A stretch of DNA of 59,313 bases, the filler included, from Squatina squatina (taxonomy: Eukaryota), in assembly GCA_031763465.1 (NCBI GenBank). It is 3 parts of 3 records of this genome, joined end to end, with 100 filler letters (N's around TTAATTAATTAA, not from the genome) between each part and the next. Parts side by side here need not be neighbours in the genome. Positions count along the whole stretch, not along the records: positions 24,095 to 43,494 come from JARFOE010000192.1; 2 more parts are not named here. One strand, 5' to 3'. The position numbers and the translations under genes were made by a program. Within the stretch, counting starts at the first letter, position 1; every line of letters starts with the position of its first letter. Shown here piece after piece: positions 1-59,313 of this stretch. Under the pieces are notes generated by a model, which did no database searches, was not told where the DNA came from, and saw only the letters and a program-made list of their open reading frames with translations.

Positions 1-3000
1 TTTAAATAGAAGTTGTTGTTGGGTCTGGCTGTGATGCCTTCCAAAGACCAGTGATCTCCTGTCCCTTATTATCACACATAAATACTTGTGAGATGGGCAG
101 CAGCACCTTATAGAGCCATATCCAAGGAATGAAACCGAGACAATTTGTGTTAACGGACAGTGCAGACGTTATCGTTGCAGAGAACTGGCTTGGAGCAGTT
201 TGAGGAGAGCTTAATTAACATCAGTGGAGATATGGTCATTAACCCAAGGTGCTTCAGCAATCTTTTCTTTTCAGTCATGTATGTTAATTCAGCTCAATCA
301 CACTGTCAGGATCACTATCTCTTCAAGCTATATCCCCGATGGTGTGATCAACAGTCACCATTTAAATGAAAATATCTTTAAGAAGTTACACAAAATAACA
401 AAGACAACATTTTAGCGGAATTTTAAAAAGGTGCTGATGTTGTGACTCCCTATGTCCCAACTCTAAACTGCTGCTCAAGTCTCATTGGTAGGGGAGATCA
501 GGAGTTTGTGGGAGCCACTGGGCTCCTGTGATTCACGTGAGATGTCAGTGGAGAGAAAAGTGGAGCTCATTAGCTGTCATTGCATTTCCCGTTAATGACA
601 GATCAATGGCCAATTTTCAAACCGGGCAAATTGCTAGCTCAAAAATATTATTTATTATTATTAATAATGTACTGACTCCCTAGCACTTAGCCTGATTTCA
701 TATTCCCCATCCAGCTATCAGCATTAATGAAATATTANNNNNNNNNNNNNNNNNNNNNNNNNNNNNNNNNNNNNNNNNNNNNNNNNNNNNNNNNNNNNNN
801 NNNNNNNNNNNNNNNNNNNNNNNNNNNNNNNNNNNNNTGGTAGGAATAAGCTCGGTATTTAATGAGAGTACCATAAGCTAATTTTATTCATGTTTTATTT
901 GTTTTCATAAGGCAAAAAGTTAAGTCAAGCTCCTTGCCATTGGATGACATCATTTAGTTGTTGCGACATTGCAACTGTGGGCATATGGAAAACATTTCCA
1001 TAGTTACCAGCCCTCAGGAGGGTGACAGCCAGTTACTCAATACTCTGTGTATACATTATAATATATTTATGCTCCTATACAGCAGTGCACTAGTCTGGAC
1101 CTGCAACAAATGACACAAGAAATATCAGAATGAGTACAAAACTGGTCAAAAAGCAGAGGAAAAGAGAAACTACATCTGATGGAAATACAAAATGAAAACT
1201 GAAGGTGTTGGAAATGCTCCACAAGACAGTTAGCATTTGAAATAAAGGTTTACATTTGGAGCGAGACCCTTCTGACTAGACAAGGCTTTTTCTGTTGCTG
1301 GTTAAAAAAATAGCAAGAGGGGAAGAATAAACAACAGGCAGAGATTGTGTCCAAATATAATTGCTACTTCTTTAGTCAAAAATCAAGCTTTCTAATTACC
1401 AATATTTAATTGATATCTTGCACCCTTTCGGAATGGGGAATTTTTTGATTTAAAATGTTCCATTTGAGAAGTGGTAACACTGAAGCTTTTAAAAACAGAT
1501 GCTTCAGTTGCGAAGTATGTTCTCTTCTGACTCAAAGTATATAATTTCTGTCAGTCTGAATTAGTTTATTTTCTTTTTTAAAAAACTCAGAATTATTGCT
1601 TCGTGAAATGATAAAAAATCTGAAGGATAGATTGCTGCAAGCCAGGGGTGCTGCAAGTTTTTTGCAAGAGGGCCTTGCCCTTCTAGTATTTTGCTATGGA
1701 ACTGCCAAGTGGGTGTTGTCATAATTGGCTTCATTGATGGGTTTGGTTACATTAAACCAGAAATACTCAACAGTTGTTGACTTTACAAAATAAACCATTC
1801 AAATAAAGTGTACACAGGTTTATTTACATAGATGTTTCCAGTTATTAGTACTAGAGAGTCTCTTATGTTTGCAGAACACCNNNNNNNNNNNNNNNNNNNN
1901 NNNNNNNNNNNNNNNNNNNNNNNNNNATTTATTAAACAATATTTCACATGTGTTTGAAATAATGTCAAGTCCAGGACTCCTGTGGAATTGCCTTAGCTCT
2001 GGAACTGTTATGCTACTTCAGCGTTAATCATTTTTGGCAAAGGCCCACTTCCTGTAAGAAACTGAAACAGCTTTGGAATGTCATCTCCTCGAAAGAAAAC
2101 AGTGAGCATCCAAGAGGAAGCTCTCCTCCGCTCCAGAATCCCAGATACTAAAACATATGGATAGCTGGAATATGTCAAACATGAGTGAAAGAAAAGGACA
2201 CACTTTTCCCACATACAAATAAACATCAAATTCTGGCTTTTTTAATGGATTCCATGATCTTTAACACTTAATTTGCTTTTTATTTTTACTGTGTGTTAAA
2301 GCCATGATGCAGGGCAGTAGGAATGCAGCAACTGTAATATATTGTAACTAGGCTGTGAAAAGCAAGCAGCAGTTCTTATTCCTGGAATGTCCCCAGACTG
2401 TTACTCGGGTGGACTATTGGTCTTTGGTACATGGACGGTGTGTATACCATAGATGTGTCTCACATAACCAGCAGATTGCAGTTTACAAGGCTGCATTTAC
2501 GTTTCACTATGAAACAGAATACCTCATTGCTCCTGCAGGACTCTGTTCGAGTGCTTTCCTGTGTTTTGCTGGGCTCTCTGTTTCTCACTATCTCTGTGTG
2601 TGTTTAGATCAGTGCATAGCTCTCTAGGTGTGCTTCAGTATACATCTGTCTTTGTATCACTGTATTGGTCGTGTGGTCCTGTGCGCGACTGCCTGTCTTT
2701 GTATCACTCCCTATAAGTAATAACAGATAAAATTTCACCAACTTACGTGAAGTGTTAGATTAATACAAACAGTAATGTTCAGTGGACATTTAAGAGCATT
2801 GTCACTATGGTAACCATGAAAATCAACATGATTCCGATTGTCCAATTACTAATGTAAAATAAGTGTCCATTCAAACAATATGGGACTGCTTTTTCTTTCC
2901 GCCTTGCCCCTTCACCTGACCATAAGTCAGGTGTTCACCCTGACCTGTTCTGAACCTGACACATTCAGGTCATTTCCCTAGGCCCAACTCCCATCAGGAG

Positions 3001-6000
3001 TAGGCCCACCCCACCTTGGTCCTGTGTACAAGGGCTGATACCCCACTACTGCAAAAGCAGCAATTGCCACCAACAATTCAGTCCAAAAGCAGCAGCCAGA
3101 AGGCTGCCAGCCCTGATGTGTTCAACAGTATGGCCTTGCCTGTCCCCCACAACCCCTCTGAACTGCAAACCCAAAGACCTGCTTACTCTAAGCGCCCTTG
3201 CTAATGGGCACCTGCCCAACAATAGGGGAGAAAATGAGGCAGGAGGTGCAGCGATGTCACTCACATCAATTAAATCCAATTTGAATGCTTGCAGTTAACG
3301 GCATGCNNNNNNNNNNNNNNNNNNNNNNNNNNNNNNNNNNNNNNNNNNNNNNNNNNNNNNNNNNNNNNNNNNNNNNNNNNNNNNNNNNNNNNNNNNNNNN
3401 NNNNNNCCTGGATGAGTGGCATTGTGTATCATGTGACGACGTGCACTATGCCCTTTGGTGCTTAAGGATGTTTGCAAAAGGGTGTTATTGCCTTGTAATG
3501 TCACCTCGGTAGAACTTACTGGTTCATACTTTGCAGTTCAGGACAGGGTCTTCTCTCTGTGTATTATTCAAAATTTCCTTCACCAGCACAGACCTATATT
3601 TAAGGTTGGACAAAAAGCCATTTGGATGCTAGCAAATTTATATTTCTGCTTACCTGGCTGTTATAGCTACATTTTGGGGCAGCCGAGAAAATTTCACAGT
3701 TGTGTGGGACTTCAGGAGTTAAACGCACATTAAACAGAGGCTGCCAGGAATTTTAGCAAACTCACAAATAATTATCAATGAATTAGAATGGAAAACCAAC
3801 TTTGAAAAAGAAGCAGCATTTGTTCTTGTACCAAGAGCTTCTGTAAAATTGCCACTGGAGAGTGAAGAGTTTAATGCAATTCTATCTTTTTAAACAGGGT
3901 GCAGTTCGTTACAAAAAAAATAGCAGACCTTCTGGGAGTAGTATTAGGACAAGAACATAAATTAATTTCAATCTCGNNNNNNNNNNNNNNNNNNNNNNNN
4001 NNNNNNNNNNNNNNNNNNNNNNNNNNNNNNNNNNNNNNNNNNNNNNNNNNNNNNNNNNNNNNNNNNNNNNNNNNNNNNNNNNNNNNNNNNNNNNNNNNNN
4101 NNNNNNNNNNNNNNNNNNNNNNNNNNNNNNNNNNNNNNNNNNNNNNNNNNNNNNNNNNNNNNNNNNNNNNNNNNNNNNNNNNNNNNNNNNNNNNNNNNNN
4201 NNNNNNNNNNNNNNNNNNNNNNNNNNNNNNNNNNNNNNNNNNNNNNNNNNNNNNNNNNNNNNNNNNNNNNNNNNNNNNNNNNNNNNNNNNNNNNNNNNNN
4301 NNNNNNNNNNNNNNNNNNNNNNNNNNNNNNNNNNNNNNNNNNNNNNNNNNNNNNNNNNNNNNNNNNNNNNNNNNNNNNNNNNNNNNNNNNNNNNNNNNNN
4401 NNNNNNNNNNNNNNNNNNNNNNNNNNNNNNNNNNNNNNNNNNNNNNNNNNNNNNNNNNNNNNNNNNNNNNNNNNNNNNNNNNNNNNNNNNNNNNNNNNNN
4501 NNNNNNNNNNNNNNNNNNNNNNNNNNNNNNNNNNNNNNNNNNNNNNNNNNNNNNNNNNNNNNNNNNNNNNNNNNNNNNNNNNNNNNNNNNNNNNNNNNNN
4601 NNNNNNNNNNNNNNNNNNNNNNNNNNNNNNNNNNNNNNNNNNNNNNNNNNNNNNNNNNNNNNNNNNNNNNNNNNNNNNNNNNNNNNNNNNNNNNNNNNNN
4701 NNNNNNNNNNNNNNNNNNNNNNNNNNNNNNNNNNNNNNNNNNNNNNNNNNNNNNNNNNNNNNNNNNNNNNNNNNNNNNNNNNNNNNNNNNNNNNNNNNNN
4801 NNNNNNNNNNNNNNNNNNNNNNNNNNNNNNNNNNNNNNNNNNNNNNNNNNNNNNNNNNNNNNNNNNNNNNNNNNNNNNNNNNNNNNNNNTTCTAGCCTGC
4901 ACATCCACTGGTGCATTTAACTGTGCAGCAACAGTACCAGATGAATGATCATGAGTATGCTGCCTTTATGCGAACAGTTTTTGCAGGTCAGTGCCATTTA
5001 CCACTAGGACAGTTTGTAGCGCCCATACACAGATGGAACTGCTAACTGCAAGAGTCTGAAAAGGAGGGGGGTGGGGTGAGGTGGCTAGGGGGCTGTGGGT
5101 GCAGAGTGAGGTCAAATTATCTCCGAGAAAGGGACAGAGCACATTCCCTGATCCTGAAAGCTATCATCAGTTCAAACTGCTCAACTGCAAAGGTTGAACA
5201 GTCTATCCAGAGCATATTGCAAAATGGCGGTTCCCATTCTGAATTGCTGAGGCTATGCTAATGAAAGTCATTCTAACAGATAAGAGTCAAAGAAATCTTG
5301 TGCATGAAGATATCAAATCTTTCTTTTATATATAAATCCTGTGAACACAATTCAAAACGCAGAAAGATGAGAATATCTTTTAAACAGTTGGCATAGCGAA
5401 TGGAAATAAAATCATCAAAATGCAATAGTTCACAGTCAAATCCAGTTATTTGTCCAGTTTTTGCCAGAATGCACATTATCCATTGAACAATGTAACCTGC
5501 CTCGCATCTGGAATGCATTTTCGGATGTAAGCCCCATGGGTCATTTTTGAGAAAAGCTTATGCACTGTTTGCAAAGTGGGCACAGACTCTACATGCCGCT
5601 CTGTTTACATGGTCACAGATCAGCACTCAAACCTTAACAAAAATGGGTAGAAGTGAAACTGTTTCTTCATATTTGTTACAAATGAGCACAATTGTCTACC
5701 ATCTGTTCCTCACAAAGATCCATCTTCACACTGCTCATTGGGAGTTCTCCCCAATGAAGATCTTGGCAGAGCCTGTCAGTCACTTCATTTCAAAAGTTAT
5801 TTTTTGGCCTGAATAGATTTTAATTATTTTTCCCAGGCACACTACATATACCTGTTTCTAAATGCCCAATAATTAGTATTTATGTCAATCAGTCATTGGA
5901 CAATTGCATGCGGTAGCCTCTGTTTTACACTACTCTAAACACTAAGAGCAACAACGTGGTTAACAAAAGATCAACGCTCTTGCCAGTGTTCACAGTCTGC

Positions 6001-6384
6001 AGGTCAGAACTGTTAATCAGCTGAGTAGGGAAAATACAATCTAATAACTTGAATAATGCAGAAAACATTTGTTTAAGCAAAAAGTAAGATCCTGTTCGGG
6101 GTATTAGAGCAATCGTCCAGCATTTGTACGAGACATTTTAATAAAATTTCAAATACCTGACCAGAACACTTTGAAAGAAATGTGCCACTAGGGATGACTA
6201 AAAGAATTGGATTTAGTTTGTTGATTTACTCCTCCCGCACCCCCACCCATAATTTTGGAAGTTGTTTGTTACGTAAACAGGAAGGCAGCCAGTCAACCTG
6301 TTTCCAGGCCTTTCCTGATGCTGCCTGTTAACCCAGTTCCAGGAGATAGACAAAGAGCATCATAAAAAATAAAACAATGAGAAG

Positions 6385-6474
6385 AGAGCCTTGGAGTTTA
6401 GAAGAATGAGAGGTGATCTCCTTGAAACAGGTAAGATTTTGATGGGGCTTGACAGGGTAAATGCTGAGAGGATG
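6385..6474 (+). mobile_element. CR1 (HER1-like) LINE ORF2 3' fragment
   Basis: LEFRRMRGDLLETGKILMGLDRVNAERM, the CR1 C-terminal motif; runs into a gap. Confidence 0.85.
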
Positions 6475-9400
6475 NNNNNNNNNNNNNNNNNNNNNNNNNN
6501 NNNNNNNNNNNNNNNNNNNNNNNNNNNNNNNNNNNNNNNNNNNNNNNNNNNNNNNNNNNNNNNNNNNNNNNNNNAAGATTTTAACCCTTCCATGACTGGC
6601 CATTCTGAGACAGATCTCAGAGGATTTATACAGAAAAGGATTCTCAAATTGATACAATTCACCATCTTCTCAGGCACCAATTCCATAATTGAGTTGAGGA
6701 TGTAATGCTGCCATTATTTAACAAAAGTCATACACTTCGTGTTGTAACATGTCATACCCCTGTCTGCTATCCTGCAACACTGTTATACTAAATGCACCAA
6801 CCTGCTAATAATTTCATTTTCTGGTTGAATATTTCCAAATTAAATTAATCAAATGAATGTGTTAAGTGCACAGATTGCTCTTAACACCTCAGCCTGTACT
6901 TCTTTGAAGGGCATTTTTGATGATCTGGTTATAAAACGTGGTGACAGATGTGACAGTCTGTTAGGAACATGCAGATCATCCGATGACTATTCACAGCCCT
7001 TAAAGGTTATTGACTTTTTAAGAAATCTTTACAGATCTGAAAGCAGTGATATGGTAATGCCAGATGCCAAACTGTTAAAACAATTTGCAAGCAATGATTT
7101 TGCAACAACCATTTATTAATGCTCAACGTGGCACTTCATAAAACTTTTCTGATCCATGTAAAGCCTACTTTGAAATCTGTAGCACAAAGATGATTTAATC
7201 TATAATTAGTGGCAAATTAAAATGTTGTCACTTAATAACTTGGCAGAATTTTGAAACAAATGATCAAAGCAGATTTGAAATGTGCTGTCTTTATTAAAAA
7301 CCAATAGACACTAAAAGCTGAACTCTCCCAGGTTATTTTTCTGTTGCTCAAGTCACTCTTTAAAAAGTTGTTTAATCTCCTAATTTCCAAAATACAATAT
7401 CATAAGAAAGAATGCAAAACTGGATTTTTCTTGAATATTCTTCCAAAGAGAAATTCTTGCACAATCTCCCAAATTGGATCTGCCTAGCCGTGTCCCATTG
7501 TCCATTTGAGAGGGCAGACAGGTAATCTATTGTCCTGCTCGTAACCAAGTCTGCTTGTGAGTGGGCCTCAAAGAGTTGTGTGAAAAAGCTTGTGATGACT
7601 CACCTCCAAATGGTTCTCCCTTCCGAGTCCAAAGATTGGAGGTTCATGTCCCATTCCAGAGACTTGAGAACAAAAATCTAGGCTGACNNNNNNNNNNNNN
7701 NNNNNNNNNNNNNNNNNNNNNNNNNNNNNNNNNNNNNNNNNNNNNNNNNNNNNNNNNNNNNNNNNNNNNNNNNNNNNNNNNNNNNNNTGTGAATCATACC
7801 CTAAAGCAAAGGAGTAACATGTGCAGTCAGGGGAAAACCTAAACGGCAGTAAATCCTGGCTTTGCCAACAATGCCCACATCACGGAACAAAATTAAAATA
7901 ATACTTTAAAACTACATTTATAATGAGACAAAATCATAATTTACTTAAATTTGTCATGGTTCTTTTACTTTATCACAAAATATCTCAACTTTGATTATTT
8001 TTTTCCCTCTTAAAACAGTAGGGAACTATTCATTTTTTTTCTTTTAGAAAGTGTTAATTTAGTTCAAAACTGTGGCTCATCAAAATTTATCACAAATGTT
8101 AGAGCTCAAATGCTGGTGCATCCGATCCAAGCCAGCAAAGCTGCAATCTCTACCTCATTAAAGGAAAGGGGTTTTAACGTGTACATTAGATAAGGGTAAA
8201 ATTACATGACGCTCAGTTTCTGCTCACTGAATAACAGAGTTGTCTCAGCATTGTATTCACTTATCGGGAACTCCAAGTAAAATATTCCTAAAGTTTATTT
8301 GGTTGTTTTACTTTTTGTCCAGCATGAATGTAATTGAATATTTTTTTTTCAAACCTTGCATTGTCTGAATCAACAATAACATTTGTACAATTTATATAGC
8401 AGATAATTGTGCGTGATTTGGCTATAAACCTGATAACATGAACAAAACAAACAATACAAAATGGCACTGACTGCACAGGGACTTACAACTCGCCTGCTAC
8501 AGTTAACAGAACTGCATACAATGAGTGTCAATAGTTTTGAAATTTCCACGTCTAATCATTCAATAAAAGTATACACTTGCCAAGTATTCACTTAAGTGAA
8601 GTGAGCTGTACTAAAATTGCAAGCTTGTGAACAGCATTCTTCAAGTCTACAATATTTATTTATATTTTACAGTAAAGGATTCTGCAAATAAATTTAGAAT
8701 CCCAGCTAGGAAACAGAAAGCAGAGGAGTTTTGTATTCAAAGATAACCACTTTCTAGCTGAAAAAATATGACATATTGAGTTTAAATATTTCCAGTTGTG
8801 GTCATTTTTGCCTGAGAGCATTGTCAGAACTGAGAAATAAAACTTTTTTTTTCTGGGGGAAAAAAACAAGCAAAAAATTCCCATGTGAAAGCCATGCTAT
8901 TTCTGTGACATGTACACACTGTATTTGTGCATGGAGTGAACTCATGTTTCTGGAAGCGTTTTAGACAACGTAGCCTATTCATTCAAACTATGCACAGCAC
9001 AAGAGCTTTTCAAAACCGGATAAAATCATTTCCAAATCACAGACAAACTGTCGATTATGTCCATGTCTACTTTTTAAGGTAGATTTTTATCCTCGCTTAA
9101 GGTCGACCCCTTATCATGGGTTCAGCTCGTCGGTGCTGTTTTGGGAGGCTATTATGGACGTGGGTTTTAAACAAGGGAGAAATGGAAGAGAATGGAATTC
9201 TTTCTGTAAGGCTGCGGTGAAACACTTCTGGATTGTTTCCCAGCTGAACAGTAGAGTTGCAATACTTGAAGATTACTGTATTGTGATTTACCACTTATCT
9301 GGTGACTTCATAGGAATTTTATTATTTGCATTAAATGCATGGTTTAGATGTGTGGTTTCTGATATACTCTGGCTTAACATACTCTTGAAAATTTCAAAGC

Positions 9401-10989
9401 TGAAAGCAATTATATAGAACATATATACTGGTGCTTAACATGATGTACAAGTAAAGCAATTCTTGAGATTTTCTCTTTTTTTATGGTACATTAGTATATA
9501 TCAACTGTTCTGGGTAAAGCTTTGTTAATTAAGTGGATAAGCTGTTTGCCAGAAAATTGTACTTGCTGATCTAGCATTAACAGTGAATTAGTGTGAATTA
9601 TGTTATGTATGTGCTATAAAAGTCAGTGGGTTATTTCTGGTCTGTTTTTAACCCAGAGGTAATACTGGTGATATCACTCGACCTCTGATCAAATCGATCA
9701 CCAGCAATTACTGAGCAATGTATTTATTTCATTATTAGGTGGTGCAAATATAATAACAACTGACTTCAGAAAGGATAAATGCAGAAAGCAATCCAATTTG
9801 TGATGTCAAGAGCATCAGGATCCTGCCGACTAAATGGTTTGATACTTAATTACTGTTTTTTTAATAACAGTTTCCCATTTAGTACACACCTTCTGATCGA
9901 TAATCACATTGAAATCTGATTACCATTTCGCCAATGGGGGGGTTTCATCGATTTATTGTGTGCAAACGTTTCACATGTTTTATACCCTATATTTTTCTAC
10001 AATGGAGTCCACCCAGTATTTGCAAGGACAGGTACTTAACTTGCATTGATTACTTTGAATTTCCCCCATACTGGTACCTGACTTAACTTAATAGCTTGAT
10101 ATGAAAAACAAATGTTACATTACTGGAAGTGCTCTCGTCCATACAATTTTATTATAAGCAACAATGGATCTGGAACCTAGCCCCTTAGACTACCCCTGAC
10201 TGANNNNNNNNNNNNNNNNNNNNNNNNNNNNNNNNNNNNNNNNNNNNNNNNNNNNNNNNNNNNNNNNNNNNNNNNNNNNNNNNNNNNNNNNNNNNNNNNN
10301 NNNGTGACATTTGTGACTTGAAAGACTACGGTTTCTTTATATGTATGGACTTTGCAAATAATGTGAAGATTCCTTCCTTCCTTCATTGAGACAAAAGGTA
10401 TCTTTCATGTAAAGCCTGACTTAACTGGTTCTGGAGAAACGAAGTGCTTACCGTAGACATAAAATGTTGCCATTATAATGTAGAAAGTGAATGGCAGACT
10501 TTGTCTTCTGCCGCATAATATAACGTTCCAGGACATTCTGACTGGGCAGTCCTTGGGATTCTCCCAGAGTTTCTACCCAAAGCTGTTTCATTTGGACAAA
10601 GAAATTATCTCATCGTTTTATGTGCCACCGGTCCAATTAGAAGTGATACATTGTTTTAAATGTAGGTACTGTGCAGACCGAAGTTACTATGAAGCAATTT
10701 CAGAAGTCTCTAATTACTGTAAATCTAGGAGAATAACATACATCTCTTCTCTAACTCCCCCGCCACCGTCTTCAACTGAAATGCTAAATGTGATGGTGCG
10801 CATTAGACACATTTTTAAATGAAAATCATTTGCAGGACACTTAGTTATAGTGATTATAGTACTAACAATCGATCCCAAGGCAAGATGTGAAATGTAATTG
10901 AATAATTCTGGCAACTTGTAACCAGAAAAAATAACCAGAGAAGCTGTGTTCTATTTTAATACCCAACTGATTCCCTACACATGTAGTTG

Positions 10990-11280
10990 GCTCCCCCAGG
11001 TTCCTCTCACCCTAATTCTGAACCTGCATCTCTCTCTAGTTTCTCTCCCATCTTCTCTATGCTCACCTTGTTCATGATAACCACATCCTGCTCTCTTGAT
11101 CCCATTCCCACGAAACGAAGGACTGCTGAATTTCCCATTCTAATACACATGCTTGCTGACATTGTAAATGGTTTCCTTTCCTCCGTTACTATTCCCTCCG
11201 TTTCAAATCACCATCCTCAAAAAACCCACTCTTGACCTCTCTGTCCTTGCAAGCTACTACATCTCCAATCTGCCTTTAAG
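10990..11280 (+). mobile_element. Decayed L2-clade LINE ORF2 fragment
   Basis: TSCSLDPIPTK...LADIVNG.LSS and LKKPTLDLSVLASY.ISNLP are the L2 pre-RT motifs (LDPIP..L; KKP.LDP..L.NYRPISNLP), frameshifted. Confidence 0.8.
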
Positions 11281-13365
11281 ACTTTTTAAAATCCATCTAT
11301 CCCTCCTAATATTTCCTTTGGTTCAGCTTCCATTTTGTTTTTTTGATCACACCTCTGTGAAGAGCCTTGGGATTTTTTTTTTAAGTTAAGTATCTGGGAT
11401 TCATCTGGACATAATTACTTAACATTCATGATACTTGGCCCTAGATTACTATTCCTTTAACTGGGATTAACTCCTTCAAATCTCCTGTGAGTTCAGTGTT
11501 TTCCTATTTGTTTATTCCATTTTTGTTCCAAAAAGAGAATTTAGAAAGGAGCAGCACTAACAGAATATTAATTTCAGCATATATTCAAATCATAAATATT
11601 GGGTTATTGCTCTGGTATGAAACCATAAATACAATCGCCATAGCCAAAGGTACTAGTTGTATATAAAATGAAACCTAGAAGATCAGAACCATTGTTGAAA
11701 AGGTAGGTATCTTATTTGGTTTAAAGTACTTATTTTATTCTACTTAAAATGCATTGCTTGTTCTAGAGCCTTCCCTTGTCATCTGTAGAGTATAGCAATG
11801 ATTTACTTATGCAAAATATAATTCAGTATTAGAAAAACTGCCTCGTGGTCATTAACGCTGTATGACAAAGTACAAACGTAATTAATGTACATGTTTAAAT
11901 AGTATAGGAAAGTTATTCTAGTTATTAAAAGAGTTACAGTTACAGCAAGCTACTACTGTTGCTNNNNNNNNNNNNNNNNNNNNNNNNNNNNNNNNNNNNN
12001 NNNNNNNNNNNNNNNNNNNNNNNNNNNNNNNCGAGTCTTTAAGAGGGTCTCGTTTTCTGGGTATTTGCGCAAGGAATTAAACATTACCTTCTGGCATCCA
12101 ACACTGAAATAGGCTTTAGTTTGTGCAGAAAATCTGCAAAATCTTACTCCTTTCCAGCATGCAGTGTTTGCAAGCAATTAATCAAAAAATGAGATTACAC
12201 ACATGATACAGTGACATAAATGACGAATGATGCAATAATCTCATGTAATTTTGGTGCAGTTTACACAAATTTGCATATTATTACTTCTTTTCAGCACAAC
12301 TTAAAACATGAGAGGGCAGGGAAAGGCTTTTAAAAATCCTTGTAGCTGTTTTCTCAGAGCCAGTTATCATTCCATTTAATAAAAATTGTGTAATTATTTG
12401 ATTTTAGGGCAATGATGGTTCCTACCTTATGAAAATACAAGCAATTCATGCCATATAATTGGTGTCATTTTTCAAGGAACTGGCAAGGTAGCTGTATCTT
12501 TAGCAAGATCCTTTGAAAAGGGTAATAATTCAGGAAACCAAGTTCACTTTTTTTTCCCTTAAAAGTTTTTACACTGCACTTTGTACATGGAAATATTGAT
12601 GTAAAGTTTGTGAAATAGTTAGGAAAATCTGATTAGCTTCACAGTTTCCAAAGGAACTTGTCTGCAGGACACTGGCTACCCAACCTATGATGTGGGAGTT
12701 TAATTTGTATTTGTGCCCTGTGGACTTGATGCCTGTGGATTTGACATGCTTCCATTCTCACTCTGTTCTTTGGTAACCCCATCTCTGCAGCTAATGAGGC
12801 ATTGGTGTCTCAGACTGAGAAACAGAGAGCCAACAGATTGGCACACCGTACTCATCTGGTTTGTGCACTTTGAGTAATTACTACATTAGCCATCTCCTGT
12901 GCTGACACTTGTAGGGAACACTGTGGGCTGTTGCTGTGGGACACAGAATCCAGACGGAGACAATTGCAGAGGTCACTGAGGCAAATCTGTTTGCCTGCAA
13001 ATAAAGTGCAATGTCATTCGCTAAATGTCTGATTTTATTCTCATGTAGAGGTTCGGCCCCTAAGATCAATTAAATTATCTCAAACAGCTTCAGTAGCCTT
13101 GTCAGGAGCCATTAAAAGTAAAGATAGATCACCAATCGCACCACATATTCACTCATGAGTGGAACCAGCCGAGTGTATGTTCTGCCTCCCCCATACAGCT
13201 AGTTATCCATCTATCTATTTAAAGTATGGAGTTTGTTTCCTCTTCCAGATGTGCAATTGACCTGTTCTGTCCATATTATCTTCCAGCCATCTCGTGGGGG
13301 GTTTGTGCTCACTGAAGTAATCTTTTTTCTCATAATGATGGCCTCTTTCACTTTGCCTCTGCTGA

Positions 13366-13384
13366 TTATATATATATATATATA
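13366..13384. repeat. (TA)n microsatellite
   Basis: Visible TATATA run. Confidence 0.85.
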
Positions 13385-16300
13385 AATAGGGAGCAGAGCT
13401 TGGAGTAGCAAAACAGTAGGAAGCAGGCTGCAAGCATCCATGGGCCTGTGAGTGGCAGCACACCTGGAGTACTGGGGTGAGGAATAAGGGGATAGGATGG
13501 CACCTGGGTCAGGAGCCTAAAAAGAATGAACACAATTTTAAATCAAATGCAGATTTTTCTCTCCTGAGAACTGCAACAACACACAAACAGCTTCCCCCTG
13601 TAAAGAGGAAGAAAATTATCTCCAGAAAAGGACACTACTATTATTAAATGGCAGTTATTCATAGCTTAATATTTTAATTGTCACATATTTCTAGTTTCAA
13701 TTTTAGGGGGAGGAACTCCTTTCTCTGTTTCATTGTCATTCTTCCTCTTCCCCCGCCTATTTTATGCTTCTCTTGTCCAATTATTAAAACTGGAAAACTG
13801 ATACCCAGGAACTAAAATTGTAAAGCACTCGACCCTAACTTTGCACCAAACAAACTATGAGAAACAAGCGAAAGAGAGAAATGACTTCAGGTCTGCAGTA
13901 ATCTGTTTACAAACATCAGCCTTTACCGAGGCAAAATTACTTCAACTAGTAATTTCCCTATGGAGTTGTCCCCGGTTGGGTGATGAATGTAAATTTTGTA
14001 TCATCAAGATGGTAACCAACAATCATAACAGGAAGTGTAGACATAACAAGATGTTTAATAATAAATAGGTAGATAGACACAATACACAGACATACATGAG
14101 TGAATCACCTGAGACATCACTCACAGGCTGAGAAGAAGGTAGCCATGTGTAGGGGAAGCAGTCCCGGTGCAGAGTGGGTCCCAGCACTGAGGGTGTGGGT
14201 GAGTGCCTGGTTGATGACTGGGCTATATGCGTTGTCTGGATGGAGAGAGGTGGGGGGACTGGGTTTTACTGTTCCCTGCCGAGGGGCAAGCCTGCATCGG
14301 GAGAATGTCAGACCAATGCTAATGGCATTAACCTAGAAATACCAGCAGGCTCAGGTCATGTTAGGCAGCTAACCCTTTTGGTGTGCTTCACTTAACCTAA
14401 GCCCATGCAGGAGGCAAAATAAATGTGAGTTGTACGTGTTATATTTAAGCTAATTTTCAGGGCCGTTTTTGATTTGCCAGCTTTGTAAAGGCTTTTGAAG
14501 CGGTTATTTGTCTTTGATTAGTTTTTAGTTTGACATACATACCCCTTTAACTGTACCCCTTTCACACCCTTCAATATCTGCACCCAAAATTTCACTGCAT
14601 TCTCATTATTTGATATTTCTCATTTTCTTCAGGTGTCCAATTCATTGATTCTTTAATTCAATCCTTCACTATTTTATTATGGATCAAACATCTTCTCAAT
14701 CTTTCTCCGCTTATATTCATTTATCATTTTTTTTATAGCCTACCCACATTAGCCCTCAGCCTGCCCACTGAACACCATCAGCCATCACCAACAGCCCATA
14801 CCAATCCCCTAAACAAATGGAATCATTGAAGATTTGAAATGCAAATCCTTTCTTGGCCNNNNNNNNNNNNNNNNNNNNNNNNNNNNNNNNNNNNNNNNNN
14901 NNNNNNNNNNNNNNNNNNNNNNNNNNNNNNNNNNNNNNNNNNNNNNNNNNNNNNNNNNTCTCTGTAATAACTCACAGCGTGAATATATAGCTTGAGCCCT
15001 GTGATTTTTCCCTTTTTATTTTTTTGCCGATCTCTTTCAGTAAAAGGAAGTTGCAAGAAGTGACAACATAAAGCGCCGGCAATCAATTTGTTTTATTTTT
15101 AAAAAGGACGGTAACCTTGTCAGACAATACATGATGGAATTCGAGAAAGTATGAAAAACAAAATGTTCTGTCAGAATCTTTCTGAGTAATTCCTTCCATG
15201 TAGGAGAGACAGCTTCTCTTAACTGGTTGATGTTTCCCTGCTGTTCAGTGTTAGCAAAAACATCTGTCATAGAAGCAAGAAAGAAACCTGTGGAAACTAT
15301 TTTTAAGAATTAGTTTATCCAGTGTAACACCCCACCTTCCCATTTAGTCATTAGGCTGTTCCAACATGGAGCTCTGTCACAGCCAGAGACTTTTTGGTTA
15401 GAAGGGCTGGGGAACATGTGTTAAAACGCAAGCCATTTGCAATGCTGTTTATAGAGCCCTAATCTGCATAAGGCAATGAAGGTATATCATAGCATGAAGA
15501 TTTCTTTTGTGGGGAGGAGTTCCTAAAATCCCTAGTCTCCATATAATTTAAGCCAATAGGCTCTGAAGGCAAGCACGATAAAATATGTTTACACATCTCT
15601 ATAAGCCCCTCATCTATTTTTTAGAATTTTTATTTAAACTAAATGCCTGACCAGTTAAATCTGCCCAAGTTGCTGTCTTATATTCAGATGATATGCAAAA
15701 AGACTGCCTTACCCAATTTTACTGTAAATGAAAATGTAAAATACACTCGTTATGGGACAATGTTACAAATTAAAACACCGAGCAATCATAACTGAGGTAA
15801 AGAGGAATTATTTTATCCTGAAATTTTTGCTCATTTGAGTAAAGTATCGCATTCTCAATAAGGATGCTCGANNNNNNNNNNNNNNNNNNNNNNNNNNNNN
15901 NNNNNNNNNNNNNNNNNNNNNNNNNNNNNNNNNNNNNNNNNNNNNNNNNNNNNNNNNNNNNNNNNNNNNNNACTGTGTTCTAGTGAGACGCGAACCTAAG
16001 AATAGCGCGAGCATCCCACTGATGGTTTTGCGGACAAATTTCACGCCTGATTTGGGCATATGTTTAAAAGCACCTCTGTTGAGTTTTTCTTCGCTGTCGA
16101 CAATATTTAATTGTTTCTGTCCTTGTCTAAGATCTGAATATTAATAAGGTGCCGTTTCAAAAGGTGAATTAGATACAATTTTTTTAAACTAATGTTTTAA
16201 ATTAATAACATACCATGAATACATTTTAAAAATTAGATTTATAAAATTTGTATTTAATTATCTCTAAAAACTGAGCTTTATTAACACTCAGATGCTACAA

Positions 16301-18710
16301 GGAAGTCAATCACAAAGCTGACATATTTTAGCAAGGAAAGGCTCAAATAAACTTACTCCCCTTTTAATTTTGCCAGTGTATTTCACTCTTCAAGGGAAAT
16401 TTTATGAAGAGAATTGCTGAAGTAAACAAATTGCTCATCTAGCACATCCAATAGGGAAATAAATAACAAGTTGGCCAGGATTGTTTTGATGATTCAAAGT
16501 TTGAAGAGTTAAAGAGCGACTTGCATTTGTATATCAGCGATGTCCCAAAAAACCTCCTAACGAATTATATTGAAGTGAAGCGTTTGTTATGTAAACAAAT
16601 ACAGCAGACTTGTAACAAACAGTAGGATCCCACAATCAGATGAATGACCGGTTCATCTGTTTTGGTAGTATTAAAGGTGGAATTTGGCCTGCTCATTCAA
16701 AACCTTTAACTTAATGAGATTTGACCTCTGGACAAGATAAATTAAGAGCCTAGTGCTCCATTATTAATTTTTACACATATTGTTAATAAAGCTACCTTCC
16801 AGCAAGGAATAAATGCTGCGTCNNNNNNNNNNNNNNNNNNNNNNNNNNNNNNNNNNNNNNNNNNNNNNNNNNNNNNNNNNNNNNNNNNNNNNNNNNNNNN
16901 NNNNNNNNNNNNNNNNNNNNNNNNNNNNNNNNNNNNNNNNNNNNNNNNNNNNNNNNNNNNNNNNNNNNNNNNNNNNNNNNNNNNNNNNNNNNNNNNNNNN
17001 NNNNNNNNNNNNNNNNNNNNNNNNNNNNNNNNNNNNNNNNNNNNNNNNNNNNNNNNNNNNNNNNNNNNNNNNNNNNNNNNNNNNNNNNNNNNNNNNNNNN
17101 NNNNNNCGCCACACCATCTCCTGCTAGTAGTAGATGAACAGCTTCAATACACATAGATTGATTTAAATCAGTTTAATTAAGGTAAGTTCTGTTTTTTCAT
17201 TTATGGGAATTAAGTTTATGGTCCATGCTTTAATAGCCCCTGTCAGATCATGAAAGAATCTTAGCAGCATTGTGATTCCACCTCAACCATTAAACTACAG
17301 ATATATGGACATTACATGAAATAATCCACTGGTCCAAAGAAAAGGTTCATCTTGGAAGATTATTTTTATTACATCGAGGATGTACCATTCTGGGTGTTAA
17401 AAATTTATCTGTGCATATACTCTATTCCATTTTAGACAAAGTAACTAAATAAATAAGAAGCTGGCTTTCAGCTGAATAATTTGAGCTTTGTATGATATTC
17501 CACATAAATATTTCAGTTAATTACAGAAGTACCTTGTAAGACACTACTAAAACAGTATCATGAATTTATCAGTGCAGTCCCAGTTGATAATGCTTTACAT
17601 ATTTTTCAATCAAGTATAAAAAAAGTTTAGCATGCAAACTTTATAATGCATAGAATTAATATGCTTTCAACGATGGTGCTTTTGAGAGCAGGACTAAATC
17701 AGGACTCCAAGGAACACGCATAGTAATGTAATTACCTGATGTACCTGAGATCGCAGCACACTGCATCAGTTATTCATTTATTTATAAACATGGTCTGTTT
17801 TTCGGTTATGGGATTAAAGAAGTCAGTGGGTCTGCTTTTTTTTATTTGCATTGGGCAATTTGTCTTGCCACGGCACATCAGTGCCAGCTGGTGTGTGCTG
17901 TCGCCCATTCAGAGCCGTGATTGCGCATGTCAGAGGGACACTGCCTGAGGCAGAAGCCACTGATAATGAAGGAAATTTTGCACACTTAGTGGATTATTGC
18001 AAAATAATGTACATTTTGATTAAAGATGTGTCTTTTTTTTAAGATTAAATCTGATAAGACATAATTTTAAATGCCTTCTCCACTGAAAAATAATAAGTTT
18101 TCATTTGGTGTGGAGCACAACATTATGCTAATTTCTTTGCTGAAGGGGTTACAGATAGTGATATTTCAAAGAATGCCAAGGGATTTGCACATCGTTTACA
18201 GCTATTTTAACCTGACTGAAGTTCTGGTCAGGAGTCAACATGAAAGGGATTTAGGCTGTAAAAGCTAGATTTTCTGCTCAGACAGAAACCCGAGCAGCAA
18301 AATTGCAGAGCACGTTTTATACCTGCCAGGAATGAAGGGGACCACATTATTCAGAGTCAGCCTAATTCTAATATTACTGGTAAGGTCTTGGCTGTGGTAC
18401 TGCATCTGGGAGCTCACCATTTCGGGTGCGGGGAATTGCGTGCTGCTGAGGGATTTAAAGGGCCTGCACAACAAGATTCCCAGTCACAGCAATTACTTGA
18501 AGAGTTCAGACCCAAGAATGTCAAGGAGGTTTTCAGAAGGGTTGAGAGCCCCTTAGTTCAGTGAGGAAGCAGTGGGGATGTTTCACTACAAAGTAAGGCT
18601 ACACAATTTGNNNNNNNNNNNNNNNNNNNNNNNNNNNNNNNNNNNNNNNNNNNNNNNNNNNNNNNNNNNNNNNNNNNNNNNNNNNNNNNNNNNNNNNNNN
18701 NNNNNNNNNN

Positions 18711-18840
18711 TATCTCGTCATTATCACATTGTTGTTTGTGGGATCTTGCTGGGGGTAAATTGACTGTCACATTTCTTACATTACAGCAGAGATTCACTTC
18801 AAAAAGTACTTAATTGGTTGTAAAGTGCTTTGGGAAGCTT
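18711..18840 (+). mobile_element. DeuSINE 3' fragment (other fragments about 7590-7687 +, 16515-16700 -, 41060-41140 +)
   Basis: tcattatcacattgttgtttgtgggatcttgctg...aagtacttaattggttgtaaagtgctttggga aligns with 28670-28790. Confidence 0.8.
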
Positions 18841-20765
18841 TTTCATTTCTATCCTATGTCCCACTCACCAAATCATATTTGTAAAAGAATATGCCTCATT
18901 TTTGTAACATATGATGACAGCAAAACTTTACTGGTGAGAGTGAGTCATTAATAGAGTAAGCTTGGCATTAAATCTATGATTCAGGTGCCAGTATAAATAC
19001 AAATTAATTAAAAACTGCAAGGAACAGTGTGTTCAGAAATTTTAGGACTTCATGAGTACACATAAGCCAGGTCTGGAAATCAGACTCGGTTGTTTTGGAG
19101 TCAACCACCTGTGACTATCTTTAGGGAAAAGAGATACAGCTCTTATCAGCATGATTTACGCGACCTTCTTAGCAACCCTTATGTTTGTTTGAGGGGCCAT
19201 GATTTGTAATCCATCTGTAACACCAGTTTGAAAACAGTCTTCATTGTCCTTCAGTGCAAGGACAATAGTTATCTTAATTCCTAGACGAGAACCCATGTCT
19301 TAGGGTAAAAACTGACCTGGTTGACGTCGCTGCACAAAGTGGTGAGTGCTTGGCTCCTAATTAAATCCAATTGCCAGGACTTGCCTGTTACCTGAATCTT
19401 GTTGTAGTTGGTCAAACTTGATTAATCACCAACCAAGAACAACATAGCTCTACATGGAAGCAAGTTAAGATCTCTTGGTGGAGCAGCAGGAGACAGGGAG
19501 GGGAAGAATGGATTTCATCCAGGTCATCCTGTCTGAATCATACCTTATAAATTTCTCCCAGTTATGATATAATACATTGAGGGAAATAGAATGCAGTCTA
19601 AAAGCTTTTGTTTATTAGCTTCTATTGACGTCATCTGAAAGCTCTTCATTAAACAATCTTGAAGTGGCATTAACTGGTGTCATGAGAGTGGCTTATTACC
19701 CAGACTGCTTCACCTGGCAAGTTGAAGGTCTACTTCTAATGNNNNNNNNNNNNNNNNNNNNNNNNNNNNNNNNNNNNNNNNNNNNNNNNNNNNNNNNNNN
19801 NNNNNNNNNNNNNNNNNNNNNNNNNNNNNNNNNNNNNNNNNNNNNNNNNNNNNNNNNNNNNNNNNNNNNNNNNNNNNNNNNNNNNNNNNNNNNNNNNNNN
19901 NNNNNNNNNNNNNNNNNNNNNNNNNNNNNNNNNNNNNNNNNNNNNNNNNNNNNNNNNNNNNNNNNNNNNNNNNNNNNNNNNNNNNNNNNNNNNNNNNNNN
20001 NNNNNNNNNNNNNNNNNNNNNNNNNNNNNNNNNNNNNNNNNNNNNNNNNNNNNNTTTTATCAATTTGTTTTTGTTGCCTTTGTTTTAACATGGTTTAGGT
20101 AATTTGAGGTAAATGAGTCTGCTTTTTATAGCAGTATTTTGTGCCTTCCTGTTGAAATGGCAGATAAATCCTTTTTCTGAATTCTAGATTTTCTGAGCTA
20201 CAATCTTGACACCATCGGAATCAGTGATCTGATAACTTGCATTTGGTAATCCAAGTCCCCAACCACGCCTGATCTTATAGGCCCCTATGCGGTTACATAT
20301 ACCTCAAACTCTAAAAGTGTGTGGTGTCATTGAAGACAAAAAAGTGATTTAAGTTTGTGTGTATCTGCGATGTATAGATAGTCCAGATCCGTGTAATAGT
20401 GCTGGTAGTTTTACAGCAAAGTTACATTGGAACTGAGTTAATATTATTGTTTATATGTTTGTACTATTAACCTACATACTTGTGTGCATGTGCTTGAATG
20501 TGTCTGTGTTTGTATATTATACATGCATACATTTGTGTTTACATATATTGTGAATGTTTGTGTTTAATATAGTTTAATATAGAATTATATGCCCGTCAGT
20601 GTACTGTATATATGCTTATGTTTACTCTGTATGTATATACTTTTAATTAAATGCTGTATAATATATTTGTATACTACATGCATGCATATTTTAATGCAGG
20701 TGCTGCTTAGTTTATATATTTGTGTTTGCTGTGTACACATATATGTTTGAGTTGTAAAGCAGAAA

Positions 20766-20783
20766 GAGAGAGAGAGAGAGAGA
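20766..20783. repeat. (AG)n microsatellite after TG/AT-rich low-complexity sequence (about 20450-20750)
   Basis: Visible AGAGAG run. Confidence 0.85.
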
Positions 20784-23700
20784 GTATAAAAGAGCCCCNN
20801 NNNNNNNNNNNNNNNNNNNNNNNNNNNNNNNNNNNNNNNNNNNNNNNNNNNNNNNNNNNNNNNNNNNNNNNNNNNNNNNNNNNNNNNNNNNNNNNNNNNN
20901 NNNNNNNNNNNNNNNNNNNNNNNNNNNNNNNNNNNNNNNNNNNNNNNNNNNNNNAAATAGGCAGACAAGGTTCTGTATACAGAGAGATACAGCAGGGATA
21001 TGTGCTGATGAACCTTCACTTGACAGTGGGAAAGTAAGAACGGGTGGGAGTTTAAGGCGNNNNNNNNNNNNNNNNNNNNNNNNNNNNNNNNNNNNNNNNN
21101 NNNNNNNNNNNNNNNNNNNNNNNNNNNNNNNNNNNNNNNNNNNNNNNNNNNNNNNNNNNNNNNNNNNNNNNNNNNNNNNNNNNNNNNNNNNNNNNNNNNN
21201 NNNNNNNNNNNNNNNNNNNNNNNNNNNNNNNNNNNNNNNNNNNNNNNNNNNNNNNNNNNNNNNNNNNNNNNNNNNNNNNNNNNNNNNNNNNNNNNNNNNN
21301 NNNNNNNNNNNNNNNNNNNNNNNNNNNNNNNNNNNNNNNNNNNNNNNNNNNNNNNNNNNNNNNNNNNNNNNNNNNNNNNNNNNNNNNNNNNNNNNNNNNN
21401 NNNNNNTATTTTTTTTTTGCCTCAGGAAACCTAGCGATATTCATGGCACTGAGGCAAATAATCTGGAATTAAAACTAAATTCTTCTGCCTTATCCTAGCA
21501 ACAGCCCCATCACCATCTGTTCGTAGGAAGGGCAGCCATTATCTGCTGAATTCTTTGTGAACACTCCATCACCTGTGAGAGAAGGCATGGCCCCCATCCT
21601 GGCTCCTTTGTCCCTTCAATGAAATTTAAAACAGTTGTCTGCAATATATTTCAGAAACCTGAACGACAAGCAGCTTAAACCAACTCCTTCCACTTGAGTG
21701 AAGAAGACATTTAAGGGTTTTTTTTGCGTTCAACAATGCATGTTCAGTCCCATTAGAGCAGTGGCATTATCTCCCAGTTTACACTGCCTGTGNNNNNNNN
21801 NNGTGAGAAAGGCAGACCTCTCCCACTTTTTGTTCTCTCTGATAACAGACCTGGCTGCTGTCAGGGTTTATCATGTTCAAACATCTACTAAACATTACAA
21901 AACTAAGTTAAGCAAAATAAAAACCGGCTGACCAGGAAGTGATTATTTCCTCCAGGATTAAACCCTATTTGCACACTGCAAGTCTGACTTTAGACAGTTT
22001 TACCTTGTTTACTGCAAACACTCATTTCAGATATTTTCATGTAAAATGTACACTTCTTTTTCAAAAAAAAAATTCAGGTCTAAATGTATTTGTAATCTCA
22101 CGCAAGTAATAGCGTGAGATTTAAAGATCAAAAAATTGTTATTAATACATTCAAATATATTCATGAATTTTTGCGGTAGACAGGCAATTCATGAATAGCA
22201 CAAACATTTTTAGAAGATGAATTATTTTAGGTTTCTTGTGCTTTGTAAGCTTGATTGCATTATTATATTGCTAAAATCATTGCATCTCACAGGAAAAACT
22301 TATCAGTGTGGCTTGCTTGTTTATCTAAAAACCACAAAAATGCAAATAAGTACAAACAGTACTCGCAATGACATATTTATATACCTTTGTAGCAACATAT
22401 TATTTTCTTTTCTGCTGTTGATATATAGATGTGTGGATCCAAATAGGAAGGTTTCATAGAAGTTCAACTGACTTATCATAGGTCATGCTAAATTGGATTC
22501 ATAGTTCTGAGTTTGACAAAATAGTCGGAAAAATAGTTATTTCTCTTCACTTGTTTCATGCAATTTGCTCATGTTTTTCAAGGGCACCTACTGCAAGACT
22601 GACTGGCAAAGGGCAGCAATTGTACCTTTTGAAAACGTTGGCTAATTGTGCCCACTTCACTGAGGAAATACGCATTTATTTTTAATTGAGAAANNNNNNN
22701 NNNNNNNNNNNNNNNNNNNNNNNNNNNNNNNNNNNNNNNNNNNNNNNNNNNNNNNNNNNNNNNNNNNNNNNNNNNNNNNNNNNNNNNNNNNNNNNNNNNN
22801 NNNNNNNNNNNNNNNNNNNNNNNNNNNNNNNNNNNNNNNNNNNNNNNNNNNNNNNNNNNNNNNNNNNNNNNNNNNNNNNNNNNNNNNNNNNNNNNNNNNN
22901 NNNNNNNNNNNNNNNNNNNNNNNNNNNNNNNNNNNNNNNNNNNNNNNNNNNNNNNNNNNNNNNNNNNNNNNNNNNNNNNNNNNNNNNNNNNNNNNNNNNN
23001 NNNNNNNNNNNNNNNNNNNNNNNNNNNNNNNNNNNNNNNNNNNNNNNNNNNNNNNNNNNNNNNNNNNNNNNNNNNNNNNNNNNNNNNNNNNNNNNNNNNN
23101 NNNNNNNNNNNNNNNNNNNNNNNNNNNNNNNNNNNNNNNNNNNNNNNNNNNNNNNNNNNNNNNNNNNNNNNNNNNNNNNNNNNNNNNNNNNNNNNNNNNN
23201 NNNNNNNNNNNNNNNNNNNNNNNNNNNNNNNNNNNNNNNNNNNNNNNNNNNNNNNNNNNNNNNNNNNNNNNNNNNNNNNNNNNNNNNNNNNNTAGCAACA
23301 GAGCAGTAAGTCCCAGTAGTTTGCATAAGAATAGTGTGTGTGGTCAAAGGATTATACCTAGCCTTTAGCAATTCACATGAAGTAATACTGGCCGAGATTT
23401 TAAAGTGAGAGGAAAGAAGCATGTTATACAAGCTATTAACTCACTTAAGTTTTCAAAGAGTTAATTTAAACGTTTCATTTTAAAATGGAATACGATAGCT
23501 ACTATAGTATGGATTTTGAGAGTAAGGGAAAATAAATCAAATACCGCATACACAACCACACTTGTCCATGTGCTAGTGTTCACCATACATGTGTTGGAAG
23601 TGATGCCACACAAGTAGATTTATGCAGTGTTCTGAGTTTGCTGAATGGTTCATTAGCCTTTCCATTGCACCAAGGAGGTTTCCAACTTTCCACATCCCTA

Positions 23701-23994
23701 ATTATCACCTTGGCTATTTCAGAGCCAAAGAGACTCTGAGAGAGTGTTAAGATATTCTGATAAGCTGCCTCTGCAAGTGAACAAGAATGAACTACAAATA
23801 CAGTTTAAGTTTGAAATTAATACAAAGGGACAATTCTTCCTCTGCTTTCAATGAATGTAGACAGGAGAGTACAACTTATTCAACAGTCTGTTTAACATGT
23901 CCAACTCGCAGCTGACAGGGAGGAAGCAAAGTGTGTGAATGGGTTTGATGGGGAATGAGATTATTTTACTATCAATGGCCGAAAAAATATGCCC

Positions 23995-24094
23995 NNNNNN
24001 NNNNNNNNNNNNNNNNNNNNNNNNNNNNNNNNNNNNNNTTAATTAATTAANNNNNNNNNNNNNNNNNNNNNNNNNNNNNNNNNNNNNNNNNNNN
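23995..24094. other. Artificial assembly linker N44-TTAATTAATTAA-N44
   Basis: Exactly 100 nt and symmetric. The 12-mer places stops in all six frames; an identical block lies at 43495-43594. Confidence 0.92.
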
Positions 24095-24709
24095 AAAATG
24101 TATTTTGTATCTAATTTACTGTTGAAATTAATTCTCAGTTACTTCCTGAACACCTCCAAGCATACCAAATGTCTTGAGTATCGCTAGTTGCCCTTTTTAG
24201 ATTGAGAACTAAGATCTTATCAGCAAATCTGTCGAATTGCCTATAACAGTTTGCATATGACAGCATGCAGGAGTACCAATGTGGTTGTCACTGACTTCCC
24301 AGCCTTCTGCAGTGGAGAGGGGTGGTGGGGGGGAACAGTGAGTAGTGGTCATGCACCTCCTCACAGAAGAGGAGGGAATGTTGGAGAAAGAACCATCAGG
24401 CTGTGCTCAATTACCGCCCGTAGGCTTGTTCACAGTACCATTGCTGAAGGCAAGAGATCTAGTAACTAGCCTGCCACCCCCCCCCACCGCCACCGCCTCT
24501 CATCTGCAGGGTGGTGTGCCACCCAGGGATATCAAGAAAACTGAGAGATTCATGCCGACACAAAGATTCACTTGAAAATTAAATAATAGAGCATATTTCT
24601 CTTTTAACAGTTGCAATGTACAAACTGAATTTTAGCTCATCTTAGAGGTGCTGAAGTCAGTTCGTGAAGATGGATTATTTTGACACATGTGTGTTTTAAA
24701 ATTCTTTAG

Positions 24710-24859
24710 GATGTGGAGCCAATTTCACTGCTTCTGCCGGCCGTGTTATTTCACCCAACTACCCTAACCGTTATGACTCGAACTTGAATTGTCAATACCT
24801 CATCAATGCTTCCAGTCAGCTGTTCGTAATCTTACAATTTGAGGCATTCAATATCGAAG
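24710..24859 (+). CDS. CUBN: Cubilin internal exon, N-terminal half of a late CUB domain (about CUB22 by recalled human numbering)
   Basis: Acceptor ttctttag and donor GAAG|gtacga; 150 nt, phase 1/1. Translates (G)CGANFTASAGRVISPNYPNRYDSNLNCQYLINASSQLFVILQFEAFNIE, the CUB consensus CG..F....G.I.SPNYP..Y..N.NC. Resembles recalled human [27 protein letters not shown]. Confidence 0.93.
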
Positions 24860-25166
24860 GTACGATTCAAAATTCTCACATATTGGTGATAATTGATCAT
24901 TATGCCCTGGGACTGAAACCGAAAGTGTAATTAATGAGAGAGTCATCACGCTGTAAAGAATCATTTTTCCCCATTGCGTACTGATTGGCATCAGTTAATC
25001 GTTCAGCTGCTTCATTTTATAGTGAACATACACTCTTTTTTATTCGTTCCTGGAATGTGGGTATCANNNNNNNNNNNNNNNNNNNNNNNNNNNNNNNNNN
25101 NNNNNNNNNNNNNNNNNNNNNNNNNNNNNNNNNNNNNNNNNNNNNNNNNNNNNNNNNNNNNNNNNN

Positions 25167-25790
25167 GGTGGCGAGAATGGCGGAGGATGATCTGTTGAAT
25201 GTGGAAGCTGGTGGGGTGAAAGGTGAGGACAAGGGAAACCCTATCGTGGTTCTGGGAGGGAGGAGAAGGGGTGAGAGCAGAAGTACGGGAAATAAAACGG
25301 ACACAGTCAAGGGCCATGTCGACCACGGTGGAGGGGAATCCTCAGTTGAGGAAAAAGAAAGACATGTTTGAAGCACTGGTGTGGAAAGTGGCATCATCAG
25401 AACAGCTGTGACAGAGACGGAGGAACTGGGAGAATGGAATGGAGTCTTTACAGGAAGCAGGGTGGGAGGAAATGTAGTCCAGGTAGCTGTGGGAGTCAGT
25501 GGGCTTGTAGTGGATGATTATCAGTAGCCTATCCCCAGAAATGGAGACAGAGAAGTCGAGGAAAAGTCGGAGATGGACCATGTGAAGGTGAGGGAAGGGT
25601 GGAAATTGGAGGCAAAGTGAATGAAATTATCTGGTTCAGGGCGAGAGCAGGGAATGATACCGATAGTCATCAATGTACTGGAAAAAGAGGTGAGGGAGGG
25701 GACCAGAGTAGGACTGGAACAAAGATCATTCCTCTTATCCCACAAAAAGGCAGGTATAGCTAGGACTCATGTGGGTTTCCATAGCAACAC
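25167..25790 (-). mobile_element. Degenerate Penelope-like retroelement fragment (RT C-terminal region)
   Basis: Minus-strand frames give YKPTDSHSYLDYISSHPASCKDSIPFSQFLRL..CSDDATF and ISRTSALTPSPPSQNHDRVSLVLTFHP, typical PLE motifs, broken by frameshifts. Confidence 0.85.
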
Positions 25791-26499
25791 ATTTGGATAT
25801 TCATAGTGAGCGCTAATGTTATAAAGTGTAGATTGGCATTGCAATTATAATGGCAAGCTCTCAATCACATCAACTAAGTGTGTGGGGACAGAAAGGAAAG
25901 TTCTCAGAGCAGCGCTGACAGACAGATACTTGCCATTATGTTCGCCATCCTGTGTTCTGGGACAGGAACTGCAAGTTAAAATGCAAATAACTAAAAGTCA
26001 TTTTTTAATTAATACTCATTTAAACCTAGCCCAATAAATGGATCCTGGCAGTAGTTTTTAAGACTACATGCATTTGAAATGTTAACCTTCAGTGTGACAT
26101 TCTGTGCTTTGTCTTCGTGGTTCAATCTGCTAAAAGTGTGAAAAATAAAAGCAACAATTTGATCAATTTTGTTTCAAAATGAAGTGCACTGGAGCATTGG
26201 TACTTACACACACCAATTAATATTTTAGAATTGGCAACATGAACTATACTCCTTGGATTAAGCTTGCGCTGTATTATTAACTCAAATTGTTGCACTAGGA
26301 AATGCAAGTTTATTAACATTTCTGAAAAAAAATTGAAGAACTTAAATATATGCAGATTTAACTTGGGGAGAATGACAACATTTGATGACACACACACACA
26401 ATCATCATTTTATACAAGCCTTGTCCTCAGATTGCTTGTCTGCTTTATAAAAATGGGAAAATAGATTGACTTCACCTCTTTCCCAACAAGATATATTTG

Positions 26500-26601
26500 C
26501 TCAAAAAGCAAAATACTGTGGGTGCTGGAAATCTGACATGTAAACAGAAAATGCTGGAACTACTCAGCAGGACAGGCAGCATCTGTGGAGACAGAAACAG
26601 A
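26500..26601 (-). mobile_element. Penelope-like terminal (pLTR-type) fragment
   Basis: aaaagcaaaatactg..gtgctggaaatctga..aaacagaaaatgctggaa..actcagcagg..aggcagcatctgtggaga is recognised as the common shark PLE terminal sequence. A more decayed copy lies near 1180-1280. Confidence 0.65.
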
Positions 26602-26612
26602 AAAAAAATTAA

Positions 26613-27341
26613 GGCTGAATTTGCGATCGGAGGCTTCCTGCAGGTGGATTGTCTCCGCCCTGCAAAAAATCTACGCAAGTACCTGGTACTAGGTTTGCAG
26701 CTTTGTGTTCTTCAGCCTCCACAGATGGCCAATCGCAGAGTCCCTCTGCTCGCTGCAGTCTAAGTGGTTCACTTGATCACGCGGGAGGCCCCAACCAATC
26801 AGGTAGGAGTATCTCCCATTCATGCTTTTACAGATCTCTGCCATATATGGGGAGATTTGTAAAAGTATGAATGGAGATAGTAAAAATGCACAAGCACATC
26901 AAAAAACATTTTAAAAAACTACTGCAATATTAAAATGTAATAAAATTATATGTAATGAGAAACAATAAACATTTTGACATTTAAAAAAAATCTTTTAAAA
27001 AAATATACTGGACTTAATGAAAATGTTTTTTTAAGTAATGTACTAGTAATTTATTTGATTGTTACATTTTTTAAAAACTCTTACGCTGGTAAAACCAAGC
27101 CTGTATGCTTGCATTTACCATGCATAAAAAATTTAAAAATTGATTTCCACAAGCAAGAGTTGGGCAAATATCGCAGCTCTCCGCCCTGGAAACCTCTTTT
27201 CCAGCACAAGTGGATAATCAGTCAAGAGAAATCTCGACAGATCGCAAGTTCCGGATTTATGGGCATGCACAGTGCAGCCTTCGATTCGGAACTTGCGAGG
27301 TCCCTACGGGTGTGTGCGTTAACATCACAGTATCAGCCCCT
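26613..27341. mobile_element. Non-autonomous TIR element (MITE-like), apparently complete
   Basis: Left end GGCTGAATTTGCGAT, right end ATCACAGTATCAGCC(CC), an imperfect inverted repeat. TTAA at 26609-26612 and 27342-27345. No ORF; homologous to 41799-42087. Confidence 0.65.
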
Positions 27342-28520
27342 TTAATTCTGTTTTGCCTTTTTAGCATCACAGCATTGCTCAGCTGGACAGAAAGACAAAT
27401 GGCCATATCTCAGATTAACCTTTCTGTGCACTCAATTATAATTTAGGGGAAGCTGCTGTGTAAGTACAATCTAGTTGTAGTTCTGCCGTTCATCAGAAGG
27501 TCAATTACTTTGGGCAGGAAGTCACGTTTGTTGGGGCCAGGCAAAGCACCAAGGAGAGTCAGTGGTGCCATTTTCATTATTTACTAATTGTTACTGATGG
27601 AGAATGGAAATGTTCAGGTCCATTAGTGCTGACCCCTGGCATTGTCATCCCACTTTAAAACATTTTATTGACAGAAGATGAATAATAGGATCTTTGCAGT
27701 TTGGTGGGTATGCGAATAACATTAGGAATTATATAAAACTGCAGATACAGTGTCTTCTGATGCCCTCAATAAACTCTCTACTCAACAACCCACCTATCAC
27801 AATAAAGAAGAGTGGAGTTTAAATAGGGAATTTTTTTTTTTTTAAGGGAGGGAAATTGGTCTGGAGAGGGGCCCTGATCTTTCCTTTTAAACAGAGAATT
27901 GCCATTTCCAGTGCAATTGAACCCAGCCCAATAGGATGGGCAGCTACTTTCTGGTGGTTGTAAAGAGGCAGTAGTGACGAGTTCTTGAGAGCAATTTCAC
28001 CCCAAGCTTTTAGCTGGTGAGTTTCGTGATAAGAGCCTTTATTACACATTGAAAACTTGGCCAGAAAAGATGGCTGAAGTGCAAAAATAGAAGTGGCACA
28101 CTGGTGCAGTATGAGGTAATCCTCCAAGGCTGGGGGGATCTTTATGCAACAATAGAAATTGCTCTTTCATTTTGTGTTGCGCAAATAGCTAGGGTTTAAT
28201 AATGGAGGCTGCTCTCAATACTACGCAAAATGGTGGGCCAGAAACACTCCATGTGTGTTAACCAGAGTTAATTAGCTGATAAAAAGATCCTTTCGGCTGA
28301 GGTGGGAGGAAAACTTGAATGAAGTGTTGATAGATGCTGCACTTGCCAGACAAAATTCTAATTTCCAATTGGCACATGTGGAAATTAAGCAGGTTGGTAT
28401 GATGCAGAAGCCAATAGTTACAAGCTATTACCCACTGTATCAAGACTGTTGTCACTTTTTGTTGCCTGATTATTTCAAGGGGATTGTTTTGACCCTATAC
28501 TTTGTCAGGGTACTGTTCAA

Positions 28521-28834
28521 CGTCTTTCAGATGAGACGTTAAACTGAGGCCCCGTCTACTCCCTCAGGCGAACGTAAAAGATTCCATGACACTATTTTGA
28601 AGAAGAGGAGAGTTATCCCTGGTGTCCTGACAAATATTTATCCCTCAATCAACATCTAAAACAGATTATCTGGTCATCATCACATTGCTGTTTGTGGGTG
28701 CTTGCTGTGCGCAAATTGGCTGCCGGGTTTCCTACATTACAACAGTGACGACACTCCAAAAGTACTTCATTGGCTGTAAAGCACGTTGGGATGTCCTGTG
28801 GTCATGAAAAGTGTGATAAAATGCAAGTCTTTTT
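28521..28834 (+). mobile_element. SacSINE1/AmnSINE1-type DeuSINE (Deu domain plus 3' tail)
   Basis: gtctttcagatgagacgttaaactgaggccccgtct...atcacattgctgtttgtggg..cttgctgtgcgcaaattggctgcc...aagtacttcattggctgtaaagc...aaatgcaagtc matches the recalled Deu-domain consensus. Several other copies occur in the window. Confidence 0.88.
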
Positions 28835-29391
28835 ACATGCCTGAGAGTAAGGTACACACAGTTCACCGGTATAAAACAATGGCAGTTTTACATTCCCCTG
28901 GCTGCCTGCTACAGGAGGCCCCGTGCTATGGGAGCTGGCGGCTGGGCAATCAGTGTAAACCCAGCTTTATACACCTTCCACTGTGGAAGCTGATTCCTGT
29001 TGTGGTGGATTTGGCAACACCGGAATAAATCTGGCACACAAACAGTCCTCAAAATTCACGGTGACAATGTTACCATTCTGGCCGCAGGTATTCCTCACTG
29101 TCCAGGGTGGTCAGCACATCTTAAAAGGTCATTGCTAGCCTGAACAGGCAGGTGGTGGCCTCGGCCTCCCCACAGTCAGAACGGAGGCAGCACTGATGGC
29201 AAGCAACGGCCATTTGCTTCTATCGCCAGTGCCACTTGGCTTCTGGGGATAGGCAATGTAAGCACTCCACAACATGCATTGTTCCTGCCCTNNNNNNNNN
29301 NNNNNNNNNNNNNNNNNNNNNNNNNNNNNNNNNNNNNNNNNNNNNNNNNNNNNNNNNNNNNNNNNNNNNNNNNNNNNNNNNNNNNNNNNNN

Positions 29392-29490
29392 AAGGGCAGG
29401 GGAAGTGGGACTAGCTGAATTGCTCTTGCAGAGAGCCGGCACAGGCTCGACGGGCTGAATGGCCTCCTGTGCTGCAACCATTCTATGAAA
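29392..29490 (+). mobile_element. CR1-type 3' UTR/tail (related copy at 44549-44730)
   Basis: gggcaggggaagtgggactag...gccggcacaggctcgacgggctgaatggcctcctgtgctg..attctatga; typical CR1 3' stem-loop and TTCTATGA tail. Confidence 0.8.
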
Positions 29491-29941
29491 TCATTCACCC
29501 AGAAGATTCATCCTCTGACTTTGTTTAATTTAAACAGCACTGCCTGTTTAATAAGAAATTACATATAACAGAATAAGCTGACATTTAACAAAGCAAGATA
29601 TATTTCTACCCCAATAGAACAAGATTTACTGGAATAATTTTTCATATTATTTGTGCAACAGCTTAATTTTTGTTTCAAACTGAATTTTGATAGTGCATTG
29701 GTGCCACCTACTGTTTATCATGAAAATGTCAAGGATCTTTCCTGTCTGTGATAACCAGCAGGAATTCAGTTTTAGTTTTATCATGTGGTGTGACTGCAAT
29801 ATTTAAAATTGTTAGTGAAAAGCCAATGCTGAAAATAAACTTCTACAAAGATAATATTAGTTTCAAAAAGTTCCCAAAAATTCTTATTCATTCTGTCTGC
29901 AGTTGCAATTTGCCAATCTATTCATTTGTTTTTTTTTCTAG

Positions 29942-30150
29942 TGCTCTGTGGCGGAGTGTTCAATGCTACCAACACGCCTCAGACCATTACATCTCCTGGT
30001 TATCCGCATGATTATCCGCCCCTCACCACGTGTCACTGGACCATTGAAGCTCCTACACAGGAACAAATCAGAGTGACAGTACAGGAATTCAATTTACCAG
30101 CCAACCCAAACTGTACTCTGGATTACCTGGAGATTAAAGACTGGCCAGCG
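29942..30150 (+). CDS. CUBN: Cubilin internal exon, N-terminal part of the third-from-last CUB domain (about CUB25)
   Basis: Poly-T tract + ag (29940-29941), donor GCG|gtcaga; 209 nt, phase 1/0. Translates LCGGVFNATNTPQTITSPGYPHDYPPLTTCHWTIEAPTQEQIRVTVQEFNLPANPNCTLDYLEIKDWPA; matches recalled cubilin CGGTYNATWTPQNISSP. Confidence 0.95.
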
Positions 30151-30884
30151 GTCAGACAGATATTCAACTATATTAACGTAACATATACATAGTGCACTAT
30201 TCAGGATTCAGGGAAGAACTAACTTCATCAGCCTGAGCCCATACGCTCTCATAAAATCTTTGCATTTAGGAAAAGTTTTATTTACGCAACATGTTTGTAA
30301 TTTCTCCTTGTGGCATTTTTTTCTCCCCTATTCTGTTTTCTTAAAAGTGTTCTTTTATGGATAGGATATNNNNNNNNNNGTCACTTTTTTGAGGCAGAAA
30401 GTCTTCTGTTTGGCTTGCCATGTTGAAAATAAAAATCAAAATGGGCAGAAAAAAAAAACAATGGAGAGAAACTGCAAATAACGTGAACTAAATGTTTCCT
30501 AAATACAGCTTTTTCATAAATTTACAGACAAGCTGCCCTCACCTCGGCTTCCCCCAAAATCTCAGGTTTCATGGGCGCTTTAGAGCATGAGGCAGTTCCA
30601 AGTGAGTTATGGCATGGATTTGGTGCAGGGTAAAGCCCATTCTATTCTGCTCCAACCTCGGAGAAGTGCAATTTACTGTACGAGTCGGGTATTTTCATGT
30701 TTCATCAGACCTCTCTGAGCAAGTGTCAGTTAGTGCTCAATTATGGTCAGCTTTTGATAATTTTGTATTTAGACCACCCAAGTTCATATACTTAACAACA
30801 CCAAGGAAAGGAGAACATCCGTCATATCAGTCTGGGATGGATTTGAACCCAAGTATCATAGGTCAGAGAAGAAAGAAAGGAAAC

Positions 30885-31345
30885 AAGAAAACTTGCATTT
30901 ATATAATACTATTCATGCCCTCAGGATCTCTGAAAGTGCTTAAAAGTCAACGAAATACCCTCTTGAAATGTAGTTGCTGTTGTTATATAGGGAAAAATGG
31001 CATCCAATTTGCATACAACAAGGTCCCACAAATAGCAAGTGACATAAGTGACTAGTAAACCTGTTCTTGTGGTGTTGGTTGAGGGATGAATGTTGACCAG
31101 GACATCAGGAGAATTCCTTACTCTTCTCAACTAGTGCCAAGGGATCTTTTCAATCCACCTGACGAGGTAGCTGGGCTTCACTTTAGCATCTCATCTGAAA
31201 GACAGCACTTCTGATAATCAGCATTCTCTTCAGTGATGCACTGAAGTGACAGTCCAGGGATATGACCAAATCCTGAAGTGAACCTTTGAATCCACAATCA
31301 TCTCATTTATCAGCAAGGGTGCTACCACGGAGCCAAGGCTGACAC
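30885..31345 (-). mobile_element. Diverged near-full-length DeuSINE copy
   Basis: Reverse complement of the 28521 copy: acttgcatttatata...caaggtcccacaaatagcaa...gttgagggatgaatgttgaccaggaca...catctcatctgaaagac, plus a tRNA-like head. Confidence 0.8.
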
Positions 31346-32271
31346 TACTGCACTNNNNNNNNNNNNNNNNNNNNNNNNNNNNNNNNNNNNNNNNNNNNNN
31401 NNNNNNNNNNNNNNNNNNNNNNNNNNNNNNNNNNNNNNNNNNNNNNNNNNNNNNNNNNNNNNNNNNNNNNNNNNNNNNNNNNNNNNNNNNNNNNNNNNNN
31501 NNNNNNNNNNNNNNNNNNNNNNNNNNNNNNNNNNNNNNNNNNNNNNNNNNNNNNNNNNNNNNNNNNNNNNNNNNNNNNNNNNNNNNNNNNNNNNNNNNNN
31601 NNNNNNNNNNNNNNNNNNNNNNNNNNNNNNNNNNNNNNNNNNNNNNNNNNNNNNNNNNNNNNNNNNNNNNNNNNNNNNNNNNNNNNNNNNNNNNNNNNNN
31701 NNNNNNNNNNNNNNNNNNNNNNNNNNNNNNNNNNNNNNNNNNNNNNNNNNNNNNNNNNNNNNNNNNNNNNNNNNNNNNNNNNNNNNNNNNNNNNNNNNNN
31801 NNNNNNNNNNNNNNNNNNACCACGGAGCCAAGGCTGACACTACTGCACTGACACTGCTGAGCCAGGCTGGCACTGCGGTGTACTCAGCTTCTGTACCATC
31901 CAGTTCCCTCGACTGCTTACTTTTAATTTACTCGTATATTCTCAGTTAGAGCCAGGAGCGTCTGATACAACATCCGAGAATAATTTGGCTTTATACTTTA
32001 CACCAGGTATAGTAAAATTCTTTCTGGCCTTCATGGGAAAAAAAAGGAGAGATTTTGATATTTTCAATAGAATCAGTACAGAGATTTCACAAGACTTTAG
32101 TGATACCATGAAATTATGTCTGTGAGGGGATGACTGGATTGCTGCAGTCTTGTCAAGACAAATATTTTAAATGTCATCAGGAACTGGGGCTCAGCTGGAG
32201 CAAAAACAATGTTTCATGGATTTTAACCTTTTACATTTATGTTTAAAATTATAAATTTTTTCTCATCTCAG

Positions 32272-32416
32272 GGTGATTTTGGGCAGATTCATCGATTCTG
32301 TGGTTCCAATCTAACTGCCCCAGATTTCTATTCATATGGCCGCTCAATTAAGATTGACTTCACATCAAAGGTATACCAGAGTGGAAATAAATTCCAGCTA
32401 ATGTACGAGGTTGCAG
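32272..32416 (+). CDS. CUBN: Cubilin internal exon, C-terminal part of the same CUB domain
   Basis: Acceptor tctcatctcag, donor GCAG|gtaaat; 145 nt, phase 0/1, in frame with the previous exon. Translates GDFGQIHRFCGSNLTAPDFYSYGRSIKIDFTSKVYQSGNKFQLMYEVA. Confidence 0.95.
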
Positions 32417-33154
32417 GTAAATCCTTGGCTCTTCTCCACATCCCTAATAATGCATTCTGTCATTTTCCCTACTACTGATGTCAGGTTCCGAACTAATGAT
32501 GCTAGTAAGCCAGCATATGGTGGACAAGGTTCTCTGTTCAATGGTTTGAGCTTGGTATCGGTTACTTAGATATTGGGCAAGTAAAAGCACCTGTTTTGTA
32601 GAAGACTTCAGGTCTACTTACAGGAATGGATGGTGAAGCCATACCCAAGTAGAACATTTAGCATAAATCCACAAGATTTAATAGCATTCACCAATGGACA
32701 GCCTTGCATGGTCATTCTAGTCTGTATATGACCATGTATAATTTAACATAGTCAACGTACAGAGGAGTAGTGAACTTTCTTTCCAATGTGAATATAAAAC
32801 AATTGGATGGAATCATGGATAGGCACAGCTTTTGCACCAGCTCCATTGTAGAATGATGAGCCTGGCTACATTCATAGAAACATAGAAAATAGGTGCAGGA
32901 GTAGNNNNNNNNNNNNNNNNNNNNNNNNNNNNNNNNNNNNNNNNNNNNNNNNNNNNNNNNNNNNNNNNNNNNNNNNNNNNNNNNNNNNNNNNNNNNNNNN
33001 NNNNGCCAGATGGTAGAAAGCATGGGTTTGATGTGTGAAAATGGCCTTTGGTCATTTCATGCTTTATTACTTCTTGTTCTTTATGTATTATTTGATCTGT
33101 AAGAACACACATTGCATTTGTACTCACAGTATCTTATCCTCTCTTTTCTTATAG

Positions 33155-33262
33155 GAAAGTAACATTGCTCCTTTCACTTCTGCATCTTACCGTGTGTTTG
33201 TGAAATTCCATGCTGAATATTCAGTTATGCCCTCTGGATTCAGAATTACATGGACCAGTTAG
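33155..33262 (+). CDS. CUBN: Cubilin last coding exon (end of final CUB domain plus stop)
   Basis: Acceptor ctcttttcttatag; 108 nt, phase 0. Translates ESNIAPFTSASYRVFVKFHAEYSVMPSGFRITWTS*, colinear with the recalled human C-terminus [35 protein letters not shown]. Too short to appear in the ORF track. Confidence 0.95.
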   Translation, partial: ESNIAPFTSASYRVFVKFHAEYSVMPSGFRITWTS

Positions 33263-33272
33263 TTATGTGAGG

Positions 33273-33278
33273 AATAAA
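33273..33278 (+). terminator. Candidate CUBN polyadenylation signal AATAAA (others at 33645 and 33852)
   Basis: Canonical hexamer 10 nt after the TAG, followed by T/GT-rich sequence. Which signal is used cannot be told from DNA. Confidence 0.4.
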
Positions 33279-35142
33279 TTAATACTTAGAATATAGAGTA
33301 GAATGCTAATGTTTTACTTCACTTAAATTGTTAGTTTATAAATTATGATATAGTACAGTGTGACTTTTGTAGTGACCAAAGATGGGAGCACCTGAAATTG
33401 CCAAATTAGTCCGTAAATCTTACTTTGCAACAGTTGTAAAAGTGTAAATAATTGTTAATGTGTAGAAAAGCCAGGACATTTTTAATAGCCTCAGCTGTTT
33501 CTAGAATATTATGCTAAGGAACAGAAGGAGAAAGATTTGTCATTGTAAAGATGAGGTTAGTATGAGAGAGAATAGACTGGAGGAAACAGAGAATTACAGA
33601 AAGTTAGATACAGAGGTCAGAAGTACATACATAGGACTAATGGGAATAAAGGAAAGTGAATGTTGTAAAGTTAACTGGTAAATAATTTGTGAAAGGAGGA
33701 GAGCGCATGTCACAGATAGTTTGGTTACAATGGAATTAAGTATTTGTGGTGATAATTTGGTATTAATGGGAGAAAAAAAATTGTTTATTGCTGGCATGAT
33801 AAAGAAGACCTGCTTTATTCTCTGGAATCCATGAACAGAATGTAAAATTGTAATAAATTTTGCCTCCATGCTGGTGTAGAGTGTGTTANNNNNNNNNNNN
33901 NNNNNNNNNNNNNNNNNNNNNNNNNNNNNNNNNNNNNNNNNNNNNNNNNNNNNNNNNNNNNNNNNNNNNNNNNNNNNNNNNNNNNNNNGCGTGGGAACAT
34001 CGTTCCCACCCAGGGAGATCGCAATTTCAGGGCCACTGTGTTTTCTCCTCATTTCCCATTTTATAAAAAGGTGCACAGCGCATCTCAGAGGAGAAAAGGG
34101 GAAATTTTGACATGAAACACTAACACTGACTAAAATAGGCCCTACAACATATTGCACTCAAAGCAACATTTGCAGGAATCATGCAAAAGGGGTTCCCCAC
34201 CCTATTTCTCAAACTATGGTCACACATTCCATACCAGCAGGACCCAGACTGCTGGCCAGAAAATGAACCCTATGGTTTTCTGTGGCCACTTAGTGCAATT
34301 GGATTCTCTGAAACTTCCCATTTCAGAAACAGGCATTGCTGTGATTTTGTTAGCTGATAATGAATTATTAAGAATGACATACATTACTTCCAATTTTTTT
34401 GAACAGAGGAATGTACATCCCTTTGTGCTTGTTACAGAGATGAACGCAATCCCAGTCTACGTCATGTACCGAGAGTGAATTATTACATTATTATCACACT
34501 TAGGAGTTGTTCATTAATAGGAAATGAGCAGATTCTCCAGGAATTCATAAAAAACAAAATATTACATAGAGGCACAGTTATAAATTAGTATAAATATTAA
34601 ACATTATCATAAATATTTTATATCCTGTTATTTATATTGCATTCATTGGGTTCCTTACTTGTGTGTCAGTGGACATGTTTATTTTTCCTTTCCCACAGGC
34701 TACAGAGCTGGAATCTGGATCTTTCCTTAAAGGAGAAGCAGAGTTCCTGGAATGTACTAAGACTGTGCACAGGCAAAGAAAACCTCGAGCAAAACATACC
34801 CATACGCACATTTACAATATATAAAAATAAGGACACATTGTATGACTTTAAAATGGGCACTTCATTACACCTGCATGCCCTGGTCCAATTATCCTATGCC
34901 CTTTAATTCACTTCTATGGGGACTATGCTTGATCTTGAGCCCTGGGGGTAGATTCTGACTTTGTGCAATAGTGTAAAATGGGTGATAGCGAGTTGGCAGC
35001 CCGTTTTACATCTCACCCGATTGTTATAGCAATTGACTTCATNNNNNNNNNNNNNNNNNNNNNNNNNNNNNNNNNNNNNNNNNNNNNNNNNNNNNNNNNN
35101 NNNNNNNNNNNNNNNNNNNNNNNNNNNNNNNNNNNNNNNNNN

Positions 35143-35430
35143 ATCTTTCCATCAGGCACTTTACAGCTTTCTGGACTCAACGTCAATTTCAACAATTTCA
35201 GAGCATAACCTCTGCCTCTATCTTTTTCCCATAACAGCTGATGATTTTGCTATATTCATCTACATCTCTCCTCGACGCATCTTTTGTTTCTTTACGTGTC
35301 CCATTACCGTCTCCTTTTGCTTTGTACAATCATACCTTTTGTCAGTTAATCCCTTCTGCCTCCCACCTTATCGTAGACATTCCCTTTTGTTCTTCTTTCC
35401 CACCTTTCCCTGCCCCTGCTTAAAATCTGA
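35143..35430 (+). mobile_element. Penelope-like element, 3' end of ORF and downstream region
   Basis: IFPSGTLQLSGLNVNFNNFRA* resembles the GIY-YIG C-terminal motif I..LGTLQP.GLN, followed by a pyrimidine-rich tail. Confidence 0.75.
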
Positions 35431-35607
35431 TACATTAAAAATCTTTATTCGTAGGTTCATTAATGACATTGGGATCACCTCCGACCCCACCCCCTCAAAA
35501 AGACCTCACAATGTAACATTGAACACGCTGTTATATTGTCNNNNNNNNNNCCACTGAACCAATGGTTACAAACTACGTCTACGGACTATCAGTGGTGCTG
35601 CAAATCC

Positions 35608-35910
35608 CTTTGATTGGCTGGCATTGGGCTGCAGTGATTGGATGGTGAGGGTGATTGACAGCTCGACGTACCCGTCCCGCCTTTGATTGGCTGGCATGGG
35701 CTGCAGTGATTGGATAGTGAGGGTGATTGACAGCTCGGCGTGCCCGTCCCGCCTTTGATTGGCTGGCATGGGCTGCAGTGATTGGATAGTGAGTGTGATT
35801 GACAGCTCGGTTTGTCCTTCCCTCCTTTGATTGGCTGGCATGGGCTGCGGTGATTGGATGGTGAGGGTGATTGACAGCTCGGCGTGCCTTTCCCTGCGGT
35901 GATTGGCTGC
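35608..35910. repeat. 72-bp tandem repeat, 4 full copies plus a partial
   Basis: Units start at 35608, 35681, 35753 and 35825. Consensus CTTTGATTGGCTGGCATGGGCTGCAGTGATTGGATRGTGAGGGTGATTGACAGCTCGGCGTGCCCGTCCCGC. Confidence 0.97.
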
Positions 35911-36005
35911 TCTTGCTGTTCCACAACTGCTGGAGGAAATGTCCTTTTAAAGATAAGGCGTTAGTAAATACAGGAATTCTTCTGCTCTGACAGAGTCCTT
36001 CCGGT
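35608..36005 (+). promoter_or_regulatory. Putative RSU1 promoter: clustered inverted CCAAT boxes, four TGATTGACAG decamers, GC-box-like CCCGCC and an ETS-type CTTCCGG
   Basis: TGATTGACAG at 35652, 35724, 35796 and 35868; nine TGATTGG; CTTCCGG at 35998-36004. Lies directly upstream of a splice donor and the RSU1 ATG exon. Confidence 0.75.
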
Positions 36006-36047
36006 TGGGTGTGATCTGAGCTTTGGAGGATCCTGCTGGAGTTCCAG
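35980..36047 (+). other. RSU1: Putative non-coding first exon of RSU1 (5' end approximate)
   Basis: Donor CCAG|gtaaaa at 36047/36048 just after the ETS motif. It gives a 288-nt intron to an acceptor 3 nt before the ATG, so an upstream non-coding exon is required. Confidence 0.6.
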
Positions 36048-36338
36048 GTAAAAAGCACAGAAGTTGCCGTTAACGGGTGTTTTATCTTGTCTTTAATTCC
36101 CTTTCTCAGGACGGTTTAAATTGACTGCAGAGCAAGGTTAGAACAAAGTGGCTTGTTTTTCAACTGTGGGGTTAAAACAAATAGATCGCCAGAGGCCCTG
36201 GTCGCAACAAGCATCCAAGTTGTTTATAGTTAAACTTCAAACTTTTCAGCACTTTGGTTCCTGGTTTACCTTTTGTCAATGCAGCAAACGTGCTGTGATT
36301 TCGAGTAATGGGGTGTTTACTTTCTTTCGCTGTAGAAA

Positions 36339-36447
36339 ATGTCGAAATCGCTGAAGAAAATAGTGGAAGAATGCAAGGAAAAGAACCAGGCAGACCTGGA
36401 TTTGTGTGACAGGGGAATCTCCAGTATGCTGGATATCTCGGGACTCT
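36339..36447 (+). CDS. RSU1: Ras suppressor protein 1, first coding exon (exon starts at 36336)
   Basis: Acceptor tttctttcgctgtag|AAA ATG. Translates MSKSLKKIVEECKEKNQADLDLCDRGISSMLDISGL + 1 nt, then GT at 36448 before a gap. Near-identical to recalled human MSKSLKKLVEESREKNQPEVDMSDRGISNMLDVNGL. RSU1 follows CUBN in vertebrates. Confidence 0.96.
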
Positions 36448-37429
36448 GTNNNNNNNNNNNNNNNNNNNNNNNNNNNNNNNNNNNNNNNNNNNNNNNNNNN
36501 NNNNNNNNNNNNNNNNNNNNNNNNNNNNNNNNNNNNNNNNNNNNNNNNNCTTTCCCTTTCCCTTTCCCTTCTGGGGTGGGGGGGGGTTGGCCTTTCCCCT
36601 CCCGGGGGTTGGGGTGGTGGGGGGGGTGCGGGTGTGCTTTCCCCTCCCGGTGGGCCTTTCCTTTCACATGGTGCCAAGTACATCTTGTAGTTTTTATACA
36701 GTTACAGAAATTGTTCACTTACTAAAATTTAAGTTTACTTTTTTATTTTTTATCTTTTGAGTGTCAATTACCTAATCTAAAACGGGGTTTATTAGTTATC
36801 TGAGTTTTTGAGGCACTACTCTGTACTATTTATCTCCCGCTGTTGCTCACCAAAAATGGTCTATGGAGTGAGTTAGTAGTATTGAACTTTTACTGCGCTA
36901 TTAATAGTATTTGACAGTTTAGCCCAAGGGTATCATTGTGAAATCTGTGATAGATCTGTCAGTACAGAATTGAAAATGAAAACCTTTTTAAACTGGCTAC
37001 TCTGTAATTAACCCTTGGAGTCCTAGAAATTCTAAAGTATATTGTATCCCTTGGTTTGCTATTTAAAAAGAAAAAAATCATCTCAAACCTCTTGAGTGCA
37101 AAAAGGGAATTACTGGAGTAATAATGTACATATGCATGCCAATACAAATTAATGGTTTTAAAAGACTATTTTTGTTCATCGCTTTCCCTCCTACCACTGT
37201 CAAACCATTTTGGAGCTAGAATCCTATCGGACCTCACCCTGATTTTGTTTCGATCTTGTGTTCTGCCAAATGAGGCTGATTTTTCCCCGTTTGCTCGGAG
37301 TATGTAGAATGAGATACTTCAGTGGCAGCTTAAGTAGAGTAATTTGAAACAAGATTTTGTCAACAACATAGGGCAATAGGGTCTGGGAATAAAGAGGGGA
37401 GGTAGATATTAATGCTTCCTCCATAGCTG

Positions 37430-37709
37430 TTTGGTTCAGTAGTCATAATCTTGCCTCTGCATCAGAAAATTGTGGGTTCAAGCCCAAGTGCAGGATTTGA
37501 CCTTTTAAGTGCTGTATTAGAGGTGTTATCTTTCAGATGAGATGTTAAACTGAGGTCCATCAGCCTGTGCAAGTGGACGCACTATTCAAAAGACCAGGGA
37601 AATGCTCCCAGTGCCTGGCCAACATTTATTCCTCAACCAACACCACCAAAAACAAATGAACTAGCTGCTGCATTTGGCTGCAAAACAGTGACAACATTTC
37701 AAAAGTAAT
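37430..37709 (+). mobile_element. DeuSINE copy with tRNA-derived head
   Basis: B-box-like gggttcaagccc, then tctttcagatgagatgttaaactgagg...cctggccaacatttattcctcaaccaac; internally deleted. Confidence 0.8.
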
Positions 37710-38956
37710 ACATGCCAGCCACCTCCAATGCCTCTCCTCTANNNNNNNNNNNNNNNNNNNNNNNNNNNNNNNNNNNNNNNNNNNNNNNNNNNNNNNNNNN
37801 NNNNNNNNNNNNNNNNNNNNNNNNNNNNNNNNNNNNNNNNNNNNNNNNNNNNNNNNNNNNNNNNNNNNNNNNNNNNNNNNNNNNNNNNNNNNNNNNNNNN
37901 NNNNNNNNNNNNNNNNNNNNNNNNNNNNNNNNNNNNNNNNNNNNNNNNNNNNNNNNNNNNNNNNNNNNNNNNNNNNNNNNNNNNNNNNNNNNNNNNNNNN
38001 NNNNCTGTCAGATGGACTCTGCCCTCTTCTCCTTTAGTCTGCTCTGATCTCCTTGAAGGAGGCCTGTTCCTACAGTCTTGTATGATTTCCGTTACTCAGC
38101 ACTGTTTTCCTATTGTATCATCTGATTCCCTTCACTTTGGTGCCAACTCCTTCAGTCTGGCATTATTTCCTCAAATCTACATTGATCTCCTTGAGTCTAA
38201 AGTCATTTACTGCACTGTGAAGTCAGGGGCTGGACTGTTGCATGCGCTCCTCGCCTCTGCAGACAGAAGATCGCCTCTGTACTTTGCGCCTTAAGTGCCA
38301 ATATAGCGCCTCCAGAACACGCCTCTCCAAAAAACTTTTTAAAAAAAAACGAATTTCGCAAAGTTATAGAGCCTCCGCAGTTAGGCGTGATTAAGGCGCT
38401 AAAAATTTTTGCAAGCCTTTACAGAGACGCCACCAAATTTCACCTCCTAATCTGCTAACTCTTCTATTGGCTGCTGTAAAGATGGTTACGGCTATGGAAG
38501 GAGTGTTCATGTCGCAGCCTGTCAGCTTGTGAATCCTTCCACAACTTCACACTATTCTCCAAGGGAAGAGTGTGAAGATATGACAACAATAACACATGGC
38601 AGCTACTTTTGGCTTAACTTGAACACATTGGCTACTATTTATATCGGTAGTGATGACCACTAAAATGGTTGCAAAGTAGAGCCTTGTCAGATCTTTTAAT
38701 TAAACAGCTGGCACTCCTTCCCTATTCCATGTCTTTAGATGTGTGAATATCCTGTTGAATCAGTGCTGCTTGTTTGGATTGGTTTTGTTTTATTTAACTC
38801 ATTCAGTTCTGGGAACCCAAGATCATAGTACAGTGTAAAAGTTAATTCTTCTATTGCACAGTATCACCTGACTTCATCTGAACACATTTAAAACTTAGTG
38901 CTCCTTCTCCATATTGGCTGGTTTGATGGAAAATGTAATTTTATCTTGGAAGCAAT

Positions 38957-39871
38957 GGGTCAGATTTTTCTGTCAAAGTAAAGGTGAGGCTAATGGCACT
39001 CGCTGTTACTTATGTGCAAATGGTACAGCAACTTCAGGCGAGGACAGATGCACGGTTAAATATGGAAATCCAAAAGTTGCTCTCTGAGTTGCGCTGCTTT
39101 GCCATTAGCTTTGAGAACCCGACATCTCACTGGCTCACCACTGAAATGCATTGAATGGCGTGAAGTTGCTGTATTTGCGTGTAGACACAAACTAAACACT
39201 CCACAGAATGTTAAATCTTGCTCATTCCAGTCTAAGCACCCTTTTAACAACGTGATAAGCAATGTTCCCTTTAAGGGGTTGTGCGGCCCATTCAAAATAC
39301 CATGCATGCACAGTTTTTCCCATTTAAAAGCCGGTGAGCTGGCTCTGTGCGGAAGCTGCAGAGCACTGCACAACCTCGCAGCTTAAAGGGAGCACTGGTG
39401 ATGAGTGTTAATTACTGCCAGCCAACCTCTGGCACTGAGGAAAAAAAACAAGTGTGGAGTCTTGTTCCTTCAGGTTTTAATTGTTGTTTGAGATTTAAAA
39501 AATGTAAAATATAATTTTTTTTTACTTTTCCTTTCAGTCTCTTTTTTTCTTAATCCAATCTTTCTTTCCCTCTCTTCATTTCTCTTTCTGTACCTGACTT
39601 GACATTGAATTCACCCACTCTAATTTACTCTTCCTTATGTCAGTGTGCTGTTAATTTCACAATCCTTCAATCTGATTGGTTAAGGAGCTAGACAATGGTT
39701 TGCCCTGTTCACACAGGTCCCAGTTGCCCAGTTTTCCTCCTCGCTGTGATATTATCAGCTCACGCTTTCAGCAACTTGCCACGCAAAAAATTAAAAAACC
39801 TAAATGCGCACGGGCAAGTCTAACTAACAGCAGATACCATTAGATGCCCTGCTGTAGCAAATCATAGGCCA
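38957..39871. mobile_element. Probable ~0.9-kb non-autonomous TIR element of a different family
   Basis: Ends gggtcagatttttct and agcaaatcataggcc are weak inverted repeats. Internal inverted pair aatgttccctttaag (about 39261) / cttaaagggagcact (about 39382); no ORF. Confidence 0.4.
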
Positions 39872-41798
39872 ATGAAAATCAGAATATTTTAACTTACATC
39901 ATGAGAAATGTGCTAAAGCTGTGAGAGAGAAAAGAAAACGATACTTGGTATACTTGTGAAATCTGGAATGAGGTGGGTTAAAAGACAATCCTATTAGTGT
40001 TGTTAATCGGTGCTCTAATCCAACCCATGCAGACTCTTGTGACTTATATTTTCAAAGTGTTGATAATTTAATCACGCCCCCAAAACTTGTGATAAACGGT
40101 AGCTCTGTCAGTGAGCTATCACCATGAACTATCGCTACGCCAATGAAAATTCAGCATAGTGATAAATGTTTACTATTAATTAATTAATAATACAAGGTAG
40201 CCAATAAGTGAGAGGAAAATTGCACTGACTTTAGCAAGTTGGTTATTACCAAGGCTGGGCAATTCCTCAGAGAAGCTACTGCTCTGCCAAGGTTACTTCA
40301 AAGCAATTCGGGCGAAGCAACGCTGGCAGAGTGAGAGCAGCCGAGTGGACTTTCCCAGCCCAAGTTTTTAATGCTACTATAGTCTACAGATTGATGTTGG
40401 TGATTACCTGTCTAGCATTTTAATGGCAGCCCTAACCCTTTTTAAAATAAATGNNNNNNNNNNCCGTTAAACTAGAAGGCAGGAGGAGTGCATTAAGCGT
40501 TTCTCTGCTAACATCGCTCAAGGAACGTTTGAGCTCATTTTTAATCACTGCTTAGCAGAAGAATGTAGCCAGTTTTGCAAACCGTTTTGCACAATATTCC
40601 TTGCCGCAGCAGCCTCCACTATAGCAGGATGAATGGGATAGGCAAACAAGGAGAAAGAAAATGCTCAGGAGACGATAGTCAAGTGAAAGGCTGCATAGAC
40701 TGAGGTAGGATTACTTCACACCATCTGAGTGGTCATTTCTAAAAACCTTTAGACCAACCTAGGGGGTCAGTATTCGAGACATTAAAATGCCAGCTCCATA
40801 AAATGGAGGTATAAAACAAGCTGGTGTTTAGGTGCGTCTGAGACAGCTACAGGGCCTATCCAGCTGCTTGGCAGAGATTAGAGTGGCATTGATCAGTGAC
40901 CTGTGTATGTCCAGATAAATTCAGTGAATGATATAGGTTACTGGAGAAGAAGCAGCTTCTAACATTTCTCTCAAAGCGCAGAGAACAGTTGGCAACACGG
41001 ATGAGCAACATCGAGTAGTATGGGCTGCTCACACTCTAATGGCATAACAACAGAGTCTGTATTCAAATAAGTAATTCATTGGCTGTGAAGCACTTTGGAA
41101 TGCTCGGAGGATGTGAAAGGTGCTATATAAATGCAAGTGGTTTCTTAGTGAAGTGAGCCCCTCTATGCTGCTGAACATTGTCCTTATAAGGTAATATTAA
41201 CACAATGGGGGACATTTTCAACTACCAGCCTTTTGCTTCTCATCTGGAAGATGGGTGACCGGCTGTTGAAAATCAGGTGGGGACCTTGCACAACCAATTG
41301 CCGGCCTGAATCAACGTTCAGGCAGGTCTTTAAGTAGATACCTAGCACTCCTGGCCAAAACAAATGGGAGGCTGTTTAAATATTCAAATCGGGGTCCTAC
41401 ACCCGCTGTAGGACCCCGATTGCAACTTTCAAGGAGAAAGCACGTGTGGCACATGCCAGTCCCGCTTTCTCCGTCATCTGGAGGCCTAACTGACAGACCT
41501 TAAAGGGACTGCTGGAAGCTTTTCCCAAAGAGTAAGGTTTTTTTTTAAAAGAGGGTTTGTGGGACCAGGAAGAATTGGAATAGGAATGCTCCTCAGGTCT
41601 CCACAAAAACTTTCTGGCTTGCTGCTGGGCTGTTCTCACTCCTCCACCACCACCTCCCCCCCACACCCCCAGTATCCATTCCCCACAACAGGTCTTACCT
41701 ACCTGCCAGCAATAGCTGGGCGAATTTACTCCTGAAGATACTGGTGAGCTTCAGCGGAGTGAGCACCCTTTTTTGCATTTGCAGCTGAACTAAACAAT

Positions 41799-42087
41799 GG
41801 GCCTGAAATTGCGATCAGAGGCTTCCTGCGTGCGGGCGCCTCCGATTGCAATTTCCCTTACGTACTTACCTAAGGGTCCTGGATCCACGTGACCTTGCGA
41901 TCTTCAGCCCCCACCGAGTTGGAGATTCAGAGCGGGACTCTCTAGTTTCCTGGGCAAGTCGAACGAAGAGGCTGGAGATGTCACATGAGAGGCCCCAGCC
42001 AATCAGATCGGTATCTTTCATTGAACTTTTGACAGTTCTCAGCGATCTGTCAAGAACTGTCAAAACTTCAATAAAAGATGAAAAACA
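41799..42087. mobile_element. 5' part of a related MITE-like element (a matching right end GATCGCAATTTCAGGGCC lies at 34017-34034)
   Basis: Starts GGGCCTGAAATTGCGATCAGAGGCTTCCTGC versus GGCTGAATTTGCGATCGGAGGCTTCCTGC at 26613. Shares the internal GAGGCCCCARCCAATCAG motif; truncated by a gap. Confidence 0.7.
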
Positions 42088-42187
42088 NNNNNNNNNNNNN
42101 NNNNNNNNNNNNNNNNNNNNNNNNNNNNNNNNNNNNNNNNNNNNNNNNNNNNNNNNNNNNNNNNNNNNNNNNNNNNNNNNNNNNNNN

Positions 42188-42335
42188 AATAAGATCTCCT
42201 CTCATTCTTCTAAATTCCAATGAGTAGAGTCCCAACCTGTTCAACCTTTCCTCATAGGACAATCGCTCCATACCCGGAATCATTCTAGTAAACCTACTCT
42301 GAATCGCCTCCAATGCATTTATGTCCTTCCCTACT
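42188..42335 (-). mobile_element. CR1 LINE ORF2 3' fragment
   Basis: KDINALEAIQSRFTRMIPGMERLSYEERLNRLGLYSLEFRRMRGDLI. Confidence 0.9.
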
Positions 42336-43494
42336 TCTTCAAAACTAATCATGATAGTTACACGATTTATTTTCCATCACAGGCAAGCCACAGAATCAAT
42401 TCCATTACGTTATCAGGAGCTAGCTGACATCAAAATTAAAAGTAATTTTCAACATTAATCTGAATTCTTTTTGTAATGTTTATCTTTCAGCTCTTGTAAA
42501 GAGCAATGAAGAAATGTGGTTCCAGCCAGAAAAGCTCTTAAGGGACTGGAATCCTTTTTCTGGTGTGTATAACACACAATATACATATCTAACCTTGTCC
42601 ATACTCTATTGAGTACAAGTGAATGAAGAATAGCTTTCCACATACAAGTAGGCTCTTCAGGTGGGGAGGATGCATAATCTCTCAAACTAAAGTCTGCCAG
42701 CATAGGGGACTTATTCAACTACCGTTGGCACTCGAGTACAAGACATCCAAGTAGAAGAAATTGCAATAGTCCTTCTGATGCTATGTTAACCAAACAAGAT
42801 ATGGCTTTGGACTGGCTGGAACTGGCTGCTGCCTGGCCTATGAGTAACGACTTGTGTAGTAGAAGCTCTCCGTGCAGGTTTTTTTAAGGTGCTAGATATT
42901 TGTCATGGAATCCGTCAGAGCTGCCTTTTGGTGCTTTGTTTGCCCAGAAATGTTTTCCTTCAACTCTAAGCAACTTGGTGTCATATGAAGCATCCAATTT
43001 TAAAGTGAAGACTGGATATTGAATAGAACCGCTTGGGATAGTGTTCTTGCCAGGATAATGAATAGAACCACTCGAGATTCTTTCTTGTTTGATTTCATAA
43101 TCCTCTGGGTTCACCACCCTATTATTGAGGGTTCAAGTCGCATCTGGGAGGCAGAAGATATTTTGTATAATTTCTCTTAATTGCTTAAGATCTAGTACTA
43201 TTTAACTTCGGTTTGGCAAATTGAGCTTGGGTAAAGCAAATAGTTTTAAAATCATGTCCTTGTGGGACCTGTCAATTTGCAACCCAAACAAATGAAATGA
43301 ACGGTCTTTTCTCTGATTATGTAAGAATCCTGAATTAAACTACTTTGGACAATAAACTCCATTTCAAGAAGGCATGAATTGCCGCCACAAAATTCCTCAT
43401 CATTCAGCACTAATTGGCAATTTTGTTAAGCAACCATAGTGCTGGCTGTTATGAGAAATGCAAGTGTCATATTGCTGCAGTAGGAGGCTGCTGT

Positions 43495-43594
43495 NNNNNN
43501 NNNNNNNNNNNNNNNNNNNNNNNNNNNNNNNNNNNNNNTTAATTAATTAANNNNNNNNNNNNNNNNNNNNNNNNNNNNNNNNNNNNNNNNNNNN
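43495..43594. other. Artificial assembly linker N44-TTAATTAATTAA-N44
   Basis: Same structure as 23995-24094. Confidence 0.92.
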
Positions 43595-46231
43595 CCCGCC
43601 GCCCCCCAACCTCCAACCCTTCTGATCTCGCAAACCCTCCCCGTCTCTCTATTAACATCAGGGCCCAGACACCATTTGAGGGTTATTATATTCAGTACAT
43701 TGCCACTCGCCATTATTTAGGATTTATGAAATAATGATCCAAACATTTAATAAATGCAAAGAAATGCTTGGGCAAAAGTATATTTAAAAAGAAACAAAAT
43801 GCCTCTGTCAGGAATGGCTTTGTGTAGTCTATGAAGATAGTAATTAAGTTAGAAAAAGGTTTGGTCTCCTCCTGGTTGCCTACAATTGACTGCTGTTTGG
43901 AAACAAGTCGCAGTTCTAAGGATGATTTGTATTCAGCAGGCTAACCGATTAAAACATTTGGCACCACAGCAGTCAGTCTGTCATATCCCTGAAGAGTGAC
44001 GTTTATTCTCACTATAGTGCGGCACTGTGTCCATTTCCAAATGGTGTGGCCCGTTAGCCAAGTTTTGCACTTCTGATGAAAGAAGCCCATTTAGTGCTGC
44101 TGCCAATCTTGACAGACTTTACTCGTGTGGCTTCTCTGTGAGGCGCGATGCCGACAAAGCCCAATTCTTGTAGCAGCTCATTGCCTATGGTTAATCTGCT
44201 ACAGTGACTGTAAAGTGACAAGGTGAAAGGTGCTCACAACACCACGACTTATAAAACTGCTCCTGTCACTTATATCAAGTTCATGCAATCAAAATATTGG
44301 ACACTAGTCTTGGAGCACTGGGAATTCGGACTCAATGCACTGAACTGATAGCATCCTGTTCACAGGGAGTCACAGGTTACAATTTACAGAATTTCTAAGT
44401 ATGCCATCTACATTTTTTAAAAGTCCGTAAAATAAAACTAACCGATAANNNNNNNNNNNNNNNNNNNNNNNNNNNNNNNNNNNNNNNNNNNNNNNNNNNN
44501 NNNNNNNNNNNNNNNNNNNNNNNNNNNNNNNNNNNNNNNNNNNNNNNNAATACTTGAAGGGGAAAAAATTGCAGGGCTATGGGGAAAGGACAGGAGAGTG
44601 GGACTAATTAGATAGCTCTTTAAAGAGGATAGCATTTCACATCAACAACTGTTATTAGATGTAGGCAAAATATCACCAAAATGGTCCACAGGCACGATAT
44701 CCGAATGGCCTCCTGTGCTACATGATTCCAAGTATTTGATTGTACTAATGAGGTTTGTCGTGAGTAATGAGTAGGAGATTAAAGGACACATTCACAGGAG
44801 TGACACCAAAGAGCCATGTCTAAATTTCTATAGCTTGTACTATCCACTCACTAAATACAACATAAAATCATATTTTCATCTAAAAAAGTCAAAGTTCTTT
44901 GTTGTTTTGAAAAGTAAAAAAACAATCAACAATTTGCTGAACAGTATTTCTCCTGAAATAATATTTTTCAGGCTCTACTAAAGGGTACAGGTTTCAAATC
45001 TTCACAATATACATCTTAATGCATTTTACAGTAAATCACCTAAGCTGCTTTAAAGTTTAATATGGCTTACTCTGGATTAGACCAGAAGTTAAGAAGATTT
45101 GCCTTCTAATACTTACCAGTATGAAAGATATTCCAGCCTTATGCCTTCATGGATGGCAATTTGCAGTTTTGTCTCTGCTCGAACCAAAGGAAACAGCATG
45201 ATGTGTTGCCTTGGTTTTACAGNNNNNNNNNNNNNNNNNNNNNNNNNNNNNNNNNNNNNNNNNNNNNNNNNNNNNNNNNNNNNNNNNNNNNNNNNNNNNN
45301 NNNNNNNNNNNNNNNNNNNNNNGCAGGGCAAAAGAAGTATTAGTAAGAAAAACATGAGGTCCATATTAGGGGATGCATTTTACTAATCTGCTACGTGGAA
45401 TTTGAATTATTTTGGGGACTTGTCATTGCTTTGCTCAATGTGTTTGTGGGGAATCTTGATATGGCGAGTGAAATTTATACTGTAGTGCGGGATATTGATT
45501 ATTCTGTCTGTACTATTCAACTGAAAGGTGATAATTAGAGGCTGACACTGCAGTTGTCCTTCCTGCACAGCTGCTCCTTTGCTGGTGTTTTCAGTACATC
45601 GCTGCCTTGTTCAGCAGCTCTGGTTTCATGCTGTTCTTCACCTTCCAGGAAGAGGCCTCCATCTATGGTAAAATACAGCAGACTAGTTCAATTTGTGATA
45701 TCTTTTTTTTTGACCCATTCTCCACAGCACATCCTGAGTGGACTAAACATGTGAAGCATTGCTTCAGTATCCCAAATGTCTGCACGGGTATAATGTTGCA
45801 GTTGAACTCTACGAAGTTGTGCATCGGTAACCACGTCTGCGGTGTGTAGCCGAGTTCCCCCCAGAAGCACCTTTCAAGGTTACTTTCACCTTCGAACTAT
45901 TAGAGAACGGATGGTTACTGTGGTATGTGTAAATTATGCAAACTCCCCAGGAATCGTACATTAACATACATGACCTTCTGTCTGGGGTGACATACTACCT
46001 GAAGCTCATAGAATAGAACCCCTTCCCATTCAAAGAGGTGAAACCAGTTAATACTTCCATTAAAAGCAGACAGAGGAATATCACACCATCACCGATATCA
46101 CACGGCACAATTTCACCCCAATTGTTACCAGTAATATCACATAACCAGCAATAGCAGTGAATAAACTTTACCAAAGTTCCTTTTGAAAATATAAATAATT
46201 TCATCAGTGCTTAATCTGTGGTAGTAATGAA

Positions 46232-46712
46232 TAACAACAACAAAAACGTGCATTTATATAGCACCTTTAATGTAGCAAAACGTTCCAAGCCTTTAACAAG
46301 TGCGATGTCAATGAAAACCTTTTGATGTTGAGCCACAGAAGGAGATATCAGGACAGATGACCAAAAGCTTGGTCAAAGAGATAGCTTTTAAGGAACCTCT
46401 TAAAGGAGGAAAGAGAGATAGAGAGGAAGAGAAGTTTAGGGAGGGTATTCCAAAGCTTAGGACCAAGGCTGAAAGCACGGCCGCCAATGTTGGAGTGATT
46501 AAAATCGGGGATGTGTAAAAGGCCAGGATTGAAGGAGTGCAGAGATCTCAGAAGCTTGGAGGGCTGGAGGCAGTTATAGAGATAGGGAGGGGTGATGCTA
46601 TGGAGGGATTTGAAAATAAGGATGAGGATTTAAAAACTGAGGCATTGTCAGACTGTGAGCCAATGTAGGTCAGTGAGCACAGGGGTGACGGCTGAATGGG
46701 ACTTGGAGCAAG
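46232..46712 (-). mobile_element. L2-clade LINE 3' end
   Basis: Minus strand encodes TPVLTDLHWL...FKSLH...GGRAFS...LWNTLP...LFDQAF-like L2 C-terminal motifs. It ends in aaaggtgctatataaatgcacgtt(ttg)n. Confidence 0.85.
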
Positions 46713-49700
46713 TTAAGATACAAGTGAGCTTCTATAGTTACTGGACATAAATTCAATACAACACCATCCATCCGCATTTGCAAAGAGTGCTTAGGAGCGC
46801 ATGCAATGAGGAGAAAGATGATAGCTTTACAATTTTGCTTATCTCTTTTTAATGGCAAATAATACTGATGNNNNNNNNNNNNNNNNNNNNNNNNNNNNNN
46901 NNNNNNNNNNNNNNNNNNNNNNNNNNNNNNNNNNNNNNNNNNNNNNNNNNNNNNNNNNNNNNNNNNNNNNTCCCCATGAAGCTACTCCCTTTCCCAAGTG
47001 AACCAGAGACTGTCGCTTTACATATACCAGGAAGGGAGGACCTGGAGCTGTTTAGTGATGGAAATATTTGCCGGTCCATTTGTTTTTAACTGGAGAAAAT
47101 CTTGAATGCTTGAAAAGGGTAAATGAATCCTTTGTTTCTCGAAGTCTTATATTCATTGTGGTTTCGGTATTGTTTGCTGTCTTTGTTCAAAAAAAAAGTA
47201 ATTCATTGGTTATGAAATGCTTCTGGAAACTCTTTGTTGCCAGTAATTTAATTGTAAGTAAATTTGATTTATTTTTACTCTGTACAGAGTAGCATGGGAC
47301 ATTCCATTTTTTGAGAGACTGAAGACATAATAGGAATTGTTTGTAAATTCCAGGAGGCAAATGATGGCAAATAGGGTTAATTGTTAGATTAAGGGCTATA
47401 TTAATTCTGCAATACAGAATGCAAAAGATGAAAATTGCAGTTTCTATGGGATATGGCCACTCAGAGAAACTTGATGGAGAAAACAGCTCGAACTGAAGCG
47501 GGGGGAGGCGGGGAGCGCAAAGAAATTGGGTTTCGTTAGTTCTCACACTGAGGCTGTAAGCTTTACTCATTAAATATAAACCAATTTCTTTGGCTGGAAA
47601 GAACTAATACAATCCTTCAAACACCAAGAGCTTACATTGTCATTTCATAAAAATGATCCCTTAAGTACATATATCTACAGGGTCAGCATCTATGAGCCTG
47701 TGCAGATAGAAATTTAGAAGATGATTTGTCATACAGGACAATGACTGCTTACTACATTGATTTTTCTCAACCCTTGATGTTGGCAAGAAGAAAAATGACC
47801 CAGTCTATATCATTTTTCACTTACAACCTTTGGCTTCTCAACTCTCTCCATCTTGTCACATGAAATTAATTCAATGCTCTCATCAGGCAGGACAATGCAG
47901 TACAAAAGAAGTCACTGGAGAGGGTCTGCAGCGATTCAGCTGCTTTATTAGGTTTATTGATCTGTATTGTACTATCTCAAGGTCTTGAATAAACCTTTAC
48001 CTTCCCAGATGACATTAGAAAGCATAAACATTGGAATGCCTTGTAATAGCCTAAAAAGCGAATCATTGTAAANNNNNNNNNNNNNNNNNNNNNNNNNNNN
48101 NNNNNNNNNNNNNNNNNNNNNNNNNNNNNNNNNNNNNNNNNNNNNNNNNNNNNNNNNNNNNNNNNNNNNNNNCCGTACGCAGCAATGATGTCATTGTCGG
48201 TTGCGTGGCGGCCTGGGACGTTGTTAGCGTGGCACGGCGCTACTGTGTCAGCGCCTCCGCTAACTCCCATGCAATTTTGTGGGAGCCAGTATTGCCCCTC
48301 CCCCCGGATGTAAACAGATTAGCACCCCCCAGAGGCGTTAATAGGAGGCGCACAACAAAGGAATTTTAGCATCTGAGTATTTGCAGGCAACTTGTATTTT
48401 CTCTTGTTCGCACTGCAACTGCTTTCAGAAATAAATCTGCACCCCTCTTCACCACCCCTCCTGAAGAAGTATTCTTGATCAAGGCACTCAGAGCTGGAGA
48501 CATAGCCAGAGCTGAATAATTATTAGGAGCGAGCTATCTTTGGCATGGCCTTTGCTGATGTAACCCCAAAGTATTGGAATGATTACAGGGACATGATGCA
48601 GCAGGAACAATGACAAAACAATACAGATGCAGATGCAATTTGAATATAATCTAAACATTCAATAGTGCAGGAAAGGTGCATGCATTTTTCAGCTCCCTTC
48701 ATTCAGCACCAGACACTGCCCAGCGTCGAGGTTATAAGAGCAGGTTAGCCATCTGTACTGTTATTTTTTTTTAAAAGGAACATTAGAATCGAAAACTTGC
48801 CTCTGTTGTCTCAACCTTTTGCCTCCTGGTTCAAGGATGTCACCACAGGCAACTCATCAGAGAGCGGACTGAAATAAAGGAAGGCCACTAGAAGATGAAT
48901 CAGGTCAGGATGTGGGAATGCAGAGGAATCTGATCGTGTCTCCATGGCCCAGATAATGTGACCCTGCAGCAGAACTGACAGTCACCTGGGATTTCTGCAC
49001 ATTAATAATCTGGCCTGTGATACAGTGCATTTTACTATAGTGGAGTGTCTTAAGATCGGGCTGGCACTTTTGTCCCAGATACTTGGTCCAGAAAAACACA
49101 TCTGAAAGAATAGCCTGTGGCGAAAGCACTGATTAGCTGGCAAAGAATGTATAAATGTAAAAGCGAGGGCTCCACAGGGAACTTCCTCAAAGCAACTACA
49201 AGGGTTTGATTTATGTTTGCAGAGAGAATGTAAGTGTATTACTTAATCATATTTATTACACTGCTTAAATACTCTATTTAACATTCACCCCAGATAAGTT
49301 AAACTTCATATTAATAGATCCATCAACTTTAGGAAACAAAAATATCGGTATCTCATAGTCCATAAGCTAAACTCAGAATGGTCTGTGATGTGAGCACTTA
49401 TTTTATTAATCTGCATCCTGTATAAACCCAAAATTTCACCAGTAAATTAAGAAAGAATTCATTTAGTCAAATTTCCCTCCTGGCTGAAATCAATGCACTG
49501 GACTCCCTGAAAAAGCAATCTTCTTTGTGAAATAAATCCACTAATTACAAACATATTAGCAAGTCCCGTGGTATCACGTTTAATGAATTTTGGCCCAATT
49601 ATAGTTAGCTGCACAGCTGCAGTTACCTGGCAATAAAATCCACCACATGTGGCTCCACCACATGGGCAACAGTCAGAGACTGGGGTAATACCCTAGAGAG

Positions 49701-52700
49701 AAGCAATCTCCTGTGCACAAAATTACAGACAGCTTCATCTGCAACTTCTGCACAAATGTACCGGTGACCGCCCCTGCTCGTAGCACTGTTTGCTGCACAC
49801 ATCTGTTTAAATGAGTACAGGAGAAAATAGATCCAGCTTTGCACTCATTTTGTCCTTTGCATGTAAGGACTGTGGGAACTGAGCATGTGCTGAGGTACAT
49901 GACCATTCCCTCCTTTTTACAAAGGGGCAACATNNNNNNNNNNNNNNNNNNNNNNNNNNNNNNNNNNNNNNNNNNNNNNNNNNNNNNNNNNNNNNNNNNN
50001 NNNNNNNNNNNNNNNNNNNNNNNNNNNNNNNNNTACTGTGCTGTAATGTTGTTGTTATAATAATAATAGTCCTGGAAGGCCTGGTTCTAATTTTTGACTA
50101 TGGTCCCTTGTCCTCATTTCCCCAACTAACAAAAGTAGTTTTTCTCTCTCGAACAATTCTGTTCCTAAGATAGGATTTTATTTCAATTTTTTGCAATAAT
50201 TGTCACTTCTGGTTTGGCCCGTGGTTACGGAGATCACTTTTTTTTGTAACTTGACTACTTTTAAATTCAACTCCCATGCAGACATGTATTTAAATCGCCA
50301 AGCAAAGATATTTTCTTGACACTGTCAAGCTAAACAGATGGGTAATCAACTCAATTGCCCATCAGTTTGCCTTAACAGCATCAAGAACATTTGTTTACAG
50401 TATTACAGTATCAATGAAAGACACGCAAAAAATGAGAGTCAGGTCCATATTTGGTGATTTAATAATCCACTAAAAGGTTGACTGAAACCAGACAGCTAGC
50501 AAGCAATCCCTCACGCATACTATCAATTTTCCAGTAAGTAGTTAATTCTGAATCAATAAGGTGATGCAAAATAGACACACACGGACTGAGAAGGATTGTC
50601 GTAGCTTTAATCAAATATTAGTTTCATTCCTAGTGCCAGCCTGACAGAGGAAATGCTATAGTTGGAAGTGAGACTAGACTCCTGTTACTAATCAATTGTT
50701 GGTAAAATGTTCTAATAATTACAGTCTGAACATCTATTTGTCTCAACTGCATTGGATAGTGAAACTGGCAGATATCTGAAATTAAATACAGATTGCATTG
50801 ATGCCTGTTTTATTCCTGGGTAACTAATAATCGTTTCAGGATTGAATGCTAAATGCCATATCCTTCAATGGCCTTTGAGAGAGACTTTACTCTGTGGCAC
50901 CAGTTGGTACACTTGACTGGATATTTAATTGGCGCCTGCTACTTTTCAGAAATCAATAGCTGAGTGGTGCAATTGTAAAGTATACAACTGTAACCAGGGG
51001 AGACTCGGATGGTTCTGATGTGAAGGGAACATTTGGACAGAGGGAGTTCAAAAAATGGAATGGGAAAGGAGCTGAATCTATCAGCACCGAGTACAGTTAA
51101 TAGTAACCCACTTCCACATGTCTCCATCCATACCGTTACCTGTGAGTGTTTTCTTTCCTGGCTATATAAGGATGTAAGATTAAAATAAAAGACCATATTT
51201 TTCAAAAAGTTTTAGAAGATATTAATATTTCTGAAAAAACATCCGAACTCCACAACGGTGAAATAAGACAGCTTTGTGATGGTAGATTTTTTTTGTGTTT
51301 CATAAAGAGTTACTTTCTCAGATTACCAGGGGAGATGATTTGTCTGAAGGTGTTTTCTCACAATCCCCTTGTTTGTGTGTCACATTCCCAGGAAACCCAC
51401 ACTTATCAGTGACTAGGCATAAAAACTTGCCACCTTGTATGATCAGAATTGATCCATTCTGAACAATACTCTGAAAGCTACCATTAAGATGATTTATTGC
51501 CTCATTTTAGTTGCTATGGTGTTCCGAGCTCGCCTTATAAGTATAAAATCTCTGACCTACTTAAAATTCAGAGAAAGATTTCAGTCTGGTCAGAGAAGTA
51601 TGGGTGGCTGGGAGAATCATATTTTCAAGTTTACAGTAACTGCTCCCAGTTCTGTGTTGCTATAGTGATTTGGAGAGCACATATCTTGGTAGGTCTCTGC
51701 AGATGTTGTGTTGTAGAACCTGGATGACGGCTTGGAGAAGAACACTATCTGATAGAAAGGAAAAGGGGAATAGAGGACACTGAAAAAGAGCAGAACATTG
51801 AAAATGAAAAGGCAAAGATAATTTAAGAAATGGTCAAAGTAAATAAATAAGGTTAAAGATTCACAAGTGGCACGTAAATTGAACTGTACTTAAACTGAAT
51901 TCTGAGTTTCATTTTGTAGTTAGTCTGTGATGGCTTTTACAGTACACTTAACAACCAAAATGGTAATAGTGAAGACAACAAAACTGGCATAACTCAGCGA
52001 CCTCTCAAAGGTGAATTGAGATTAGTCATAACTGTTCGGCATTCTACGTTTCCCTCTTTATCTAATAAACTTCTATTTTTAGCTTCACAAAATGAATTTA
52101 TAAAACACCCAGGGAATATAATAATGAGAACCTCGCATTATTTTTTCAGTGCTGTATGAAATCAGTCTTACTACGAAAAATAGCTTTAAGCTTTTAAATA
52201 TTTTAAATCATGTTGGATATTAAAAATTCAAGTTTGGGTAACCAATATATCTGCACATTAAAATGCCACCCTTAATCGGTAATATTTGTTTCATGGTTTA
52301 AAGAACCGTATCATATTTGAAATAATTAAATTTCAATATTTTACTCAGGAACAAGATCCTCTGCTAAATGATCTGAACAGCACAGTACTTAGCAGGGCAG
52401 TTGCTTGTGCATCAGCAGCTTGTCCTGGGGAGGATGGTATCACTGTTGTTTGGCTATATTCTGCTGTAAAATGCTTAACAGCAACCACGCACTGAGTTGT
52501 GACATTGAAATTTTAAACACAATTGCTATTCTCTTGCGAGCTACAATTGTGTGAAAAGTTGCGTAACACAGGTGTAGAATTCGAGTAAGCTGCAATGAGT
52601 CATTTTACCAGGAATGCTCTATAACACCAATAATGAACTCGCTAATGGGTAGCAAACAAGTCATTCTGAGCACAAAACAGGTTTCTTCGGAACATATNNN

Positions 52701-52797
52701 NNNNNNNNNNNNNNNNNNNNNNNNNNNNNNNNNNNNNNNNNNNNNNNNNNNNNNNNNNNNNNNNNNNNNNNNNNNNNNNNNNNNNNNNNNNNNNNNN

Positions 52798-52869
52798 AAT
52801 GGCGGTGCAGGCTCGAAGGGCCTAATGGCCTACTCCTGCACCTATTTTCTATGTTTCTATGTTTCTATC
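52798..52869 (+). mobile_element. Young CR1/HER1-type 3' tail (opposite-strand copy at 32873-32904)
   Basis: ggcggtgcaggctcgaagggcctaatggcctactcctgcacctatt(ttctatgt)n. The 32873-32904 sequence is its exact reverse complement over about 32 nt. Confidence 0.85.
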
Positions 52870-53028
52870 AGTCACCTACCAGTTACACTACCAATCAACC
52901 ATCAGTCAACTACCAGTTACACTACCAGTCATCTACCAGTCAACCACCAGTCACCTACCAGTCACCAACTACTAGTTACACTACCAGTCAACCATCATTC
53001 ACCTACCAGTCACACTACCAGTTGCACA
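52869..53028. repeat. Degenerate 11-12 bp minisatellite (ACCAGTCAMCT / ACCAGTTACACT)
   Basis: About 13 imperfect units directly abutting a CR1 tail. Confidence 0.85.
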
Positions 53029-53374
53029 GGACAGTCTGGTAGAAGAAGTAAAATACTTACATTTCCTTCCTGGATTGATTGCTGTTTGAATATGGCATTG
53101 TGTAGCCCACATACAGCCCTGTAAATATCCTTGATTCATTATGCCTGCTTCATAGAAGTCTATTTTAAGTTGGAGTGCAGAAGGCATAATTGGCGGGATT
53201 TCTGAGGGATACTATCAGTCCCACTCCCAAAGGGGCTGTTACAATCGAGTGGGGGTGAGCCACTCTACCCCTCTTTGAATTTTTCAATGATCTTACTCGA
53301 ATGGATTTCAAGGCCTTCCCTGCTGAGGAGAAGGAAATTTAGGTTGGTAAGGGAGTGATTTTTGGGTAGAGGAT

Positions 53375-53600
53375 GTGCTGAGTGTATTGCCCCAGGACTG
53401 AGTGCTGGGACCCTTCCTGTTTCTAATTTGCATCAATGACTTGAGTTAAGTTTGCAGTCAATACTAACTGTGGGGGAGGTTAGTTGAATCTGATGAAGCA
53501 ACCAAAGATCTACAAAATGAGTCTGACAAAGTGTAACTGGGCACAGCAGTGCTGCATGAAACCTAAGTCTAAGGTGTCACACATTGGAAGCAAAAAGATA
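53375..53600 (+). mobile_element. Old CR1 RT fragment
   Basis: Decayed PQG.VLGP.LFLI.INDL...KFA..T motifs (ccccaggactgagtgctgggacccttcctgtttctaatttgcatcaatgacttg...aagtttgca). Confidence 0.65.
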
Positions 53601-55398
53601 CACTGTGAATGGTGCTTAACTAGTTACTCTTTTGGAGTAAAACAGGTGCAAACAATAAACAAATCACATCACATACAATAATTTAAACAAAACCCCAGTG
53701 CTCAAATTAAAATCCCATCGTCCCCAGTGAGGATGCACTCCAGTCCCCCCGGCGCCCACCGGTCGCGGAAGGCCGCGAGAGCGCCGGCGGACACCGCGTG
53801 CTCCCTCTCCAGGGAGTGTGTGGAAAGTTAATTGATGATGAAAATGGGTCACCTGCAATTGATTGCATTCTCAGCAGGAGCGCCCCTCCAGCGCCCCATA
53901 GGGGCTCTCAGCACCTGCTGGAGCACCACGCCTGCAACCTTAGAAAATTTCAGCCAATTCCACAGCTCCATGATGATATGGGTGGCGGACGCTAGTGGGG
54001 CACCAAGGTCACGAATAGCGTCGGGAGCGCCGCGTCACTGAATTTAGCACCCCACCTCCCCCCACCCCGGTGGTATTGTTAACTTTGGCTTTCTCCATCA
54101 TGTAATTGTGATCTGACGTCGTCTCTTTGTGAGCTACATGACCAAGATGGTCATCAGGTTATAGCTGCATGACTGGAGTTATGAACTATGTAGCAGCCTT
54201 ACAAGCCTTTTATATTAAGTGCAAAAACACTGTTAATCTGCAGTGATAGATTCTGTAGTCTGTGCTTACACATTACTGAACGTATTTTGTATCATGAGGC
54301 TTGTATTTTGCAGCCCCTGTAGAGCTCCAGCTCAACCTGGAAATTCCTTGCGAGTTCTGCAGACTTTTGGTCAGTGAATGTGCATGGTTCCAGTATAGAA
54401 GGTCATCACCAATTCGCATTGGTAAATGATTTAGTCGTTTTATAATAGAAAGCTGAGGTCTGTGACAGCTGGCTGCATTTCCTGTAACCCCAGGGACTAC
54501 AAATCACTATGACCTTGTAATTCCACCTTAATGTCAATACATCAGCGATGAAGAGTGACAGTGACTGCGGCATTTGTTGGGGCAGAGCTCAAAGCTCTCT
54601 CAATAACTCCCAATTTCAACTTCAGGCCAAATGTTTGGGGATTTGGGAGAATCATAAATGAGGGTACTGAGATTAAATTTCTGCAAAAGAAGCAACTCTT
54701 AAACTGTAAAAAATAAAAGGGGAAATGGTTTAGGCCATCAGCTGCAAACTGCATCTAAGTAATTGTGGATCACAGAAGCTAGTATTTGTATCACCGGGGA
54801 ATGATTTAAGTGATGTTCCCAGATAATTTCCCAATAGCTGCAGACTGCTGCTAGCAGCTATTGTTCTTGCTGAAGAGGCATCAAAGTTATAAACTATAAG
54901 GCACATTACTGAATGTAGGAAAGCCAAAGACAACATCGAGATCTCATGTGACTGGATTAGCCCCCAAGTAATTTGAAGGAACATTTTCTCATCTGACTTT
55001 CTTCAGTTACAGCTTGCCAGTAAAGGTTGGAAGCCGAGTTGATCATTTAGGTCATTTTGATTAACGGTCCCTTTGCTCTGTTTATTGGTAGATTTCAGTG
55101 GTGATACATTGTGGAAACCATTTTAAAAGAATACAGAAAACACATCATGGTGCCGAGTAGTTTGAAAATGTTTCTCTGCCCAGTGAAATTTACCATACCA
55201 CAGCAGACATTGTCATTTATAACAGCAGAAAATCCAGGCAGTGACTGCCAATAAATGCCAATAAATGTTGATCATAGCACTACTACATGCCAGCCTTANN
55301 NNNNNNNNNNNNNNNNNNNNNNNNNNNNNNNNNNNNNNNNNNNNNNNNNNNNNNNNNNNNNNNNNNNNNNNNNNNNNNNNNNNNNNNNNNNNNNNNNN

Positions 55399-55567
55399 GA
55401 AGTACAAGTAAATCACTGTCTCACCTGGAAGGAGCGTCTGGAGCCCTGGGCAGTGGGAAGAGAGGAGGTAAAAGGGCAGGTGTTGCATCTCCTACGCTTG
55501 CACGGGAAGGTGCTGTGGGGAGGGGAGGGGCTGTTGGGGGTGATGGAGGTGTGGACCAGGGTGTCCA
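55399..55567 (-). mobile_element. Penelope-like fragment (Cys-rich linker before the GIY-YIG domain)
   Basis: Minus strand reads HSTFPCKRRRCNTCPFTSSLPTAQGSRRSFQVRQ*FTCTS. Confidence 0.75.
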
Positions 55568-57149
55568 AGCCACGGTTGGTTCAGCCTCCCCATAGTCAGT
55601 TTCCTTAACATTCGGGATGGATTTGAACCGCAATGAGATTTCATCACAATAAGTGTAATACTCTGAGTTACTGTGTCACACAGAATTCTAACGTTTGTTG
55701 TTTTGTTGTGTTCCTAATTGATCAAAGATAGCGCAAAACACCTTTATCACCTCAGAGCGATTGGACATTTCAGCTTATTAGTGTGCTGAGGCACGTAGAG
55801 AGCAGTCAATTGTACTCTGTGGCTGGGAGCAATATTTTTTTTAAATTATACCAACCATATAAACAACAGGCAATAACCAAAGTAAACTTGAAGCAAAGTA
55901 CTCATTGCACACTCACTCATTTTTCATGCCGACACACAATTAAGAATTAGTCAATTAGGAAGCTGACATGACGCCAAGATTATAATTCAATGGTATTTAA
56001 CAAATTGATGAACACGAAGCATTTTGACGAATTAGAAAAAAAGTAACATTCTTGAGTTTGTGATTAATGAAAGCATAACTTTTTGTAATGTGTCCTGTGG
56101 GATCTTCCATGTGTCAAATCAATTCTGTAATGGGACCCCAGAGGCAGAAATCACAGCTGTTACACTGGCTTTTTCCATTAGATTGTTGCTAGAGGTTTTG
56201 ATGCTTCATCAGGTTTTCTATATCATTTTTATCTCTAATGACAGTATCAACTCAATTTTCTTCTGATTACCCATTGGATTGAATACCCCATCAATTCTTT
56301 TAGTAGTTGCCAGATACAAGGACTAATTATTTTCAGAACAATCTAATGAAGTCTTCTCACAAAGGNNNNNNNNNNNNNNNNNNNNNNNNNNNNNNNNNNN
56401 NNNNNNNNNNNNNNNNNNNNNNNNNNNNNNNNNNNNNNNNNNNNNNNNNNNNNNNNNNNNNNNNNGTTAAAGCAGACTAATTTTGGTCCCTTAGTGTGCA
56501 ACTGTTCCTCTCTGCTGCAATGATGTGCTTCACTGTAACAGAGCAAGTGGCACTCACCCGCACAAGACGAGGTAAGTCCCTGAACCTTTTGCGGCACTGG
56601 TTGGGTGTCCGCACTTCCACATCCGATGCCAACACTCAGTCCCAATGGCGTGCCAGCTGTCATGATGTACTGAGGGGGCAGCTCTTCATCCTGAGGCAGG
56701 GAATGTCTGCCCCTTCCTCCTCTCCACCGAGGTCACCAGCATCTCAAGTGCCACATCAGGAAAACGGCAGCTACGGTGCGCTACTGCAGACATTTTTCAC
56801 AATATGCTCTCCCAGGAGCAAAGCAAGTTGCTGAAGTGTGAGCAGCCAGGCTTTTTTATCACATCAAAGCAGTGGGAATGTACTTTTTTACAGAGATCGC
56901 TCACATGGAAGTGTTTTATAAATTCAAAACAGCGTCCCTACAGCGCCTCTCTGCAGCTATCAGCACCTGCAACAGCGCCATGCCTGGTGAAAACAAAAAC
57001 ACAGACGAATTTCTGAGCTCCCAGACGCTATTAACGCCGGGCGCTGTTGGGGCGCTAATCACTGCTGCAGCGTTTCCAAGGTGGCTATAGCCAATTTCAG
57101 ACCCTCTCTCTTTTCCTGATTTCCAATTATAATTTCACCTGCGTCTGTC

Positions 57150-57375
57150 ATTAAGGGGCCCACGTTACTCTTAGCCAACCTCTTTCTTTTATATCATTGG
57201 AAAAACCTTTCGTGTTCGTCTTGATATCCCGCACAAGCTTTTTCTCATATTCCCTTTTTACGGCTCTTATCACTTTCTTTGTATCCCTTCGCTGTTCTTT
57301 ATAGCTCTCTCTGTCTGTGGGATTTCTACCGGTCTTTGCCTTCGTATAAGTCCTTTCTTTTAGTTTTATACTATA
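57150..57375 (-). mobile_element. CR1 ORF2 fragment (post-endonuclease region)
   Basis: Minus strand: KKVIRAVKREYEKKLVRDIKTNTKGF...KRLAKSNVGPL, a typical CR1 K.NPK.F..Y...K.....GPL segment. Confidence 0.7.
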
Positions 57376-59313
57376 TTCTTTAATATACCAGCAGCTAAGT
57401 ATAAATAAACTTGCTGCAAAACTTCTTTTGCACTATGGCAGAAATCATAGCACTTACATATTAGCATATTGATGAATATTTATTAATGAATAAAATTACA
57501 CAGGTAAAAGAGTACTGTAACTGAAGTTACACATTTGATTGAAGTATGAAACCTGATTAAGTCATCTATACTCAAAATAAAATCCATCATACTGAGCTGA
57601 GCTGATGATCTCCAGTATAAGATCTGATACAAAAGTGAGTTATTTTTTCTCAATACGAGACCTAATCGAGTTGCTTATATACACATTGCTCAGTTATGGC
57701 TTTCTAGTATAAAAGCCTCATTGCCAAGAGTTCTAATCAATTTTGGAATCCTTCTTTTAGGTATGAGCAGTCAGAGTAGTGTTAATATTTGATAGATGAC
57801 ATTTAAATGGACGGGGACAATTAAAGGGGAGTCAGGATAACAACAACAAAGTCATAAATTGCTTTCTGGGGCAAGGGGAGCAGAAAGGATTTCGCTGCAT
57901 GCGTGAGCCTGACAAGACACACAGTGGCCTGTTTGCGTTGTGCTGAAGTAGGGGTGTTAGTTGAGAGGACAACTGCCCTCTGTCCCAACTTCAGAACATA
58001 ATTCCAGTGGGTTGAGCAGTGCAAGGAGACGGAGCCAAGTTTCAGACCATAGAANNNNNNNNNNNNNNNNNNNNNNNNNNNNNNNNNNNNNNNNNNNNNN
58101 NNNNNNNNNNNNNNNNNNNNNNNNNNNNNNNNNNNNNNNNNNNNNNNNNNNNNNCTGAGCCATTTTAACTGCCATCCCGCCTGCTTTTCACCGGGTCGTT
58201 AGTGTTCAAATCACCTCCTAACTTTTCCCTTCGTCCAATGATTTATTTTAAAACATGATGAAATATCTCAGCTCTAAAGAAATCCAGATGTTCTCACCGC
58301 TTATCCTCAAAAGCTTAGAATGGTTGTTGAGGAAGGAAAATGGATCCATACTTAAATCTAACATGGTTTAAGGGGTAATATTATTTAGGTAAAATGTGCT
58401 TTAAAAAATTGCATTGTGGATGCTATGTGGAAAGGTGATGTGATGCAATCATTTCCCGATTGAATCTGTCTCCACTATTGTTACTTTGCCTACATTTTAA
58501 AAGTTCAAAAATTTAATTGCTAATTTTTATTATAACCACATCCTTAAATAAAATCATTCTGTTTAAATACTTCCATTAACAAAATCCCCATAGAATTTAT
58601 CGTCCACCCTTGATTGAATAGGATGGTTTTTATATTTTGCATTATAAAGATGTTTGTAATAGTAAAATAGGGCCAATGAAATTGCCTCTGACATTCCTAT
58701 TACTTGTCTTAAAAATCTCAGCTGAAAAACGAGACACTGTAAAGTGTGTATGGTGCGCTTACTGACACACAACAATGTCCTCTAGTATGTTATTGCTTAG
58801 TCCTCGCATGAAATATTAAAACCCAGTCATATCATCTGGAGACTGTGGAGGGTCACCTCAGCCTGTCTGCAAGTCTTCTGCCAACACCCTTTCCTTGGGG
58901 TGTAATTAAATGAGGGCAAAAAGGTAAGAACCTGCTAATGGCTTTGCAATACCCATCAGGGACTGAATGAGTTATCACAGGCCAGACAGATGTATTAATA
59001 ACAGCAGGTGCCTGACTCAGGTGTTTTTCTTAGCAGGACCACAAAATCAATGTAACTTCAATGGATCTCAGCGAGAGCCTGCCGTCTGATAATATTATAG
59101 GATTCCTCCCCACCACCGCCTCCATAAAAAATGTAGTAACACAACACATACCAGTACGCAGTCTCATTGATGAACAATGAGAGGAGAAAAGGCAAGAAAA
59201 GTGTACACTGCCCTGGTCAGAATGACAAGTGTACCTGTCCTTACTTTCTCACAGCTGTCAATGGAAGCATGAATTTTATTCCAGTCACCTCCATGACCTA
59301 AGCACCCAACACA

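Follow-up and report, generated by a model that had tools for sequence, protein, structure and literature searches.

The putative proximal promoter of RSU1 in the shark Squatina squatina contains a tandem array of four diverged copies of a 72-base unit, each carrying two CCAAT boxes and one perfect PBX/PREP decamer. Judged from the sequence, the copies may stem from local duplication of the RSU1 proximal promoter and may act as an additive NF-Y plus PBX/PREP platform rather than as an Sp2-bridged complex, a reading to which we give an about even chance. The window, meaning the whole stretch of DNA analyzed, comprises 59,313 nucleotides including filler.

The array was delimited by Tandem Repeats Finder to 35607–35909 (period 72, 4.2 copies, 91% matches, score 478) and is the top-scoring of five rows that the program returned for the window. 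It has a G+C content of 57% and no assigned strand. An earlier note on this DNA had described four units of 72–73 bp, which proves to be real: unit 1 consists of 73 bp, and units 2 to 4 of 72 bp each. Every pair of units differs at 4–10 of 73 columns, meaning that the units are 86–95% alike and have diverged by 5–14%. The decamer TGATTGACAG occurs four times in exact form in the window, at 35652, 35724, 35796, and 35868, all of them within the array. TGATTGG is found nine times in the array, compared with 14 times in the whole window—two copies per unit and a ninth at 35900, which is the start of a partial fifth unit and closes the array.

Going from left to right in unit 1, CCAAT box A (AGCCAATCA on the minus strand) lies at 35611–35619 and is repeated at 35684, 35756, 35828, and, at the array end, 35900. 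We infer from its motif that box A is bound by NF-Y. CCAAT box B (ATCCAATCA on the minus strand) follows at 35635–35643, with repeats at 35707, 35779, and 35851; its 5′ flank is the weaker one by the consensus. The decamer of unit 1 (35652–35661, plus strand) follows box B at a distance of ten bases and does not share the strand of CCAAT, and the minus-strand arrangement CTGTCAATCA-N10-CCAAT that had been proposed was found in all four units. The CCAAT spacing from A to B amounts to 24 bp in unit 1 and 23 bp in units 2 to 4, and that from B to the next A to 49 bp. A GC-box–like CCCGCC spans the junction of units 1 and 2 (35676–35681, plus strand) and occurs again at 35748–35753. It had been assigned to the ends of units 1 and 2, and it is present after these two only; junction 3/4 reads CCCTCC, and the motif is missing at the array end. 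Upstream of the array, a single CCAAT box at 35559–35563 (plus strand) is oriented opposite to the array boxes, and the place expected for its partner decamer is taken up by a 10-N run. In their contexts, the terminal CCAAT box (35898–35912) and the decamer (35866–35880) differ at 2 of 15 bases. The NF-Y site and the PBX/PREP site thus appear to be near mutational neighbors here, and so small a difference raises the possibility that an older short repeat gave rise to all three motifs of the unit.

The gene downstream was identified by the exon at 36336–36447 (plus strand; ATG at 36339, donor GT at 36448). It encodes the first 36 RSU1 residues with an E value of 5e-11 against human RSU1 chains, which supports the gene identity that had been named. 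A pattern search of the window found no further RSU1 exons; hence, the identity of RSU1 rests on one 36-codon exon. Since the acceptor of this exon lies only 3 bases before the ATG, a non-coding exon must exist upstream. The core promoter and this exon 1 would occupy 35910–36047 (plus strand), with a TATA-like TTTAAA at 35946 and an ETS-like CTTCCGG at 35998–36004. The latter, which had been claimed to lie downstream of the array, is indeed present and is the sole copy in the window. A donor candidate CAG/GTAAAA at 36048 agrees with the exon-1 donor placed about 140 bp past the array, but a second candidate at 36137, which had gone unmentioned, scores equally (5 of 7 consensus positions each). 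Intron 1 would extend from 36048 to 36335 (plus strand), with the donor GT at 36048 or alternatively 36137 and the acceptor AG ending at 36335. RSU1 may also have a small alternative 5′ exon at 36111–36136 (plus strand), delimited by a pyrimidine tract with an AG at about 36110 and by the donor candidate at 36137. From the end of the array, it is 138 bp to the first donor candidate and about 430 bp to the ATG of RSU1, in support of the promoter-proximal position that had been suggested.

Upstream of the array, cubilin exons are found on the same strand (best PDB match cubilin, E 3e-33; Pfam CUB). They include a CUB-domain exon of CUBN at 29942–30150 (plus strand; database match) and, likely, the last CUBN exon at 33155–33262 (plus strand; by sequence pattern and position), with its stop codon at 33260–33262 and AATAAA at 33273. 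The array follows this stop codon and poly(A) signal at a distance of 2.3 kb and precedes the RSU1 coding exon, which makes it intergenic. This succession of CUBN and RSU1 agrees with the human order. The CpG observed/expected ratio is 0.56 over 35551–36447 compared with 0.34 for the window; this signal is not special, as a score at least as high is reached by about 20 of the 515 overlapping stretches of 900 bp. Rfam returned 2 weak matches over 33200–38000, both far below threshold and neither within the array. Farther downstream, in the presumed long RSU1 intron, an 11-bp-period tandem repeat (consensus CTACCAGTCACA, 13.7 copies) is located at 52865–53022.

The motif content of the unit is not due to chance. 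When one unit was shuffled 100,000 times with its dinucleotides preserved, a decamer together with two CCAAT boxes was obtained once, and none of the 694 N-free 72-bp tiles outside the array within the window contains the decamer; in both tests, the motifs were picked after the sequence had been seen. The conservation of the motifs is less clear-cut. They had been described as invariant in their cores, and none of the 12 variable columns does fall into the 28 motif columns, but the significance is only marginal (P about 0.03). The naive P value for this motif sparing is 0.0016, the rotation null gives 2/73, and the cluster null gives 0.026; with 20 strict core columns, the rotation null rises to 4/73 and the cluster null to 0.08 (P 0.055–0.08). 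Eight of the 12 variable columns are clustered in the 18-column tail of the unit, and the non-motif stretches at columns 1–17 and 45–59 are likewise invariant. Selection on the array motifs is hence suggestive only. The array could instead be a neutral minisatellite, in which a single copy is functional and the others are passengers, tolerated in a G+C-rich promoter that is prone to duplication. The marginal motif conservation and the invariance of the non-motif stretches are in line with such neutrality, whereas the absence of variable columns from the motifs at a rotation null of 2/73 is not.

Comparison with promoter minisatellites bears on the same question. As in these systems, the shark units are arranged head to tail, each with factor motifs. 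The human ABO CBF/NF-Y minisatellite consists of four 43-bp units (PMC7187371). In both arrays, a CCAAT-containing unit is present four times in tandem on the upstream side of a gene, and NF-Y sites are thereby multiplied. However, the ABO minisatellite is situated about 3.8 kb upstream, is polymorphic with one or four units, and has been shown to bind NF-Y (PMC7187371), whereas the shark array would be promoter-proximal and combines two CCAAT boxes with a decamer in each of its diverged units. The in vivo effect of the ABO minisatellite is described as controversial (PMC7187371), which favors neutrality of the extra copies. The opposite is suggested by the 33-bp VNTR in the human TRIB3 promoter, where additional copies raise expression stepwise (PMC7425993). 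In TRIB3 as at the shark locus, a composite factor site close to the gene has been duplicated locally in tandem; the TRIB3 units are identical, exist in 1–5 copies, and scale expression (PMC7425993), compared with shark units that are 86–95% alike. Weighing both sides, we consider a neutral minisatellite rather unlikely. Literature searches on the RSU1 promoter, shark or CUBN, and on shark promoter minisatellites found no description of the locus. The RSU1 array would most likely be a new locus of a known promoter-repeat type, akin to ABO or TRIB3.

A stronger reading would be that the sites form cooperative NF-Y/PBX-PREP composites. The published DECA-CCAAT composite, which PBX/PREP and NF-Y occupy jointly in a complex stabilized by Sp2, reads GAnnGAC-11bp-CCAAT on one strand, with the PREP half-site facing CCAAT and a core-to-CCAAT distance of 11 bp, of which 10–12 bp are tolerated; in the structural model, orientation matters because a flip of the decamer reorients the heterodimer (bioRxiv 10.64898/2026.02.16.706105). 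The shark units resemble this composite in that, read along the strand that carries CCAAT, the decamer comes before the box, its 7-base core is 11 bp away, and several CCAAT boxes are nearby. The GAnnGAC core is present in all four exact copies of TGATTGACAG, and the distance of 11 bp is kept in four of four units. In contrast to the composite, GAnnGAC and CCAAT share a strand in none of the units. The decamer is inverted in all four, so that the PBX half-site rather than the PREP half-site faces NF-Y. With 10–12 bp allowed, the published pattern has one loose match in the window, at 34372, and none in the four units; the inverted pattern occurs in all four units and nowhere else in the window.

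As a human control, approximately the 410 top-scoring of 1,559 rows in a table of PBX2 sites from NF-YB/PBX2 co-bound K562 peaks were tallied by hand (PMC7046753 Table 8). Among these best 410 or so rows, the published layout was counted 49 times and the inverted layout of the array five times at a flat expectation of 2.9, the classes assuming a TALE site 5′ of CCAAT as the table gives no CCAAT strand. The TALE site does stand 5′ of CCAAT according to PMC7793273. In these human peaks, the inverted layout of the array does not rise above background. One base further out, the inverted layout accounts for 11 rows of the same subset versus 2.9 expected, and a further CCAAT box with a normally oriented site may account for some of the rows classed as inverted. 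Many rows on human chr19 and chr7 of this Table 8 show a decamer-like site 30–31 or 59–60 bases from CCAAT, with a cluster on chr19. Those clustered rows are probably promoters of paralogous zinc-finger genes. The K562 list contains no PBX2/NF-YB co-bound summit near the assumed position of the human RSU1 start (the search control worked), which is weak evidence that human RSU1 is without the module.

With the decamer inverted in four of four units and a human count of five rows against 49, the cooperative composite in its published form is not supported. Helical phasing of the sites, which had been claimed, is uninformative: 72 bp correspond to 6.86 turns at 10.5 bp, i.e. 51° off per unit, and 35% of all periods between 30 and 150 bp come as close to helical phase, for which reason phasing was rejected as evidence. 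The full reading—phased cooperative NF-Y/PBX-PREP(/Sp2) composites whose variable copy number tunes RSU1 dosage—nevertheless has points in its favor. The decamer core is placed exactly at the published 11-bp distance, though inverted; the 11 rows one base further out may indicate that an inverted class exists; and in gel shifts with the published layout, NF-Y aided PBX/PREP binding even without Sp2. Against it stand the orientation and the human tally, the possible origin of the 11 rows as published-type sites of a second CCAAT box, the uninformative phasing, and the 4–10 columns at which units differ. We regard dosage tuning by such composites as quite improbable. By its motifs, the unit would be classed as a multi-CCAAT promoter with TALE sites, outside the composite as defined.

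Multi-CCAAT promoters bound by NF-Y, Sp2, and PBX3 are known (PMC4889920 and PMC4368557), and the mouse Sp2 promoter contains five CCAAT boxes and three decamers. Enriched human CCAAT spacing classes are 24–28, 35–37, and 43 bp (PMC4889920); the 24 bp of unit 1 lies at the edge of the first class, the 23 bp of units 2 to 4 falls just under it, and 49 bp is outside all of them. The spacing range of 30–50 bp given for Sp2 promoters takes in the 49 bp of the array (PMC4368557). Co-occupancy of TALE factors and NF-Y is also known in zebrafish (PMC6023610, bioRxiv 10.1101/720102, and the review PMC11802806).

The unit was found nowhere else in the 53,244 called bases of the window, which supports the earlier claim that one motif-rich module was multiplied locally. 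Units join 4–5 bases ahead of box A. An identical 10-mer (TGATTGGCTG) at the array's right edge keeps the same register, and TCCCT is shared by the two flanks at that point. Given this register, the ancestor may have been a single module composed of box A, box B, decamer, and a further box A′. Slippage or unequal crossover between A and A′, which are similar and lie 72 bp from each other, would have duplicated this module, and later duplications may have used other breakpoints. The GC box would have arisen at the unit junction; since CCCGCC is only present across junctions 1/2 and 2/3, it appears to be a product of the tandem and not of the ancestral module. A four-gamete pattern at columns 38 and 68/73 was considered as a sign of gene conversion and rejected, as shifted-breakpoint duplications fit too. 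Substitution rates in sharks are slow. The divergence of 5–14% suggests that the array is old, and unit differences of 4–10 bases do not suggest a fast-changing repeat.

A different origin would be the remnant of a transposon promoter, either an LTR U3 or a LINE 5′ monomer array, taken over as RSU1 promoter. In human LTR12, the U3 region contains 5–17 tandem 41-bp repeats with NF-Y-bound CCAAT boxes (PMC11853044), and the shark array resembles the U3 of LTR12/ERV9 in that tandem units with repeated CCAAT boxes precede a start site. LTR12/ERV9 are dispersed retroviral LTRs, whereas the shark array shows no LTR hallmark and has no second copy in the window. About 170 bp upstream of the array, the stretch 35143–35436 (plus strand) contains the end of a reading frame (IFPSGTLQLSGLNVNFNNFRA and stop) and a pyrimidine-rich tail. 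This retroelement-like stretch, whose proximity would fit a transposon origin, is similar in appearance to the 3′ terminus of Penelope-like retroelements. Its 21-residue piece at 35143–35205 has no Pfam match and did not match three related retroelement proteins, which end earlier. A transposon origin is further opposed by the absence of long flanking direct or inverted repeats in 34000–38000 and of AATAAA/ATTAAA between 35437 and 36335, and by the array occupying the place expected of the host promoter; it is unlikely on balance. Other repeats of the window are broken retroelement fragments at 25168–25770 and 55398–55565 (both minus strand; 55–77% identity to proteins P0002–P0004) and a SINE-like dispersed repeat in three diverged copies (73–75%) at 28522–28834, 30885–31203, and 41043–41138. 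Exact unit patterns had 0 matches in metagenome contigs, which is uninformative for a vertebrate. The 11 viral-contig loci matching a 16-base spaced pattern were taken as chance.

The array might also have been expanded by the assembler. The window contains 42 N runs, one of them the 10-N run 57 bases upstream of the array, and a duplicated overlap surrounds the N run near 31.4–31.8 kb. There, at 31325–31850, a run of 464 N is bordered on each side by about 30 identical bases, which points to an overlap left unmerged in the assembly. However, each pair of units differs at 4–10 columns, and both flanks of the array are unique. In general, a short-read assembly is more likely to collapse extra copies than to add them. 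An artefact is hence very improbable.

Local duplication into an additive platform remains the preferred reading, and its working would be as follows. NF-Y would bind the A boxes best, hold the TATA-poor promoter open, and set the start site some 70–90 bp past the last box, and PBX/PREP would bind the perfect decamers through an affinity of its own. The number of units is probably an old, fixed trait and would have at most a modest effect on the RSU1 level.

Taken this way, the array would add one more case to the promoter minisatellites known to multiply activator sites, and our literature searches turned up no description of its locus. It offers a natural test case for the role of orientation in a decamer-CCAAT element and for the relation of unit number to RSU1 output; herein, the inverted decamer is the single feature of the array worth a bench test. 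The finding would gain weight if arrays of this kind turned out to be frequent at the promoters of shark housekeeping genes. Cartilaginous fishes may repeatedly amplify NF-Y/TALE modules at housekeeping promoters, and the inverted pair may represent a second binding grammar, with cooperation of PBX/PREP and NF-Y that needs no Sp2 bridge—a wider proposal that we hold to be a long shot.
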